Shown: positions 1 through 64,000, numbered from the stretch's first letter. The stretch: DNA of 64,000 nt from a virus (IMGVR_UViG_3300045988_182866), one strand, 5' to 3'. Notes: generated by a model from the letters alone, not told the origin. Numbers and translations are program-made.

Positions 1-501
1 AAACTTCTTTTTATCAGTCTTGCCCTGGCTCATAAATGGAATTGTATTATTTGCCTGCATGGCAATACAATTCTTAAAAACCTCTTGAGATGTAGAAAGA
101 ACCTCTAAAATATAAGTTGTCGTATTAGGAATACTATCTCTTGTTTTATCCCTCCCGTCCTTGAATACCTTTAAAGAAGACGGATTTAATTCTCGAATAA
201 TCTTAAAATTATTATTTCCCTTGGTCGAATTACAGTTAAATTCAAGAATAACTTGAGTTGTTCCTTTAACCAAATTATTAGGAATATTCCTAATTGCTAA
301 ATCTTTTAGAGTTTTTCCAAAAATAGCAAAAGAAAATGCCGCAACGATAGAACTTTTGCCAACACCATTTTTAGTGCCCGGTACATCAGAATTTGTACCA
401 GTGATGAAATTAACACCTGGTTTAAATTCAATTACAACAGACTCTTCACCAATCGATAAAAAGTTTTTAATTTGAATTTTTTTAAATGTTATAAACTTCA
501 T
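1..501 (-). CDS. Recombination/repair ATPase, T4 gp46 / SbcC-Rad50-like, N-terminal part. Start codon is at 501..499; the gene runs off the window start.
   Basis: Minus-strand translation from ATG 501: MKFITFKKIQIKNFLSIGEESVVIEFKPGVNFITGTNSDVPGTKNGVGKSS... Walker-A P-loop plus the typical gp46/SbcC N-terminal architecture. Directly downstream of the gp47-like gene as in T4. Confidence 0.7.
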   Translation of the reverse strand, partial: MKFITFKKIQIKNFLSIGEESVVIEFKPGVNFITGTNSDVPGTKNGVGKSSIVAAFSFAIFGKTLKDLAIRNIPNNLVKGTTQVILEFNCNSTKGNNNFKIIRELNPSSLKVFKDGRDKTRDSIPNTTTYILEVLSTSQEVFKNCIAMQANNTIPFMSQGKTDKKKF

Positions 502-769
502 TATCAGCCAACTTTTCTAAAATCTTTTTCTTATTTTTAACCTTTTGCTTATGCTTCTTTACAAATGAAAAACATTTTGAATAAAACTTACATTCATTCT
601 TTGAACAATTACAATGAGGCCACCAATCATTTCTGCAAAATGGTAATTCTTTCCAAGAATTTTTATGAGCACCTCCATGTACTCCATCTCTTTTATCCCG
701 GGACATTAGAAATCTCTCTATATTTCTTTTGCAAATATTGCAATACTTCTTTTGGATTAGGAACATCAA
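482..769 (-). CDS. Small Cys/Lys-rich ORF (95 aa) overlapping the gp47 3' end and gp46 5' end. Doubtful.
   Basis: ORF-track only. Several CxxC-like pairs (CNICKRN, HCNCSKNEC). It overlaps two well-supported genes, so it may be spurious. Confidence 0.2.
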   Translation of the reverse strand: MMFLIQKKYCNICKRNIERFLMSRDKRDGVHGGAHKNSWKELPFCRNDWWPHCNCSKNECKFYSKCFSFVKKHKQKVKNKKKILEKLADNEVYNI

Positions 770-1730
770 GCAAACCGATATATTCTTTAATTGCTTCCAT
801 TAATTCTAAAGCAACAAAATCAGTTTTTGTATCAATAGCAGAAGAAAATCCTTTATTATCCCAGTCAATATCGCATTCCAGAGGCTGACAAGATGACAAT
901 AATTTAATAAGTTCATCCATGTCATCTACAGTAATATTCTTATCAATCGCCAGTCGAAGATAATTATTAACAATTTCTTTACCAATCTTAGAAGGTTCTT
1001 TTCTAATTAGGGAAGAAAGAGTCATCTTAATAAATTTAGGAGAAATCTCATTATAATGATAAGAATATTTTCCTGTATCTACATCAAGAATAATAAAACC
1101 TTTCTTATCTCCCGCCTCTCCATAGTTCATCTGAAAAGGATTACCTACATAAACAATAGATCCAGATGAATATTTTCTAAACTGGGCTTTATGAAAATGC
1201 CCAGAAAAAATACTATTAAATTTCTTCAATAGATCAGATAATTTAAAACCTTCTTCACAAAGATGCTCAGATGAATTCATTTGAAACGTATTAATCTCAA
1301 AATGACCGAACAAATAATCAGAAGATTCAATTTCTGGATTTAACGGATTAAATCCCCATGGACAAAGAGTAATACTTTTATCCCCGATATTCAATCTGGC
1401 AGGCTTATCATAATATTTGATATTATTATATCCTTGAAAAATAGAAGTAGAAGATACTTCAGTGCTTCCGGAAAAATACAAATCGTGATTACCTGGAAAT
1501 ATATGAATAGAAAAATCCTCCAATAACCGGAGGATTTTTGCTGTTGAATTCAAAGTATAAACATCTACCGAATTTCTGTTATGAAACCAGTCTCCAAGAA
1601 AAAATACATCTTTAATATTTTTCTCTTTGAGAGTTTTAACCATATCTTGGATAAATTCAACTGCAACACTATGCCAATGTTGATTATCTCCTTTAATTCC
1701 AAGATGTAAATCAGAAAAAATTGCTATCAT
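693..1730 (-). CDS. Recombination endonuclease subunit, T4 gp47 / SbcD-Mre11-like calcineurin-type phosphoesterase
   Basis: Metallophosphoesterase motifs DLHLG, GDWFH and GNHD. The 345-aa size matches gp47, and it sits immediately upstream of the gp46-like gene. Confidence 0.8.
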   Translation of the reverse strand: MIAIFSDLHLGIKGDNQHWHSVAVEFIQDMVKTLKEKNIKDVFFLGDWFHNRNSVDVYTLNSTAKILRLLEDFSIHIFPGNHDLYFSGSTEVSSTSIFQGYNNIKYYDKPARLNIGDKSITLCPWGFNPLNPEIESSDYLFGHFEINTFQMNSSEHLCEEGFKLSDLLKKFNSIFSGHFHKAQFRKYSSGSIVYVGNPFQMNYGEAGDKKGFIILDVDTGKYSYHYNEISPKFIKMTLSSLIRKEPSKIGKEIVNNYLRLAIDKNITVDDMDELIKLLSSCQPLECDIDWDNKGFSSAIDTKTDFVALELMEAIKEYIGLLDVPNPKEVLQYLQKKYREISNVPG

Positions 1731-1795
1731 TACTTGCCTAAAACCATTCTTTTATCTGAACTTTATCCTTTGCCGCTAAGATTCTTGAATTTCAA

Positions 1796-2977
1796 TCATT
1801 CCGCAATAAAAACCTTATTTCCTACATCCCATATCCGGTCCCAACCGTTTGCACTCATATTTTCATATTCAGATAATTTAAGATCAAAATAATTCAAAAG
1901 ACGCGGTAATTTATGTTTTTGAAATTGAACTCGGCTTTTTCGTTGAAGAGAATTATCTTTAAAATAAAAGTAATTCGGGTCAGCATCATGAATCTCCTTA
2001 AATCCAATTTGTCGATAAAGCTGACCTTGGGACCATCGACGATCGGCATATGTAATTACACTGCCTGCATTATTTCTACGAAAATATTCAAACAACTTGG
2101 AAGCTCCTCCAATTACTGTAAAATTAGCAACTGTACAATAGCGAATCAGTTCATAATCATATTTCTTGTTAAACCTGGATTTATTAAAAGTCATTACAGC
2201 CACCATGCGATTCTTATAAAATAATCCCAGATTAATGGAAGAAGCGTAAGTTCCTTGAATATGATATTTTAAAATAAATGGCTTAACTTGCTGATAAGTC
2301 AATTCGCGAACTTTACATTTACGAGCATAGATCTTTCCGGAAGTAATTCCAAGAAGATGACGAATACGGGCCTTAACAATCTGCGGCTTCAATTCCCATT
2401 CATCTTCGAATACATGAATTAACCGTACTCCTTTTTCTTCACACTTATTTGTTTCAGTCAAATGGTACCGTTTAGTAAATCCATTTCGTTCACAATGTCC
2501 TGAAAGGGAATCAAACTCAAAAGCAATCTTCTTATCTGGAATATGAATAGCAATAGTATAAGGAGCTGCTAACTCTTTATCATTCTCAATAATCCGGCCA
2601 TTATAAACACTTTTAATATAATTTATAAAATTATTATAAGACTCAGGGTTAGATACCGGCTCAACAATAGGAGCTGGTTCTTTTTTAGAAGACGTGGAAA
2701 CTTTTTTAATTTTTTCCTTCTTTTGCTTTGGTTCTTTTGGAGCTTTGGACACTTTAGGCTCTGTATTTTTCCTTAATGCTTCAATAGCACATTGCCTGCA
2801 TCCATACTTGGAACGTATAAAATGCTGGGTTAAACAAAAGAAAGATCCATGATCCTTGCAAATAATTTCAACCGGTTTCCTGTTACTTTGATAATCAACT
2901 TTAGAGTAATCAAATTGATCTCCAAATTTTTCAAGGCAGAATTTAATAAAAGCTTCCTTACGTTGTTCTTTTTTCAT
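1796..2977 (-). CDS. Homing-endonuclease-like protein: one N-terminal Zn-ribbon repeat, a Lys-rich linker, a DUF559/Vsr-like PD-(D/E)xK nuclease domain, and an extra ~200-aa C-terminal domain of unknown function
   Basis: N-terminal FIKFCLEKFGDQFDYSKVDY...IICKDHGSFFC..H....GCRQC matches the repeat family seen at 4864-5547, 28588, 44277 and 45199. KIAFEFDSLSGH...GVRLIHVFEDEW resembles the ELKLA[IL]EYNGxxWH...IEVW DUF559 motif of the other copies. Confidence 0.6.
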   Translation of the reverse strand: MKKEQRKEAFIKFCLEKFGDQFDYSKVDYQSNRKPVEIICKDHGSFFCLTQHFIRSKYGCRQCAIEALRKNTEPKVSKAPKEPKQKKEKIKKVSTSSKKEPAPIVEPVSNPESYNNFINYIKSVYNGRIIENDKELAAPYTIAIHIPDKKIAFEFDSLSGHCERNGFTKRYHLTETNKCEEKGVRLIHVFEDEWELKPQIVKARIRHLLGITSGKIYARKCKVRELTYQQVKPFILKYHIQGTYASSINLGLFYKNRMVAVMTFNKSRFNKKYDYELIRYCTVANFTVIGGASKLFEYFRRNNAGSVITYADRRWSQGQLYRQIGFKEIHDADPNYFYFKDNSLQRKSRVQFQKHKLPRLLNYFDLKLSEYENMSANGWDRIWDVGNKVFIAE

Positions 2978-2998
2978 AGAATGAATATAACTAATTTC

Positions 2999-3634
2999 TC
3001 AATTTTTAAAGGTGCGCAGATTACACACTTTATTTTTAGTATGTATCTTGGTAAACAACAAATTTTCTATAGATTTTCTATTATTTTTCCAGTCTCTTTC
3101 TTCGACATTTATTAGTAGAATATTTGCTTCTTTACAACGCCTTTCCTTTTCGGCATGACAGCCAGGCTGTCTTTCTTCTTTAAGTTTATGCCAGTGAGAT
3201 CCATTATATTCAATGCCAATTCTTAATTCGGGAAGAAATATGTCAAGCTCCATTCTTCCTATTTGAGTCTTATCATTTTCAAGAACTTCTCCCGAATAAA
3301 TTGACTTAATATATGCACAAACTTCTTTTTCTCCTCTAGATGTCTGTTTAGATAAGGCACATATTGGACAACCTTGTTGAAGATACCAATGACTAGACGG
3401 TATTTGTTGAAATACTCCGTGTACAGGACATATGATATTAACCTTAGAATGTGCGTTTACATAATTTACTAAAGAATAATCATATTTTTCTCCATGAACT
3501 TTTCTAGACCTCTTAATAAATTCATCAATTGTTAACTTTTCAAAACCAAAACATTTAGGACACCCTGAGCCATTTAAATGACTATTTGGTTTTTGCCAAA
3601 AAATACCATGTTTAGGACAAATAATTGATAGTTG
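2999..3634 (-). pseudogene. 3' fragment of an interrupted Zn-ribbon/DUF559 homing-endonuclease-like gene: partial repeat + full repeat + DUF559 domain. The frame is open from a stop at 3635-3637 with no ATG until 3253.
   Basis: Minus-strand translation from 3625: IICPKHGIFWQKPNSHLNGSGCPKC..FIKRSRKVHGEKYDYSLVNYV..IICPVHG...MELDIFLPELRIGIEYNGSHWH. It begins mid-repeat exactly at the IS right end. The ORF track reports only the ATG-initiated 84-aa tail (2999..3253). Confidence 0.75.
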
Positions 3635-4863
3635 CTAATTTCAATGAAATTCATTGAAAATTAACTTATTTTATCATGGGGACCATATACTCCCAAGCGA
3701 AGGATATTGATAGCAGCATTAATATCAGCATCAAATGTTCCTCCACAAGTCTTACAGTGATATACTTCACCTTGTCGACTCGACTTATCAACAGTATTAC
3801 AAACGTGGCATCGTTGAGATGTATAAGCAGGAGGAACTTTAATCAACTGGAAACCTTCCGTCTCAGAAAGTGACTCAAACTTATTCATTACTTTAATGTA
3901 ACTCCACCTTTGTAACTTGTTGTTAAACTTTTTAGAAAACTTTGATTTGTACTTAATGCATTTAAGATTCTCGATAATTACTTGCCCACAATCTTTATGT
4001 TCGTTATAAAATTTCTTAACGGCTAGATTGATTGCTTCATCACGCTCCCTAAGAGCTCGTTTGAAAGCTTTAGACCGTTGTTTCTTGCGAGAAATCTTTT
4101 CATAAATGTCCTCAAGTTCTTTACCATAAACCTTTCCATCACTACATGCGAGTAACTTTTTGTAACCACAATCAACTCCTGCTGATAATTTATTCTTTTT
4201 CTTTTCAGCTTCTTCTTTTTCCCAAAATAATTTCAACGAGAAATTATCAGACAGCATGAAACTATTTTTTAATTTCCAACCATTATTTTTGAACCTCAAA
4301 CTTACTCGATGATGATTGATTGGAAGTTTAAGTAGTATAGCTCGATGTTTTGTCTCTTGAAAATATGGTGAAAATATCTTGATGAAACAGTCAAACTCCT
4401 TAGTCTTATCCTCTTCAATATCCCATAGCATATAGTTAAGATTAATACTATGGGATTTAATTACTGACTCAGTAATCTTCTTAATTCTTTTTTTCTTAAG
4501 TAAAGTAACTTGCGAACGGTAAATCTGTGAGGCCTCTCGATAACATAACGCTCTCCATCTACTATTAGAAATATCATTTAATTGTGGGCAAAACTTACTT
4601 GAAAGATTTTGTTTCAATGGTAATTCACCATCATGAATTTTATGAAGATATAACTGAAGCAACTCTTTATAATCCTTAATAATCTTCCAGTACAAATCGA
4701 TTTTATCTCGATTTGCATACTTAAGTGTATGGGAAGATGAACGAATCACTTTGTTAACATTTTTATCTAGCAAGGTAAAATTAAAACTTAGATATTTTTT
4801 TAAGAAAAAATGAAAATTTTGATTATAAATTCATTTTATTTCTTTGAAACTAATGAATAATTA
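3635..4863 (-). mobile_element. IS200/IS605-family insertion sequence, tnpB-only (IS1341-like), inserted into a homing-endonuclease-like gene
   Basis: TnpB ORF plus a perfect subterminal hairpin immediately after the tnpB stop (plus strand 3637-3659: TTCAATGAA-A-TTCATTGAA). An imperfect hairpin lies near the other end (~4820-4855: ATTCATT...AATGAAT). The flanking coding sequence on both sides belongs to the same repeat-protein family. Exact termini are not determined. Confidence 0.75.
3661..4773 (-). CDS. tnpB: TnpB (IS605 OrfB-type RNA-guided nuclease/transposase accessory protein)
   Basis: C-terminal PPAYTSQRCHVCNTVDKSSRQGEVYHCKTCGGTFDADINAAINIL carries the RuvC-III motif and CxxC...CxxC zinc finger diagnostic of TnpB/OrfB. 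370 aa. Confidence 0.85.
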   Translation of the reverse strand: MLDKNVNKVIRSSSHTLKYANRDKIDLYWKIIKDYKELLQLYLHKIHDGELPLKQNLSSKFCPQLNDISNSRWRALCYREASQIYRSQVTLLKKKRIKKITESVIKSHSINLNYMLWDIEEDKTKEFDCFIKIFSPYFQETKHRAILLKLPINHHRVSLRFKNNGWKLKNSFMLSDNFSLKLFWEKEEAEKKKNKLSAGVDCGYKKLLACSDGKVYGKELEDIYEKISRKKQRSKAFKRALRERDEAINLAVKKFYNEHKDCGQVIIENLKCIKYKSKFSKKFNNKLQRWSYIKVMNKFESLSETEGFQLIKVPPAYTSQRCHVCNTVDKSSRQGEVYHCKTCGGTFDADINAAINILRLGVYGPHDKIS

Positions 4864-5547
4864 TTATATTTTTTTCTGAGAATGCTCATAACTTACTTGA
4901 GAATAATCATAAAGAGTACCATGAACTTTTCTTGCTTTCTGAATAAAATCTTCAGTCGTTACTAACTCTTTATTTCCACATTTTGGACAACCACACCCAT
5001 TAAGATGGGAATTAGGTGTTTGCTGAAATATATGTCCACACTTTTTACATTTAATTTTTACCTTAACTTTATTACCCTGGTAATCCACTTCAGAATAATC
5101 AAATTTATCACCGTGTACTTTACTAGCTTTTTCAATAAATTCTTTAGTTGTAGATTTATTGTTATTAGAGCAAAAAGGACATCCAAAACCTTTCATATGG
5201 CTTTGTGCCTGCTGTTCAAATATATGCCCACATTTTTTACATTTAATTTTTACTTTAAGCTTATTGCCTTGATAATCTACTTCAGAATAATCAAATTTAT
5301 TGCCATGAACTTTTTGGGACTTTTCAATAAATTCTTTAGTTGTTAGCTTCTTAACACCAGCACATTCTAAACATCCGCATCCCTGGACATGGCTATAAGC
5401 TTTTTGCTGAAAAGAACCGTGAATAGGACATATTATTGTTATGACATTATGAGCTCCTGTATAAAAAGTCTCAGAATAATCATATTTGTTTCCATGAACC
5501 TCTGTACATTCTTTAATAAATTGCTCATTTGATTTTAATTTTGCCAT
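4864..5547 (-). pseudogene. 5' fragment of the same interrupted homing-endonuclease-like gene: three complete Zn-ribbon repeats plus a fourth truncated at the IS junction, no nuclease domain
   Basis: Repeats FI.K...VHG[ND]K[FY]DYS.V.Y.....[VK][IV].I.C..[HC]G.F.Q....H..G.GC..C. The last repeat ends ...VHGTLYDYSQVSYEHSQKKI-stop with the stop supplied at the IS boundary. The 3' fragment at 2999-3634 restarts with IICPKHG. Confidence 0.75.
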
Positions 5548-5588
5548 TTATTTTCATTTCGGAAACTCCTGAAAAAATTAAGGTGAAA

Positions 5589-6149
5589 TTAATCTTCTGA
5601 ATCTTCTTCCGGTCTTACATAAATTGGAGCGTCTGCGCATTGAATAAGTTCCGGATATTTTACTTCCCTATATTTTTTAACTTTTTCAGCGTGCTTCTTT
5701 TCATTTTTTATGATTGCACAGAAGGACCAGTAACAGATTTGCGTCCAAAAACTGAAAGCCTTAGACCCATAATTCACACTCCATTTCTTCCCACGCAGTG
5801 CGGTCATACATTTAATGAGAGCACTTGAAATCATTTCATCTTTATAAGAATAACGGCTAAAGCTCGAAGACCTTGCTAAACCTTGCGCAATCTTAAGGAA
5901 ACATTCCGCGATGTAATTCATATTCGGTTTATCGCTGTCCTCAACTTCATAAAACCTTTTAATTGCCGCGTCAAATTTAGCCGAATCTACATAATAGTCC
6001 TCTTTTTTAGTCTTTCCTCGATTCTGAACAGTAATAAACGCCCTTTTCTTATTCGGATCATTCAGCATTTCACGCTTTTTATCCAAATCTTCAGGCGGAC
6101 GTGTTTTAGTAGAAGGCTGTACAAATTGTTCTTTATTAGCTTCAGTCAT
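5589..6149 (-). CDS. Late-transcription sigma factor, T4 gp55 homologue
   Basis: IAQGLARSSSFSRYSYKDEMISSALIKCMTAL...AFSFWTQICYWSFCAIIKNEKKHAEKVKKY aligns by eye with T4 gp55 ([34 protein letters not shown]...[26 protein letters not shown]). 186 aa against 185 aa for T4. Confidence 0.8.
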   Translation of the reverse strand: MTEANKEQFVQPSTKTRPPEDLDKKREMLNDPNKKRAFITVQNRGKTKKEDYYVDSAKFDAAIKRFYEVEDSDKPNMNYIAECFLKIAQGLARSSSFSRYSYKDEMISSALIKCMTALRGKKWSVNYGSKAFSFWTQICYWSFCAIIKNEKKHAEKVKKYREVKYPELIQCADAPIYVRPEEDSED

Positions 6150-6172
6150 GTTAATTCAATTATAATACAACT

Positions 6173-7675
6173 TTAGGCCTTTAGGCCAATTATTTTAAAA
6201 GGAATCTTTTCTTGCTCATATAATTTGATACGTTCATCTCTATGCCTTAACGCATATTTTGTATTGGGAATTATATCGATAACCCGGGCAAGAGTTTTAT
6301 TTTCCTTTAAACGCAGTATTCGTCCGATGGATTGAATTATTCTTACATTGCTTTTTCCAATCAAACCAGGAAATACAATATTATGCAAATTTTTGATATT
6401 GATACCTGTTGAGAATATTGAAGCTTGAGCAATTAACAAAATATTGTTTTCTTTTTCCAATTGCTCCTTAATATCGGTTCGTTCTTCAATCGGCACCTCT
6501 CCTTGAATAAAGTAAACTTTTCTATTCGGATCGGCTTCTTTAAATTTTTGCAGAAGATTTTCCCCATGAATAATCCTATTGACCAAAATTAAAGTATTAT
6601 TGCTTAATTTTGAAACAATAGAAGTAATAGTTGAGTTAAACTGGTCATTATTGCTCAACCATTCGGTTTCTTCCATGAATCCAAAAGGCCTTTTAACACC
6701 TTCATCATCCAGGACATAAGTCGGAATATCATTTAATTGAATATTAATTCCAAAAGTTGAAACCTGCGTCAGGAATTTATCTTTTCTTAATTCTGCAGAA
6801 GGCAGTTCAAATCTTACAGGTCCAATTTTGCCTAAGATTGACCATTTGTCATGTTTATCATGTGGTAATGTACCTGTGAAGCCATATCTTAACTTAGCCG
6901 GAAGATCTGCGATAATCTTAGAAATTTTATTATTGGCCTTAATTGAATGAACTTCATCGATGATAATACAGTCAAATTTTTGTATCTCTTTTTTAAGGTC
7001 ATCATACTGGGCTCTGAGAATACTTGCTCCGCAAATAACGACTTGTGATTTCTTATCGAAAGGAATATTTGAAAACCATTTGGAAATAGAATATTTGAAA
7101 TTCTTTAAATGCGAAGAAATATCATTAAAAGTCTGATTGGCCAAATCAGGAAAAGGACAAACCAATAAAACTTTTCTGGCTAATTTATTCTTAAGAATAT
7201 TCCGGATTAATAATGCGCAGCATACTGTCTTGCCCGCTCCTGTTCCTAAAATATAAATACCGTTTTGCTTATTAAGGGCAATTTGCATCGATTCTTTTTG
7301 ATAAGGCCTGACTTCTGATCCTTTATCATCAATATAAATGTTCTTCGTATCAAGAACTAAATCATTGCTCTGAATATATTTTTTAATGCCGTCATCTAAT
7401 TTAAATTTAACAGAACGATCATAAAATGTATTCTTAACAAATGCAAGTATGTCTCGTAATAATCCGATTTCAAATTCACCGGACATTTTAATGCAAGATT
7501 TCTTAATATATTCTTTACTCGGTTGAATTTTGATGCCTTTTTGACGACATCTCTTGACATACATATGATTTCGTTCAACTGTAGAAAAATGATCTCTCAA
7601 TTGTTCATAAGCATCAAAGTACTCAAATATAATCCTACCAAGATTATTTGATGTTCTGTTGATTTCGATAATCAT
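6173..7675 (-). CDS. uvsW: SF2 DEAD/DEAH-box DNA helicase, UvsW-like
   Basis: Walker A GTGAGKT, DEVH box, ~500 aa. It is adjacent to a UvsY-like gene, as in T4. The symbol is tentative. Confidence 0.5.
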   Translation of the reverse strand: MIIEINRTSNNLGRIIFEYFDAYEQLRDHFSTVERNHMYVKRCRQKGIKIQPSKEYIKKSCIKMSGEFEIGLLRDILAFVKNTFYDRSVKFKLDDGIKKYIQSNDLVLDTKNIYIDDKGSEVRPYQKESMQIALNKQNGIYILGTGAGKTVCCALLIRNILKNKLARKVLLVCPFPDLANQTFNDISSHLKNFKYSISKWFSNIPFDKKSQVVICGASILRAQYDDLKKEIQKFDCIIIDEVHSIKANNKISKIIADLPAKLRYGFTGTLPHDKHDKWSILGKIGPVRFELPSAELRKDKFLTQVSTFGINIQLNDIPTYVLDDEGVKRPFGFMEETEWLSNNDQFNSTITSIVSKLSNNTLILVNRIIHGENLLQKFKEADPNRKVYFIQGEVPIEERTDIKEQLEKENNILLIAQASIFSTGINIKNLHNIVFPGLIGKSNVRIIQSIGRILRLKENKTLARVIDIIPNTKYALRHRDERIKLYEQEKIPFKIIGLKA

Positions 7676-7779
7676 TATAATTCAATTATAACGTAAAATA
7701 TTCAAAATTGATCAAAAATTATTCAAATAATTTAATATTAATAACTTAAATTACACAATATTTATTTGATTTTAATATA

Positions 7780-8215
7780 ATTTATTTAAATTTAATTAAT
7801 TATATCAAATATAATTGGTATACTGGTCTCGCGCGCGGGAGGAGAATACCAATTATATTTTAATTATATTCAATTATATTTTAATTATAATAAAATTATT
7901 TTGAAATTTATTTTCAAAATTTTAATTTTATTTTCAAATTTATTTTGAAATTTGAAACATACGAACTTATTAAGGGGTACGCGCGCGTACCCCACATAGC
8001 CCATTAGGGCAATATTCATAAGCGTGCAGCGCACGCTTTCTACTTTATATTTAATTAATTAAATATAAATAAATATTTATTTATATTTAAATTATAATAT
8101 AAAATATTAAAAATAATTTAAAATATTAAAAATTTTTTCTATGCGCGCCCGCGCCCGCACACACGCGCACACGAAATCACCGAGCGCTGTTTTGGAGGTT
8201 TAACCAAATAGATAA
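7780..8215. repeat. Intergenic cluster of GC-rich palindromes and AT-rich iteron-like direct repeats (candidate replication origin or structured ncRNA region)
   Basis: The elements are: (1) 7815-7850 GGTATACTGG-tctcgcgcgcgggagga-GAATACCAATT inverted repeat. (2) 7895-7958, four copies of TTATTTT[GC]AAA[AT]. (3) 7975-7994 perfect palindrome GGGGTACGCGCGCGTACCCC, followed by GCCCattaGGGC and AAGCGTGCaGCACGCTT hairpins. (4) 8141-8200 gcgcgcccgcgcccgcacacacgcgcacacg. The flanking sequence is >75% AT. Confidence 0.5.
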
Positions 8216-8282
8216 TTGTCTAATCCGAATAAGATTTGAATAAGTACATTTATTATCAGGATCTCTTCGGTACTCTATGGAT

Positions 8283-8323
8283 AATAAAAAACCAATCTGA
8301 CTTATAGAAATCAGATTGGTTTC
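8283..8323 (-). terminator. Rho-independent terminator for the uvsY-like gene
   Basis: Minus-strand AAACCAATCTGA-tttctataag-TCAGATTGGTTT followed by TTTTATTAT. Confidence 0.6.
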
Positions 8324-8437
8324 GACAATTTATTTTTAAAATCTCCTGGAGAATTATTTTAAATTCTTTTACCCTCCAGGTAGTAAAGTACAAGCCTAAA
8401 AGTTTTTAAAATTTTCTAGATATTTTTTAGAATTAAA

Positions 8438-8836
8438 TTACAGAACTTGAAGCTGCATGATCTCGACGATGTTCTTAACGTCATTCGTAATATAGGCGAA
8501 GATCTTTTCGACTTTATTCAAATATTCAACCAGCATCTTTTGATCTTCGATCTCTTGAGTAATTTCCTGCATAGGCTTGGTATTGGCAATAACATTTTTC
8601 ATAGAAGCAGTAGACATTTGAACCAATGGCTCCTGCTTTTCAAGGGCAGTTTTTTCAAGAGCTTTCTTCTTTCGTTCCAATCTATTGAGTTCCTGTGTTT
8701 CTAAAATCAGCTTTGTTACCCAATAATGTTTTCTTTGAGGAATTTCAAAAGATTTTTGCTGAATAACCATTTCATTTAATTTCAAATCTTCAGCAATTTC
8801 TTTTGAGTATTGTTCGAGTTTTTCTTGAGGTGTCAT
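8438..8836 (-). CDS. uvsY: UvsY-like recombination mediator (tentative)
   Basis: 132 aa against 137 aa for T4 UvsY. The central segment YWVTKLILETQELNRLERKKKALEKTALEKQ resembles UvsY WLNKHSSIKKEMLRIEAQKKVALKARLDYY. Next to the UvsW-like helicase. Confidence 0.4.
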   Translation of the reverse strand: MTPQEKLEQYSKEIAEDLKLNEMVIQQKSFEIPQRKHYWVTKLILETQELNRLERKKKALEKTALEKQEPLVQMSTASMKNVIANTKPMQEITQEIEDQKMLVEYLNKVEKIFAYITNDVKNIVEIMQLQVL

Positions 8837-8863
8837 GTCTTTAACTAATGTTATTATAACATC

Positions 8864-9301
8864 ATGAAGCTAAAAAGACATAAGGATATTGCCTCATTAT
8901 TCATTAACAAGAAAAAAGTTGAAGAAGACTGCGAAGGAATGACAGCAGGTTCTGTTTTAGCTCCTTCAGCCCAGGCGACTGGAGGAAATATTACAAATAC
9001 CGATTCGTATGCCCCAGGAGACAATAGAATTCCTAAGTCTTTATTCAAAACGAGGGTTATTAAACGAAAATATAAAGAAGAAGATGCTGAAGAATATCCT
9101 GAAATTCCGGCTGATTTCTTTACTGATAAGGAATGGGAAAAAATTGAAGAAGAGGCTGAAAGCCGTGGATGCAGTCCTTATGAAGTAGCTTATCGAGAAT
9201 ATAAAGCCAGAGGAGGAATGGACCAGGACCGCAAAATGACGGATATTGAAGTTCAAAAAGCATTTGATGAATTAAAATCGCATTTGGCGGATTATAATTG
9301 A
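8864..9301 (+). CDS. Hypothetical 145-aa protein sharing a ~25-aa motif with the major capsid protein N-terminal region
   Basis: ATGGNITNTDSYAPGDNRIPKSLFKTRVIKR against MCP GGAITQGDTYAKGDNRLPKILLPMIRR (42225 gene). Acidic C-terminal half. Confidence 0.5.
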   Translation: MKLKRHKDIASLFINKKKVEEDCEGMTAGSVLAPSAQATGGNITNTDSYAPGDNRIPKSLFKTRVIKRKYKEEDAEEYPEIPADFFTDKEWEKIEEEAESRGCSPYEVAYREYKARGGMDQDRKMTDIEVQKAFDELKSHLADYN

Positions 9302-9762
9302 TTCCAATGAATCAAGATTTAGGTCATTGGGTTACTTCGATAGACATCCCTGAAGAAATATTCGGGTTTGTCTATCGAATTACCAATTTGGAAAATAATA
9401 AAATGTACATCGGTAAAAAACTTTGTACATCGGTTAAAAAGCTTCCTCCATTAAAAGGTAAAACAAGAAAAAGACATAAAAAAGTAGAAACAGATTGGAA
9501 AACTTATACCGGGTCTTCTCCGGAATTAAATGAAGATATTAAAAAATTAGGCAAAGATAAATTTAAATTCGAGATTATAAAATTTTGTACCTGTAAATGG
9601 GAATTGAGTTATTTTGAAGCAAAGGCCCAATTTGAAGAAGATGTTTTATTCAAGCAAGATGAATATTACAATGGTATAATCAATTTAAGAATTGGCCGTT
9701 CGCCAAAAGAAAGTCTTGAAAAATTTAATTTATGCCAATCGAATTTAAAATCCGGAATTTAA
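9298..9762 (+). CDS. GIY-YIG domain endonuclease (Seg/I-TevI-like, short form)
   Basis: GFVYRITNLENNKMYIGKK matches the GIY-(x10)-YIG signature. Conserved R/H/E residues follow downstream (TRKRHKK..E). Confidence 0.5.
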   Translation: MIPMNQDLGHWVTSIDIPEEIFGFVYRITNLENNKMYIGKKLCTSVKKLPPLKGKTRKRHKKVETDWKTYTGSSPELNEDIKKLGKDKFKFEIIKFCTCKWELSYFEAKAQFEEDVLFKQDEYYNGIINLRIGRSPKESLEKFNLCQSNLKSGI

Positions 9763-10226
9763 CTGTTATTGATTTGAATTGCTTATTTGATTCAGCTTTA
9801 TTTGAAGCCAACAAGTATGCTTTAGACAATGACATTAAAAGTTCAAAAGATATTTCTACGCTTTTTAAACATTTTACCTTTACAAAATTTTTAGATGTTT
9901 GCCAAAATTTTACTACTAAAAATATTCTTCTCTATTTTGAAGATCAATCCGATTTGCCAAAGGATTATTTTCTTATTTTAAAACTCCTGAAAAATAAAAT
10001 TAAATTTCCAACCATCATTTCCAATATCTCTATTAATGAATATCTGGCAATCATTTCTGATGATTCTCCAGAATTTGATGAAGTAATGGCTGAAAATTAT
10101 AATTTTAGTTTTATAGATCATTTTACTGATTTTAAAAATTATCTTAAGAAGTCAGGTCTTCTTTTCCTTAACAAGAAGTACCAGAATTTGACTGAAGTTA
10201 TCGGTCTTCTAATAGCATGTAAATAA
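9732..10226 (+). CDS. Hypothetical protein
   Basis: ORF track. No motif recognised. Confidence 0.4.
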   Translation: MPIEFKIRNLTVIDLNCLFDSALFEANKYALDNDIKSSKDISTLFKHFTFTKFLDVCQNFTTKNILLYFEDQSDLPKDYFLILKLLKNKIKFPTIISNISINEYLAIISDDSPEFDEVMAENYNFSFIDHFTDFKNYLKKSGLLFLNKKYQNLTEVIGLLIACK

Positions 10227-10234
10227 AAATTATC

Positions 10235-10651
10235 ATGAATTCTAATTTATTCAAGACATTAGATACTTTAACAAAACAATATTTGATTAAAGAAGCTAAT
10301 GATGAAGACCTTCCTTTTCCTACTGGAGAAGAGGGAGATCAAGGCGATAAAGAAGTAGATGCTGAGGTTGAAATGGATATTAATGAGCCTCAAGCCGATG
10401 ATCCTACTGAAACTCCGGAAACTGGAGATATTCCTCAAAATGAAGAAGGAGCTTTTATTTCCGATACAAAGCTTGCAATGTTCGCTAATCTTCTTTTAAA
10501 AGCTTTCATGGCTCCTCCTTCTACTGATATTCCGGAGAATCTTCAAAATGTAACGGCAAACAATGCTAGCCAGGTTATCGCCTTTATTGAGTCTAGGATG
10601 AATCTTCAAAAGCCGACTAATAATATTGTTGATGACTTATCAAAAGTTTAA
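10235..10651 (+). CDS. Highly acidic small protein (138 aa), possible DNA-mimic / anti-restriction protein
   Basis: N-terminal half is rich in D/E: DEDLPFPTGEEGDQGDKEVDAEVEMDINEPQADDPTETPETGDIPQNEE. It lies immediately upstream of the DNA methyltransferase with only a 5-nt gap. Confidence 0.45.
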   Translation: MNSNLFKTLDTLTKQYLIKEANDEDLPFPTGEEGDQGDKEVDAEVEMDINEPQADDPTETPETGDIPQNEEGAFISDTKLAMFANLLLKAFMAPPSTDIPENLQNVTANNASQVIAFIESRMNLQKPTNNIVDDLSKV

Positions 10652-10656
10652 AGGTT

Positions 10657-12597
10657 ATGCAAGAATTTACAAAAATTTTACAAAATATTGAGCTAATTCA
10701 GGAAGCTCAAAAAAGAAAAGATCCTGTTCTTAATGTAGTAACATTATTCAGTGGAATGGGAGCTCCGGAAATTGCCCTTGATAAATTGGGAGTCAAATAC
10801 AGGATTGTTCTGGCATCTGATATTGATCCAGAGGCTGAAGCAGTTTATAAGCAACTTCATGGTAAAAAACTTGCTAAAGGAAATGATTCATTTATTCCGA
10901 ATGTTTATGATGTTTTAGACCAGGTTGAACCTTCAAAGCTTAGCGCAGATGTTTTAATTGCAGGATTTTCTTGCCAGGCTTTTTCTTTATCTGGTAAACA
11001 ATATGGCATTTATTCTCGTCAAGTAAAACCTGAAGGATCCAATAAAAAATTTGTCGTCAATATTAAAAGGCATTTAACTGATATTAATGGAGATACTGCA
11101 ATCACTGTTAATAATGATGAATCTGATCCTTTACCTGAAGGACTTCCCGAAGGAACTAAAGTAACTATTTCTCCAGATTCTGACGGTAAGCTGGCATTTC
11201 AAACATTAAAGATTGCCCAAACATTAAAGCCAAAAGTTATTATTCTTGAAAATGTTTCTACTTTTGGCCAGGCTGATATTGAAGATGAAGATGAAGTTCC
11301 TTCTGAATTTATTACAGAAGAAAAAGAAATTAAAGTAATTCAATCCAGACTGGGACAATCTGGAAAAGTAGACATATCTGAAGGAGGTTATTTGAGACTC
11401 CTTGGAAAGATTTTCAATACTATTGGATATAGTTTTTATCCAATGTACCTTGATCCGACTTCTTATACTAATTCCGTAATTCGTCGTCCACGAATTTATA
11501 TCGTTGGTATTCGAAATGATATTGAAGCAGGAATTAATCCAAATAAATTAGAAGCTTTTGATGATAAGATGGCAACTAATTTTGGATTGAACACCACTAA
11601 ATCCGAAAAGGATTATCAAAAGCTTTTGGACAAAACTTTGAACTACATTATGAGTTCAAAGTATTCTCATGGCTATATGTCCAAAAATCCTCGAGAACTT
11701 GTTAAAGGTTTAGTCTCTAAATTTGGCATTAATAGATTTGCAGAAGCTACTGACTATATCTTTAATAAGCTTGTTAAAAATGGAAGTGTTGATCCCAGAA
11801 ACCTTCAATTAAATCAATTTCAGTATGATTCTAATGTTATTGATAAAGAATTTAATGATCCTCAGGTTATTAAATTCTTCAAGAAAATCAGAAGCGAACA
11901 GCAACCTGTAATTTTGGATGTATCTGAAAAAAGCGATACTGTTGATTATCTTTCTACTGTTTTAGCGGAAGGTATTTCTGGTTATTTTGAAGAATATAGC
12001 GGTAAATTTACTATTGATAATCCGCAAGGTGAATTAAATTTAGACTTTGGAACTAAACCCGCAAAACCAAAGGTTAAGAAAGAAAAACCATTGGTTCAGG
12101 GTGAATTGGATCTTGACTATGGGGAAGATCCTTTGGGACAAGTAGTTCAAGAAGCTTTAGGAAAATATAATAATCAAAAAGTTGATGAAATTGCTATTAA
12201 GAAATTTAAAGAAATCATTGCTAAGAAGTTATTGACCCAATTTCTTTTAAATTCTTATAATAAACGTAATTTAAGTTATATTCCTACAATTCTCAAGAAT
12301 TCATCTATTCCTATGAAAGTCGGAGGAGTTGGCAATGCAAACTACTTTATTCTTCGTAATAAATCCGGACAGTTTAGCTGGGGATATATTCATCCGGCAA
12401 TTTTGATGAAGTTGATGGGAATGTATTATAATTCAAGTTCCGGAGATGATTCAATTTATCAAAGTATAGCAAAAACAAAACTTACAAATGGCCGTCCGAT
12501 TTCAGTTAATGGAATTATTCGACGAATTGGTAATTCAATGAGTGTAACAGTTCTTGAAAAATTATTCAAATCGCTAATTTCAATGAAAGCCCTATGA
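10657..12597 (+). CDS. DNA (cytosine-5)-methyltransferase family protein (646 aa) with a Ser-Cys-Gln variant of the catalytic PCQ motif and long insertions
   Basis: Motif I LFSGMGAPE (FxGxGG). Motif IV GFSCQAFS, where the Ser replaces the canonical Pro. Motif VI VIILENVSTF (ENV). Motif VIII RRPRIYIVGIRND. Motif X RRIGNSMSVTVLEK (GN[SA]V). Confidence 0.75.
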   Translation: MQEFTKILQNIELIQEAQKRKDPVLNVVTLFSGMGAPEIALDKLGVKYRIVLASDIDPEAEAVYKQLHGKKLAKGNDSFIPNVYDVLDQVEPSKLSADVLIAGFSCQAFSLSGKQYGIYSRQVKPEGSNKKFVVNIKRHLTDINGDTAITVNNDESDPLPEGLPEGTKVTISPDSDGKLAFQTLKIAQTLKPKVIILENVSTFGQADIEDEDEVPSEFITEEKEIKVIQSRLGQSGKVDISEGGYLRLLGKIFNTIGYSFYPMYLDPTSYTNSVIRRPRIYIVGIRNDIEAGINPNKLEAFDDKMATNFGLNTTKSEKDYQKLLDKTLNYIMSSKYSHGYMSKNPRELVKGLVSKFGINRFAEATDYIFNKLVKNGSVDPRNLQLNQFQYDSNVIDKEFNDPQVIKFFKKIRSEQQPVILDVSEKSDTVDYLSTVLAEGISGYFEEYSGKFTIDNPQGELNLDFGTKPAKPKVKKEKPLVQGELDLDYGEDPLGQVVQEALGKYNNQKVDEIAIKKFKEIIAKKLLTQFLLNSYNKRNLSYIPTILKNSSIPMKVGGVGNANYFILRNKSGQFSWGYIHPAILMKLMGMYYNSSSGDDSIYQSIAKTKLTNGRPISVNGIIRRIGNSMSVTVLEKLFKSLISMKAL

Positions 12598-12600
12598 TTA

Positions 12601-12634
12601 AAAACCCGAAGGATTTAATCCTTCGGGTTTTTCT
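12601..12634. terminator. Bidirectional rho-independent terminator between convergent genes
   Basis: AAAAACCCGAAGGA-tttaa-TCCTTCGGGTTTTTC. Confidence 0.75.
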
Positions 12635-14713
12635 TTATCCAAATAAAATATTCAAAATAAATTCTGAACAAGTTGTTTCAAGAAGGTTTTCTTCATTCTC
12701 TTCCTGTCCCCTTTGCCTTCGCCATTCAAGGGCATCATAAATCATGCCTGTTTCCGGATCATATTCCAAAAATCTTCCTGAAGTTGAATCTTTCCAAAGA
12801 TAATGCCCATTATTCAGGCGTTTACTCTTTTTGGGAGGAATAAATCCATCGGGAGCCTTCTTGGGATATTTTTCTTTTTTAGTTGTTTTTTGTTTAGCTT
12901 TTCTTTGTTTTTTAGAAGAATCGCTTAAACGCTTTGTATCTTGAGATGCTTGAGATTGTTTTTCTGAAGAATAATCTTCTCCGTCAGTAGCTCTGGCATC
13001 TTCTCCCTCAAATTCAGTTCCTTGATTTGGACTTTCAGGTTGAGGCGGAGGAGTTCCTCCTTCAGTTTTACCAAAAGAATCCCCCTCACCTTTATTTTCA
13101 GAAGATGTATTGTTCTTTTCAGAAGTTTTATCATTTTGAGTTCCATAATTATTAAACTTCCGGAAAGCAGCAAAAATATTAGGATTTTCTCCACCTTTAT
13201 TGCTATCTATCCATCTTTTAATTTGACTGTCTACAGGTCCTTCAGTGGCGATTGTACTTCCATTAACTGCTCGGTATTTCTTAAATCCAAATTGAGGATT
13301 ACTGGAAAAATTACCTTGTTCATCCACCGAAGAAAGTTCAGAATTGGTTAATAATTCTTCAATATAATTGATAACTTTTTCACCAAGGAATTCAGTGAAA
13401 ATAGATTTTTCAAAAGCTTCTGCGATAGGAGTAACTTTTCTGGAACCTTTAACACCACTGACTAAAACAAATTCAGTTAAAATACCTTTAGACTTAAGTC
13501 CATCAACTAACATTCTTCCCAGACGTTTAGTAGTATCAGAATAAAAATCAGATTTAATATCTGACATTATTTTGTTAAAATCAGTTTCAGCCTGAGGATA
13601 ATTATCTTTAAGAAAATCTTTAAAAGCCTCTTTCTGATTATTGTCAAAAAGAACAAGGTAAAGAATAGGCTTATTAACAGAAGCCTGTTCTCTTTGAGTC
13701 TTTTCAAATGTTGTTTCTTCTTTAATCAAATTAAAAGAATTTTCTTGATATGAAGAATTAACAATTTCTGTACTGTCGGATTGTTGCTGTTCTGGATTTT
13801 GTTCTTGATTTTGATCCTTCGACTGACCTTGTGAATTATTCTGTTTATTGCCTATTTGCTTATTTTCATAGGTATAACCAATATAATCAAGAATTTTATA
13901 AACTTGAGGATCTTTAACAAATGGGCTAATCGGTTGTCCAGATGCCATGAATTTATCATTCAAATATTTGAAGATAAGATATTTGTCATCTTTTTGGTAA
14001 TCTTGAATTTCTTTTTTAGCATCAGCCAAATTCTTTTTAAGAGTATCAATACCTTGCCCTATACTCAAATCAGTATTTCCAAGAGTTTTATAAATGTTAT
14101 AAGCTCCCCGAATCCCGCCTTTAGCAGCTTGGTAAGCTTTGCCGGCAGTGGATGTTGCTCCAGACGGATTAGTTTTTAATGATTTAGGAAGAAAATTATT
14201 TCCGCCATGCATTGCAGTTGATGTATCTTCTTCCTTCAGAGTATAATCAACTTCAATCTTCTTATCAGAAATATTATCTTTTGAAATATCGATTAAAGCA
14301 TCAAGTTCATTTTTAAGAAACTCTTGTCCTAATAAAACTTTATTTTTATTATTGGACCTGTTACCAACCGTAAAAGGAACATTTAAAAATTCATCAGTGG
14401 CAAACTTAACATCAAATAATACTACAGGACGATCTTCAGTTTGGCCGGCTCCAATATTAATTGTAATAGTGTCCTGAACTTTTTTAGAAACCCTGTGATC
14501 TTTACCATTCTCATCATAGGTAGTAAAAACTACAACATCGCCTTGATAATAAAAATCTTCGCCATGAATTACATTAAAGGCTCCATTACCGCTATCGACT
14601 TTGGCTAAAATATCTCCAACTCCCTTAATAAAAATAGGTTCTTCAACTCCAACTACTAATTTTTCCAGCCAAAGTTGATAATTTCTTTTTCTCAAATAGT
14701 TTAAAGCTTTCAT
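12635..14713 (-). CDS. Large protein (692 aa) with an N-terminal retropepsin-like aspartic protease motif, a Q/N/S/E-rich low-complexity centre and a basic C-terminal region
   Basis: ILAKVDSGNGAFNVIHGE (D[ST]G[AN] aspartyl-protease-like). Low-complexity QNNSQGQSKDQNQEQNPEQQQSDS. C-terminal K-rich tail KKQRKAKQKTTKKEKYPKK. Confidence 0.4.
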   Translation of the reverse strand: MKALNYLRKRNYQLWLEKLVVGVEEPIFIKGVGDILAKVDSGNGAFNVIHGEDFYYQGDVVVFTTYDENGKDHRVSKKVQDTITINIGAGQTEDRPVVLFDVKFATDEFLNVPFTVGNRSNNKNKVLLGQEFLKNELDALIDISKDNISDKKIEVDYTLKEEDTSTAMHGGNNFLPKSLKTNPSGATSTAGKAYQAAKGGIRGAYNIYKTLGNTDLSIGQGIDTLKKNLADAKKEIQDYQKDDKYLIFKYLNDKFMASGQPISPFVKDPQVYKILDYIGYTYENKQIGNKQNNSQGQSKDQNQEQNPEQQQSDSTEIVNSSYQENSFNLIKEETTFEKTQREQASVNKPILYLVLFDNNQKEAFKDFLKDNYPQAETDFNKIMSDIKSDFYSDTTKRLGRMLVDGLKSKGILTEFVLVSGVKGSRKVTPIAEAFEKSIFTEFLGEKVINYIEELLTNSELSSVDEQGNFSSNPQFGFKKYRAVNGSTIATEGPVDSQIKRWIDSNKGGENPNIFAAFRKFNNYGTQNDKTSEKNNTSSENKGEGDSFGKTEGGTPPPQPESPNQGTEFEGEDARATDGEDYSSEKQSQASQDTKRLSDSSKKQRKAKQKTTKKEKYPKKAPDGFIPPKKSKRLNNGHYLWKDSTSGRFLEYDPETGMIYDALEWRRQRGQEENEENLLETTCSEFILNILFG

Positions 14714-14714
14714 A

Positions 14715-15113
14715 TTAATTTAAAGGAATGGAAATAATTTGCGGGATAGTCACTCGTTTATTTCCAACATTTATAGTTTGCTGAAGATTAATCCCAGAGT
14801 TTAACTGGGTAATATAATCTTCCAGAGATAAAGAGATAGCAGTTAAATCAGCAGTCAATAAAGATCGAAGATAGGATAATTGAGGAGAATCAATTTCATT
14901 AGAGCAATTTTGAGAAATAATATCCAACTTACCTTTAATAGAACAAATCAAATCCTGCAAGCTTTGCTGAGATTCCAATGCTCCTGTCGGCGGTTGCCCT
15001 ATAGTTGGTTTTTCAACCTCCCAATTAAACGTATTCGACTGATTATAGCTTTCTTCAAAGATCCCTTCAGAAATATCTTTTAAAATCTCTAAATTTTCTT
15101 CGTCAAGAAACAT
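14715..15113 (-). CDS. Hypothetical protein
   Basis: ORF track. Abuts the previous gene with a 1-nt gap. Confidence 0.45.
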   Translation of the reverse strand: MFLDEENLEILKDISEGIFEESYNQSNTFNWEVEKPTIGQPPTGALESQQSLQDLICSIKGKLDIISQNCSNEIDSPQLSYLRSLLTADLTAISLSLEDYITQLNSGINLQQTINVGNKRVTIPQIISIPLN

Positions 15114-15162
15114 ATTTTGTATTTAAAGACAATTCTCGTGATATAATGACTTTATAAAAGTT

Positions 15163-15900
15163 ATGAAAATTGCCGTTTCAGGAACAAGTTGCTCAGGTAA
15201 ATCTACATTAATTCGTGAATTTATTAATACCTTTAAGATGTATAAAACCCCGGCCAAAACTTACAGAGATAGGTTAAAAGCCGAAAAGATAAATCATTCA
15301 AGTAAAACCTGCGAAGAAACGCAAAAGTTTATCTTGGATTATATGATTGATCAATTGACAGAACTTAAGGATGAAAAGTATATCATTTATGATCGTTGTC
15401 CTCTCGACGTTCTTGTTTATACTGTTTTAGCAGCTGAAGCAAATCAGGTTAGTGAAGAATTTTTGGTCGAGACTATTCAAAGGGTTCGAGATTCTCTTAG
15501 TTTATTAGATGTAATCTTTATTTGTCCCTTTGATGATAAGATCAAAATCATAGATAATGGCACCCGAGATACTGACATCAATTATATTAAGAAAGTTGAT
15601 TCTGTCTTTCAAAATTTAATGCAGCAGTATTATACTGATTTTGAAGCTGACGTTTTCTTCCCTGTTAAAGATTGCCCTGGTATTATTAATCTTGAAAATC
15701 TTAATAACCGTTTAGGAGACATTAAAATTATTATTAATCCAAATGGAGACCTTTATTCTGCTGAAGATGATAAGAATCTTCAGGCTTACTATCTCGGTGG
15801 GAATCAGGTTTCTAAAGCTGACAAGACTCGAGGAATGATGGAATCCTTGATTGAACGTCAGGAATTTTTGCTTCCTCGTACTGAAATTGAAGGATTATGA
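15163..15900 (+). CDS. P-loop nucleotide/nucleoside kinase-like protein (possibly dNMP kinase, T4 gp1-like in size)
   Basis: N-terminal MKIAVSGTSCSGKSTLIREF Walker A. 245 aa. A TATAAT-like box at 15144-15149. Confidence 0.4.
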   Translation: MKIAVSGTSCSGKSTLIREFINTFKMYKTPAKTYRDRLKAEKINHSSKTCEETQKFILDYMIDQLTELKDEKYIIYDRCPLDVLVYTVLAAEANQVSEEFLVETIQRVRDSLSLLDVIFICPFDDKIKIIDNGTRDTDINYIKKVDSVFQNLMQQYYTDFEADVFFPVKDCPGIINLENLNNRLGDIKIIINPNGDLYSAEDDKNLQAYYLGGNQVSKADKTRGMMESLIERQEFLLPRTEIEGL

Positions 15901-16338
15901 TTTAAGAGGAAGCGGATCTAACGGAATAGTAACTCCTGTTGGAAGATTGGGGAAAGATGCAGGGTTAAGATTGATAATTTCAATTAACGTATTAATACCA
16001 GTTACAACCTCATTATAATTTGAAATATCATTCAAGTTTAACTGGTTAACTGCATCTGACAAGTTATTCTGGTCTGAAGAAAGATTATTAACAACAATGG
16101 TAGAAGTTCCGATTTTATCGATTTGGTCAGAAGAAGCAGAATAAGAATTCCACATTTCATTAAACTGAGAGCCGAAAGAAACATTGTCAAGTGTAATGAT
16201 AAAAGATGCAAAATCAAGTAAAGTAGTTGTACCTTCAGCTGTTTGGACTAAAAATTTATCTCCATCTCGAATATCTTGAATTAAAGACAAATCATTTATG
16301 CTTGCCCAAACTTTATTTCCATCTTTCTGAATAGCCAT
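15895..16338 (-). CDS. Hypothetical protein
   Basis: ORF track. Confidence 0.4.
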   Translation of the reverse strand: MAIQKDGNKVWASINDLSLIQDIRDGDKFLVQTAEGTTTLLDFASFIITLDNVSFGSQFNEMWNSYSASSDQIDKIGTSTIVVNNLSSDQNNLSDAVNQLNLNDISNYNEVVTGINTLIEIINLNPASFPNLPTGVTIPLDPLPLKS

Positions 16339-16395
16339 GATTATTAATATTTAATGGCACCTTCTAATTTTAAGAAATAGATTAAATTAATAAAA

Positions 16396-16794
16396 ATGGA
16401 TTTTCGCACTGAATTTTTTCCTTTGTTAAACAAAGCATTATATAAAACTGAAACAGATGTCTCGGAACATATTGTTTCTAATTCGGATATGTTTTTGTTT
16501 AATCGTTATACTTCATTTTATAATCCCGGATTAGTAGGAATTATAAATGAAACAATGAATAAATTTGGTAAAAGCCTTTATTTCGATAATTCAGGACCTT
16601 ATCTTTACCAAGTTCTTAAATCAATCTTTCCAACCTTGAATAAAGGAAGAATTAATTATATTTCTAAAAAGAAGTCAGAATTAGTAAAAGGAGCAGATAA
16701 TTTTGTTAAGAAATATTCTCGAAAATATAATATATCTGAAAGAGAAGTTTGGGGAATGTTATTCCTAGTAGAAAAAATAAACGAAAAATATTAA
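16396..16794 (+). CDS. Hypothetical protein
   Basis: ORF track. Confidence 0.4.
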   Translation: MDFRTEFFPLLNKALYKTETDVSEHIVSNSDMFLFNRYTSFYNPGLVGIINETMNKFGKSLYFDNSGPYLYQVLKSIFPTLNKGRINYISKKKSELVKGADNFVKKYSRKYNISEREVWGMLFLVEKINEKY

Positions 16795-16798
16795 AACC

Positions 16799-17209
16799 AT
16801 GGTTAAAGACGTAGATGATTATTATAAGATTCCTGAATTTGTTATTGACCTTAACAAGCAGGAATATAAGGGAGATATGGGTCTTCAAGATTATTGTTTA
16901 GACTGGGTATCTTATGATACCATTCTGCTTGATATGATTGACCTTGAAGAAGGATTTAAGAAAGTAGGTCAGTTTTTAACTGCAACTAATTCCGATATTA
17001 AAGCCTGGCGAAAAGGACAAGTTAAAATGATTGGTCCTCGAGTAAAAGATTATAAGGTTGGTGATATTGTAATTTTCCCGGGAATTCATGGTCTTGAATC
17101 TGGAGGTCTTTATATTACCAATGAATCGGGTGAACGAGAATATGTTAAGCATGGACATTTCCTTAGCGAAGGACGTATTTTCGGTAAAGTACATAATATT
17201 GAAGAATAA
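16799..17209 (+). CDS. Hypothetical protein with a weak GroES/gp31 co-chaperonin-like C-terminal segment
   Basis: KVGDIVIFPGIHGLESGGLYITNESGEREYV loosely resembles the GroES pattern gD.V.f..y.G.ev...g.eyl. Confidence 0.3.
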   Translation: MVKDVDDYYKIPEFVIDLNKQEYKGDMGLQDYCLDWVSYDTILLDMIDLEEGFKKVGQFLTATNSDIKAWRKGQVKMIGPRVKDYKVGDIVIFPGIHGLESGGLYITNESGEREYVKHGHFLSEGRIFGKVHNIEE

Positions 17210-17568
17210 TGGATAGAAACAGATTAGAAAATCTCTTATTTGACAATATTTTGATTATTAGTTTTTTTCGACGGACTTACCCTGTTGGGAGAGTCCGTCG
17301 AATGATTTGTACCAAGTCGGATATTTTAACTTCTTTTCAAGGACGAGTAAATTTAAATTATCGACCGCCGAAGCATTCACCAACAATAAACCAGAAAGAA
17401 CATAATATTGTTATAGTTTGGGATATTCTTTGTCAAGATTATCGTTGGATACCTTGTGAAAGTGTTAACATTATTGAAGTAATTCCTAAAAATGAATTTT
17501 GGAATTATTATAATAATGCTTTACTTCCGATGAGTAAGAGAGATAAGATTGCATTTATGAATGGTTAA
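17209..17568 (+). CDS. Hypothetical protein
   Basis: ORF track. Confidence 0.4.
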   Translation: MDRNRLENLLFDNILIISFFRRTYPVGRVRRMICTKSDILTSFQGRVNLNYRPPKHSPTINQKEHNIVIVWDILCQDYRWIPCESVNIIEVIPKNEFWNYYNNALLPMSKRDKIAFMNG

Positions 17569-17570
17569 TC

Positions 17571-17909
17571 ATGGAATTTGTAGAAATAGAAAAATTATTT
17601 GATAACTTTTTGCTTTATGATATTAACATTTATCATGATGATAAGCTTTTTAAAACAGGAAAGCTAAAAATGGTAACAGTTAAAAATCATTATATTAAAT
17701 TTTTTATTGAAAGTGCTGGAAGTATTAAAGTATTAGAGTTATTTTATCCATTTAGTTTTAAACAAACTGATAATAAGATTATCTTTGATTATAAAGTTGA
17801 TACAGTCACCAGGGGGAATAAGCTTCTTAATCTAAAAATAGCAAATTATAAAGAAGAGATTTCTTCTAAGTTTTTGAATAGTACAGTAACTTTTGAAATT
17901 AAAGGATAA
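17571..17909 (+). CDS. Hypothetical protein
   Basis: ORF track. Confidence 0.4.
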   Translation: MEFVEIEKLFDNFLLYDINIYHDDKLFKTGKLKMVTVKNHYIKFFIESAGSIKVLELFYPFSFKQTDNKIIFDYKVDTVTRGNKLLNLKIANYKEEISSKFLNSTVTFEIKG

Positions 17910-19528
17910 TGGATTTTAAAAAATACTTTCCTTCTCAATATAAGCCTAATAAAAATCAGGAATATATTCTTGAAGAATTGAATAAAGCCTGGAATCTAGG
18001 AAAGAAATATATTATTATCAATGCTCCGACAGGTTCAGGTAAAAGTATAATTTCTAAAACAATTGCACAGTCTGCTCCCGATATTTCTGCAACTTATCGA
18101 GATTTTGTAGATTCGGGGGCAATTTATGATATAGAAGAGGATGATGTTCCAGATTCCCTTAAAGAAGGAACAGCTATTTTAACTGTTACCAAATCTCTTC
18201 AGGATCAATATAAAAAATTGTTTCCTGAAGATACTATGCTAAAAGGGAAATCAAACTATCCTTGTTCCATGGTTCCAACTCTTTCATCTGATTTGGGACC
18301 TTGTGTTTTTGAACCTGAGCAAAAGGAACTCTGCATTTCTTGTGGACAATGTGAATATTTCTTAAAAAGAGATGAGGCATTAAAGCATAAATGTTCTTTT
18401 TATTCTTATTCAATGTTTATGAGTCTTCCTCCGGCTTGCAGGGCTAAAAGGAATATTATTGCTGATGAATGTGCAGAATTAGAAGATTTATTGGTTCAAT
18501 CTTATACAGTTCCTTTTAATTTTAAGATTTTGAAAAAGCTTAATATTGAGATTCCTCCTACGCCAACTCAAGGTTCTAATTATGAAAAATATATTCTTTG
18601 GCTGAGGAGTGCGAAAGCTTCAATTTATTCTACTCTCGTAGAAAAAAGAAAAGAAATGAGAGGCAAGGACCTTAAGAAAATGAGTAAAGAAAAGAAACTT
18701 GTTTTCCGAGCCATTAATATTTTTAATGATTCTTGCGACAAGGTACTTGACATTATCGATAATAATGAATTTATTATTGAACATAATAAAGAAGAGTTAA
18801 TTTTTAAACCTTTTAAGGTTGATAAAATTGCCCAACGATTGTTTAAGCATTGTGATCTAGTGGTTCTTATGTCAGCTACTATTATTGATTATAAGAACTT
18901 TGCCAAGCAATTGGGAATTAAGGAGGACGAGTATTATTATATTGAATCGGCATCTACATTTGATCCTAAGAAAGCCCCAATTCATTTATCTAATTTTCTT
19001 TCTGTTTCTTATTCAAACAAAGCTTTAGTAATTCCCCAACTTTGCAAGATTGCTAAACAGATTTGTGAAAATTATAAAGGAAAGAAAGGTATTATTCATA
19101 CTCATACCTTTGAAATTACCGAAGCATTTAAAAAGGCAGTAGGCAATAATCCCCGTTTTCTTTTTAGAGAACCAGGAAAAACTAATGAATTTCTAATTAA
19201 TGAACATATTGAACGAAATGATGATACAATTCTTGTGTCTCCGTCAATGACTCATGGTGTTGACCTTTGTGGTGCCTTGGGAGAGTTTGCCGTTATTTTA
19301 AAAGCTCCATTTCTGCCATTGGGCGATGAACGAGTTAAACGATTAGCGCAAGATGATAAAGAATGGTACACTAATAAAATGCTAGGCGCTTGTATTCAAA
19401 TGTGCGGGCGCACTATTAGAAATGCTTCTGACGAGGCAGTAACTTATATTTTAGATGGAACATTAACTAAAAGCCTAATTCAAAATAAAGATAAACTTCC
19501 AAAATATTTCCTAGAAAGATTTGTATAA
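17909..19528 (+). CDS. SF2 helicase of XPD/Rad3/DinG type with a Cys-rich (putative Fe-S) insertion
   Basis: Walker A NAPTGSGKS. Cys cluster CSMVPTLSSDLGPCVFEPEQKELCISCGQCEYF between Walker A and the DEcA box (IIADECAELEDL). Motif III LMSAT. Confidence 0.55.
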   Translation: MDFKKYFPSQYKPNKNQEYILEELNKAWNLGKKYIIINAPTGSGKSIISKTIAQSAPDISATYRDFVDSGAIYDIEEDDVPDSLKEGTAILTVTKSLQDQYKKLFPEDTMLKGKSNYPCSMVPTLSSDLGPCVFEPEQKELCISCGQCEYFLKRDEALKHKCSFYSYSMFMSLPPACRAKRNIIADECAELEDLLVQSYTVPFNFKILKKLNIEIPPTPTQGSNYEKYILWLRSAKASIYSTLVEKRKEMRGKDLKKMSKEKKLVFRAINIFNDSCDKVLDIIDNNEFIIEHNKEELIFKPFKVDKIAQRLFKHCDLVVLMSATIIDYKNFAKQLGIKEDEYYYIESASTFDPKKAPIHLSNFLSVSYSNKALVIPQLCKIAKQICENYKGKKGIIHTHTFEITEAFKKAVGNNPRFLFREPGKTNEFLINEHIERNDDTILVSPSMTHGVDLCGALGEFAVILKAPFLPLGDERVKRLAQDDKEWYTNKMLGACIQMCGRTIRNASDEAVTYILDGTLTKSLIQNKDKLPKYFLERFV

Positions 19529-19530
19529 AA

Positions 19531-19782
19531 ATGAAAAGAGATTATAACGAAAAATGTTTAGAAGCGTTGGAATTGGTCTATACAAAGTATGGAATTGATA
19601 TGAATAACGCACCGGCTGAAAAGATGATTGATGCAATTACTTCTGAATTGGGTTGTTCAATAGGTTATCATATCATGTCTACTAAAGATGCGAAGCCAAT
19701 TGATGAAAAAGAATTAGTACTTAATGCTCTAGAAGATGATTATCTCAATGAAATTGGATTGAAGAATATTCTTTTAGCCTAA
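19531..19782 (+). CDS. Hypothetical protein
   Basis: ORF track. Confidence 0.4.
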   Translation: MKRDYNEKCLEALELVYTKYGIDMNNAPAEKMIDAITSELGCSIGYHIMSTKDAKPIDEKELVLNALEDDYLNEIGLKNILLA

Positions 19783-20309
19783 TGAAGATCTTTTACACTG
19801 GAGTTGGGAATAGAGATACTCCTCATGAGTATCTTGAAAAGATGACAGCCCTGGCTTCTTTATTAGAAAAAGAAGGCTGTATTCTCAGAAGCGGAGGAGC
19901 GGAAGGAGCTGATACCGCTTTTGAAAATGGTGTAAGATCTCTTTACAATAAAGAGATTTATCTTCCATGGACTTTTTTCAATAATAAAGTCCATGGATAT
20001 GTTACACCTTTAGATTTAATAAATTGTATTGATGAAATTCTTAGTAGAGTTCATCCCAATTTCAGTAATCTTCGAGAAAGCACATTAAAGCTTCATCGAA
20101 GAAATGTTCTTCAGATTTTAGGGCAGGATTTAGTGACTCCTTCTCATTTTGTTTTATGTTATACCCGGGACGGAGCTGAAACTTTTACTTCTTTTGAAAC
20201 TGGAGGAACTGGAACTGTTATAAGATTGGCAAATCATTATAATATACCTGTTTTTAATTTAAGAAATAAAAACTGGGCTGATCGATTTAAAGAATTTATG
20301 AAAGGCTAG
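19782..20309 (+). CDS. SLOG-superfamily (DprA/LOG/YpsA-like) Rossmann-fold nucleotide-binding protein
   Basis: ILRSGGAEGADTAFENG matches the SLOG/DprA signature GGAxGADxxA. Confidence 0.4.
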   Translation: MKIFYTGVGNRDTPHEYLEKMTALASLLEKEGCILRSGGAEGADTAFENGVRSLYNKEIYLPWTFFNNKVHGYVTPLDLINCIDEILSRVHPNFSNLRESTLKLHRRNVLQILGQDLVTPSHFVLCYTRDGAETFTSFETGGTGTVIRLANHYNIPVFNLRNKNWADRFKEFMKG

Positions 20310-20318
20310 TCATTAAAG

Positions 20319-21428
20319 TTGACTAGTCTTTTTCATTTTAAATACTTGACAATGTTGGACCAGCAATATAATTCTGAAATTGAAATTCTTTTAGCCCAAT
20401 TCCTTAGTGCTTTTGATGATTGTGTAATTAGAAGAGGCAAGGATGAAAATGGAAAAGAAAAATATATTGTTCCACGTTATCTTATCGGAAATAAAACACG
20501 GGTTTTTACCGACATTGTAAATGCCGCTGGTAATATTACCTTACCGGTTGTAGTTGGAGAGGTCCAGTCAATTGCTTTCGACAGTACAAGATCTTTTAAT
20601 AAGCAGCTACAGCCAAGAACATATATGTCTCCTAAGGAGATAAGATATAAACAGCCTACTCCTATTAAAATCAATCTTAGCGTAAATTTTTATACAAAAT
20701 TCTTCGGAGATATTTGGCAAATGTTTACTAATTTTGCTGCATTTACTAATCCCTATTTTTTTATATCCTGGCAGACTCCTCAGGAATTACAGACTGGCTC
20801 TCAAGAAATAAGATGTCAAGCTTTATGGGGCGGTAATTTTGTAATTGATTACCCTCGAACAGCCGAAGAAAATCAAAATTGGCTTATTCATGGAACATCC
20901 GAATTTACTATTGAAGGATGGATTTTCAACAGGCCTTCTCAAAAATTCGGAGTTATTACTTCGGTAGAGAACGAAATGGCTTATAATACAAATGTAGCTA
21001 AAATTGGAGAAAAAGGAATAGAATATTTTAATAAAGATGGATGGCCTTCCATTACTAATGTAATTGTCGATAATATTCGGTTGAGAAAAGGAATTGAAAA
21101 TTATATTTCGATTGAATCTGAAAAAACTTTAATAATTGAAGGGCGGTCTTTTTTCGCCAATCAATGCACAGGACTCTTAGTTAAACCAGTTGATCCTATT
21201 GATTTAGAGCCAGAAGGACTGACCCCTGTTACCATTGATACAATTAAGATGGGAGAAGTTTCTGGATTTGCAATTACTGAAGAAATAATCTCAATGAGTG
21301 AAAATCTTATTAAATTTAAACTGCCTAAAAGTTTAGTTACAGGAACTATATTTGACATTTATGTTTTTAATAATGCCGGATTTACTTCTATCTCAAAAGA
21401 AAAAGGATTCTTTATTAAGATTGTTTAA
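20319..21428 (+). CDS. Hypothetical protein, likely virion structural (immediately upstream of portal)
   Basis: ORF track and position only. Confidence 0.4.
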   Translation: MTSLFHFKYLTMLDQQYNSEIEILLAQFLSAFDDCVIRRGKDENGKEKYIVPRYLIGNKTRVFTDIVNAAGNITLPVVVGEVQSIAFDSTRSFNKQLQPRTYMSPKEIRYKQPTPIKINLSVNFYTKFFGDIWQMFTNFAAFTNPYFFISWQTPQELQTGSQEIRCQALWGGNFVIDYPRTAEENQNWLIHGTSEFTIEGWIFNRPSQKFGVITSVENEMAYNTNVAKIGEKGIEYFNKDGWPSITNVIVDNIRLRKGIENYISIESEKTLIIEGRSFFANQCTGLLVKPVDPIDLEPEGLTPVTIDTIKMGEVSGFAITEEIISMSENLIKFKLPKSLVTGTIFDIYVFNNAGFTSISKEKGFFIKIV

Positions 21429-21543
21429 ATTCCACACTTAAACATTTTAAGAATATTTTAAAATAAAATGAAAGTATTTTAAATGGCAGCAAACTAAAGA
21501 TTTAATAAAGACTTATTTTAAAGGACTTTAAATATAGAAAATT

Positions 21544-23352
21544 ATGGCAGAGACCAAAAAGAGATTTAAAACTAATCTTGGTAAAGCATTGTCCAAGCTT
21601 AGCCAGAATTCAAGAGTTCTTGGTAACTTTATTGAACTCGATACGGCGGGAGCGAATCCAAAATATGAATTATTTTACAATACAGGAATCCGCCGCAGGG
21701 AAGGGTTAGCTAATAATGCAGTCTCTGTCACTTATGATAAGCCTGATGAAAAATTTGCCCAGGGAGTTTTCGGGCGTTATCCATACGGTTCAATTTATTA
21801 TTCGACGCTTAACGACAACAAAAGCGCAAGACTCTATGAGTACAGAATGATGGCGCAGTACTCAGAAATTTTAAATGCTTTGGAGCATATTACTAATGAG
21901 TTTATTACGGTTGATGACCGGGGACGTGTCGCTACAATGAGGTATTCCAAGCCTAATGCTGACGTAGTAGAGGAATCAACTCTTTTGGATGAATTTGATT
22001 ATTTTCAAAAACTTTTCAATTTTGAAGAAAAAGGGTCTTCTTATTGTTGGCGTTATCTTGTCGAGGGAGAAGTTTTTCTGGAACTTATTGTAAATGATGC
22101 AAAACCTGAAAATTTAAAGGAAGGAATTTTAGGAGTAATTGATATTTCGGCAGATCTTGTAGATACGATTTGGAAGTCAAAGGCTGCCCGAGTTATTGAT
22201 TCCTTCATAGGAAGAAAGCCGATTTATGACCCGAATGACGGCAATAAGATTCAAAAGATTGAATTAGTGCCTTATCAAGCTAATCAGCTTTTTTATGTTT
22301 ATTCCGGACAATGGGATGCTGACGGAGAATATATGGTTCCTTTTATTGAACGTGCAAGAAGGAGATATATCCAGCTTTCTTACATTGAAGATGCTATTGT
22401 AATTTATCGTTTGGTACGTGCTCCTGAACGATTAGTCTTTACAATTCCAACAGGAAACATGACTCCATCTGCTGCTGAGCGTTATCTTAAAACGCTCATG
22501 GATAATTATTGGAAATCCAAAGTTATGGATATTAATACTGGGGATATTAGCCAACGCTATAATCCTCAAGCCATGACTGATGCTTACTATTTTGCTAAGC
22601 CTATGAATGGTGAAGCAATTAGTGTTACATCGTTAAAGGGCGGGGATAATCTTGGGGAAATTAAAGACTTGGATTTCTTCTTAAAAGCTCTTTATCGAGA
22701 TTTAAAAGTTCCTTCTTCTTATCTTAATTTTTCCGAAAAAGCAGTTAATTCTGATCCTAGCCAGATCTTGGTAGAAGAATTGCGGTTTGCTGATTTTATT
22801 ACTGATATTCAACGTTCATTTGCTTATGCTTTAAAACAAGCCTTTATTACTCATCTTAAGTTTAAAGGTTTATGGCAACGTTATCATCTTCATGAAAATC
22901 ATATAGATATTAAGTTTAACCAGCCTGGTTCTTATTATCTCATGAGAGAGCTTCAAATTGCTCAAATGAGAAATGACATCTTTAATGCCGTTTCTTCTAA
23001 TGAAATTATTTCTAAGATTTATGCCCTTAAGAAATATTTTGACTGGTCGGATAAGGAAATTCTTGCTAATATTGCATTCCTTAAGACTGAGGCGGCTTTG
23101 CTTTGGGAAATTGAACAGCGTCGTCAATATGGCCCTACTTGGAAAAATATGATTACAGGTGAAGGTGGAGAACAACCCGGCGGAGGAATGGGTGGAGAAG
23201 GGTTACCTAGTGAAGGTATGAATCTTGGGGGAGGTTCTCCAGAAGGTGAAATGGGAGGTTCTGAAAATCCGCCCGAATTTGGAGGCGGACCAGCGGCGAC
23301 TAGTGAAATAGGAGCTCCAGAGGAAGGAGCCGGAGATATTCAACCCGTTTAA
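21544..23352 (+). CDS. Portal vertex protein, T4 gp20 homologue, with a Gly-rich acidic C-terminal tail
   Basis: IEDAIVIYRLVRAPERLVFTIPTGNMTPSAAERYL...MTDAYYFAKPMNGEAISVTSLKGGDNLGEIKDLDFFLKALYRDLKVP aligns with T4 gp20 [35 protein letters not shown]...[47 protein letters not shown]. Confidence 0.85.
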   Translation: MAETKKRFKTNLGKALSKLSQNSRVLGNFIELDTAGANPKYELFYNTGIRRREGLANNAVSVTYDKPDEKFAQGVFGRYPYGSIYYSTLNDNKSARLYEYRMMAQYSEILNALEHITNEFITVDDRGRVATMRYSKPNADVVEESTLLDEFDYFQKLFNFEEKGSSYCWRYLVEGEVFLELIVNDAKPENLKEGILGVIDISADLVDTIWKSKAARVIDSFIGRKPIYDPNDGNKIQKIELVPYQANQLFYVYSGQWDADGEYMVPFIERARRRYIQLSYIEDAIVIYRLVRAPERLVFTIPTGNMTPSAAERYLKTLMDNYWKSKVMDINTGDISQRYNPQAMTDAYYFAKPMNGEAISVTSLKGGDNLGEIKDLDFFLKALYRDLKVPSSYLNFSEKAVNSDPSQILVEELRFADFITDIQRSFAYALKQAFITHLKFKGLWQRYHLHENHIDIKFNQPGSYYLMRELQIAQMRNDIFNAVSSNEIISKIYALKKYFDWSDKEILANIAFLKTEAALLWEIEQRRQYGPTWKNMITGEGGEQPGGGMGGEGLPSEGMNLGGGSPEGEMGGSENPPEFGGGPAATSEIGAPEEGAGDIQPV

Positions 23353-23362
23353 TGTAATTTAT

Positions 23363-23575
23363 ATGAAAACAAACTCACTTCCCCAACAATATAAATCCGA
23401 ACCATTAAAACACATAAAGGAAGACGATGATTCGATTTATAAATTTTATCAACAATCATATCTTTTGAAAGATCCACAGTTTGTAGAAGCTATAAAAAAG
23501 AGTCCAGAATATTTAGATCTTGTTGAGTCAGTAGAAAATTTTTTGACTGAATTAAGAAATCACAATCACAAATAA
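23363..23575 (+). CDS. Hypothetical small protein (70 aa)
   Basis: ORF track. Confidence 0.35.
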   Translation: MKTNSLPQQYKSEPLKHIKEDDDSIYKFYQQSYLLKDPQFVEAIKKSPEYLDLVESVENFLTELRNHNHK

Positions 23576-23865
23576 GTATTTTTAATAGCTTTCCCCAAAT
23601 CACTATTTTCCTCAATTCTTAACATTTGTATATCTTTTACTGACTCACTAAACCAAGTCAATTGTTTTGCTAATTTTTGAACTGCCAAAACGCATGATAC
23701 TGCATTTATCTTATCTTTATCTCCAAAATATACTGATTCCTGTTGCCTTTTAAAACCTTCTTTTACTAATACTTTTTCAATATCTTTATAAGCATTATTC
23801 CATGAAGTATTATAATACAAAGCTTTCAATTTATCTGTATCTAAATCAAACACAATCGCATACAT
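23566..23865 (-). CDS. vapD: VapD-family (Cas2-like) endoribonuclease. The likely start is Met7 of the tracked ORF (MYAIVFDL); the alternative start is 23883.
   Basis: MYAIVFDLDTDKLKALYYNTSWNNAYKDIEKVLVKEGFKRQQESVYFGD...AVQKLAKQLTWFSESVKDIQMLRIEENSDL matches VapD (MYAIAFDLKI...GFEWTQGSVYV...AMKHLAKQSWFAESIRDIRAFEL.DWSDL). Confidence 0.75.
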   Translation of the reverse strand: MYAIVFDLDTDKLKALYYNTSWNNAYKDIEKVLVKEGFKRQQESVYFGDKDKINAVSCVLAVQKLAKQLTWFSESVKDIQMLRIEENSDLGKAIKNTYL

Positions 23866-23888
23866 ACGTTCATTATTAGACATGCAAT

Positions 23889-23896
23889 TATTTATA
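23889..23896 (-). promoter_or_regulatory. TATAAATA box (T4 late-promoter consensus) 23 nt upstream of the proposed vapD start
   Basis: Minus-strand TATAAATA. gp55 is encoded in this window. This is a single occurrence and is not validated. Confidence 0.25.
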
Positions 23897-23951
23897 ATAT
23901 ATTGTCTATTAATTTGTTATTGTAAATGAAACGTCAAGCTTGTGTAAAGTT

Positions 23952-24767
23952 TCACTCAATATCATACTGAATTCCACCATTGTTTAAAGCATTTTGAAGG
24001 TCATTTTCTACACTACAGTTATTAAATTTAACATAACTTAAACGGTTGGCTTTCTGAGTAAGAAAATCTGTGTTAGAAGTATTCAATACGGTATGATCTC
24101 CATTAATAATCAAAGTCTGGATAACATTATTGGAAAGATTAATATTTTGAATTTGCGAATTTAAATTTATTTCAAAGGTTCCTGTGATTAATGAATCTCT
24201 TATATCAAGATAAGTAAATCTCATTTCTGGGGCTAAATTCAAATAACAAAGATTTGTTTCATAGACAGTTAATTCTGGACAAGAAGGAAGATTCAATTCT
24301 AAAGAAGTAATATTTTGATTTCTGGAAGTAAAACTCTTGATTAAATCTTTATTCTGAATAATCATACCGCTTGAATCAAGGGCAACAGGAGAAAATATTA
24401 AAGAATTAATTGCCTGATTTCCTTCATAAATTGTAAATTGTGCATTAATATCTTCTTCGGTTGAATTAATGTCAAGGTATCTAAAAACTTTATTATTTGT
24501 TTCTACATAAAGCTTTCTTGTTTCTGTTTCGGCAACTTGGTTAATATGATAACCAAAAGATACTGTATTAATATCTGGTAATAAAGTTAAAGCAATACAG
24601 TCGGGAGATAATGTATTTTTATATTGAACAAACCTGGCTGTTTGGTTAAGATCCGATAATTCTCCATTATCTGATAATCCAGGTAAAAAAACTTGATTAT
24701 CATTAGGAAGTAAATTTTCTAATGATGATGAAGTAATTTGGGAAAGTTTAATATAGCTATCGGACAT
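23952..24767 (-). CDS. Leucine-rich-repeat-like protein (271 aa)
   Basis: Repeated L..L.L..N.I patterns (LELNLPSCPELTVYETNLCYLNL; INLSNNVIQTLIINGDHTVL). Its start overlaps the upstream gene end by 11 nt. Confidence 0.45.
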   Translation of the reverse strand: MSDSYIKLSQITSSSLENLLPNDNQVFLPGLSDNGELSDLNQTARFVQYKNTLSPDCIALTLLPDINTVSFGYHINQVAETETRKLYVETNNKVFRYLDINSTEEDINAQFTIYEGNQAINSLIFSPVALDSSGMIIQNKDLIKSFTSRNQNITSLELNLPSCPELTVYETNLCYLNLAPEMRFTYLDIRDSLITGTFEINLNSQIQNINLSNNVIQTLIINGDHTVLNTSNTDFLTQKANRLSYVKFNNCSVENDLQNALNNGGIQYDIE

Positions 24768-25521
24768 TGATCGGAATAATATTTTTATCTGCTGCTATTT
24801 GAAGTTCGTTTTCTGTGAACTGTTCATTAAGGTAATTCACCATATAAAATGGAGTAGGGACATTATAAGGACTTAATGAAGAAATAAACGGAGTAATATT
24901 ACTCATATTATTACTCATAATTCTTCCATGGGTAAAATTACTTAAAATATAATATTTTTTATGAAGTTTAGAATATCCTAGAATAATTTTAATAGAATTG
25001 CCTTCATCTACATTTAAAGTATTAAAATTATGAAGATTTCTAATATCTAAAATATCAGTATCAATCGTATTTGGTCCATTAAAATAAATTGTTCTTATTG
25101 TCGGGCAAGCTGAAAGGTCTAATTTACCAACCGTTCCGGTATAAATGAATAATGAAACGGGAGAGCCTTCTTTACATGTAATATAGCAGCTTTTATCAAA
25201 AGCTAAATCAAAATTTACCGGAATAGTCCCGGTAATGGGACTATATGATGTACTTACTTCAGAATAAGGATATTGTATTATTGTTGTCTTAGTACCTCCA
25301 GCCGAATCATCATAGCAACTTATTGTTCCGTTAGATGTCCATTTACTCCAAATAAAACGTCCTTTGGGAAAGACCATAGTAGTTGGCTTAAGCATATCAC
25401 CTAATTCTTCTATTAAGAGAGAAGCTTTAATAGAAGATTCATCTTGTAAAATCAATATTGGACTTTTCAATCCAAGAGATTTACATTTCTCTAAATCACT
25501 AAATTGTACAATATTAGACAT
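24757..25521 (-). CDS. Leucine-rich-repeat-like protein (254 aa)
   Basis: LDLSACPTIRTIYFNGPNTIDTDILDIRNLHNFNTLNV. Its start codon overlaps the stop of the 618-aa gene. Confidence 0.45.
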   Translation of the reverse strand: MSNIVQFSDLEKCKSLGLKSPILILQDESSIKASLLIEELGDMLKPTTMVFPKGRFIWSKWTSNGTISCYDDSAGGTKTTIIQYPYSEVSTSYSPITGTIPVNFDLAFDKSCYITCKEGSPVSLFIYTGTVGKLDLSACPTIRTIYFNGPNTIDTDILDIRNLHNFNTLNVDEGNSIKIILGYSKLHKKYYILSNFTHGRIMSNNMSNITPFISSLSPYNVPTPFYMVNYLNEQFTENELQIAADKNIIPINVR

Positions 25522-27377
25522 TATAGATAGAAAAGCCAGTTATAAGTTTTAAGAGTATCTAAAGTTTTGGCAATGGCTTTAGAAGAACCCTGAATACCGC
25601 CTGAAGTATATTTTTTACCGTACATGTATATAATTCCAGCTTCTTTCCCGAATCTATTCGGAAGAAGATTAAGAAATTTTTCCAAATTTGCCTTATTTGT
25701 TAAAAGATTGGTTTCTGAAATATTAATATACTGCAAGTCATTTTGAACATTAATAACTCCTTCTCCAAATGTATCGGGATTTTTTAACTTAATTCCAGTA
25801 ATATCAAGGCTTGTTAATGTCAGCTGGTCAAAAACTAATTCCAGATCAACTTTAGAAGTATTAAGGTCAGATAAATCAATTCTACTAATTTTGGTATTTG
25901 AGATATTAAGATATTCTAATTTAGAATCAGTGCCTTTGGGAAGAATTAATCTAGTGAGCTGGGAACAATTAGAAACATTAATACTAGTAAGATTGGAATT
26001 TGCTGATAAATCCAATTCTTGAATAGGATTGTCACTTAAATCTAATATTTGAAGATTGGAACAACTTTTTAAGTTAATTCGAGCTATTTTTTTACCTGGA
26101 TTTTCAAAAGAAGTGATACTGCCTTTATCTCCGGAAATTTTTAATGTTTTATTTTTCTTTTGGAAATAGTCAAAATTAAAAGTTTCATCTGCCGGAAACC
26201 ATTCTTTGTCAAAAGTAATTTTTCCAGAACTTAAATCAATTTGATTTTGTCGATTATTAAAGAACCAATCAATATTAACATTTCCTGTTCCTCCAATATT
26301 ATAAGAATAATTATCAAAACAATAATTAACTAAATCAACAGAAGACTGGAAAATAACTCCGTTCAGAGTATACCTATACTCTGAACGGATGAATGCTTTA
26401 AAATTAAAATCCCTAACAACAATAGTCCCTACACCTGGCGTTGAGTAACATCCCCATTCCGGAGCATTTTTATATGTAGCAGCATCGGTAGAAGCTATAA
26501 AATTTTCACGAATAATATTCCAATCTCCGGTTGTTTCATCTAAGATATATAATCTGCCGATGATGCCATCATCGGCAGAAGGAGCATATTCAAATTTGAA
26601 TTTTTTAAAAGATAATCCATCCCAGCCTTCTACAGGAGCACAATTAGCTAAAGGCTCGCTAACTGAATTACCTATATAAACCATCCAGGTATCTGTAGCT
26701 GAATCATAGATATTTCTAAAATTCACAACAAATCTAAATTGAAGATTTGGTTTATTATTATCATAAGCTCCAAATGAAATGAAAGAGTGCTGGTTAGGTC
26801 TATTTTTAAAGAAGTTCCTATCAATGACATTGATAGGAGTAAAATTATATGGCGAAGGCCTCTGAATCTTCATTGGAGGAAGAGCTACAGTAAATGTAGA
26901 TTCTCCAATGCCTGTACTTTTAATTTGTTCTTGTTGCTCATTGGTTAATTGTTTGTAATAATAAGCAATTGTGCCTGTTGACGTATCATTAATCCAAACA
27001 CCTTCTTCATTTAAAAGAGGGGCAGTTTGTTCATCTGGCGTACCAATATTACAATTTGCATAAAGTGAACCATACCTTGACCATTTTCCATTTTCTTCTA
27101 GCATGGGGTCAGGATTTTCCGGATTCCATGTATAATTCCCAAATGTATAAAATCCGCCTGGAATTAATTCCAGTCTTTGAATATCATCCAATTCAAAGGA
27201 AAGAAAATCTTGCTGATTATCTAGAGTATGAGTAAAACCTTTACATGCGTCAACTAATGTATTAAAATCAGCCCTTTTGCTAATAAAATTATCATTAATT
27301 AAAACATTGTTGCTCATAAAAGGTCGATAGTATTTAAATGGAAAAAGAGAACTGAGAATTAAGATTTTAAATATCAA
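25521..27377 (-). CDS. Large protein (618 aa) with a C-terminal leucine-rich-repeat region
   Basis: INLKSCSNLQILDLSDNPIQELDLSANSNLTSINVSNCSQLTRLILP...LEYLNISNTKISRIDLSDLN are canonical LxxLxLxxN LRR units. Confidence 0.5.
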   Translation of the reverse strand: MIFKILILSSLFPFKYYRPFMSNNVLINDNFISKRADFNTLVDACKGFTHTLDNQQDFLSFELDDIQRLELIPGGFYTFGNYTWNPENPDPMLEENGKWSRYGSLYANCNIGTPDEQTAPLLNEEGVWINDTSTGTIAYYYKQLTNEQQEQIKSTGIGESTFTVALPPMKIQRPSPYNFTPINVIDRNFFKNRPNQHSFISFGAYDNNKPNLQFRFVVNFRNIYDSATDTWMVYIGNSVSEPLANCAPVEGWDGLSFKKFKFEYAPSADDGIIGRLYILDETTGDWNIIRENFIASTDAATYKNAPEWGCYSTPGVGTIVVRDFNFKAFIRSEYRYTLNGVIFQSSVDLVNYCFDNYSYNIGGTGNVNIDWFFNNRQNQIDLSSGKITFDKEWFPADETFNFDYFQKKNKTLKISGDKGSITSFENPGKKIARINLKSCSNLQILDLSDNPIQELDLSANSNLTSINVSNCSQLTRLILPKGTDSKLEYLNISNTKISRIDLSDLNTSKVDLELVFDQLTLTSLDITGIKLKNPDTFGEGVINVQNDLQYINISETNLLTNKANLEKFLNLLPNRFGKEAGIIYMYGKKYTSGGIQGSSKAIAKTLDTLKTYNWLFYL

Positions 27378-27379
27378 AA

Positions 27380-28522
27380 ATGAGTAATCAAGATGTCTGT
27401 GAAATTAAGCCCGTAAAGGCATTTTTATCTACAAATCTGAATAATAAAACCAAAACATTTAAAGATTTGGCTGATCGAATTATGCGGAGTCTTGGTTATC
27501 CTATTGTCAGCGTAGAGCTGCACCGCGATATGGTTTTTGAATTTATTTCAATTGCTATTGAATTCTTTTCCAAATATGTCCAGGACCGGGAAATTCTTTT
27601 ATTTGATTCTAGAATTTACGAAAAAGGAAAAGGAATTAATATCGGCAAACTTTGTACAATCGCTTCCAAAGCAGCAGCTCAAGAAGGACATGTAAGGCCT
27701 GAAAATCTTTTTAATAAGACATATGATAAAACTATTGAACGGTTAGAACGTGTTTATATTGCCCTGCGGGATATACCGGCTGAAGAGCTACCTTCAACAT
27801 GGGACAGGCCTGTTAAGAATTGCGAAGTGATTACTGCTGAGCAATATGATGAAATTACTACATATAATTCTTCATTATGTGGATTCTTCAAGATTAGTAA
27901 AAAACAAGATTTTACCATTGAAGGAGAAAAAGTAGATAATGTCCCAACTGAATTTGCCAATGCCTTTGACTATGACTTGATGGATTACAGGCGGTGTGCT
28001 CAAGTAATCAGTTATGATGAAAGTTCTAATAGAAGTCCTTATTCATTATTTTCTATTCAAAGTGTTCTTTCAGCGCAAGCTTTTTATAGTTACCAGTTTT
28101 CAAACCGTGGATTCGACCTTCTTAGTTTTCACTGTCTTCAAGAATTTTTGAAAACGCGCCGAAGAGTTCTCGCTTTAGATCGTTCTTTTTACTTTAATCC
28201 TGAAACGCAGTATTTTACAATTCTTCCTGAACCTCGATATACCGATTCATTTTATGCGGTTCTTCAAGTTTATCTGGAAAAACCGCTTAGAGAGATCTTG
28301 CGTGAAATGTGGGTATACAAATATTCTCTTGCTCAAGCTAAAGTAGCATTGGGATCAATTAGAGGAAAATTTGGTTCTGTTGCTCTTACTGGAGGAGGTC
28401 AATTAACAGATGGTCTTGGATTACGGGCAGAAGGCCAAAGAGAAATTGAAGAACTTGAAAAAGAACTTATTGACCGAAATGCTTTTGGAGTAAAAGAAAA
28501 TCCGTTGTTCTTTGTTGGATAA
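27380..28522 (+). CDS. Hypothetical protein (380 aa), possibly a virion/neck component
   Basis: ORF track. Divergently arranged relative to the LRR operon. Confidence 0.4.
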   Translation: MSNQDVCEIKPVKAFLSTNLNNKTKTFKDLADRIMRSLGYPIVSVELHRDMVFEFISIAIEFFSKYVQDREILLFDSRIYEKGKGINIGKLCTIASKAAAQEGHVRPENLFNKTYDKTIERLERVYIALRDIPAEELPSTWDRPVKNCEVITAEQYDEITTYNSSLCGFFKISKKQDFTIEGEKVDNVPTEFANAFDYDLMDYRRCAQVISYDESSNRSPYSLFSIQSVLSAQAFYSYQFSNRGFDLLSFHCLQEFLKTRRRVLALDRSFYFNPETQYFTILPEPRYTDSFYAVLQVYLEKPLREILREMWVYKYSLAQAKVALGSIRGKFGSVALTGGGQLTDGLGLRAEGQREIEELEKELIDRNAFGVKENPLFFVG

Positions 28523-28587
28523 AGACATTTATTTTCGTTAAATTCATTCAATTAATACCTTAAAGAATTCAGATATATTTTATTCTT

Positions 28588-29517
28588 TTGTCTATGATAA
28601 AAAGACAAAGAAGATTTTTAAACACTGAAATTTTTATAGAATTAGCAAAACAAATTCATGGAAGCAAATATGATTATTCAAAAGTCAGCTATAAAAATGC
28701 TAATACAAATGTTTTAATAATTTGTCCTATTCATGGTTTGTTCAGTCAAAATCCAAGATCTCACCTAAAAGGGTTTGGATGTGCAAAATGTTCAAATCGA
28801 ACAGCTAAGACTACTGAAGATTTTATCAAAGAATCAAAGCAGGTTCATGGAGACAAATATGATTATTCAGAAACAGTTTACGTCAATAATCACACAAATG
28901 TAAAAATCTTTTGCAAAAAAGATAAAATATTCTTTATACAAAATCCTAGAGTTCATCTTCAAGGAACGGGATGTCCCAAGTGTGCAAGAAATCAAAAGTT
29001 GACAACTAAGGGATTTATAGAAAGAGCTATAGCTATTCATGGTAACAAATATGATTATTCTTCAGTAGTTTATCAATCACATGCCAAAAAGATTATTATA
29101 ATTTGTCCTATCCATGGGCCTTTCGAGCAAAGAGCAAATGGTCATTTGAACGGCAAAGGCTGTTATAAATGTGCAAAGAGTTATAAGCGTTCAAGGGGAG
29201 AGATTGAACTTTGTAAATTTATTAAATCAATTTATTCCGGTCAAGTTTTGGAGAATGACAGAACAGTTATTAAGCCAAAAGAACTAGACATTTATCTTCC
29301 TGAATTAAAGTTGGCTCTTGAATATAATGGCGAATATTGGCATGATGAAACTAAGAAACGAAAACCGGGTTATCATAAAGAAAAGCAAAAAGCTTGTGAA
29401 AAGAAAGGCATTAAATTAATTGAGGTTTGGGATTCAGAATGGCATGCAGATAAAGATAGATTTAAAAATCTTATTCAAGAAGTAATAAATTCTATTCAAT
29501 CACCTTTAAAAATTTAG
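28588..29517 (+). CDS. Homing-endonuclease-like protein: three Zn-ribbon repeats + DUF559/Vsr-like nuclease domain (intact copy)
   Basis: Three units of ...HG.KYDYS.V.Y.....V.I.CP.HG.F.Q....HL.G.GC.KC, then ELDIYLPELKLALEYNGEYWH...GIKLIEVWDSEW (DUF559 pattern). Confidence 0.7.
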   Translation: MSMIKRQRRFLNTEIFIELAKQIHGSKYDYSKVSYKNANTNVLIICPIHGLFSQNPRSHLKGFGCAKCSNRTAKTTEDFIKESKQVHGDKYDYSETVYVNNHTNVKIFCKKDKIFFIQNPRVHLQGTGCPKCARNQKLTTKGFIERAIAIHGNKYDYSSVVYQSHAKKIIIICPIHGPFEQRANGHLNGKGCYKCAKSYKRSRGEIELCKFIKSIYSGQVLENDRTVIKPKELDIYLPELKLALEYNGEYWHDETKKRKPGYHKEKQKACEKKGIKLIEVWDSEWHADKDRFKNLIQEVINSIQSPLKI

Positions 29518-29540
29518 ATTTTTTATAAAATATAAAATGT

Positions 29541-29620
29541 AATTACGTTGCCGTAATTCATTTTATTATTTGTGGTTAAAAATCCGAAGAACTTTAATTA
29601 GTTCTTCGGATTTTTTGTTT
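29541..29620 (+). terminator. Tandem rho-independent terminators
   Basis: AATTACG-ttgc-CGTAATT followed by cattttatt. Then TCCGAAGAAC-tttaatta-GTTCTTCGGA followed by TTTTTTG. Confidence 0.65.
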
Positions 29621-29668
29621 TTACATTAATCACCTTCGATTTTAAAGAAAAGAGTATAATAGTAATAA

Positions 29669-30205
29669 ATGGGATTGTTTAAATCAAATATTCAAAAAAC
29701 AATAAAGAAATTAAAAGAGGATCAATTAAACAAAATTGAACCCCTGAAATTATCTTTTAATGTTCTTATTCAGCGGTTGAATAACGAACGAAGAAAATTA
29801 AAAGATTTAGAAGAGCTTATTAAACTTCAAGAATCTTCTAAAGATATTGCTCAAAGGAGAGGAAAAGATATTTTAGTAGAAGAGTATGAAAAGCAAATTG
29901 AAAATACTCTTGAAAAATGTAATAAACAAGAAGCATTAATTGTTCAACTTCAACCTGTAATTAATAATTGTAAAAAAATTATTGAGGCCTTGGAAGAGAA
30001 CTTTCAAGCTAAGTTATTTGATTTAGAAGTCCTGGCTAATATGCAGTATGCTTCAGATTTAACAGATGGAATCTCCTCAATTGGAGGAAGTAAGCATTCA
30101 TCTAAAAATAATAAGATTTTAGTAAACAAAATTAAAAGAAAACTTGAGGCTGAATCTGAACGATTGATTGCCAAGTTTGATGTGGAACAAGATATAAACC
30201 TTTGA
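29669..30205 (+). CDS. Hypothetical coiled-coil protein
   Basis: ORF track. Heptad-like K/E/L-rich sequence. Confidence 0.4.
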   Translation: MGLFKSNIQKTIKKLKEDQLNKIEPLKLSFNVLIQRLNNERRKLKDLEELIKLQESSKDIAQRRGKDILVEEYEKQIENTLEKCNKQEALIVQLQPVINNCKKIIEALEENFQAKLFDLEVLANMQYASDLTDGISSIGGSKHSSKNNKILVNKIKRKLEAESERLIAKFDVEQDINL

Positions 30206-30206
30206 T

Positions 30207-30995
30207 ATGAGAATTGCTTTTTTAGCCAGTTTAGCTATTTTTATAGTTTTGTATATCTATATTGTTTATATTCATGAAAACCTTAAAGATAAAAAAGAAA
30301 ATAAAGAATTCCTTAAGAAAAGAAATAAACTTTCTTACTGGATTAGAAATTGCCCAACATTTCTAAATCCTGAAAACTTTTTAGGAATGTTTAATAATAT
30401 TGATACTAATACCCTTAATCTTCAATATTTTCCTGAAGCAATTGGCCGATATAATTTTATTGACGAATATAAATTTACATTCAAGGAAATGAAAAATCTT
30501 ATCAATGATTTTATTCCTTGTTTAATTTATGAAAATATTAAAGGAGATGAAATTATAGTCATTCCTAATACTGACCCTAATGCTAATCCGGTTATTTTAT
30601 TTGATATTGTTCCCCGGACAAAATTTGAAGATTTAAACGATATTGGGTTTCTTCCTGAAACTTTTAGCAACTCTAAAACTTATACTATTAAAACTGACCA
30701 TGAAATAGACGCTATGGATTTTAGAGTTTTTGCAGAAAAGAGTTTTCAAACTTATAAAATAGGAGCTGCTTCTATCTTGGTTGATAGAGATAAACTTCAA
30801 GAAAAAGGTTTTAATGGTTATGGTGTAATTATTCTTTATCTTTCTGATAAAATGGCAAAAGAATGTATTGATAATGCTGAAAGGAATTGTTTAGGTTCTT
30901 GTATAGATAGACTTTACCGGGAAGGACGATTTAAGGGAATTGTAGCAACTTATGCAACATTTAATCCTAAAGAATATCACATAAATGAATATTGA
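30207..30995 (+). CDS. Hypothetical protein with an N-terminal transmembrane segment
   Basis: MRIAFLASLAIFIVLYIYIVYI hydrophobic stretch. Confidence 0.4.
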   Translation: MRIAFLASLAIFIVLYIYIVYIHENLKDKKENKEFLKKRNKLSYWIRNCPTFLNPENFLGMFNNIDTNTLNLQYFPEAIGRYNFIDEYKFTFKEMKNLINDFIPCLIYENIKGDEIIVIPNTDPNANPVILFDIVPRTKFEDLNDIGFLPETFSNSKTYTIKTDHEIDAMDFRVFAEKSFQTYKIGAASILVDRDKLQEKGFNGYGVIILYLSDKMAKECIDNAERNCLGSCIDRLYREGRFKGIVATYATFNPKEYHINEY

Positions 30996-31707
30996 ACACA
31001 CAATAAATGGTAATGTTTATCTTTGTGGAGATCTTCATAAAGATATAAATGGCATTTTTCAAAAAATTAAAGAACTTAATATTAGAGATTCCTATATTAT
31101 TATTCTAGGTGATTGCGAAATAGGATTTTATAAAGAAAAGCCGGCTAAATTTTATAATTATTTCTCTAAACAGCTTAAATTAAGAAATAATACCGTTTAT
31201 CTTATCCGAGGAAATCACGATAATCCGGAATATTGGCTAAATCCTATAAGATCTGAGGTAGAGGAAAAATGGCCAAATATTATTCATCTTAGAGATAATA
31301 GCCTTGTTTCTATTAACGATAAAATTTATTTTATTTGGGGCGGCGCCGTATCAATTGACCGGGCTATTTTGAAAGAAGGTAGTACTTGGTTTAGATCAGA
31401 AAGAACAACGCTTAATATTGCAAAACTTTTATTGTTTAAGGATATTAAAATTTTTGGAGTATTGGCACATACTGGTCCACGTCCAGATACTTTAGATGAT
31501 AAACAATTTAAAAGACGTTGTAAATTTGACAAAAGGTTAATTGATGATATTATGGAAGAACAATCAAATATTTGTCAAATTATTAATATGTTAAATCCCG
31601 AAGTCTGGTTTAACGGACATTATCATACTTCTTTTGAGAAGACCACAACCAATGGGACTAAAGTAACATGTCTTGATATTTTGGAAATAAGAAAACTTAT
31701 TGCTTAA
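30985..31707 (+). CDS. Calcineurin-like metallophosphoesterase (Ser/Thr phosphatase or nucleotide phosphoesterase-like)
   Basis: GDLH, GD..., LIRGNHD motifs. Confidence 0.6.
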   Translation: MNIEHTINGNVYLCGDLHKDINGIFQKIKELNIRDSYIIILGDCEIGFYKEKPAKFYNYFSKQLKLRNNTVYLIRGNHDNPEYWLNPIRSEVEEKWPNIIHLRDNSLVSINDKIYFIWGGAVSIDRAILKEGSTWFRSERTTLNIAKLLLFKDIKIFGVLAHTGPRPDTLDDKQFKRRCKFDKRLIDDIMEEQSNICQIINMLNPEVWFNGHYHTSFEKTTTNGTKVTCLDILEIRKLIA

Positions 31708-31727
31708 TTGTCATTAACTAATGACAT

Positions 31728-32507
31728 ATGACGGATTCAGCTGAACCAATTTATCCTGACATTAGACTTTTATATTATTTGTTTGATCCTGAGACAAAAG
31801 AATATCTTTGCTTATATTCTCCTGTCCCTAATCCTTATTATAGTCCTAAGAAAAACCCGGAATCTAAACCTTATATGCCGTTGCCTTCCAATGTAACGGA
31901 TAAAGAACCATTGGAAACTGCTGAAAATCAAGTTACAGTCTTTGACAAGAAGACTCAAAAATGGAGTATTAAGGTTGATTTCAGGAATAAAAAATATTGG
32001 GATAAGCAAAGTAAAAAGCTTAATATCATTACCGAAATCGGTAAAAATCCAGCCAAAACTTGGACGGATATTGAACCCGATGATGACCGAAAAGTTTGGG
32101 ATGAAGAATCTAATTCTTGGATTTTTCCGATTGAAGTTCTTTATGAGCTAAAAATTAAAGAAGTTCGAGAGGCTGCCGATAATGCTGCAAATCTCCTTAA
32201 ATTAAATTATTCTCAAGCAGAATTTGATACTTGGGAGAAACAAGAAAAAGGAGCCCGGGCTCTTCAAGCAGATCCAGATTCAACAATCCCAGAAGCTGAT
32301 TTTGTTCGAACATTAGCGGCAACTCGAGGTTTAACTCTTGATGAAATGATTACTAAAATTTTAAATGCTGCTGCTCGAGCATTACTTCCAGGGGCTCAAA
32401 TCATTGGTATTCAACAACGATTAGAGGATGAAGCAAAAGTTGCTTTAGAGAATAATGATCAAAAGATATTAGAAAATATTAAATTTCCAGATATTAACAG
32501 TCTTTGA
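31728..32507 (+). CDS. Hypothetical protein
   Basis: ORF track. Confidence 0.4.
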   Translation: MTDSAEPIYPDIRLLYYLFDPETKEYLCLYSPVPNPYYSPKKNPESKPYMPLPSNVTDKEPLETAENQVTVFDKKTQKWSIKVDFRNKKYWDKQSKKLNIITEIGKNPAKTWTDIEPDDDRKVWDEESNSWIFPIEVLYELKIKEVREAADNAANLLKLNYSQAEFDTWEKQEKGARALQADPDSTIPEADFVRTLAATRGLTLDEMITKILNAAARALLPGAQIIGIQQRLEDEAKVALENNDQKILENIKFPDINSL

Positions 32508-32510
32508 ATG

Positions 32511-32548
32511 AAATCCCATGGAGATCAATTCTCCATGGGATTTTTTAT
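32511..32548 (+). terminator. Rho-independent terminator
   Basis: ATCCCATGGAGA-tcaat-TCTCCATGGGAT followed by TTTTTTATTT. Confidence 0.75.
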
Positions 32549-32565
32549 TTTAAATAAAAGTCATA

Positions 32566-33411
32566 ATGACTGTCTTAGAATTTGACAAATTTAAAAAGCT
32601 GATTACTCCCTGGCCTATTGCCTATTATGGAGAAACTCAAGATCTTTCTTTAGAGTTTGATCTTCCTACTTGTGCTTGTTTTGAATCAGTTAATAATATT
32701 ACTTTGAATTTTTATAAGAAAGGCCAAGTTGGAGTTGAAGATAGTCTTTTAGTTACTTCTGGTGATTTTACATTATTTGACCAAACTACTTGGACTGGAC
32801 AAGTCTCTTTTACTGGAGAAGCTTTACTTGAATATATTCAATCGGTGGCTGAAGGGACTGCAGTTATGGATGGAGAATTTATCTTTCAGGTTGCCGGTAA
32901 TAAAACAATTAAATCTCAAGTTTTTTATGTAAAGATTTATGACTGCAAGCCTCCTCTTCCTCCGGAGCCAGAATATCCTAACAAGGATGAAATGGATAAA
33001 GCTATTGCAGATGCTATTGAAAAGCATAATACTGATTTAAATGCTCATAAAGATTTATTAATTTCTCGAGTAAATGAAATTGATGTTCTTAATACAACTT
33101 CTTTAGAAAATCATTATGTTTATGATGAGATTAATAAAAAATGGATTTTTGATACTACTTTAAACGGTAATGTAATTTATATTAATTCTGTAGATTCAAC
33201 TATCGAATCTTTAATTTTAGATTTCACTAATAATCGAATTGGCGATTTAATTAGAATAGTAATCTATAAACCGCTTAATTGTTCTATTTCTTTTATTGCT
33301 AAAGACGGTTCTACAGTTTCTTTGGTTGAAGCAGAAAAACCATTAGATTGGTATATTTTAGAATTCGTACCAATTCGAGATATGGATCAAATTAAAGTTA
33401 TTAATAAATGA
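32566..33411 (+). CDS. Hypothetical protein
   Basis: ORF track. Confidence 0.4.
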   Translation: MTVLEFDKFKKLITPWPIAYYGETQDLSLEFDLPTCACFESVNNITLNFYKKGQVGVEDSLLVTSGDFTLFDQTTWTGQVSFTGEALLEYIQSVAEGTAVMDGEFIFQVAGNKTIKSQVFYVKIYDCKPPLPPEPEYPNKDEMDKAIADAIEKHNTDLNAHKDLLISRVNEIDVLNTTSLENHYVYDEINKKWIFDTTLNGNVIYINSVDSTIESLILDFTNNRIGDLIRIVIYKPLNCSISFIAKDGSTVSLVEAEKPLDWYILEFVPIRDMDQIKVINK

Positions 33412-33432
33412 TTTTTTCATAATATAAACTTA

Positions 33433-33466
33433 AAACCCGGATAAGTTTTTCTTATCCGGGTTTTTA
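33433..33466 (+). terminator. Rho-independent terminator
   Basis: ACCCGGATAAG-ttttt-CTTATCCGGGT followed by TTTT. Confidence 0.75.
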
Positions 33467-33475
33467 TGTTATAAT

Positions 33476-34711
33476 ATGTTTATAATGTGTTTGTCAAAGC
33501 AAGTCAGAATTGCAGTTGTAGGACCACCAGATTCTGGTAAATCAACTTTCATTTCCAAAGCAGTAAAAATATTAACAGGGAGAACAGTTAATCCTGATGC
33601 CTTAATGAAAGAAGTTCATTATTCCGATGGTAAAGACATTTATGGAAATGACGATACTAGAACTATTAAATGTGCAAAAATCTTTTGCAATTATTTCGGG
33701 CTTGAAATTTGTTTTTATGATTGTCCCGGACATAAAGAATATATTGACCAAATTAAACAGGGAATAAATGCTGCTTCATTTGTAATTTTCATTAGTGATT
33801 ATAATAGAAAAGAGGAAAGTGAAAGATATTTTGAATTTATTAAGGAACTTCTTCCGAAAAATAAAATATTATATAAAATAAATTCTCATTATCCAGTCGA
33901 TAATAAAAATACAAGTCCTAATTGTTATAATTTCGATACTGAATTAGGTGAGGATAATTTTCGATCTATAATTTTTGATTTAATAAAAGAAATAAGAGAT
34001 AATGAATCTATAGAGCTTATTGATGTAGAGGCAGAAGCTATTTCTTTATTAAAGGAAAATATTGATTCAACAAAGCATAATGCTATTTTCTTTTCTGGAG
34101 GTAAAGATTCTTTAGTCGGACTTCATCTTATTAAACAAGCAGGATTAATTGATAATTTTTCTGTTTATGTTCCCTGGTCAGGATTTGATTTTCCGGAAGT
34201 AAATCATATAATCAATATCTATGAGCTTCTCTTTAAGAAAAAGTTTTTTAAATTTGATAATTCTTTAGGTCTAGACTATCAAAGAAATACTTCTTATGAA
34301 TTAATGGAAGCCAAAGCTTTAGCTAATGAAAAACTTATTAAAGAAAAGAATATTGATTTAGTTTCTATTCAATTCAGAGCTTCTGACGAAGGAGTAAGAA
34401 GTAAAGACCATTATATTGTTCAAAAAGAAAATCATACTAGATTTTCTCCTGTTTTTAATTTTACCGAAGAAAATATTTGGCGATATATTCAAAAATATAC
34501 TCTTCCTGTTTGCGAACTCTATTTTAAAGGTTACCGTAGTTTAGGAGATTCTTTTGTTACCGAACCATGTATGCCTCATTTTAAAACAGTAGAAGAAATA
34601 ATCAAATATATATATGAACACCCTCATACTTCTGAGCGAGATGGAAGAAAAGCACAAGATAATTCGGTTCCTTTTGCTATGGAACATTTGAGGGATAAAG
34701 GATTTTTTTGA
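33476..34711 (+). CDS. cysD: Fusion protein: N-terminal translation-factor-type GTPase G-domain (CysN-like) + C-terminal sulfate adenylyltransferase small subunit (CysD, PAPS-reductase-fold PP-loop ATPase)
   Basis: G1 VGPPDSGKST and G3 DCPGH. PP-loop FFSGGKDSLVGLHL. NFTEENIWRYIQKYTLPVCELY and YRSLGDSF resemble CysD [22 protein letters not shown] / RTLGCWPLT. C-terminus TSERDGRKAQDNSVPFAMEHLRDKGFF resembles CysD [26 protein letters not shown]. Confidence 0.7.
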   Translation: MFIMCLSKQVRIAVVGPPDSGKSTFISKAVKILTGRTVNPDALMKEVHYSDGKDIYGNDDTRTIKCAKIFCNYFGLEICFYDCPGHKEYIDQIKQGINAASFVIFISDYNRKEESERYFEFIKELLPKNKILYKINSHYPVDNKNTSPNCYNFDTELGEDNFRSIIFDLIKEIRDNESIELIDVEAEAISLLKENIDSTKHNAIFFSGGKDSLVGLHLIKQAGLIDNFSVYVPWSGFDFPEVNHIINIYELLFKKKFFKFDNSLGLDYQRNTSYELMEAKALANEKLIKEKNIDLVSIQFRASDEGVRSKDHYIVQKENHTRFSPVFNFTEENIWRYIQKYTLPVCELYFKGYRSLGDSFVTEPCMPHFKTVEEIIKYIYEHPHTSERDGRKAQDNSVPFAMEHLRDKGFF

Positions 34712-35157
34712 TGGATGAAGAAAAATTTAGAAAAATAAATCAATTTAATAAATGCTTTAAAGCTGAAGATTCACCTTCTATCCTTTGTATTTGTGGAGAA
34801 AGCGGATCTGGAAAATCGACATTGGCTAAAAAGATTCTTGAATATCGGGAATCTAATGGAAATATTCATCCGACAGTTGTTCTTGATGGAGATGGAGTAC
34901 GACATTTTGTTACCCATGATTTAGGATATTCTGACGAAGATCGAATAAAAAATAATGAAATAATTGCAGGAATTGCTTTTTTATTAGTCGTCCAGGGTTT
35001 TAATGTAATTATTTCTACTGTTCGGGCCAATGTCGCCTATAACATTCTAAGTCAATATTGGAATCATAATATTCATTGTTTTGTTTGTGACAAATACACC
35101 AGAGATACAGAAGAATATAAAGAAGCATATAATAATTTTATTAAAAATGAAATCTGA
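34708..35157 (+). CDS. cysC: Adenylyl-sulfate (APS) kinase, CysC-like (short form)
   Basis: ICGESGSGKSTLA, VVLDGDGVRH, DLGYSDEDRIKNNEIIAGIAFLL match the APS kinase motifs GLSGSGKST / LDGDNVRHGLN.DLGFS.EDR.ENIRR. Its start overlaps the upstream stop (ATGA). Confidence 0.7.
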   Translation: MMDEEKFRKINQFNKCFKAEDSPSILCICGESGSGKSTLAKKILEYRESNGNIHPTVVLDGDGVRHFVTHDLGYSDEDRIKNNEIIAGIAFLLVVQGFNVIISTVRANVAYNILSQYWNHNIHCFVCDKYTRDTEEYKEAYNNFIKNEI

Positions 35158-35980
35158 ATTAGTTCAAGGACCAATTAAATTTCCTATTGACATTGACCTG
35201 GAGAAAATGATTATAACTTCTCCAAATATGAATTTAGAAATAAAAATTTATCATGAAGATGAACAAGGATTTTATGTAGATTATCAAAATCAAGTTTACC
35301 GTTTAGAATATAATCCAATTTCCAAAAATTATTGGTTTATGTATTTGAACAAAACACCATTTATTAGAGGATGCTGGTTTGTTCGAGCTAATATTTGTCA
35401 TAAATTAAAATTTATTTCTTTTATTATCAGCAAAAATGGTTGTTCTTCTATTTTAAAAACTTCAATGGTTCATGACGGAACATATGATACTATTCAGGAT
35501 CATTCTTTTATCTGGAATAATCCGCAATATTGTTTCGAAAAGAATGTTATTCAAAATATAGCAAAATGCCATGCTTATCCTGACTATATTAAGTTTGTAG
35601 TTTTAGAAGATCCATTTAAAAGATTTCTAAGATGGCTGAATTGGTCCTGGAAAAACAAATATAACAAATACTATAATTTTAATTTATCAAAAGAGGATTT
35701 TATTAAAGAACATCTTTGGTCTCTTCCTTATATTACAAGAGAATTAGTTTGCTGCGATGAACATGTAATTCAACAGGAAAAATATTTTGAACATATCAGA
35801 AAAGAAGGATTTGAACCATTAGTTGTTCAATTATCTGATTTACCGATTTTCTTTAAAAATCAATTTGGAGTTGAGTTAATTAAAAATAATGTTTCTTCTC
35901 CTTCTGAACGTATTTTTACAAAGGAAGATTTTACTGAAGATCAACTAAAGGAAATTTATAAGTTTTTGAATATCAAATGA
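35147..35980 (+). CDS. Putative PAPS-dependent sulfotransferase (carbohydrate-sulfotransferase-like). Start taken at MKSELVQ; the ORF track offers an upstream ATG at 35081.
   Basis: 5'-PSB-like FIISKNGCSSILK (K.G.[ST][ST]). 3'-PB-like FVVLEDPFKRFLRWL (R/E-DP..R..S/R). It is in an operon with the PAPS-forming enzymes. The assignment is motif-level only. Confidence 0.45.
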   Translation: MKSELVQGPIKFPIDIDLEKMIITSPNMNLEIKIYHEDEQGFYVDYQNQVYRLEYNPISKNYWFMYLNKTPFIRGCWFVRANICHKLKFISFIISKNGCSSILKTSMVHDGTYDTIQDHSFIWNNPQYCFEKNVIQNIAKCHAYPDYIKFVVLEDPFKRFLRWLNWSWKNKYNKYYNFNLSKEDFIKEHLWSLPYITRELVCCDEHVIQQEKYFEHIRKEGFEPLVVQLSDLPIFFKNQFGVELIKNNVSSPSERIFTKEDFTEDQLKEIYKFLNIK

Positions 35981-36723
35981 AAAAGTTTTTTGTAAACATT
36001 TTTACATATAAAGAAGATGAAGAGATTGTAAAATACAGTGCTCTTTCAGCCAAATATGTATTAGGCGATGATGTTGAAGTAAATGTTATTGATGATAATA
36101 AACATCCCATTTCAGAAGAAAAGATTAAAGAATTAAATGAACTTGGCATTTTTTATCGTCAATCCACTTTTGACAGAAAACATAATTTAAACGGTAAAGA
36201 ATGTGTCGTTGGTATTTTAGAAGAAATAAAAAAATCTACTAAAGGGAGGGCCGGAGTATCAATTAAGCTTGATTCAGATACAATGATTGCACATCGGGAG
36301 ATATTTGATAAGTTTTATGATACTGAAAGCTGTATGTTTGCTGCTTCTCATCGGCCAGGCAGTATTTTTTCTGGAATATGCTATCTTATTAAAAATGATA
36401 TTTTAGATAAGATGATTAAAATGGCTAATGACTGTGATATTCATGAAACGTCAGCCCCCGAAGATATGACCATTGGATGCTTGGCAACTATTTGTTCTAT
36501 GCCTAATAGCATTTATATTATGCCTGAATGGAATCCCAATAAAAAAGAGGATGATGGACTTTGTACTGCCTGGAATTATGATTGTGATTTAAAATATATT
36601 GAAAAATATTATAAACTTTTCTTTATTGTTACATTTGGAAACTGGTTTACGGTCAAAGGCAATACCAAAGCTTGCCGAAATAAACCTATGGAGCTCTTCC
36701 TTGATCAAATCTTAAATATTTGA
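35977..36723 (+). CDS. Putative GT-A fold glycosyltransferase
   Basis: N-terminal beta-strand FVNIFTYKEDEE, NVIDDNKHP (DD motif), KLDSDT (DxD-like). Its start overlaps the upstream stop. Confidence 0.45.
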   Translation: MKKFFVNIFTYKEDEEIVKYSALSAKYVLGDDVEVNVIDDNKHPISEEKIKELNELGIFYRQSTFDRKHNLNGKECVVGILEEIKKSTKGRAGVSIKLDSDTMIAHREIFDKFYDTESCMFAASHRPGSIFSGICYLIKNDILDKMIKMANDCDIHETSAPEDMTIGCLATICSMPNSIYIMPEWNPNKKEDDGLCTAWNYDCDLKYIEKYYKLFFIVTFGNWFTVKGNTKACRNKPMELFLDQILNI

Positions 36724-39107
36724 ACATCATGCAAAAGTCCGGTATTAGTGACAAGACAGGGAAATCTTATATCAATGGAATTTCAGTAACAAACAGTACC
36801 ATAACTGTTACTGAAGCTACCTCTTTAAATTTCACCATTGGAGGACCAATTACTACTACTGTACAAGGAAGTGAAGAAGCATTAATTTCCTTCAATCTTG
36901 ATGCAGTAAAAAGCAGGGAAGCTTTAGGATTAGGTACTGCTGCTCTTATTAATACCGGTACAGCATCTGGACAAATTCCTGTTTTAGACGCCCGGGGTAA
37001 ATTACCTGAGTCTGTCATTGGAGATATTGCCCTATATGATAAGTTTGATATAGCTTCTGCTGATAATATAAATGATATTGTAATATTTATTAATGGCATT
37101 ACTACTGGAATTACTCCTAAACAAGGAGATATGATTTTTGTTCTAGGAGGAAATGTCCAAGGAACCTATTGGATTACAGTCACTAAAACTCCGGGAACTT
37201 ATACTGCGGATGATATTTCTGGAATTACTACACCGTCTGGAACCATTAGTTCTATTACCTTTTTAGGAACAAATTATACTCCTGTCAATGGTATTATTAC
37301 TCTCCCGGCAAATATTGGCTGGAGTTCTTTAACTGGAATTCCTGCAGCTTCTGTATCGGCTTCAGGTATTGTTAAATTAAATGATAATACAAATTCTACT
37401 TCTACTACTGAAGCAGCAACTGCAAATGCTGTTAAGAAAGTTCAAGATTTTGCTAGTACCAAAATTTCTGGTATTTGGTTCGAAACTAACCAAGGATTAA
37501 CTTCAGAACGAAATAGTTTTACTATATTTGGAACTGGCCCAATTTATATTGTAGGGAGTGATGCTGGAGATAAATCTCTTATATCAGTAAATTTAGATAC
37601 TGCAAGAGTTAAAGACTCTTTAAATATTCAATCTATCGCCCCAGCAGGACCTTATCCTCCGACTATTCCTGAAACCTACGGAACAGGAGCTGCGCCTGAA
37701 CTTTTAGGTAAACTTGATAGAAGCTTCATGCCAAGAAATATTATTGGTTTTACATCTTCTTCTAGTTTGCCGCCAGTAAATCCTCCGTCTGATTTTATTC
37801 AAGGTTTTGCTTTTACAGCACAGGATAATAATGGTGAGGAAACTCCTGGTTTTAGTGTTTCTGTTTTTGAAAAGTATTATTCAACTGGAGAAATATGGAA
37901 AGGTATTAATTATTTCCTCAATTCTTCTTTAACAGCAACATCCGGACCTGACCCAGTTATTCCAGCAACTGGGGCTGATGGTAAATTAGATGCTTCATTT
38001 ATTCCAGATAGTGTGAGCGGAGGAATTGGCATTGTTAATTCTAGTAATCCGGGTACAACACTAACTGCTAAAACTTTAAGAATCGGAGCACTAGACGGGT
38101 TAGGCGTATCTATTGCACCTCTTGGCCCGAATAGTTCAGAAATTAATGTTTTTTATGGATTAGAAGAAACTTCATTTAAATCTTATCTGACTAATACTAT
38201 TGGCATTAAAACTGCTGCTTATCAAAATACAGGAACTACAAATGGAACAATCCCTTTAATCGGTGCTAATGATAAATTACCAGCAAGTATTATTCCAGAT
38301 GAAATTGGCGGAAATTTTAGTTCCTTTACTATTAATAATGGATATGAAGCTACTCAAAGTATAAGCTCTAATCCTAATCAAATTAAAATTTGGAACTCTC
38401 CATTTTTTATTGGACCTCATGAAGCCACTGATTTAGTTAATGAATTATATCTTAATAATGAGGGTGAAGTTACTTTATCTCAGCGTTTTACTGATAGGGC
38501 CGCCCTTCGTTATATTACTTGTGTTGAAGATTCAGGTAATTATCGCTTTACTACATATTATTGTGGCCCCTTATTGATATTTGAATCATTTTCAGCTTAT
38601 ACTAAAGGACCATTTTTAAAGAATTCTACTAATTTTAATTATACTGGTACTCATCCCGGTGAACTAAGTAATAACGCTTATACTAAAATACAAATAGATC
38701 CTTATTTTGCTTTAGCAAGAAGTAATTATATTATAAATAATACAACTAGTGGAAGTTTAATTGATATTTATACAGATCTTTTAACTAGAAAATATTATTT
38801 TCGGCCAAGCTCATTATCTTCAACAAATACTCTTATCGTTAATCTTTATATTGATGAAATAACATTACAAAATTACCATATTGATAATACTCTTATTTTA
38901 GACCCCAGGAACCTTTCAGTTGCTCCTCAAAATATTCAAATATTATTGCCGAATGAAACTACAGGAAACTATAAGCTGTTTATAGACCAGGGCGATGTTG
39001 GGACATTAACGAATACTCATCTGTATAATATTAGTATTGGTATTATTCGACCAACGGAAAGTCCAGCTCTAATAATGGTAAAATATTCTCAGTTTGTACC
39101 AGTTTAA
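36720..39107 (+). CDS. Large tail fibre / receptor-binding protein (795 aa). The tracked start is TTG; an ATG lies at 36729.
   Basis: G/T/S-rich. Contains the phage tail-fibre repeat ASGIVKLNDNTNSTSTTEAATANAVKKVQDF and repeated IP..IGG / LDASFIP segments. Confidence 0.7.
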   Translation: MNIMQKSGISDKTGKSYINGISVTNSTITVTEATSLNFTIGGPITTTVQGSEEALISFNLDAVKSREALGLGTAALINTGTASGQIPVLDARGKLPESVIGDIALYDKFDIASADNINDIVIFINGITTGITPKQGDMIFVLGGNVQGTYWITVTKTPGTYTADDISGITTPSGTISSITFLGTNYTPVNGIITLPANIGWSSLTGIPAASVSASGIVKLNDNTNSTSTTEAATANAVKKVQDFASTKISGIWFETNQGLTSERNSFTIFGTGPIYIVGSDAGDKSLISVNLDTARVKDSLNIQSIAPAGPYPPTIPETYGTGAAPELLGKLDRSFMPRNIIGFTSSSSLPPVNPPSDFIQGFAFTAQDNNGEETPGFSVSVFEKYYSTGEIWKGINYFLNSSLTATSGPDPVIPATGADGKLDASFIPDSVSGGIGIVNSSNPGTTLTAKTLRIGALDGLGVSIAPLGPNSSEINVFYGLEETSFKSYLTNTIGIKTAAYQNTGTTNGTIPLIGANDKLPASIIPDEIGGNFSSFTINNGYEATQSISSNPNQIKIWNSPFFIGPHEATDLVNELYLNNEGEVTLSQRFTDRAALRYITCVEDSGNYRFTTYYCGPLLIFESFSAYTKGPFLKNSTNFNYTGTHPGELSNNAYTKIQIDPYFALARSNYIINNTTSGSLIDIYTDLLTRKYYFRPSSLSSTNTLIVNLYIDEITLQNYHIDNTLILDPRNLSVAPQNIQILLPNETTGNYKLFIDQGDVGTLTNTHLYNISIGIIRPTESPALIMVKYSQFVPV

Positions 39108-39109
39108 AA

Positions 39110-39565
39110 ATGGGAGAATTAGGATTAGCTAGAAATAAACGATATAATCAAGGTTATTTTTATCCAAAAAATAAACATAAGTTTATCGGAGAATATGCAA
39201 TTTACCGTTCAGGTTTAGAGTTAAAGTATTTTCAATTTTTGGATAATAATCCCAAGTGTATCAAATGGAATTCAGAAGGAGTAAAAATTCCTTATTTCTG
39301 GGAAGGAGATAATAAGTGGCATACTTATTATATCGATTTGGCTGCTTCTTTTAAAAAAGAAAATAAGATAGAAACTTTTTTAATTGAAATTAAGCCTTAC
39401 CGGCAAACTATAGAGCCTGAAGCAACAAAGCGAAAAAGGAAAAAGACTTTATTAACTGAACAAATAACATTCAGTCAAAATCAAAGTAAATGGAAAGCCG
39501 CTTCTGAATTTGCATCCAAAAACGGCTTAAAATTTATTATTCTTACTGAAAAAGATATTGGTTAA
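39110..39565 (+). CDS. TnsA-like / PD-(D/E)xK endonuclease domain protein
   Basis: YRSGLELKYFQFLDNNP...YYIDLAASF...FLIEIKPY follows the TnsA_N pattern (SxLE ... Y.PDF ... E[IV]K). Confidence 0.45.
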   Translation: MGELGLARNKRYNQGYFYPKNKHKFIGEYAIYRSGLELKYFQFLDNNPKCIKWNSEGVKIPYFWEGDNKWHTYYIDLAASFKKENKIETFLIEIKPYRQTIEPEATKRKRKKTLLTEQITFSQNQSKWKAASEFASKNGLKFIILTEKDIG

Positions 39566-40185
39566 ATTTCTTCTTCAGTTTCTTTATATTGTTCTTTACC
39601 GGTGGGATTAAAGGCAATCAATGTTTCTTCAGAAGGCATTTTCGGAGTTACCAATACTCGATAAGAATGCCTGTTTGCTCCGGAAGGGCTCATTTCATCA
39701 AAATTAAAAGTAATAATATCAGGATATTTCTTTAACGCAGAAACATTAGAAATATCTTTAAATTTGATATTTTGAGCTGAACCTTTTCGTCCATATCCTA
39801 AGGCTTTTTCTCCACGGTTAAATGTTTTAATTTGACGAGGAATAAAACTATTATTAATAGGTTCAGTAATTTTAATCGGAGGAACTCGAGTACCGGATCC
39901 AATTTGATCGGTATCAACAACAGTAATATAAAAGCCGGGGTTTAACTTCATCCATTTTCTTAATTGATCTACGGAAGCCCTTCTCCATTCAGATCCTTTA
40001 TTAAAGATTTTAGCTAAACTGCCATACTTGTTATCATCATATTTTAATAAATCCTTAGCCTCTTCTCTGGCTGAAGCTCTTCGTTCTTTATCGGCAAGCT
40101 TCCTTTCCCATTCGTCCCACTTTGCGGGATCATCAAAAACTCCTTCATTAAAAATTTCTAAAGCGATTTGAGATAAATCAGTCAT
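39562..40185 (-). CDS. Hypothetical protein
   Basis: ORF track. Confidence 0.4.
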   Translation of the reverse strand: MTDLSQIALEIFNEGVFDDPAKWDEWERKLADKERRASAREEAKDLLKYDDNKYGSLAKIFNKGSEWRRASVDQLRKWMKLNPGFYITVVDTDQIGSGTRVPPIKITEPINNSFIPRQIKTFNRGEKALGYGRKGSAQNIKFKDISNVSALKKYPDIITFNFDEMSPSGANRHSYRVLVTPKMPSEETLIAFNPTGKEQYKETEEEI

Positions 40186-40290
40186 GAAAGATATTTAAGG
40201 AATGAAATTTAATTAAAAATCTTTGCAAAAAGCGCTAATCTTTTAAAAATTAGTTGTTCATACGTAAATAAGTTTAATTATTAATAAAGT

Positions 40291-41004
40291 ATGGTTTCAA
40301 CAACCCCTTATAAATTAATTTGTGAAATGCCTGATCCTTCCCGAATGGATCCTTTACAAATATTATATGAAGAAGAAAGTCTTCACAAAGAACGGGCTTT
40401 ATATTTGACTGGTCCTTATCTTGGTTCTGAAATTATTAATAGAAATAATCGTTTATATCCAGCTGAAGAACTTCGCCGCGAAGTTAATCGCTATACTGAA
40501 GAAAAGATTAAATTTGGGCGTGCACTTGGAGAATTAAATCACCCCGAATCTGCTTCAGTTGATCTTGGAGCCGCTTGCCATTTGGTTGTTGAATTAAAGG
40601 AAGATAATAATGTTTGGTACGGCAAGTCTAAAGTTTTAGTTGGTACGCCTAAAGGCGATCTTTTGAAATCTCTCCTTAATAATGGCGTTCAAGTTGGTAT
40701 GTCTTCTCGCTGTCTTGGTCAGCTGACAGAAACATCTGAAGGATATTCAAGAGTTTCAAATTTGCGCATGGTCGCCATAGATGCGGTTTCGGATCCAAGT
40801 TTTTCGAGCGCCTATGTAGACGGTATTTTAGAGTCTGCCCAGTTTGTTTGTGAATCTGACGGTTCTATTCGAATGGAAAAACTTTACGATGATACTAGTA
40901 AGAAATTTGCGAATCTTCCAGTTGGAGACCGAAACGACTATATTAAACGATCAGTGATTGACTTCCTTAAGAGCTTTAACGAAATTACTACAAATCGTAA
41001 ATAA
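40291..41004 (+). CDS. Prohead core protease, T4 gp21-like (U9 family)
   Basis: 237 aa. LYPAEELRREVNRYTEEKIKFGRALGELNHPE and overall layout resemble the gp21 prohead protease. It sits upstream of the scaffold and MCP genes as in T4. Confidence 0.65.
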   Translation: MVSTTPYKLICEMPDPSRMDPLQILYEEESLHKERALYLTGPYLGSEIINRNNRLYPAEELRREVNRYTEEKIKFGRALGELNHPESASVDLGAACHLVVELKEDNNVWYGKSKVLVGTPKGDLLKSLLNNGVQVGMSSRCLGQLTETSEGYSRVSNLRMVAIDAVSDPSFSSAYVDGILESAQFVCESDGSIRMEKLYDDTSKKFANLPVGDRNDYIKRSVIDFLKSFNEITTNRK

Positions 41005-41008
41005 CCTT

Positions 41009-41179
41009 ATGTCTAAGAAAACAAAGAAAGTAAAACAATTAGATAAAGATTGCTTATCTTTTGTACAGGCAATTTTAGAAGAAGACGCCAAATCTGCCGC
41101 TTCTGTACTAAAAACCATCGTTAAGAAAAATATCGCCAAGAAGCTTAAAAAGGCTGAACGCGAAACCGACTTATTTTAA
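41009..41179 (+). CDS. Small basic protein (56 aa), possible prohead core component
   Basis: MSKKTKKVKQLDKD... The tracked ORF (40958) begins inside the protease gene. The internal ATG at 41009 follows the protease stop. Confidence 0.3.
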   Translation: MSKKTKKVKQLDKDCLSFVQAILEEDAKSAASVLKTIVKKNIAKKLKKAERETDLF

Positions 41180-41188
41180 TAATAGAAT

Positions 41189-42058
41189 ATGAAAATTCCC
41201 GAAAGTTTAAAGAATGTTTTATCGGAAGCCGATCTTGCCGATATTAAAAAAGAATTTGACAAGCAGGTTCAAATTCAAGTAGAATCTGCACTTCATCAAT
41301 ATGACGATGAAGCTGAAAAGCGAATTTTAGAACTCGTCAAGCAGATTGATGAAAACCATAAGGTAAAGTTGGTTAATCTTCTTAAGAAGAAAGACGCTAA
41401 AGATAAGGCTTTGCTTGAATCAATTAAAGCCAAATATACTGAAGCTCTTCGAACAGATGCTGAAAAGTTCAAAGCTTCCCTTGCCAAAAATATCGAACGA
41501 TTCATTGAATCTAAAATTGGCAATATTGTAGATTATTCTATTATCAAAGAGGCTGCCCTTAATAATACGGCCCGCATTGTTCTTGAAGGCCTTCGCACTC
41601 AGCTTGGCGTTGATTCCGCTTTAATGAAGGAATCTATTTCCGGCCCAATTCTTGAAGCTCGTGAAAAAATGACCAAAGCTCTTTCTTATATTAAAAAGCT
41701 TAAAGAAGAAAACCAGCGCCTTGAAGAATCTCTTTATAATTCCGAGGCTAATCTTTTGATTGAATCCAGGACTGCCAAGCTGCCGGAAGCTGAAGCCTCT
41801 CATATGAAACGCATGCTTCATGGCAAGGATATTAAGTTCATTAATGAAAATTTCAATTATATTTTAGATCTTTATAGGCAAGGTCAAGAAAAGAAACGTA
41901 CTGTTCTTAAGGAAGAAGCCCTGAAGGTACGAGATAAGAAAAAGCTTCCGACCGAACCCCGCCGTACAAAAGATCTAATGACAGAAAACTCTTCTAATAA
42001 CTCCGGTTTCTCTCTTATTGATGAAATTGCTGCCGAAATGGCGTCTTCTGATTATTAA
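41189..42058 (+). CDS. Prohead scaffolding protein, gp22-like coiled-coil protein
   Basis: Coiled-coil-rich, K/E/A/L-biased, 289 aa against 269 aa for T4 gp22. Located between the protease and MCP. Confidence 0.55.
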   Translation: MKIPESLKNVLSEADLADIKKEFDKQVQIQVESALHQYDDEAEKRILELVKQIDENHKVKLVNLLKKKDAKDKALLESIKAKYTEALRTDAEKFKASLAKNIERFIESKIGNIVDYSIIKEAALNNTARIVLEGLRTQLGVDSALMKESISGPILEAREKMTKALSYIKKLKEENQRLEESLYNSEANLLIESRTAKLPEAEASHMKRMLHGKDIKFINENFNYILDLYRQGQEKKRTVLKEEALKVRDKKKLPTEPRRTKDLMTENSSNNSGFSLIDEIAAEMASSDY

Positions 42059-42224
42059 GAGTTGCTTTAAAAACCTAAATATCAATTGTTATTAGAGTAT
42101 AACCAAAGAAATTAACTATACAATTTTCAAGCATCAGTTAATTTAATCTTACGGACAAGAATTCCGTCTCCTCAAAAATCGCTTGATATTCAAGCAAAAA
42201 CAAAGATAAATTAATATAATTTTT

Positions 42225-44135
42225 ATGAAAAAGACTCAACAAGTACAAACTCAGTCTGTTGGCGCTGCTGTTCAGCAGAACAAGCAGTTCTATCAGAACT
42301 GTGTGAATAAGTGGAAGAAGCTGCTCGTTTCTGAACACGTTGCTCCTATTGAAAATAAGCATACGCGTGCCGTTACAGCTGTTCTTCTTGAAAACCAGGC
42401 TAACGCCCTGATGGAAGATATGAACCCGAACAGCTCCAGCATTTGGGGTGCCAACGCCTCTTTTGGTGGTGCGATTACTCAAGGCGATACCTATGCGAAG
42501 GGCGACAATCGTTTACCGAAGATTCTTCTTCCGATGATTCGTCGTACGTTCCCGGAACTTATTTCCAATGAAGTTGTCGGTGTCCAGCCGATGTCCGGAC
42601 CTGTTTCCCTTGCGTTTGCTATTCGTTATCGCTATGACCAAGGGCCTCTTCATGAAGCTCGTTCTTCCGGTACGCTGACTAAGCCGCCTACGGCTGGACC
42701 TCAATACGGTGTGAATACTTTCCGTGCCGAAGATACTGCCAATCCTCCGGCTCCTGCGGATATGAAGCAGCTTGAAGCTACGGTTAAGTCCCCTGGAACT
42801 GAAATGGGTTATAACTACCTCGACACTTCCTTTACTGGTCGTCGTAACAACCTCTTTAACCGTACGATCAATAAAGAAACGGGTGCTCCTTATACCGATG
42901 CTGATATTGTAACCACTTGGAATGCTTCTGATGCTGGTGCTACCTATCGGATTAAGGCTGTTGCCGACCTTGTGATTATCTCCGGAGCTACTCCTGATGT
43001 TGAATTCACATTGTCCGACGGTACAACCAAGTATACAATTCTTGACCATGATGAAGGTAAGAAAGCGATTGCTGCTGCGAATGCTCTCTTTAAGGCTACC
43101 CACATTGCCGGTGGTAAGTTTACATTCTCTGATCAGGACCTCGGTACTGCCGCTCTCTTGGGTGACTATGAAGCTACTGGCCGTATTCCTCGTACGAAGT
43201 TTACCTTCGAGAAGAAAGCTGTTGAAGCTGGTACCCGCCGTATCGGTACCTCCTGGACGCTTGAACTCGAACAGGATATTCGTAACATGAACGGTATCGA
43301 CATCGAACAGGAAGTTACTTCCATGATGTCCTACGAACTTCAGGCCGAAATTGACCGTGAAATGATTGTTCGTATGCTCTATGCCGCTCTTTCTGCTAAT
43401 GAATATTCCTATTGGGATGGTTCTAAGGCTGATGCTCGTTGGATGGGTGAACGTGACCGCGCGTTTTATCAGTTCATCATTCAGATGGCTAACCGTATGG
43501 CTGTTCGTAACCGTCGTGGCCCAGCTAACTTCATTATCGCTACTCCGGATGTCTGCTCCTTATTGGAAACGCTTCCTCAGTATGCTATTATGGAAGTTAA
43601 CGGTACGATCTCTACGGATAGTTCCGGTATTGCTAAGGTTGGTACAATCGGTAATGGCCGATTCACTGTCTTCCGTGATACCCGTACGCCTGTTCAGAAT
43701 AATTCCTGGATGAATAATTCCTGGGATAATCAAGGACAGTATACCATTGGTGGAGAAGCTCGTACTCAGGGTATTCCGGACTTTGCTCTACTTGGCTATA
43801 AGGGTAGCGAATACTGGGACGCAGGCATTCTGTTTTGTCCGTACATCCCAATACTCCTGCAAAGGGTTGTGGATCCTGTGTCGTTTGAACCTCAGGTTGG
43901 TTTAATGACCCGATATGGTGTTGTTGATAACCTTTTTGGCGCCAATCTCTATTATCATGTCGTATTAATCGATACGCTCGGAAATAGCTTGCCGCCGTCT
44001 GGCGCTCCTGCCAATAACTGGCCTGGAACATTCCCGAATGGTTCCGCTCTTACTGATGTTCGTCAGCAAGGTGGTTATCCGGTTCAGGTTACCAACACTC
44101 CTGAAAATCCGGTTAATACGAAGCCTATTGCTTAA
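42225..44135 (+). CDS. Major capsid protein, T4 gp23 homologue
   Basis: NKWKKLL...ENQ...FPELISNEVVGVQPMSGPVSLAFAIRYRY aligns with T4 gp23 NKWKPLL...ENQ...IPNLIAFDICGVQPMNSPTGQVFALRAVY. 636 aa. GC content is much higher than the surrounding DNA. Confidence 0.85.
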   Translation: MKKTQQVQTQSVGAAVQQNKQFYQNCVNKWKKLLVSEHVAPIENKHTRAVTAVLLENQANALMEDMNPNSSSIWGANASFGGAITQGDTYAKGDNRLPKILLPMIRRTFPELISNEVVGVQPMSGPVSLAFAIRYRYDQGPLHEARSSGTLTKPPTAGPQYGVNTFRAEDTANPPAPADMKQLEATVKSPGTEMGYNYLDTSFTGRRNNLFNRTINKETGAPYTDADIVTTWNASDAGATYRIKAVADLVIISGATPDVEFTLSDGTTKYTILDHDEGKKAIAAANALFKATHIAGGKFTFSDQDLGTAALLGDYEATGRIPRTKFTFEKKAVEAGTRRIGTSWTLELEQDIRNMNGIDIEQEVTSMMSYELQAEIDREMIVRMLYAALSANEYSYWDGSKADARWMGERDRAFYQFIIQMANRMAVRNRRGPANFIIATPDVCSLLETLPQYAIMEVNGTISTDSSGIAKVGTIGNGRFTVFRDTRTPVQNNSWMNNSWDNQGQYTIGGEARTQGIPDFALLGYKGSEYWDAGILFCPYIPILLQRVVDPVSFEPQVGLMTRYGVVDNLFGANLYYHVVLIDTLGNSLPPSGAPANNWPGTFPNGSALTDVRQQGGYPVQVTNTPENPVNTKPIA

Positions 44136-44160
44136 TAGGTTAAGCTAACCAAAACTTTAA

Positions 44161-44196
44161 AAATCCCGATGAGAATTGATCTCATCGGGATTTTTA
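44161..44196 (+). terminator. Rho-independent terminator after the MCP gene
   Basis: AAATCCCGATGAGA-attg-ATCTCATCGGGATTT followed by TTATTTT. Confidence 0.8.
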
Positions 44197-44276
44197 TTTT
44201 ATACCTGTCCAAACCACCTATTATTTTTCAGACATTTATTAAATTAAAAAAAAAGAATTTAATTTTAATTTATAAA

Positions 44277-45254
44277 ATGCCAAAGAAGCTTTCGCAAGAA
44301 GAATTTATTGAACGATGTAAAAAGAAACATAATAATTATTACAGTTATGATAAAACAGTTTATACTGGTATGAGCAATGATGACTATATTATTGTAACTT
44401 GCCCTATTCATGGTGACTTTAAACAACTGGCTGCCGGACATATACGAGGAAAAGGCTGTAAAGATTGTGCCGGAACCATTACCAAAACTACTGAACAATT
44501 TATCATAGACGCCAGAAAAGTTCATGGAGATGAATATGATTATTCAAAATCAAAATATATTAATGCAATGACATATATTGAAATCATTTGTCGAAAACAT
44601 GGTTCATTCTGGCAAAAACCTAATACTCATTTAATCGGCAAAGGATGTTTTGAATGTTATGGCTCTAAAATGCTAACACAGGAAGAGTTTATCAATCGCT
44701 GTATTGAAAAACATAATGGGTTTTATATCTATGACAAAACAGTTTATACAGGTTGTAATTATACAATTACCATTACTTGTCCTGTCCATGGCGATTTTCA
44801 ACAAAAAGCAGGAGCCCATTTATATGGGCAAGGATGCAGTCAATGTGCTCATTTAATTTCTACTCAAGAGCTTGAACTTAGAGAATTTCTCGGAACAATT
44901 TATGAAAATGAAATGATTTTTAATTCAAGAGCTTTTATTAAGCCCAAAGAATTAGACATTTACCTTCCTGATATAAAAACTGCCTTTGAATATAATGGGA
45001 ATTATTGGCATGCTCTATATGAAGAAAATGATCCAGGGTACCATGACTATAAAAGGCAACTTTGTAAAAATGCCGGAATTACTTTAATTGAAGTATGGGG
45101 AAATGACTGGACTGAATTTAATAAAGAAACCAAAAATGAAATTAAAGATTTTTTCTCAGCAAAAAGGTTAAAAGAGTATAAGCATATACAGATAAGCAAT
45201 GCCGAAGAAGCAAACATTAGAAGAATTTATCAAGAAATCAAATATTGCCCATAA
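44277..45254 (+). CDS. Homing-endonuclease-like protein: three Zn-ribbon repeats + DUF559 nuclease domain. Start taken at MPKKLSQ; the tracked ORF begins at 44169 inside the terminator.
   Basis: Repeats ...IIVTCPIHGDF.Q.A.GHIRGKGCKDC.. etc. ELDIYLPDIKTAFEYNGNYWH...GITLIEVWGNDW. Confidence 0.7.
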   Translation: MPKKLSQEEFIERCKKKHNNYYSYDKTVYTGMSNDDYIIVTCPIHGDFKQLAAGHIRGKGCKDCAGTITKTTEQFIIDARKVHGDEYDYSKSKYINAMTYIEIICRKHGSFWQKPNTHLIGKGCFECYGSKMLTQEEFINRCIEKHNGFYIYDKTVYTGCNYTITITCPVHGDFQQKAGAHLYGQGCSQCAHLISTQELELREFLGTIYENEMIFNSRAFIKPKELDIYLPDIKTAFEYNGNYWHALYEENDPGYHDYKRQLCKNAGITLIEVWGNDWTEFNKETKNEIKDFFSAKRLKEYKHIQISNAEEANIRRIYQEIKYCP

Positions 45255-45849
45255 TTTCAAGTACAACTATGATAAATCAATTTATATCAACAAACAAACA
45301 AAAGTAATCGTAATATGCCCGGAACATGGAGATTTTGAGGTTACTCCAGGCGCTCATTATATTTTAAAAAGCGGATGTCCAGAATGTGCAAAAATATCTC
45401 GTTCCAAAACAAAATCAAAAGGATTAGAAAAGTTCATTAAACAAGCTAATCTAAAGTGGAATAGCTTTTATAATTATTCCAAAGTCAACTATATCAATAA
45501 TTATACTAAAGTAGAAATTATTTGTCCAATTCATGGTTCATTTTTTAAAGATCCTAGATCTCATATTGACCCACAAAGATATGGAGGCTGCCAAAGCTGT
45601 TCAAAAGAAAGACTTAGCAAAATAATATCTAAAGTTCAGCAGCAAAAACCAAAAGGGACAAATAGAGAAGCTTTTATTGACTATTGTAATGGCATTCATA
45701 ATAACAAATATTCTTATGATAAAATGAATTATGTGAATATGATGACTCCAATTGAAATCATATGTCCTATTCATGGAACTTTTACTCAAGATTGTTTCTT
45801 TAGACCAGAAAAAATAGATATACAAAAGAAACTCTTGAATTTTGCTTAA
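45199..45849 (+). CDS. Homing-endonuclease-like paralogue lacking a nuclease domain, with a degenerate last repeat. It overlaps the previous gene by 56 nt in another frame.
   Basis: MPKKQTLEEFIKKS... N-terminus parallels MPKKLSQEEFIERC of the neighbour. Repeats VIVICPEHGDF..TPGAHYILKSGCPEC and EIICPIHGSF...H.....GGCQSC. The third repeat (IICPIHGTFTQDCFFRP) has lost the CxxC. Confidence 0.55.
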   Translation: MPKKQTLEEFIKKSNIAHNFKYNYDKSIYINKQTKVIVICPEHGDFEVTPGAHYILKSGCPECAKISRSKTKSKGLEKFIKQANLKWNSFYNYSKVNYINNYTKVEIICPIHGSFFKDPRSHIDPQRYGGCQSCSKERLSKIISKVQQQKPKGTNREAFIDYCNGIHNNKYSYDKMNYVNMMTPIEIICPIHGTFTQDCFFRPEKIDIQKKLLNFA

Positions 45850-46057
45850 TAAAATAAAGAGTAGAGGCTATAATGGTGTAGCCAATTATTAAACATAATA
45901 AACTAATTTTAATAATTTTTAATAAAATTAGAAACCATGACAATTTGCTCATTTAATAGTAACTTTTTCAAATTCAAACCTGATTTTGATCTCGGATTCA
46001 AATATGATTTTGAACTCGAATTCGAATTTTAAATTATTCATTAAAACAATTTAACCT

Positions 46058-46100
46058 TAAAAAAGGCTTAGGCAGAAACTAATCTGCCTAAGCCTTTTTA
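46058..46100. terminator. Bidirectional rho-independent terminator
   Basis: AAAAAGGCTTAGGCAGA-aactaa-TCTGCCTAAGCC followed by TTTTTATTTT. Confidence 0.8.
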
Positions 46101-46154
46101 TTTTAAGCGCAGTCTAATCATCTGCCTATCTAAAGTAATTTAAATATTCATATT

Positions 46155-47489
46155 ATGCAAAAAGATGTTACGCAAGGCAAAAGTTATTGCCTCACTGTTT
46201 ATTCTGTTCCATGTAAAGTAACAGCAATTGGTGAAAATAATATAGAATATACTCTATTAAATGTTTCTGAAACTGGACAATATTTGTTTATTGCTCCTAC
46301 TTGGAAAGTTAATATTTCTCAAGATGACGCATCTATCGTTGAAACTTTTAATTTAGCCGGAACCGGTAAAGTTGGCGGATCTGGTTCCGGCTCTGACCCA
46401 ACTTATGGATTTTTAAAAATTATATTTGTCGATGCTCTTCCTCCTATTTCTGAAGCAAAAGAAAATACTTTATATTTTGTTCCTAAAAATGGTTCAGCCC
46501 CTGATAATTATGATGAATATATTTTTGACCCGGTTAATCAACAATTTGAATTAGTAGGTCAAAGTGCTATCGATACATCTGATTTTGCAAAACTTTCCTC
46601 TACAAATATCTTTTTAGCTCCTAATACTTTTAATGAAATTATTACTTTTAAAAAGGGCTTAAAAGTTTCAGAATCTGGACCTGTAATTACATCAAATGAT
46701 ACCACTCTTAATTTGCCAAACACTAGTACACCTTTATTAAAAGCACAAGGTCTAATTTTAACTGGAGTAAGTACATTTAATAATGAAATAAGAGTTCCTA
46801 CTATAGCTGGTTTAACTTCAACACCAATTAAGGTAACTAGTGCTGTTAATTTTAATAAACCGATTAAATTTAATGATACCATACGGGTTGAAACCGGGAA
46901 GATTGACCCCGGCAAGTTCGGCAACACCTGGACGTTCGGCTCGCTGATTGATTCCCCCACGACTGCCGACAACAACAATCACCGGTTGTGCTGCAAATCC
47001 ACCTCCGACAACGGGGCCTACATCATCTACCACGAGCGGGTGATCAACGGCGCATGGATGAAAGATAAGATTATTCCCGCCTGCCAGTTCGATTTTACCT
47101 GGCACAACGACGCTTCCATTCTTGTCAAAACCCCCACCAAAGCGGAACAGGCTGCCAATAAGAATTATGTAGATACCCAAATAAGTACAATTTCTCAGTT
47201 TGATTCTTCAAGTGATCAAACTATTTCCGGTACTTGGAAATTTTCTAAGCCTTTAAAAATTACAGAAGCACAACTTACAGATGAAGCTGTAAGTAAAGGT
47301 TATGTTGATGAGACAATTCAACAAAATCTCAATACAACATTAGAAGGTGTTATTAAGTTTGTTTCCATGACAAAAGCTGAATATAAAGCATTAGAAACAA
47401 AATCACCGTCAACCATTTATCATTTGACTGATGTTTCTATGTGGGCTATTGGTGACCAAGAGATTGTTACATCGAACATGCCTGCATAA
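46155..47489 (+). CDS. Tail fibre protein (444 aa) with a ~260-bp high-GC mosaic segment
   Basis: Tail-fibre repeat motifs ANKNYVDTQ and AVSKGYVDE. T/S/N-rich. Region 46900-47165 is ~55% GC within a ~30% GC gene. Confidence 0.6.
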   Translation: MQKDVTQGKSYCLTVYSVPCKVTAIGENNIEYTLLNVSETGQYLFIAPTWKVNISQDDASIVETFNLAGTGKVGGSGSGSDPTYGFLKIIFVDALPPISEAKENTLYFVPKNGSAPDNYDEYIFDPVNQQFELVGQSAIDTSDFAKLSSTNIFLAPNTFNEIITFKKGLKVSESGPVITSNDTTLNLPNTSTPLLKAQGLILTGVSTFNNEIRVPTIAGLTSTPIKVTSAVNFNKPIKFNDTIRVETGKIDPGKFGNTWTFGSLIDSPTTADNNNHRLCCKSTSDNGAYIIYHERVINGAWMKDKIIPACQFDFTWHNDASILVKTPTKAEQAANKNYVDTQISTISQFDSSSDQTISGTWKFSKPLKITEAQLTDEAVSKGYVDETIQQNLNTTLEGVIKFVSMTKAEYKALETKSPSTIYHLTDVSMWAIGDQEIVTSNMPA

Positions 47490-47541
47490 TAAAACAATTT
47501 AATTTTATAACTGTATGATGCTAATTTAAATAAAGGTAATT

Positions 47542-47850
47542 ATGGCTTTACCTCCAACATTTAAAGTAGATGTCTTTTCCGATGTAGGTTGGAAAACAAA
47601 TCAATTTGCATTAATTGCAGAAGCTTCAACTTACGATGAAATGAAAGTTGCAATTACAAATAATGTAAAGGGAAAAAAGACAATCGATGAAACGCCTAAA
47701 CCGGCTAGTCTTTCTCTTCGAGTACATTGTTATGATGGTGTTGCAACCTTTGATTTCGATCAAACTGATGAGGGAGCATTCACTTTAAAATTTTCTGTTT
47801 GGGCTGAAATCGGTTTTCAAGCAGAAATTACAACTTTAATTAATTCTTAA
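47542..47850 (+). CDS. Hypothetical protein
   Basis: ORF track. Confidence 0.4.
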   Translation: MALPPTFKVDVFSDVGWKTNQFALIAEASTYDEMKVAITNNVKGKKTIDETPKPASLSLRVHCYDGVATFDFDQTDEGAFTLKFSVWAEIGFQAEITTLINS

Positions 47851-47851
47851 G

Positions 47852-48112
47852 ATGTCAGTTTCTGAAGATGAGTTATTGGGTAAATTTATCGATCGCTACA
47901 TGAAAAAAGCGATCGATAATTTAATTTTTAAACTAGAATCCAAGTATAATGTTGAATTAAGTGAAAGTTCAACTTTAGAAGTTGTATTATTAAGTTCCGA
48001 TTTTATTAATCGAATTTCTCAAGTAATTGAAAGTGAACAATTAAGAGAACCTGAAGCATTTGAGAATGAACCAAATGACCAATCTGGAAATTATCGATAT
48101 AAAAAATACTAA
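47852..48112 (+). CDS. Hypothetical protein
   Basis: ORF track. Confidence 0.4.
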   Translation: MSVSEDELLGKFIDRYMKKAIDNLIFKLESKYNVELSESSTLEVVLLSSDFINRISQVIESEQLREPEAFENEPNDQSGNYRYKKY

Positions 48113-48125
48113 TAAATATTAATTA

Positions 48126-48350
48126 ATGAATACTAATGGTTTAAGATTAGATGAGCATGGTCGAGTTGTTCTTTGCGGAGATAAGATTTGCTGTGCTAAT
48201 TTAGAAAGATGTGGAGACGGTAGGTATAAACTTACCGATGACAATGGTAATTTCTGCTATATTACTGCTCAAGAAGCTGCATTAATGGAAGCTGGAATTA
48301 AAGCTTGCGATAATCAACCCGTAGTTAAAGAACAACTTATTTTAGGCTAA
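48126..48350 (+). CDS. Hypothetical Cys-containing small protein
   Basis: ORF track. CGDKICCANLERCGDGRYK. Confidence 0.35.
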   Translation: MNTNGLRLDEHGRVVLCGDKICCANLERCGDGRYKLTDDNGNFCYITAQEAALMEAGIKACDNQPVVKEQLILG

Positions 48351-48351
48351 T

Positions 48352-48681
48352 ATGTATTACGGTATTGATGGTCTTACTGAAATTATAGAAGAGATGCTTA
48401 ATGATGAACCATCTCAAATGAGTGACACTGAATCTCTAGTTTATAATTTTATTCAAAATCCTTATATAAGTCGGTTAGTTCGAAGTGGAGATGGCATTGA
48501 GATTAATAAATCTCCTGTTCGGGGAACTAATGTTGAAATGATTTTTAGATCTTTAAATTCCGACGGTAAAACAAAAATTAAAAAACGGGATATTGAGTAT
48601 GCAGTTCTTGACTTATTGGCCGATGACAAAATCAAATTTGCCCGTATGAACGGCGGATTCTTTTTGGTTCCTCGAGAATAA
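48352..48681 (+). CDS. Hypothetical protein
   Basis: ORF track. Confidence 0.4.
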   Translation: MYYGIDGLTEIIEEMLNDEPSQMSDTESLVYNFIQNPYISRLVRSGDGIEINKSPVRGTNVEMIFRSLNSDGKTKIKKRDIEYAVLDLLADDKIKFARMNGGFFLVPRE

Positions 48682-48971
48682 TGACTGAATTTTTTGCAGC
48701 ATTAGGTATAGCCTTAATTATTAAACAAGGACGAATCTTCAAAGAAGTTCGTTCTTTTTTAATTTCTAAATTTCCAATATTTCAAGATTTCTTTTCTTGC
48801 TTAATGTGTATTGGATTTTGGACTGGCTTATTTATTGGAATCATTACTGAAAAGTCTTTAATAGATTTAATACTATTCAGCTTTTCTTGCTCATTTTTTG
48901 GGCTAATATTTCAAACAATTTTGACTTTCCTTGAAAAGATATTTTTAAAATACTTTAAAGATATTTCTTAG
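48681..48971 (+). CDS. Hypothetical membrane protein (2-3 predicted TM segments)
   Basis: FFAALGIALII...CLMCIGFWTGLFIGII...LILFSFSCSFFGLIF hydrophobic stretches. Confidence 0.4.
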   Translation: MTEFFAALGIALIIKQGRIFKEVRSFLISKFPIFQDFFSCLMCIGFWTGLFIGIITEKSLIDLILFSFSCSFFGLIFQTILTFLEKIFLKYFKDIS

Positions 48972-49040
48972 ATTAGAATAAAATGAAAGTGGTTAACTCT
49001 ATTAAATGTAAATTTAATCTTATAAATCAAATTTAGAAAA

Positions 49041-49280
49041 TTGGAGTTAATCTTTCAAAATCACCTCAACTTTTTAAGAATAAAACCAATATTAAAGAAA
49101 ATGGACTTTTTTAATAAGTGTTCTTGTAATCCTCGGACTGTTACTAAATGGACAGTTTATAAAGAAGGTTCTTATTTCATTTATAAATGTACTGAATGTG
49201 GAAACTCCTTTAAACGTCCAGTTAATTGGGAAACAATCCAGAAGGATAAAATGAAAAATTTAATGAAGCATGGAAGATAA
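49041..49280 (+). CDS. Small zinc-ribbon protein
   Basis: CSCN...(x26)...CTECGN pairs of Cys. Confidence 0.35.
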   Translation: MELIFQNHLNFLRIKPILKKMDFFNKCSCNPRTVTKWTVYKEGSYFIYKCTECGNSFKRPVNWETIQKDKMKNLMKHGR

Positions 49281-49656
49281 AAAAACTTTAAAGGTTAAAT
49301 GTTTTATTACCGGAGAAGAAAGTATTTTTTCTGGTGATTATTTGAATAAACTTATTGAAAGATATGGTTCAAGAGAAAATATTTTAAAATATTACATTAC
49401 ATATCGAGCTAAGAATTTCCTTTTTAAAGGATATACAATTCCAGAAATCAGGAAAATTCTTCTTTTAAAGAAGACTGAACTTGAAGATCCTTCTTCTCCT
49501 AAAGGAATCGAATTAATAAAATATTGGCAAGACCAGAAAAATCTCAAGGTTAAGTATAAAATGAAAGATCAAAAAGATAATGTTTCTTTCATTAAAACTG
49601 ATCCGGAAGTAAAAGATTTTATTAACAATTGGATTAAATCTAAAAAAATAGAATAA
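49270..49656 (+). CDS. Hypothetical protein
   Basis: ORF track. Confidence 0.4.
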   Translation: MEDKKTLKVKCFITGEESIFSGDYLNKLIERYGSRENILKYYITYRAKNFLFKGYTIPEIRKILLLKKTELEDPSSPKGIELIKYWQDQKNLKVKYKMKDQKDNVSFIKTDPEVKDFINNWIKSKKIE

Positions 49657-49716
49657 AAAATTAAAATTTTATCACTGATTTATTATCAATAATTTTTTAA
49701 TTTATATACATTTTTA

Positions 49717-49758
49717 AAATTGATAAGTCCCTTAAAATAAGGGACTTATCAATTTTTA
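49717..49758 (+). terminator. Rho-independent terminator
   Basis: AAATTGATAAGTCCC-ttaaaataa-GGGACTTATCAATTT followed by TTTAAT. Confidence 0.7.
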
Positions 49759-49795
49759 ATTTGAAAAAATTTTATACATAAATACAAAATACACT

Positions 49796-52669
49796 ATGTT
49801 GAATGGATTAGAAGATGTATTAAAGGCAGATACAGCAAAGAGTACAAAAATTGATTGTACACAGTCAGTAGAAGAATATATTAATAAAAGTGACTGGCGT
49901 ATATTTGCTAATGCTAATACAGGATATAGTAATGCTGGATTAGTAAATGGACTAGCTGGTAAAGTAATAGCCAATTATTGGTTAGATAAAGTTTATTCAA
50001 AAAAAGAGGGTGATGCACATAGAAATGGCGATTATCACATTCATGATTTAGATTGTTTAAGTGGTTATTGTTGTGGTCATGATTTACAACGATTATTAAA
50101 TGAGGGTTTTAATGGTGTAGTGGGAAGAGTAGGTTCAAAAGCACCAAAACATTTTAGAGAAGCTTTATATCAAATGGCTAATTTCATTGGTATTTTACAA
50201 GCTGAATGGGGTGGTGCTCAAGCGTTTAGTTCTTTTGATACATATCTTGCACCTTATGTTTTTTTTGATATGTATTATAGTGGTTTAACTTATAAAGATA
50301 TTAAGAAAGCCATCTTAAATTTCATTTATAATTTAAATGTGCCATCACGCTGGGGACAATCTCCGTTTTCAAATATTACAATTGACTGGATTGTCCCTAA
50401 TGATATGTCTGCCCAATATCCTCTAAGAAATGATAAGAATTATTTTAAAACAATTTATGAAGATTTATCAGATGAAGAAAAAACAAAATTTAGAACGACA
50501 GTTATTGAAGAACTTAAAAAACGTTTAGAGAATATAGAAAATTCTATAGATAGTCTATTTGATAAAATAACATATAAGTTATTTCAAAAAGAAATGAATC
50601 TTATTAATAAAGCTTTTTATGAATGTTTAAACGAGGGCGATATTAATGGATTACCTTTTACATTCCCAATTCCTACAGTTAATATTACAGAAAATTTTGA
50701 TTGGGATGGAGAAAATACTGATCTTCTTTTTGAAAATGCTGCAAAATATGGATCTTCTTATTTCCAAAATTTTATTGGTTCGCAATATAAACGAGATGAA
50801 AATGGTAATTTAGTTCCTGATCCAAATGCTTATAGTCCAAATGATGTACGAAGTATGTGTCCACTAACTGGTGATACGGAAGTATTAACACTTAGTAACA
50901 GAGGTATTAGTAAGACACAAATAGTACATTTAAATGAAAATAGCCATAAAGTATTTTCTAATGGAAATTGGTTTAATTTTAAACGTATCGAAATTAAGCC
51001 ACAAAAAGTATATGAAATTAAATTATCAAATGGTACTTCTATAAAAATGGGAGAACATCATTTACAACCAATATATGGTAGTACTAAAGAATGTAAAGAT
51101 CTTAAAGTTGGTGATTTAATACCATTTAATAGTCAAATAATTAATTGGGACAAAGCTGTTGGTGATTATCATCTTGGTTATGCAATCGGTGCTTATTATG
51201 GTGATGGCTCAACCGATGGTAATACTGTAATATATTCTCTTTCTGTTGATGAAAAAGATAATATAACTGAAGAAAAATTACGAAAATTTTGGACTTCTAA
51301 TGGGTATCATGTTAAAACAATAAATGTTAACAATGTTCGTTCAATAGTGGTTACTGGAAATGCTTTTAATTTAATTGGACGATTTTGTAGTGGTAATAAT
51401 GCTCTTACTAAAGGTATTCACAGTTTAGCATTTAGTTTATCAGTAGATGCTCGTCAGGGAATTATAGATGGATATATTGCTACAGATGGTAATAAAGATC
51501 GCAGGCGAATTAGTACTTCATCCCAAGCAATGGTTAATGATTTATTAACTTTGTTTACTTTACAGGGTAAAAAAGCTTTATTATCATCTATAGATAATCG
51601 TGAAAATCGTCTAGGAAGTAATCCAAATTATATTGTTTCTTATCCTGAAAAAGACAATTATAGTGATTTTTATCAAACTATTGATGGTATAATATATTTT
51701 ATAATTAAAGAAATAAAAGAAATTCCGCAACAAAAACTTTATTGTATTGAGGTTGATAATGAAGATCATACATTTGTATTAGGTAACGGGATGATTACGC
51801 ATAATTGTCGTCTTCAATTAGATAAGCGAGAATTACGAAAACGTGGAGGAGGCTTATTTGGTTCAGATGCACAAACTGGCAGCATAGGCGTAGTAACAAT
51901 TAATATGGCCCGCCTTGGCTATCTTTACAAAGGTAACTTTCCGCTTCTTAAGAAAAAACTTATTCATTTAATGGAATTGGCTAAATCGACTTTAGAAAAA
52001 AAGCGTTCTTTTATTAATGAATTATATCTAAGAGGATTATACCCATATACAAGACGATATCTTAAAGGCTTTAATACATTTTTTAGTACAATCGGCGTTA
52101 ATGGAATGAATGAAATGGTTCGTAATTTTTCAAATGACGAATATGATATTACTTCATATGAAGGCCAGAAAATGTGTATAGAACTATTAGATTTAATTCG
52201 CTCTAAAATGTCTGATTATCAAGAAGAAACTGGAAATCTTTATAACCTTGAAGCTACCCCGGCAGAAGGAACAACTTATCGATTTGCCAAAGAGGATATT
52301 AAACGTTTTCCGGACATTATTCATGCTGGTACTGAAAAAGAACCTTACTATACAAATAGCTCTCAGCTCCCGGTAAATTTTACGGATGATCCCTTTGAAG
52401 CACTTGATAAGCAAGATGAGCTTCAATGCAAATATACTGGTGGTACAGTAATCCATTTATATATGACAGAAAGACTTTCTAATGCAACAGCTTGTAAAAA
52501 TCTTATAAAAAAGGTACTTACAAATTATCGCTTGCCATATATATCTATAACTCCAACATATTCTACATGTCCAATACATGGTTATATTCCTGGAAATCAT
52601 GAATTTTGTCCAAAATGTGACCAAATAATTTTAGAAGAATATGCTAAAGAAATTGATTTTAACGAATAA
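49796..52669 (+). CDS. nrdD: Anaerobic ribonucleoside-triphosphate reductase NrdD (class III), interrupted in frame by an intein and lacking the glycyl-radical tail, which is encoded by the next ORF
   Basis: Class III RNR layout. C-terminal Zn ribbon CPIHGYIPGNHEFCPKCD. 957 aa, of which 316 aa are intein, leaving ~641 aa of extein (T4 NrdD is ~605 aa). Adjacent to nrdG. Confidence 0.8.
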   Translation: MLNGLEDVLKADTAKSTKIDCTQSVEEYINKSDWRIFANANTGYSNAGLVNGLAGKVIANYWLDKVYSKKEGDAHRNGDYHIHDLDCLSGYCCGHDLQRLLNEGFNGVVGRVGSKAPKHFREALYQMANFIGILQAEWGGAQAFSSFDTYLAPYVFFDMYYSGLTYKDIKKAILNFIYNLNVPSRWGQSPFSNITIDWIVPNDMSAQYPLRNDKNYFKTIYEDLSDEEKTKFRTTVIEELKKRLENIENSIDSLFDKITYKLFQKEMNLINKAFYECLNEGDINGLPFTFPIPTVNITENFDWDGENTDLLFENAAKYGSSYFQNFIGSQYKRDENGNLVPDPNAYSPNDVRSMCPLTGDTEVLTLSNRGISKTQIVHLNENSHKVFSNGNWFNFKRIEIKPQKVYEIKLSNGTSIKMGEHHLQPIYGSTKECKDLKVGDLIPFNSQIINWDKAVGDYHLGYAIGAYYGDGSTDGNTVIYSLSVDEKDNITEEKLRKFWTSNGYHVKTINVNNVRSIVVTGNAFNLIGRFCSGNNALTKGIHSLAFSLSVDARQGIIDGYIATDGNKDRRRISTSSQAMVNDLLTLFTLQGKKALLSSIDNRENRLGSNPNYIVSYPEKDNYSDFYQTIDGIIYFIIKEIKEIPQQKLYCIEVDNEDHTFVLGNGMITHNCRLQLDKRELRKRGGGLFGSDAQTGSIGVVTINMARLGYLYKGNFPLLKKKLIHLMELAKSTLEKKRSFINELYLRGLYPYTRRYLKGFNTFFSTIGVNGMNEMVRNFSNDEYDITSYEGQKMCIELLDLIRSKMSDYQEETGNLYNLEATPAEGTTYRFAKEDIKRFPDIIHAGTEKEPYYTNSSQLPVNFTDDPFEALDKQDELQCKYTGGTVIHLYMTERLSNATACKNLIKKVLTNYRLPYISITPTYSTCPIHGYIPGNHEFCPKCDQIILEEYAKEIDFNE
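50858..51805 (+). other. Intein (316 aa) with a LAGLIDADG-type homing endonuclease domain inside NrdD
   Basis: Begins CPLTGDTEVLTL immediately after extein ...VRSM. Ends ...GNGMITHN followed by extein CRLQLDKRE (His-Asn + Cys+1). Internal DOD motifs LGYAIGAYYGDGSTDG and QGIIDGYIATDGNKD. Confidence 0.7.
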
Positions 52670-52680
52670 TAATTTATAAT

Positions 52681-52848
52681 ATGAGTAAAACTGAATTATT
52701 GAAACAATTAGAAGCTAAACGTACACGTTGTCAAGTTTGGACGCGTGTAATGGGTTATCTTAGGAATACTGATAATTTTAATATTGGTAAAAAAGGTGAA
52801 TTTAAAGAACGAACATTTTTTACTGAGTCAAAGTGTCGGTGTTTATAA
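52681..52848 (+). CDS. nrdD: NrdD C-terminal glycyl-radical domain encoded as a separate 55-aa ORF (split nrdD)
   Basis: MSKTELLKQLEAKRTRCQVWTRVMGYLRNTDNFNIGKKGEFKERTFF. RVMGY matches the class III RNR glycyl-radical motif RV.GY, followed by the N.GK..E...R tail. It starts 11 nt after the main nrdD stop. It is below the ORF-track size cut-off and was translated by hand. Confidence 0.6.
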   Translation: MSKTELLKQLEAKRTRCQVWTRVMGYLRNTDNFNIGKKGEFKERTFFTESKCRCL

Positions 52849-52879
52849 AAAATAAAAAATAAAAAATTAATATTAAAAA

Positions 52880-52916
52880 AATTAACTGATATAAATTATA
52901 TCAGTTAATTTTTTAT
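52880..52916. terminator. Perfect 15-bp-stem palindrome with flanking A/T runs (bidirectional terminator) between nrdD and nrdG
   Basis: AATTAACTGATATAA-A-TTATATCAGTTAATT followed by TTTTAT, preceded by AAAAAA. Confidence 0.6.
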
Positions 52917-52927
52917 ACAATAATGAA

Positions 52928-53641
52928 ATGAATTTATTTGAAAATAGAATAGGCGGCGTTGAACCATTTACGTTAATCGATTTTCCTAATAAAATAGCCG
53001 GTATTTTATTCTATACAAATTGTAATCTGCATTGTCCATATTGTTATAATGTAGAACTTGTTAAGAATATATGTACTAAATTAAATTCTAACGACGTCCT
53101 TAATTTTATAAAAAAACGAAAAAATAAATTAGACGGTTTTGTATTTTCTGGAGGTGAATGTACTATACATGGTAATAATTTAATAAATGATATTATTTTT
53201 GTTAAAAACGCAGGATTTGACATTAAAGTTGATACAAATGGAACTAATCCTGATGTTATTCAAAAATTATTAAATTTAAATCTTGTCAATTATTTTGCTT
53301 TAGATTATAAAGCTCCTATTAATAAAAAAGATTTATTTTTTTCAAATATACAAACCTATGATAATTTTATCAAGACATTATCTTTATTAAATTCTTCTGA
53401 AATTCCTTTTGAAATCAGAACAACAATTCATACTGATATTATTGATGAAAATGATATTAATTTAATTCTAAAACATTTAGAAAGTATAAATTATAAAGGT
53501 AATTATTATATCCAATTTTATTTTAAAACTAAAAAAACTCTCGGTAACGTATCAAATAATCCAAGATATTTTGATATTACAAAAATTATTAATAAAAAAA
53601 ATATTAATATCCAATATAGAAACATTGAAGCTAATATATGA
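52928..53641 (+). CDS. nrdG: Anaerobic RNR activating enzyme NrdG (radical SAM)
   Basis: CNLHCPYCYN (Cx3Cx2C) and FSGGECT SAM-binding motif. Immediately downstream of nrdD. Confidence 0.75.
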   Translation: MNLFENRIGGVEPFTLIDFPNKIAGILFYTNCNLHCPYCYNVELVKNICTKLNSNDVLNFIKKRKNKLDGFVFSGGECTIHGNNLINDIIFVKNAGFDIKVDTNGTNPDVIQKLLNLNLVNYFALDYKAPINKKDLFFSNIQTYDNFIKTLSLLNSSEIPFEIRTTIHTDIIDENDINLILKHLESINYKGNYYIQFYFKTKKTLGNVSNNPRYFDITKIINKKNINIQYRNIEANI

Positions 53642-54255
53642 GTGAACAATCTAAAAATGAAGATTATATCTCCTTAATTGAATCTGAAAATGAAAAACAT
53701 TTATTTTTCTCTGGATCATTAAACCGGCTTTCTGCCTTTAACTTAAATGGCCAGCTAGTTGCATGCGATATGGCTTATCGAGAAAAAAAAACTGAAAATG
53801 AATTTGGTTTTATACAAAAAGATGAACAAAAAGAAGTCAATGATAAACTTATTATTCATTTAAATTGTCCAGGAGGCCAGGTATCTTATGCTTTCTTAAT
53901 TGCCGATGTTATTAAATCTTTAGAAATTCCTGTTTATTGTATAGGTGAAGGATCTATCGCTTCTGCAGGAACTGTCTTATTATTAGCCTGTGAAAAACGG
54001 ACAGCTCTTCCTCATTGTACCTTTTATTTTCATGAAACAATTCATTCTATTGAACAATTAAGCTTTGATGAATTAGAATCTTTTATGGAAGAGTCAAAGA
54101 GAGTTAATGAAGAGCTTAAAAATTATTATCGTATCAGAAGTAATATATCTATAGCTGATATTGATACATTAATGAGGTCTGAGGCTATCATTAGTGCTTT
54201 AGAGGCATATAATAAAGGCTTTTTAACTGATTTACCAGGAACTATTTTAGTTTAA
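53638..54255 (+). CDS. ClpP-family (S14) serine protease-like protein
   Basis: LNCPGGQVSYAFLIADVI, VYCIGEGSIASAGTVLLLA (compare ClpP TICMGQAASMGAFLLAAG) and the His region TFYFHETIHS (compare IMIHQP). Confidence 0.55.
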   Translation: MSEQSKNEDYISLIESENEKHLFFSGSLNRLSAFNLNGQLVACDMAYREKKTENEFGFIQKDEQKEVNDKLIIHLNCPGGQVSYAFLIADVIKSLEIPVYCIGEGSIASAGTVLLLACEKRTALPHCTFYFHETIHSIEQLSFDELESFMEESKRVNEELKNYYRIRSNISIADIDTLMRSEAIISALEAYNKGFLTDLPGTILV

Positions 54256-54291
54256 TAAATTAAAATAAAAAGGCCCATTAAATATTGACTA

Positions 54292-55008
54292 ATGGGCCTT
54301 AATAGCTTAAAAAATTTAGCCAATGGCTTGGCAGCTACTGGAGCTAATTTTAAAATTGGAGGATTTACTGTTAATCTTCCAACTCTTAATATTTTTAATT
54401 CAAATATTGAATCTCCTTCTACTGGAACTTTTATTGCATCAGCCGGTTCTATTGTTCAAACTTTAACTCAGGGGGCTAAAGGGGTTATGTGTATCGGGAC
54501 ACTTTTAATGAATCCCAATCAAATGTTAAAAGCCCTCAACCTTGCTGGAGATTTTATTCTTGGCCTTGGCCTTCAATTATTAAATGATGTTTATCGGACT
54601 TGCATGGCGCGAGTTAATAATATCCTTGCTACTTCTTATGGATTAGTTTTAGGATATTTTAAAACAATTAAAAACATTATTTCAGCCATCCAAGGTGTAG
54701 GAGATATGCTCAACAATATCTACGAATTCTTTACCGACAGGTCAAAGAGTAAAGTAGATTTTATAATGAAAAGCGATGATTGCGCATACTTCATCGCTAA
54801 CATTTTGCGTTGTATGATTGGCAAAATGGTTACTCCATATTTGAATGAGCTACAACTTAAGGCAGATCAAAAAATTAATAATATTGCTGGAGGAATTGAA
54901 AATAAAATTACTCAAAATACTGAAGTTTTAAACTCAATGTCTTCTTATCTCAATAATCAGGCAATGTTTGTTAATAAATTCACTTCTCAAGTAAACTCTA
55001 TATTCTAA
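54292..55008 (+). CDS. Hypothetical protein, probably baseplate-associated
   Basis: ORF track. First gene of the baseplate-hub-like cluster. A hairpin (AAGGCCCATTA...TAATGGGCCTT) overlaps its start. Confidence 0.4.
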   Translation: MGLNSLKNLANGLAATGANFKIGGFTVNLPTLNIFNSNIESPSTGTFIASAGSIVQTLTQGAKGVMCIGTLLMNPNQMLKALNLAGDFILGLGLQLLNDVYRTCMARVNNILATSYGLVLGYFKTIKNIISAIQGVGDMLNNIYEFFTDRSKSKVDFIMKSDDCAYFIANILRCMIGKMVTPYLNELQLKADQKINNIAGGIENKITQNTEVLNSMSSYLNNQAMFVNKFTSQVNSIF

Positions 55009-55009
55009 T

Positions 55010-55615
55010 ATGTCTAATAAATTATTTGGATCTTATATTGGGATAGTAATTGATGCTGTTGATCCAGAACATTTAGGAAGAGTTCAAGTTTTTATTCCAA
55101 GCCTGGATTGTAATTTAATAAGTTCTTTCACCGGACAAAGTTCTTATATTTTTCCAGGAAACGATACAGGAGGAGATTTATCAATAAGAGATTTAAATCT
55201 TCTTAAAAAAAGTTGTGTCTGGGCATATACTTCTCAGCCTATTTTTGGAGGATCTTCAATTGGCCGAGTAAATGAGTCAACTGGAAAAACAACAGTTTCT
55301 GATTCTGTAACTGATACTGAAGCTTTTTCTATTTCGGAAAATGGAGAAGCTCCAAAAGCTTTCGGAGCAAAGTTCAACTATTATGGAGCAAGACATGATG
55401 CTTTCGCTGTTCCTTCTAATACATTAACTCAAAAAGGTAATTTTACCGGAGAAGATTATTTTCCGGAAAATTATATTAACTCCCCTAAAGGTTCATTTTC
55501 TTTGCCTAATGTCGGTGCCAGAGTACTTGTCACTTTTATTGGCGGAATTAAAAATCAAGCAGTAATTACTGGTAAAGTTCCTTTTGCCCGAGAATATCAA
55601 ATGATGATAGAATAA
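55010..55615 (+). CDS. Baseplate spike N-terminal OB-fold protein, gpV/gp5-like
   Basis: GIVIDAVDPEHLGRVQVFIPSLD resembles the gpV/gp5 OB-domain signature (G.V...DP...GRVRV.IP). Confidence 0.5.
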   Translation: MSNKLFGSYIGIVIDAVDPEHLGRVQVFIPSLDCNLISSFTGQSSYIFPGNDTGGDLSIRDLNLLKKSCVWAYTSQPIFGGSSIGRVNESTGKTTVSDSVTDTEAFSISENGEAPKAFGAKFNYYGARHDAFAVPSNTLTQKGNFTGEDYFPENYINSPKGSFSLPNVGARVLVTFIGGIKNQAVITGKVPFAREYQMMIE

Positions 55616-55616
55616 T

Positions 55617-56240
55617 ATGCAAGTTTCCCCTAATACTAAATCTATTTTGGCTTCTCCCGGAGGTACTATCGAAGCTTCTGATACAGTTACTGGAAGTGTT
55701 CTTAATATTACTCATCCGTCAGGATCTAATGTTCAATTCGGAGATCAAACAACCTCTTATTTTAATTCCGGGAAAAGTCAATCTTTAACACTATCTGATT
55801 CATTTGCAACAATTTATGGAGGTAGTTCAACTTATATTAAAGGAACTGCGGAAATAAGAAATGAAGGAGATCAATTTAATTTAGTTGGACCTACTTCTAT
55901 TATCCAGGAAGAGGTAATCGATAAATGGATTGAAGCTTATGGGCAAGGCATAGGGGCTCTCAAATCTCAATGGAGAGATAACCGGTTTGATTTAGCTATT
56001 ACCGATTATCCAATTAATACTGTTTATTCAGTTCCTTCCGGATTAAGTTCAGTTACAGTTTGTCCACCATTATTAAATGGTACTGCTGAAAATAATAAAG
56101 ATGCAAATACTAAAGCTGAATTCGAAAAACAAATGATGGAGGCCGGACAAAAAAGTACTGAAGAATTACAAAAATCAATAATGGAAACGTATTCTAATTT
56201 TAATGCTAATGCAAAAGCATTGTATAATTTAAACAAATAA
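55617..56240 (+). CDS. Hypothetical baseplate-cluster protein
   Basis: ORF track. Tight coupling with the neighbours (2-nt gaps). Confidence 0.4.
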   Translation: MQVSPNTKSILASPGGTIEASDTVTGSVLNITHPSGSNVQFGDQTTSYFNSGKSQSLTLSDSFATIYGGSSTYIKGTAEIRNEGDQFNLVGPTSIIQEEVIDKWIEAYGQGIGALKSQWRDNRFDLAITDYPINTVYSVPSGLSSVTVCPPLLNGTAENNKDANTKAEFEKQMMEAGQKSTEELQKSIMETYSNFNANAKALYNLNK

Positions 56241-56242
56241 TT

Positions 56243-57925
56243 ATGGCAGACAGAGATACAGTAATTGTCGGCATTGGTCATTCTTCTTTACATCCAAATG
56301 CTACATCCCAGAAATTGGTTAATCCCGGCTTATTAAAATTGGCTAAACAAGATTCTGGATATGATTCTAAAAGAAATGTTATTACCGAATATTTCTATTG
56401 CCGAGGTTTAGCCTTAATGATTTGTGAAGAACTTTCTAAACTTGGGTTAAAAGGAGTGACTTCCAATCGTTATAAAGATTCTGATATTAATGGAGGGTCT
56501 ATGCAAGATCGTGCAATGGGGGCGGAAATTTCTGCTATTAATAGGGCTCTTCCTTCTCTTAATAATCCTAAATGTGCTATTAATCTTCATTTAAATGCCT
56601 TTAAAGCTAATCAAGCTTCAGGTGCAGAAGCTTATTGTCCAAATACTGAGCATGGTAAAATTCTTGGACGGATGCTTAATAAGGCAGTAAGTAATACTCT
56701 TGGGATTAATTTCCGTAAAGTTGTTCCTGCTTCAGTTACTACTAAAGATCTTCCAGGAATGGGTTTTCCCCGCTCGGTTAGAGTACCTGGTGTCCTTTTA
56801 GAATTATTTTTTGTTGATAATAATGAAGATTTAAAAAAAGGTTTAGAAAAAAAGAAGGAATTAGCTGTTAATCTTGCAAAAGCTTTAAAAGATTTTTGTG
56901 ATAAAAATTATCCTGCCTTTGATCCTAACCAGGCATTAGAAGAATCTTATGTCAAATCTTCAGCCTTAGTTCAGGATAAAATTCAAAATAAGGTAGATGA
57001 TGACCAATTAAAAACTATTGCTATTCAAACACAAGAAAATCTTCTTCCTATTGAAAGGGCATTAGGAGAAGGCGGAGATAATTATGATTATTATCTCAAA
57101 AATAATATTCGAATTGTCGGTACTAAACCTGTACCGTTTACTCCATCATTAATTGATGCAACTGGGAATGTTACCACTACTATTACTTTAAGAGAAGGCG
57201 GAACAGTTAATAAACAAATTCCTTATCCTTTATTTCAAAATACTGATTATACTTCTGACTTTCCTACCGGTAAAGAAATAGTATATGTTCAGACGCTTTA
57301 TGAGATGAATTCCTATGAGATTAATTTTAATTCATCTGGACATACTCGCATTAATGCCGGAGGAAATGTAAAAATTACAGCAGGGCAGCAGGTTGATATT
57401 ATTTCTCCTTATGTTCTTAATATGGAAGGCGGAGAAATAGTAAGTATTTCAGCAAATAATATTGCAGTCTCGGGCAATACTACAATAGAAGGAGTTCTTG
57501 GAGTTACTAAAGGCGTTATTTCTTCTGGTCCAATTTATGCCCAGGGAGGATTAGCTGCACCGGCTTTTAATGGTCCCGCAACTATTGATAAAACTAACGA
57601 GCAAGAATTATATGGTTATCTTGCAGCAGCATTAGAATTAATGATTCAGCAAGGTAGAATCAATGTTAATGTAACTGGTACTTTAGCAACTGCTCCTATT
57701 TCAGAAAGTGCCACTTCAATTACTGTCACTGGAGGTTCTTTAGACTTTACTGTTTTAGGAGGAGGAAGCTTGACAGTAAATGATGTTAAATCTGGATTAG
57801 GAGTTGAAGGTAAAGCTTTAGTAACTACACCGCCACATTTGCATTATTTTAAACGTCTTAATGGAACATTGGCAAATTCAGCCATAGATATTCAACAATC
57901 TGTCGCTCCTACTCTAAATCAGTAA
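56243..57925 (+). CDS. Tail-associated peptidoglycan hydrolase: N-terminal N-acetylmuramoyl-L-alanine amidase (Amidase_3-like) + C-terminal beta-helix/needle-like domain (functional analogue of T4 gp5)
   Basis: VIVGIGHSS ... AINLHLNAF ... GAEAYC ... VPGVLLELFFVDNNEDLKKG follows the Amidase_3 pattern (GHGG ... SiHaNa ... G.e.yy ... P.vLvE.gF.sN..d). C-terminal G/V/T/S-rich repeats GNVKITAGQQVDIISPYVLNMEGGEIVSISANNIAVSGNTTIEG. Confidence 0.55.
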   Translation: MADRDTVIVGIGHSSLHPNATSQKLVNPGLLKLAKQDSGYDSKRNVITEYFYCRGLALMICEELSKLGLKGVTSNRYKDSDINGGSMQDRAMGAEISAINRALPSLNNPKCAINLHLNAFKANQASGAEAYCPNTEHGKILGRMLNKAVSNTLGINFRKVVPASVTTKDLPGMGFPRSVRVPGVLLELFFVDNNEDLKKGLEKKKELAVNLAKALKDFCDKNYPAFDPNQALEESYVKSSALVQDKIQNKVDDDQLKTIAIQTQENLLPIERALGEGGDNYDYYLKNNIRIVGTKPVPFTPSLIDATGNVTTTITLREGGTVNKQIPYPLFQNTDYTSDFPTGKEIVYVQTLYEMNSYEINFNSSGHTRINAGGNVKITAGQQVDIISPYVLNMEGGEIVSISANNIAVSGNTTIEGVLGVTKGVISSGPIYAQGGLAAPAFNGPATIDKTNEQELYGYLAAALELMIQQGRINVNVTGTLATAPISESATSITVTGGSLDFTVLGGGSLTVNDVKSGLGVEGKALVTTPPHLHYFKRLNGTLANSAIDIQQSVAPTLNQ

Positions 57926-58184
57926 GTTTAGGCTTATAAGAATCTGATATGATAAAATTATTAAACTTCTTTGTATCAAAATCATAATCAAAGCTAATGC
58001 AAAGATAATAATTTCGAAAATTAATCAGCATATCTTCAAATTCAGAATAAGGAATCTTTTCCTTACAATATCTGATGAATTCTTTATACCCTTCTTTCCA
58101 TTTATCAGGATTAGAGTTCATATTCTTTTCATTAAGAAACTTCCACAAATAAGTTTCTTCTTTAGTCAAATGTTCATATGCCAT
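57909..58184 (-). CDS. Hypothetical protein
   Basis: ORF track. Confidence 0.35.
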   Translation of the reverse strand: MAYEHLTKEETYLWKFLNEKNMNSNPDKWKEGYKEFIRYCKEKIPYSEFEDMLINFRNYYLCISFDYDFDTKKFNNFIISDSYKPKLTDLE

Positions 58185-58833
58185 ACAGCCTTTTAACTTC
58201 TTTATAAAGATTAATATTAGGATTATTCACGATAAATTTAAAATAATCATTGAATTTACCATATTCATCTTCAGGAATAGGAGATGCTCCATATTTTAAT
58301 AAATTTAAAATGACATTTTTAGAGAACTTTTCAGAATCAGGCCAATTAATTCTTTCATGATTAATATAGTTGAACCCGACAGTATTATAAATTAATTTAT
58401 TTTTATATTTTGTAATAAATGGAATAATGTCTTCAGTCTTACAATAAATTGTAAAAAAATCTGATTTAAAATTAAAAAAGATATAATCTGAATTTAAAGA
58501 AATATTATCTTCATCAATACTTTGAAAATTATTATTAATGATAATCCTATTAGACATATAGGTATTTTTCATTTTTTGCTTAGGAATAATTCTTTTCTGA
58601 GTTGACTTTACTTCAATTTTCTTGTTTGGAAATAATTTAGAGTTAATAATGTCACAACCAACTTCATATGCTACTTCCCCCTGTAAGATGTCAGCAATGA
58701 TATATTCTTCTAATTTTGATGTAACAAATCGGGATTCTCTGGAATTACAAGCTGTATTCAAATCTATATAACTTTGAAATCCATTCATTAATGATGAAAA
58801 TGTCCGGAATTTATCTGATTTTAATTTTTTCAT
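58174..58833 (-). CDS. Hypothetical protein
   Basis: ORF track. Confidence 0.4.
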   Translation of the reverse strand: MKKLKSDKFRTFSSLMNGFQSYIDLNTACNSRESRFVTSKLEEYIIADILQGEVAYEVGCDIINSKLFPNKKIEVKSTQKRIIPKQKMKNTYMSNRIIINNNFQSIDEDNISLNSDYIFFNFKSDFFTIYCKTEDIIPFITKYKNKLIYNTVGFNYINHERINWPDSEKFSKNVILNLLKYGASPIPEDEYGKFNDYFKFIVNNPNINLYKEVKRLYGI

Positions 58834-59025
58834 TTTTTATTCATTAAAAATATATTCTGAAAAATAACAGGTGACTTGGCAATTTTCAAGAATAATATAT
58901 GAAATTTTCAATTGAGCACCACTGAAAATTCAGATTCAGTTTATATTCACATTTGTGAAATTTATTGATAAAAATATATTATAAAATTGATTTAAAATAA
59001 TAAAAGAAATAATAGATCAAATTTA

Positions 59026-59652
59026 ATGGCTAATTTTTATGTTCCAAATTATACAGAAGAAGAATTTGAAGAATTAGATAATAAAGTTCTTCTTTTATCA
59101 AAAGAAAAATATACTCAACTGGGAATTAAATTTAACGATTATAATCCAATAGTTGACACGAAGAAAATAATTTGTTCAATATCTTATAATGATCCAAAAG
59201 TTAATTATATTATATATGATGATATTGAAAATGTAAAATTATTTGATGAACTTGGTGTAAATTTTTGGTATACAGTTCTTATTCAATATTTTTTACTTAC
59301 TGCCAGAATAGGATCAAATGAAGCTCAAGATAATTTAAAGTATTTCTTTAATATTTCGGCAAGAAAAGATAGGACAGCTTTAAACTTTCTTAAAGTAAAT
59401 CAGAATAAAAATTCAGGGATATTTTTAAAAAAAGGCTATCTTACTGAAATTGCATATTATCTTTCTAAAAAAGATTTATCTAGTTTAAGATATAATTTTA
59501 TTGCTCAAGATGTATTAGATAAATTTTTTTATGTTTTTAAAAAGCTTGGGGAAAATAAAAATATTGAAATTAAAAGTAAAGATAAAATCTTGGTAAAAAT
59601 TGGTATGGCAGCATTAGAAGCAATTTTAACTTTTCCTGAAACATGCGTTTAG
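59026..59652 (+). CDS. Hypothetical protein
   Basis: ORF track. Confidence 0.4.
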   Translation: MANFYVPNYTEEEFEELDNKVLLLSKEKYTQLGIKFNDYNPIVDTKKIICSISYNDPKVNYIIYDDIENVKLFDELGVNFWYTVLIQYFLLTARIGSNEAQDNLKYFFNISARKDRTALNFLKVNQNKNSGIFLKKGYLTEIAYYLSKKDLSSLRYNFIAQDVLDKFFYVFKKLGENKNIEIKSKDKILVKIGMAALEAILTFPETCV

Positions 59653-59960
59653 ATAATTATACTAGAAAAACTTTATCTGTACAAATAACATGCAATTATC
59701 AATATGGTAAAGGTGAGAGAGAACTTGGTATTTGGCGCATTTTTGATAAAAATATTGGAATATGTACAATTAATGAAGCTATTATCAATAATTTTAATGA
59801 GATAAAACAATATTATGCAGTAAAATTTAAACCTATTCTTAGACAAATTAATATTTTAATTTGTTTTATTACTCCTAAACAGGAAAAGGCTCAATTAGAA
59901 AATCCTTATAAGGATTTTCAAGGAGCTATGCTTATTGGGAAAAATTCTGTATTGATGTAG
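59643..59960 (+). CDS. Hypothetical protein
   Basis: ORF track. Confidence 0.35.
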   Translation: MRLDNYTRKTLSVQITCNYQYGKGERELGIWRIFDKNIGICTINEAIINNFNEIKQYYAVKFKPILRQINILICFITPKQEKAQLENPYKDFQGAMLIGKNSVLM

Positions 59961-60180
59961 AATATGGAAGAAATAATCAGTCAAAAGAAATATTTTTTTC
60001 ATCTTCTACTTTTGAGTATATCAAAACAATTTATGATTTTCTTGATATAAATCTTTATAATGAAGATATATTAGAAAAATTTAAAGAAAAATGCTGTAAT
60101 GTTTGCCATAAAAATAAAAGAAAGTATTTGAAAGTTAATATACTGAAGTTTCTTTATTTTTGTAATGAAATTGGATATAA

Positions 60181-60645
60181 ATGGTTACAGCACCATTAAA
60201 ATTTAAGAAAAATAATTTAATTATTTTAATGAGTAAATGGATTTCATGGGATTTTGATGATACTCTTTATGATCCATATTCTGGCCAATTAATTGGACAA
60301 ACTTATAAGATCTTTAAAAATCAATTAAAATCTGGAGCAAAACTTTGTATTACAACATATAGATACAGAGATGAATGTGAGACTATTGAAAAATTGTTTC
60401 CAAATATTCCAATTTTTGCAACTGGAAGAGAATCTAAAGTTGAGTTATTAAGAGGTTTAGAAGGCGGAGTAAAGAGTCATTATGACGATCATTTAACATT
60501 ATGTCTTGAATTATTAAACACTAAAATTTGTCAGCCAATTTTTATTAAGCATCATTGGATGCCAAATTATGATTTGCCAAAAGAATTAAAGATAATTAAT
60601 ATTACAGAAGTAAAACAAAAAGGATTTAGAGGATTATATGGATAA
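60181..60645 (+). CDS. Small HAD-like hydrolase (possible nucleotidase/phosphatase)
   Basis: WDFDDTLYD matches HAD motif I (DxDxT). Confidence 0.35.
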   Translation: MVTAPLKFKKNNLIILMSKWISWDFDDTLYDPYSGQLIGQTYKIFKNQLKSGAKLCITTYRYRDECETIEKLFPNIPIFATGRESKVELLRGLEGGVKSHYDDHLTLCLELLNTKICQPIFIKHHWMPNYDLPKELKIINITEVKQKGFRGLYG

Positions 60646-60874
60646 AGAATTATTTGAACCATGGTTTGGAGAAGTTTTCTTTGATGGTATTGTTGCCGGG
60701 TTTATTACTATCTCTGAACCAAAAGTAATTATATTTGTTTCTGAAATTGGTAATTGCCCAACATACGGTGGTGTTTTGCTTTCTGAAAAAGATAAAGTAG
60801 GAAAAATAATTTTATTTCCTCCGGATAATAAAATTGAAAATATAGTAGAGACTGTTCGAAATGGAGGAGAATAA
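60638..60874 (+). CDS. Hypothetical protein
   Basis: ORF track. Confidence 0.35.
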   Translation: MDKELFEPWFGEVFFDGIVAGFITISEPKVIIFVSEIGNCPTYGGVLLSEKDKVGKIILFPPDNKIENIVETVRNGGE

Positions 60875-61643
60875 AGAAGTTGATTATTCTTATGTGACTT
60901 TTTATCGAGATAAAACTGGAGAAGTTTTGAGGTATAAATTTGGAAGATGCCTTAATGACTGTATTTCTGATTTTAAAGTTTATCTTGATGAAAATAAAAA
61001 TCTGATTCAACTTTATAAAAATAATAAAAGAATTTTTTCTGGAAATTTATCTAATGAAGATACTTGGAAACGTAAAGTTTATTTCTATCTTTTGAAAGAC
61101 ATATTTCCAAATGAACCAATTAAAATTGACTGGAATTGGAACAATCAAAATATTCATATTCTTCAAAAAGAATTAAGCAAGGAACGAAAAGAAAGATTTG
61201 AGAAAAATCCAAGACATTATGTTCTCAAATATGGGCTTGACTCTGAAGAAGGAAAATTATTAATAGAAGCCCCCTATATTCCAGGAAAAGAATTTAAGAA
61301 AATTATAGGAGGACCTAAATGGAAAGATTGGAAACTTGCAATTAAAAAAGATCCGAAAATGCCTCTTCGAGTCATATTGACTCATATACGACACACTAAG
61401 ACCAATTATGATTTATATATGAGACAAAGAATGTGTATAAAGCTAGCCCGAGAAAAGGTTAAAGATGAAATTTTTAATATTGCTTTATCTTGGGGAATTG
61501 ACGAAAAGAAACTAGAAAAAGCTTTAACTCCAAGAATTATTAAAAGGGAAAGTCGCAATATACAAACAATAATTAAAAAAGCCATGAGGCTTACTAGAAC
61601 TAATGAATGGCAGAATCAAAGACTACGCTCCAAGAAAGCTTGA
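60861..61643 (+). CDS. Hypothetical protein
   Basis: ORF track. Confidence 0.4.
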   Translation: MEENKEVDYSYVTFYRDKTGEVLRYKFGRCLNDCISDFKVYLDENKNLIQLYKNNKRIFSGNLSNEDTWKRKVYFYLLKDIFPNEPIKIDWNWNNQNIHILQKELSKERKERFEKNPRHYVLKYGLDSEEGKLLIEAPYIPGKEFKKIIGGPKWKDWKLAIKKDPKMPLRVILTHIRHTKTNYDLYMRQRMCIKLAREKVKDEIFNIALSWGIDEKKLEKALTPRIIKRESRNIQTIIKKAMRLTRTNEWQNQRLRSKKA

Positions 61644-61866
61644 AGAAAAACAATTGAGTACATTAACTTTTGTTGAAAAGATTTATTCTCCTTCAGATAA
61701 TTTATTAGAATTCACTTGTTTTTTACCTATTGAAGATACTATGTATAAGATAAACTATTCTAGAAAAAAATTTGATGATGGAGGAGAACCCGTTGGAGAT
61801 TTTTACCTTATTGGCGGAAGATGTATCCCTTGCAGTATAAAGTATAAAATTACAGACGAAGACTAA
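61603..61866 (+). CDS. Hypothetical protein
   Basis: ORF track. Confidence 0.35.
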   Translation: MNGRIKDYAPRKLEEKQLSTLTFVEKIYSPSDNLLEFTCFLPIEDTMYKINYSRKKFDDGGEPVGDFYLIGGRCIPCSIKYKITDED

Positions 61867-61867
61867 A

Positions 61868-62230
61868 ATGGACGAATCATATACATTTAAAAAATATTTG
61901 TTGGGCCTGGTTAAAAACACAGAAAATCACGATATATTTTATTTTAAACCAGGAACAATTTTTATAAATTGCTATTTCCCAGGTAATTTTATAATTGAGA
62001 TTAATAAAGAATATCCTATGGGAGGAGCTACAAAATTTATTGCTAGCTTAATAGATGCTAAATTTAGAACAACTATTCTTACTTGTTTCCTTGATGAAGA
62101 TGAATATCATACGTTTCACTCGGCAGCAAGAAATTATCGAACTAAACGAGGAAAACAGATTGAAAATCACATGAAATATATTTTAGAACAGTGGAAGAAA
62201 GACGAGTTCTATGATAGAGATAAAATGTAA
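61868..62230 (+). CDS. Hypothetical protein
   Basis: ORF track. Confidence 0.4.
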   Translation: MDESYTFKKYLLGLVKNTENHDIFYFKPGTIFINCYFPGNFIIEINKEYPMGGATKFIASLIDAKFRTTILTCFLDEDEYHTFHSAARNYRTKRGKQIENHMKYILEQWKKDEFYDRDKM

Positions 62231-62269
62231 AGCACCTTTGATTTTATAGAAAAAATATAAAAATAAGTT

Positions 62270-62839
62270 ATGTTTAAAAACCTATCCATCATTTTTCTGA
62301 TGGCAATTTTACCATCGTCTGCCCTTGAATATGGTTTTAGTCTTTCGGGTTCAGCTTATACAGGGCATGGTAAAATAACTGAGAATTTCGATATTCCAGA
62401 TCTTTCTGGATTCGAATTATCATTATGGGGTAAGCAACAAAAGGTTGATTCAAAGTTTTCTCATACTTTTTCTTTTATTTTTGGCCAATTGGGAGGAGAA
62501 AAAGAATATCTTAATAAAAATATTGGCCTAGATCTTACCATTTATCCATTCATGTTTGGTTATAAAGCCCAGTACAATTATACTGATCGAATTGGATTTT
62601 ATGGTGAAGTTCTAGGCGGAATATCTTATGGAGAAGTTAAAGTTGATTGGCCGTCTCAATTTGGACCAGGTTTCGAAGAAAACCGATATAAAGCGGCTAT
62701 GGGAACCTTTGAATTTGGAACAGGTATTTCAATTAGACTTGATGAAGATGTTCGTCTAAATGTTGGATATTCAATGTATAAATTTGAATATTGCCAACCA
62801 TTCAATGGTGTTAAGATCGGGCTTTCCTTGTCTTTTTAG
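62270..62839 (+). CDS. Outer-membrane beta-barrel protein (Ail/Lom/OmpX-like) with signal peptide
   Basis: N-terminal hydrophobic signal MFKNLSIIFLMAILPSSA. Alternating amphipathic beta-strands rich in Y/G/F. C-terminal ...GVKIGLSLSF ending in Phe, the typical OMP beta-barrel signature. Confidence 0.5.
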   Translation: MFKNLSIIFLMAILPSSALEYGFSLSGSAYTGHGKITENFDIPDLSGFELSLWGKQQKVDSKFSHTFSFIFGQLGGEKEYLNKNIGLDLTIYPFMFGYKAQYNYTDRIGFYGEVLGGISYGEVKVDWPSQFGPGFEENRYKAAMGTFEFGTGISIRLDEDVRLNVGYSMYKFEYCQPFNGVKIGLSLSF

Positions 62840-63053
62840 TAGGCTTAACTTCTTTAATTAATTCTTCGGTTTTAACTTCAGCAGAAGGCGTTTCAGAAAC
62901 AATTTCTTCGGCTTTCTTCGCTTCAAATATTTCAGCTAACTTAATTTCTTCAGGAGTCATATCAGCCTCAGTAACAGGTTGAGGCTTAGTAACTGGAAAC
63001 TGGCTGTTAAGCATTTCAACTAAACTCATTACAGGTCCATTAGTCATAGACAT
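62811..63053 (-). CDS. Hypothetical protein
   Basis: ORF track. Confidence 0.35.
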   Translation of the reverse strand: MSMTNGPVMSLVEMLNSQFPVTKPQPVTEADMTPEEIKLAEIFEAKKAEEIVSETPSAEVKTEELIKEVKPTKKTRKARS

Positions 63054-63059
63054 ATATTT

Positions 63060-63290
63060 ATGATAAACATTATAATTTATATAATACTATCAATAGTTGT
63101 AGTTATTGCGAATTTTTGCGCTCTTTTATTAATAGGCGATTCTATTACTATTATTTGGACCTGGTTTAAAAAGAAAGAAATTTGTGAAACCAAAAAGGAA
63201 TTGTTGTTCAGTAATACTACTGGGCTTGGATTGATTTTTATGCTAGATGTTATTGTAATTCCTTGTATGTATTTGATTGCAACAAATTAA
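63060..63290 (+). CDS. Hypothetical small membrane protein
   Basis: IIIYIILSIVVVIANFCALLLIG TM segment. Confidence 0.35.
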   Translation: MINIIIYIILSIVVVIANFCALLLIGDSITIIWTWFKKKEICETKKELLFSNTTGLGLIFMLDVIVIPCMYLIATN

Positions 63291-63324
63291 GCTATATAGC
63301 AAGTTTTGAATTTAAAAGCGATAT

Positions 63325-63630
63325 TTGATGATGAATACCTATGACATTAGAGAATATTTTGATAATATTTTATTAGGAAATCCTGAAGAAATTATTGATA
63401 ATCTTTCTATTATAGAAGATCATTTTTTCTATGTTGTTAATTTTATAAATGAAAATAATGAAGATTACATCTATAGTATAGATAAATCTTTAATTTTTAA
63501 TTTATGGGGATTGTTAGGACATCATGTTCGGGTATATTTGAATAACGAAGAACATAATTATAAGTTTACATATAGAATATCTCATAAAAAGTATAAGAAA
63601 ATTTTGCAAGAAATAAAGGAACGAAAGTAA
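63325..63630 (+). CDS. Hypothetical protein
   Basis: ORF track. Confidence 0.4.
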   Translation: MMMNTYDIREYFDNILLGNPEEIIDNLSIIEDHFFYVVNFINENNEDYIYSIDKSLIFNLWGLLGHHVRVYLNNEEHNYKFTYRISHKKYKKILQEIKERK

Positions 63631-63635
63631 CAAAA

Positions 63636-64000
63636 ATGATAAAAAATCTTATTATAAAAGTTATAAAGGAAAATATTAAAAAAGGAAAATATTATACCTT
63701 TGATGATAAAGTAATTAGTCAAAATATTTGTATTGAAGATTATTTTGATAATTTTGGTCTTGAAATTAGAATTCATACTGATGAAGATTCTTTAGATAAT
63801 ACTATTCAAATTAAGCATAATGGTATCTTGATTAAAGAATTTAATATTGATAAAAGTAATTTAGATATTGCTTCTCTTCAAGAAGAATATCATCAGGAAA
63901 AACTTTCCGAAATTGAAAATGCTATTTTAGAAAAATATAATATCATTAAAACCAAACCTATTAAAATGGGTGTCGATAAAGATACCGGTCTTCCTTTTAC
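63636..64000 (+). CDS. Hypothetical protein, 5' part (runs off the window end)
   Basis: ATG at 63636, then MIKNLIIKVIKENIKKGKYYTFDDKV... The frame is open to the window edge. Confidence 0.4.
   Translation, partial: MIKNLIIKVIKENIKKGKYYTFDDKVISQNICIEDYFDNFGLEIRIHTDEDSLDNTIQIKHNGILIKEFNIDKSNLDIASLQEEYHQEKLSEIENAILEKYNIIKTKPIKMGVDKDTGLPF

What the first reader, a model, noticed from the sequence alone, without database searches (positions are those of the whole stretch)
52600..52848. nrdD is split: the glycyl-radical C-terminal peptide is a separate 55-aa ORF 11 nt downstream
The main NrdD ORF stops (…CPKCDQIILEEYAKEIDFNE*) just after the Zn-ribbon. An ATG 11 nt later opens a 55-aa ORF: MSKTELLKQLEAKRTRCQVWTRVMGYLRNTDNFNIGKKGEFKERTFF. 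This contains the class III glycyl-radical motif RV.GY and the conserved tail. Either the enzyme works as two polypeptides, as split RNR genes in some T4-like phages do after homing-endonuclease invasion. Or it is a scar of a lost mobile element. Or there is a programmed bypass or read-through. The palindromic terminator at 52880-52916 follows the small ORF, not the large one. This is consistent with co-transcription.
Basis: seen in the sequence. Interest (0 to 1): 0.6.

Follow-up and report, generated by a model that had tools for sequence, protein, structure and literature searches.

The report
Two-piece anaerobic ribonucleotide reductase
This phage encodes its oxygen-sensitive DNA-precursor enzyme (class III ribonucleotide reductase) as a large catalytic body plus a separate 55-residue peptide carrying the radical-bearing glycine, an arrangement shared by hundreds of bacteria and phages and not described in the papers I could search.

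Summary
The NrdD ORF (49796-52669) ends at tandem TAA TAA, 16 residues after its zinc ribbon. An ATG 11 nt later opens a 55-aa ORF (52681-52848) in another frame. Family profiles divide cleanly between the two: NF006126 positions up to 649 fall in the large ORF, and 649-682 of 684 fall in the small one.

It is not a sequencing error, recoding site or recent homing-endonuclease scar:
- An independent assembly has the identical junction.
- Two related phages keep the split with 6- and 15-nt spacers.
- Of the 240 closest large-subunit homologs, 239 contain the zinc ribbon and none has a Gly-radical motif after it.
- In all 72 bacterial and phage loci where I resolved both parts, a stop separates them. 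Spacing runs from -41 to +877 nt, in any frame.
- The peptide is under purifying selection (dN/dS about 0.06-0.13).

Most likely the peptide is an in-trans glycyl-radical subunit, activated by the adjacent NrdG. Its function is inferred, not shown.

In 79 of the 80 best viral contigs the peptide gene stands alone, which suggests spare-part use. Reviews from 2021 and 2026 say spare parts are known only for pyruvate formate-lyase. I class this as a new variant of a known enzyme kind.

The parts
49796..52669 (+). nrdD large ORF (957 aa including the intein; 642-aa extein). It encodes the class III RNR catalytic barrel, finger loop and zinc ribbon, and lacks a glycyl-radical loop.
   Evidence: Pfam NRDD E 9e-148. 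NF006126 scores 907 bits and covers the profile to 649/684. An AF2 model with a large-subunit MSA has pTM 0.80; its best PDB matches are T. maritima, P. copri and T4 NrdD.
50861..51805 (+). Intein (315 aa, Pro356-Asn670) with a LAGLIDADG endonuclease domain. It is inserted between the two finger-loop cysteines (SMC|...|CRLQLD).
   Evidence: Pfam Intein_splicing and TIGR01443. The intein-free homolog in L001 reads SMCCRLQLD. LAGLIDADG motifs lie at 51173-51211 and 51461-51493.
52568..52618 (+). Zinc ribbon CPIH...CPKC (CxxH-x9-CxxC), the last conserved element of the large ORF.
   Evidence: C610, H613, C623 and C626 (extein numbering) are invariant in 57 large subunits.
52619..52666 (+). 16-residue C-terminal tail of the large ORF (DQIILEEYAKEIDFNE). 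It is absent from continuous NrdDs and is a candidate docking helix.
   Evidence: Tails run 5-30 residues, with a mode of 16-17, in 239 homologs. AF2 predicts a helix here (H624-637).
52667..52680 (+). Junction: tandem stops TAA TAA, then TTTATAAT before the ATG. The intercistronic spacer is 11 nt with no Shine-Dalgarno sequence.
   Evidence: The junction is identical in the independent assembly L177. Genes of this phage generally lack Shine-Dalgarno sequences.
52681..52848 (+). Small ORF (55 aa): a stand-alone NrdD-type glycyl-radical peptide. The RVMGY motif has Gly25 at 52753-52755. Cys17 lies at Gly-8 and the C-terminus reads CRCL.
   Evidence: Pfam and NCBIfam match only the NrdD C-terminus. 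Of the 84 and 150 listed homologs, all but one repeat-protein false positive are 41-121 aa proteins. The family has 12 invariant columns, including the column of Gly25. dN/dS is 0.06-0.13.
52876..52914 (+). AT-rich perfect hairpin (18-bp stem, 3-nt loop) with a T-run, lying between the small ORF and nrdG. It looks like a terminator or attenuator.
   Evidence: dG -16.9 kcal/mol, z -7.2. L001 and L096 have hairpins in the same position with different sequences (z -4.4 and -4.8).
52928..53641 (+). nrdG: the radical-SAM activase of class III RNR.
   Evidence: TIGR02495 NrdG2, E 7e-51, above its cut-off. Pfam Radical_SAM.

Best explanation
This is a natural two-subunit class III (anaerobic) ribonucleotide reductase.

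The large ORF, after its intein splices out, supplies the catalytic barrel, the finger-loop cysteines and the zinc ribbon. The 55-aa ORF supplies the glycyl-radical loop as a separate polypeptide. That peptide is translated on its own from the same transcript.

Proposed mechanism (all inferred):
1. NrdG, encoded next door, abstracts a hydrogen from Gly25 of the peptide.
2. The peptide's Gly loop sits in the barrel next to the finger-loop cysteine and generates the thiyl radical, as the covalently attached C-terminal domain does in ordinary NrdD.
3. About 30 extra residues flank the break: a 16-aa tail on the large protein and a 14-aa head on the peptide. Together with a nearly invariant Cys at Gly-8, they probably replace the lost covalent link as a docking interface.

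The split is not specific to this phage. It is an old, conserved trait of a broad NrdD clade found in Campylobacterota, Flavobacterium and other Bacteroidota, Betaproteobacteria, other bacteria and phages.

Shown: gene anatomy, conservation, selection and synteny. Inferred: separate translation, activation in trans, docking, and any advantage such as cheap replacement of the oxygen-destroyed radical part.
For: Exact complementarity:
- Profile coverage is divided cleanly between the two ORFs.
- The small ORF aligns to the last 35 residues of continuous NrdDs.

Not an error:
- The junction is identical in independent assembly L177.
- The same ORF length, 957/958 aa, appears in 18 or more 90%-identity clusters from different assemblies. 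One cluster has 246 members.
- The near-identical (98%) small ORF P0001 has 27 member sequences.

Conserved in close relatives:
- L001 and L096 keep the order large, stop, small, hairpin, nrdG, with spacers of 15 and 6 nt.

Clade-wide:
- Of the 240 best large-subunit homologs, 239 have the zinc ribbon. None has a Gly-radical motif after it. Tails run 5-30 aa.
- In all 72 loci from genomes and phages where I resolved both parts, a stop ends the large ORF. The peptide ORF starts -41 to +877 nt later in any frame. Many loci have a 4-nt ATGA overlap.
- In some loci unrelated genes lie in between: a methyltransferase in L032 and an IscU-like ORF in L045.

The peptide is a conserved protein family:
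- 1116 clusters at 50% identity match at E <= 1e-3. Of the best 150, 149 are 41-121 aa.
- Invariant positions include M24, G25, R28, N34, G36, K37, K38, E40 and R44.
- RVMGY occurs in 215 of 224 peptides and Cys at Gly-8 in 217 of 224.
- dN/dS is 0.06 and 0.125.

Other support:
- A LAGLIDADG endonuclease ORF interrupts the peptide gene exactly after RVMG in L176. Homing elements typically target conserved sites.
- An NrdG activase is adjacent here and in most loci.
Against: - There is no experimental evidence that the peptide is made, carries a radical, or binds the large subunit.
- The structure prediction could not test docking. Without an alignment for the peptide segment, AF2 gave pLDDT 65 falling to 32 for residues 643-697.
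- A profile of the peptide family found no PDB chain at E <= 1.
- The genome scan was seeded with peptide-specific motifs, so it says nothing about what fraction of all NrdDs are split.
- The large ORF also needs its intein to splice, which is untested.
- My claim that the architecture is undescribed rests on a library of open-access papers and preprints only.
Confidence: 0.85

Rival explanations
1. Sequencing or assembly error, or a very recent inactivating mutation: a continuous nrdD was broken by an indel or a nonsense change in this one sequence.
For: The two ORFs are only 11 nt apart and in different frames. A single indel plus a nonsense change could produce that pattern.
Against: - There are two consecutive TAA stops.
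- The junction is identical in independent assembly L177.
- The same ORF ends recur in many assemblies.
- Relatives at 69-80% identity, and hundreds of bacterial genomes, have the same break.
- The peptide is under strong purifying selection.
Confidence: 0.01
2. Programmed recoding (frameshift, read-through or translational bypass) joins the two ORFs into one canonical NrdD chain.
For: The spacer is short and the two ORFs are probably co-transcribed.
Against: - The window has tandem stops.
- Neither frame nor spacer length is conserved. Close phages have 6, 11 and 15 nt. The family spans -41 to +877 nt, with 4-nt ATGA overlaps typical of coupled re-initiation.
- In some loci whole genes lie between the parts.
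- Every peptide ORF starts with its own ATG, and M1 is invariant.
- Rfam finds no RNA element at the junction.
Confidence: 0.02
3. Recent scar of a homing endonuclease, intron or intein that once sat at the junction, as in the mobE-split nrdA of Aeromonas phage Aeh1.
For: - Mobile elements crowd this gene family. This window has an intein in the finger loop.
- L176 has a group I intron with an HNH ORF in the large gene and a LAGLIDADG ORF inside the peptide gene.
- An ancient mobile-element insertion could have caused the original split.
Against: - The junction holds 11 nt and no remnant.
- The break point is shared with distant bacteria, so it is ancestral and not a recent event in this phage.
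- The elements seen in relatives sit at other sites (the MCC finger loop and the RVMG|Y site), not at the large/small junction.
Confidence: 0.03
4. The truncated large protein does not use the peptide. Either it is inactive or uses another radical source, or the peptide mainly acts elsewhere, for example as a spare part or decoy for the host's own NrdD or NrdG.
For: - 79 of the 80 best IMG/VR loci carry the peptide gene with no NrdD or NrdG within 5 kb.
- Some Campylobacter loci have the peptide plus nrdG but no large gene nearby.
- So the peptide can evidently be useful away from a cis-encoded partner.
Against: - In this window and in 71 of 80 genome loci, the peptide gene sits between a GRD-less large gene and nrdG.
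- The large subunits keep all catalytic motifs but have no glycine-radical site of their own.
- No glycyl-radical enzyme is known to work without that site (established knowledge).
- Orphan copies fit a role as extra supply for a host enzyme that is itself split.
Confidence: 0.07

Closest known systems
Canonical single-chain class III RNR NrdD with activase NrdG (phage T4, E. coli, T. maritima, P. copri, S. thermophilus; PDB 1H79, 4COI, 8P23, 9D3X)
   Same: Same family by profile (NF006126, TIGR02487, Pfam NRDD) and by fold. It shares the finger-loop cysteines, the zinc ribbon, an RVxGY...FNxGK glycyl-radical motif and an adjacent NrdG.
   Different: In every solved or described enzyme the glycyl-radical loop is the covalent C-terminus of NrdD. 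Here it is a separate 55-aa gene product. About 30 extra residues flank the break, and there is a family-specific Cys at Gly-8.
GrcA/YfiD of E. coli and Y06I of phage T4 (autonomous glycyl radical cofactors, the spare parts for pyruvate formate-lyase)
   Same: A small stand-alone protein that carries only a glycyl-radical domain. The cognate activase activates it, and it supplies the radical to a barrel that lacks an intact one (PMC8683613). Phages also encode it.
   Different: GrcA is PFL-type (RVSGY, about 127 aa). It rescues a normally complete enzyme after oxygen cleavage. The peptide here is NrdD-type and matches no Gly_radical Pfam model. It appears to be the only radical domain its partner ever has. 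Reviews state that spare parts are known only for formate lyases (PMC13450708; PMC8683613).
Split class II RNR NrdJa/NrdJb (Pseudomonas aeruginosa; Thermus phage phiYS40)
   Same: An RNR catalytic subunit is encoded as two consecutive ORFs a few nucleotides apart. The downstream piece carries a C-terminal functional module (PMC9669993; PMC3653736).
   Different: It is a B12-dependent class II enzyme with no glycyl radical. [quoted passage not shown]
Genes-in-pieces and intron- or intein-interrupted phage RNR genes (Aeh1 nrdA with mobE; T4 nrdD group I intron; the split nrdD cases listed by Dwivedi et al. 2013)
   Same: Phage RNR genes interrupted at the DNA level. Some still give a working enzyme (PMC3653736).
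   Different: Those interruptions are caused by a resident mobile element and are lineage-specific. Here nothing sits at the junction, and the break is shared with distant cellular genomes.

Membership tests
Class III RNR catalytic subunit NrdD (NF006126 / TIGR02487 / PF13597) | Significant match to the curated family profile | tested here: met
   The large ORF scores 907 bits against NF006126 (cut-off 548), and Pfam NRDD gives E 9e-148. The fold matches T. maritima, P. copri and T4 NrdD.
Class III RNR catalytic subunit NrdD (NF006126 / TIGR02487 / PF13597) | Finger-loop cysteine(s) that carry the thiyl radical | tested here: met
   The motif is SMC|intein|CRLQLD, and the intein-free homolog reads SMCCRLQLD. 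C355 and C356 are invariant in 57 homologs. Splicing of the intein was not tested.
Class III RNR catalytic subunit NrdD (NF006126 / TIGR02487 / PF13597) | C-terminal zinc ribbon | tested here: met
   CPIH-x9-CPKC lies at 52568-52618, and its four ligand residues are invariant. Metal binding itself cannot be tested here.
Class III RNR catalytic subunit NrdD (NF006126 / TIGR02487 / PF13597) | Glycyl-radical motif RxxGY on the same polypeptide | tested here: not met
   The large ORF stops at profile position 649/684. The motif RVMGY is on the separate 55-aa ORF. None of the 239 ribbon-containing homologs has it.
Class III RNR catalytic subunit NrdD (NF006126 / TIGR02487 / PF13597) | Adjacent radical-SAM activase NrdG | tested here: met
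   The ORF at 52928-53641 matches TIGR02495 NrdG2, E 7e-51, above its cut-off.
GrcA/YfiD autonomous glycyl radical cofactor (Pfam Gly_radical PF01228; InterPro IPR011140) | Sequence membership in the PFL-type glycyl-radical domain family | tested here: not met
   A Pfam scan of the 55-aa ORF returns only NRDD and no Gly_radical model. NCBIfam returns only NrdD models. It may work like GrcA but is not a member.
GrcA/YfiD autonomous glycyl radical cofactor (Pfam Gly_radical PF01228; InterPro IPR011140) | Activation by the activase and functional complementation of a barrel that lacks its radical domain | not testable with these tools
   This needs anaerobic reconstitution and EPR.
Homing-endonuclease 'genes in pieces' (Aeh1 nrdA type) | A free-standing endonuclease gene between the two halves | tested here: not met
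   The spacer is 11 nt.
Intron-interrupted nrdD (T4 sunY type) | A self-splicing intron at the break | tested here: not met
   Eleven nucleotides cannot hold an intron. Rfam finds nothing in 49000-54500 at E <= 0.1. As a positive control, RF00028 was found in relative L176, at another site.
Programmed frameshift, read-through or bypass | Conserved frame relation, spacer and recoding signal across relatives | tested here: not met
   Close phages have spacers of 6, 11 and 15 nt. The family spans -41 to +877 nt in any frame.

The most novel reading that the evidence does not exclude
The glycyl radical of a whole clade of class III RNRs sits on a separately encoded peptide of about 55 aa that acts as a consumable cartridge. 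Oxygen would destroy only the peptide. A fresh one, activated by NrdG, would restore the intact 70-kDa barrel.

On this reading, the many phages and prophages that carry the peptide gene alone are supplying spare radical parts to their hosts' split NrdD. That would be the first spare-part system for a glycyl-radical enzyme other than pyruvate formate-lyase. It would also be the first glycyl-radical enzyme whose radical domain is obligately in trans.
Probability: 0.45. Interest if true: 0.88.

Novelty: new variant of a known kind. Interest (0 to 1): 0.77.

Why it matters
Glycyl-radical enzymes are described as single chains whose C-terminal domain must swing out to meet the activase and swing back into the barrel. 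An enzyme that is naturally cut at that hinge would be useful in three ways:
- It gives a minimal natural substrate for NrdG (55 aa).
- It gives a clean system for separating activation from catalysis.
- It allows a direct test of whether spare parts exist beyond pyruvate formate-lyase. Two recent papers pose this as an open question (PMC8683613; PMC13450708).

There are practical consequences too:
- Annotation pipelines name the large gene as a complete reductase and often miss the peptide or leave it unnamed. Surveys of RNR diversity may therefore discard or mis-score this clade.
- Among the 80 genome loci most similar to the query, microaerophiles and facultative aerobes are prominent. These include Campylobacter concisus, Arcobacter, Sulfurospirillum, Flavobacterium, Thiobacillus and Cupriavidus.
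- The peptide is a common accessory gene in phages from human-associated samples. This points to a role in coping with fluctuating oxygen.

Tried and rejected
Structure prediction:
- AF2 on the fused extein plus peptide, without an alignment, failed (mean pLDDT 34).
- MAFFT alignments mixing large-only and peptide-only rows misplaced one group or the other in three attempts.
- The final AF2 run, with large-only rows, modelled the barrel well (pTM 0.80). It left the peptide unresolved and drew the Gly loop as a low-confidence helix, so it says nothing about docking.

Searches that found nothing useful:
- phmmer with the 137-residue C-terminal fragment, and hmmsearch with the peptide-family profile, found no PDB chain.
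- tblastn of the peptide against 50,697 GenBank phages found no stand-alone homolog. At E <= 10 it found only weak matches to C-termini of continuous NrdDs.
- Six paper searches for a split NrdD or an NrdD-type spare part found nothing. Two broader searches returned only noise.

Ideas I dropped:
- Stop-codon reassignment: the stops are TAA TAA and the frames differ.
- The large-subunit tail as a degenerate copy of the Gly loop: HMMER aligned EEYAKEID to T. maritima DEYMRIVG, but the tail is not conserved in that way across the family.
- The conserved peptide Cys as a replacement zinc ligand: all four ribbon ligands are retained in the large subunit, so the role of this Cys remains unexplained.
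Full report
**What is there**

The window is part of a phage genome of 31% G+C. It encodes a T4-like major head protein, a portal protein, helicases and an endolysin.

On the + strand, the region of interest reads as follows:
- The ORF 49796-52669 encodes a 957-aa NrdD (Pfam NRDD, E 9e-148). It ends ...CPKCDQIILEEYAKEIDFNE at TAA (52667-52669), and a second TAA follows at once.
- Eleven nucleotides after the first stop, an ATG at 52681 opens a 55-aa ORF in another frame: MSKTELLKQLEAKRTRCQVWTRVMGYLRNTDNFNIGKKGEFKERTFFTESKCRCL.
- A perfect 18-bp hairpin follows at 52876-52914 (dG -16.9 kcal/mol, z -7.2).
- Next comes nrdG at 52928-53641 (TIGR02495, E 7e-51).

Two details need correcting. The large ORF also carries a 315-aa intein (50861-51805).

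**The two ORFs are exact complements of one NrdD**
- Pfam NRDD covers profile positions up to 528/562 in the large ORF and 532-562/562 in the small one.
- NF006126 covers up to 649/684 in the large ORF and 649-682/684 in the small one.
- BLASTP aligns peptide residues 15-44 with residues 552-581 of the 586-aa continuous NrdD of Clostridium phage phiCTP1 (E 2e-8). It aligns residues 18-47 with 660-689 of the continuous NrdD in MT835493 (E 1e-6).

In phiCTP1 the sequence runs CPKCG-TKTTYFQRITGY. Here it runs CPKC-[DQIILEEYAKEIDFNE stop][MSKTELLKQLEAKR]-TRCQVWTRVMGY. So the break coincides with about 30 inserted residues, 16 on the large protein and 14 on the peptide.

**It is not an error and not recoding**
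- An independent assembly (L177, 97% identical protein) has the identical junction.
- The same 957/958-aa ORF appears in at least 18 clusters from different assemblies. One cluster has 246 member sequences, on contigs up to 200 kb.
- Two related phages keep the order large, stop, small, hairpin, nrdG. These are L001/L002 (large protein 80% identical, no intein) and L096 (77%). Their spacers are 15 and 6 nt, so the frame relation is not conserved.
- Their hairpins differ in sequence but sit in the same place (z -4.4 and -4.8).
- Substitutions in the peptide gene are mostly synonymous: dN/dS is 0.06 for window versus L001 (dS saturated) and 0.125 for L001 versus L096.
- Rfam finds no RNA element around the junction.
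- The genes of this phage generally have no Shine-Dalgarno sequence. Its absence before the small ORF is therefore normal.

**The split is clade-wide and old**

Evidence from the peptide:
- Searching with the peptide returned 84 hits in the 5.8-billion-protein set, all of 41-84 aa.
- An exhaustive phmmer search returned 1116 clusters at 50% identity with E <= 1e-3. Of the best 150, 149 are 41-121 aa. The exception is a repeat-protein false positive.

Evidence from the large subunit:
- Two searches returned 240 close homologs (60-100% identical). Of these, 239 contain the CxxH...CPxC ribbon.
- None has a glycine-radical motif after the ribbon. Their tails are 5-30 residues long, with a mode of 16-17.
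- The nearest continuous NrdDs I found are only 45-52% identical.

Evidence from genomes:
- The best 80 loci include isolates of Campylobacter concisus, Arcobacter iocasae, several Flavobacterium species, Thiobacillus thioparus DSM 505, Cupriavidus consociatus, Chitinimonas and Aquabacterium. They also include MAGs of Sulfurospirillum, Sulfuricurvum, Sutterella and others.
- In every locus where I resolved both parts, a stop codon ends the large ORF after the ribbon. That is 72 split loci: 68 of the 80 scan loci plus L001, L002, L011 and L012.
- The peptide ORF begins -41 to +877 nt later, in any frame. Many loci have the 4-nt ATGA overlap typical of translational coupling. nrdG usually follows.
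- In L032 a DNA methyltransferase gene lies between the two parts. In L045 two ORFs do, one of them IscU-like.
- Only separate translation is compatible with all of these layouts.

**The peptide family**
- Thirty diverse members share invariant M1, R14, M24, G25, R28, N34, G36, K37, K38, E40, R44 and F47.
- Of 224 peptides, 215 read RVMGY, and 217 have Cys eight residues before the glycine.
- That Cys, and the conserved N-terminal segment, are absent from continuous NrdDs. They look like adaptations to the split state.
- I propose they form the docking interface together with the tail of the large subunit. This is inference only.
- The zinc ribbon keeps all four of its own ligands, so the role of the Cys is unexplained.
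- No Pfam or NCBIfam model is dedicated to the peptide. PHROGs has it as phrog_4132, 'unknown function'.

**Structure**
- With an alignment of 56 large subunits, AF2 models residues 1-642 as an NrdD barrel (pTM 0.80). Its best PDB matches are NrdD of T. maritima, P. copri, S. thermophilus and T4.
- The peptide segment had no aligned rows and came out at pLDDT 65 falling to 32, so docking was not tested.
- All solved class III RNRs are single chains.

**Mechanism proposed**
1. The large protein, after intein splicing, provides the barrel, the finger-loop Cys pair and the zinc ribbon.
2. The peptide is translated separately from the same mRNA.
3. NrdG makes the radical on Gly25.
4. The Gly loop occupies the barrel next to the finger loop, as in ordinary NrdD.

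Steps 1 and 2 rest on sequence and comparative evidence. Steps 3 and 4 are inferred from the established mechanism of class III RNRs.

A plausible advantage follows from what is known of glycyl-radical enzymes: oxygen cleaves the chain at the radical glycine. In a split enzyme, only a 6.5-kDa peptide would be lost.

**Orphan copies**

In IMG/VR, 448 stretches encode a relative of the peptide. In 79 of the best 80 loci there is no NrdD or NrdG within 5 kb. These are mostly 20-55-kb contigs, many from human-associated samples.

Other orphan arrangements:
- Prophage-like contexts occur in bacterial contigs.
- Some Campylobacter loci have the peptide plus nrdG but no large gene within 5-6 kb.
- Two loci place an orphan copy beside rubrerythrin.

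These orphans keep every conserved residue. They resemble the peptides of Campylobacter and Sutterella, whose own NrdDs are split. The simplest reading is that phages supply extra radical peptides to a host enzyme that consumes them. This is the NrdD counterpart of YfiD/GrcA and T4 Y06I for pyruvate formate-lyase. It is a hypothesis.

**Mobile elements**

- The window's intein sits between the two finger-loop cysteines.
- Relatives carry other inteins at that site (ORFs of 803-1117 aa).
- L176 has, at that same site, a group I intron with an HNH ORF (RF00028, 38 bits, E 1.5e-7; below the gathering score of 50).
- In L176 the peptide gene itself is interrupted exactly after RVMG by a LAGLIDADG ORF.

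**Comparison with what is known, and novelty**
- By profile and fold this is a class III RNR. It fails one defining feature: the radical glycine is not on the catalytic chain.
- It works like the GrcA/YfiD spare-part arrangement but is not a member of that family.
- In gene layout it resembles the split class II NrdJa/NrdJb.
- Andorfer et al. 2021 write that only the two PFL spare parts have been validated, and that spare parts may exist for other glycyl-radical enzymes.
- Dwivedi et al. 2013 list split phage nrdD genes, but these are caused by introns, inteins or unexplained fragmentation.
- I found no paper describing an NrdD whose radical domain is a separate gene. The library holds only open-access papers and preprints, so I cannot exclude prior description elsewhere.

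**Verdict**

The split is real, ancient, conserved and almost certainly functional as two polypeptides (confidence 0.85). It is a new variant of a known kind. Interest is 0.77. The architecture would surprise specialists in ribonucleotide reductases and glycyl-radical enzymes, and it makes the spare-part question testable for a second enzyme class.

Noticed in passing
window 50861-51805: A 315-aa intein with LAGLIDADG motifs (51173-51211, 51461-51493) sits between the two finger-loop cysteines: SMC|PLTGD...LYCIEVDNEDHTFVLGNGMITHN|CRLQLD. It begins with Pro rather than Cys/Ser, has Cys where block F usually has Asp, and ends THN. From memory these are the hallmarks of class 3 inteins; I did not test this. 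A mini-intein that also starts with Pro sits at the same site in L032.
   Followed up: partly
L176 3106-6847: On a 43-kb phage contig the large nrdD is cut at the same MCC site by a group I intron (RF00028, 38 bits, below gathering) with an HNH ORF. The small peptide gene is interrupted exactly after RVMG by a 222-aa LAGLIDADG ORF, for which Rfam found no intron. The enzyme there is encoded in four coding segments.
   Followed up: partly
L097-L175 (IMG/VR loci): 79 of the 80 best viral loci carry the NrdD-type glycyl-radical peptide gene alone, with no NrdD or NrdG within 5 kb. Neighbours seen in prophage copies include DUF5675, a Dam-type methyltransferase and an integrase.
   Followed up: partly
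L003-L006, L023, L024, L031, L059: Campylobacter sp. loci have the peptide gene directly upstream of nrdG, but no large nrdD within 5-6 kb. A class I nrdA lies a few kb away. I could not determine where the large subunit is encoded.
   Followed up: no
L070 3821-4583; L080 4968-5723: An orphan peptide gene sits immediately upstream of a rubrerythrin gene. The bins are labelled Parabacteroides or 'bacterium', but the peptide resembles those of Sutterella. The pairing with an oxidative-stress protein may be meaningful, or the contigs may be mis-binned.
   Followed up: no
window 52729-52731 (Cys17 of the small ORF): A Cys eight residues before the radical Gly occurs in 217 of 224 stand-alone peptides and is absent from the continuous NrdDs compared. 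All four zinc ligands are retained in the large subunit, so its role is unexplained.
   Followed up: partly
window 52834-52845 (CRCL): Many peptides end in a Cys pair (CRCL, CC, CGC, CSC): 14% have two or more Cys in the tail and 41% have at least one. The continuous relative MT835493 has TCC followed by a fused glutaredoxin-like domain. This recalls the C-terminal redox-shuttle cysteines of class I and II RNRs.
   Followed up: partly
L045 4171-4981; L032 4123-4902: Unrelated genes sit between the large and small nrdD genes. L045 has a 116-aa ORF and a 175-aa IscU-like ORF. L032 has a DNA methyltransferase.
   Followed up: partly
window 53638-54255: A ClpP-like protease ORF overlaps the nrdG stop by 4 nt (ATGA). 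The order nrdD, peptide, nrdG, clpP is kept in L001 and L177. It is probably the prohead protease at the start of a structural module.
   Followed up: no
window, whole: Almost none of 42 ORF starts has a Shine-Dalgarno-like motif. The leaders are A/T-rich. This suggests a host with SD-independent initiation, such as Bacteroidota.
   Followed up: partly
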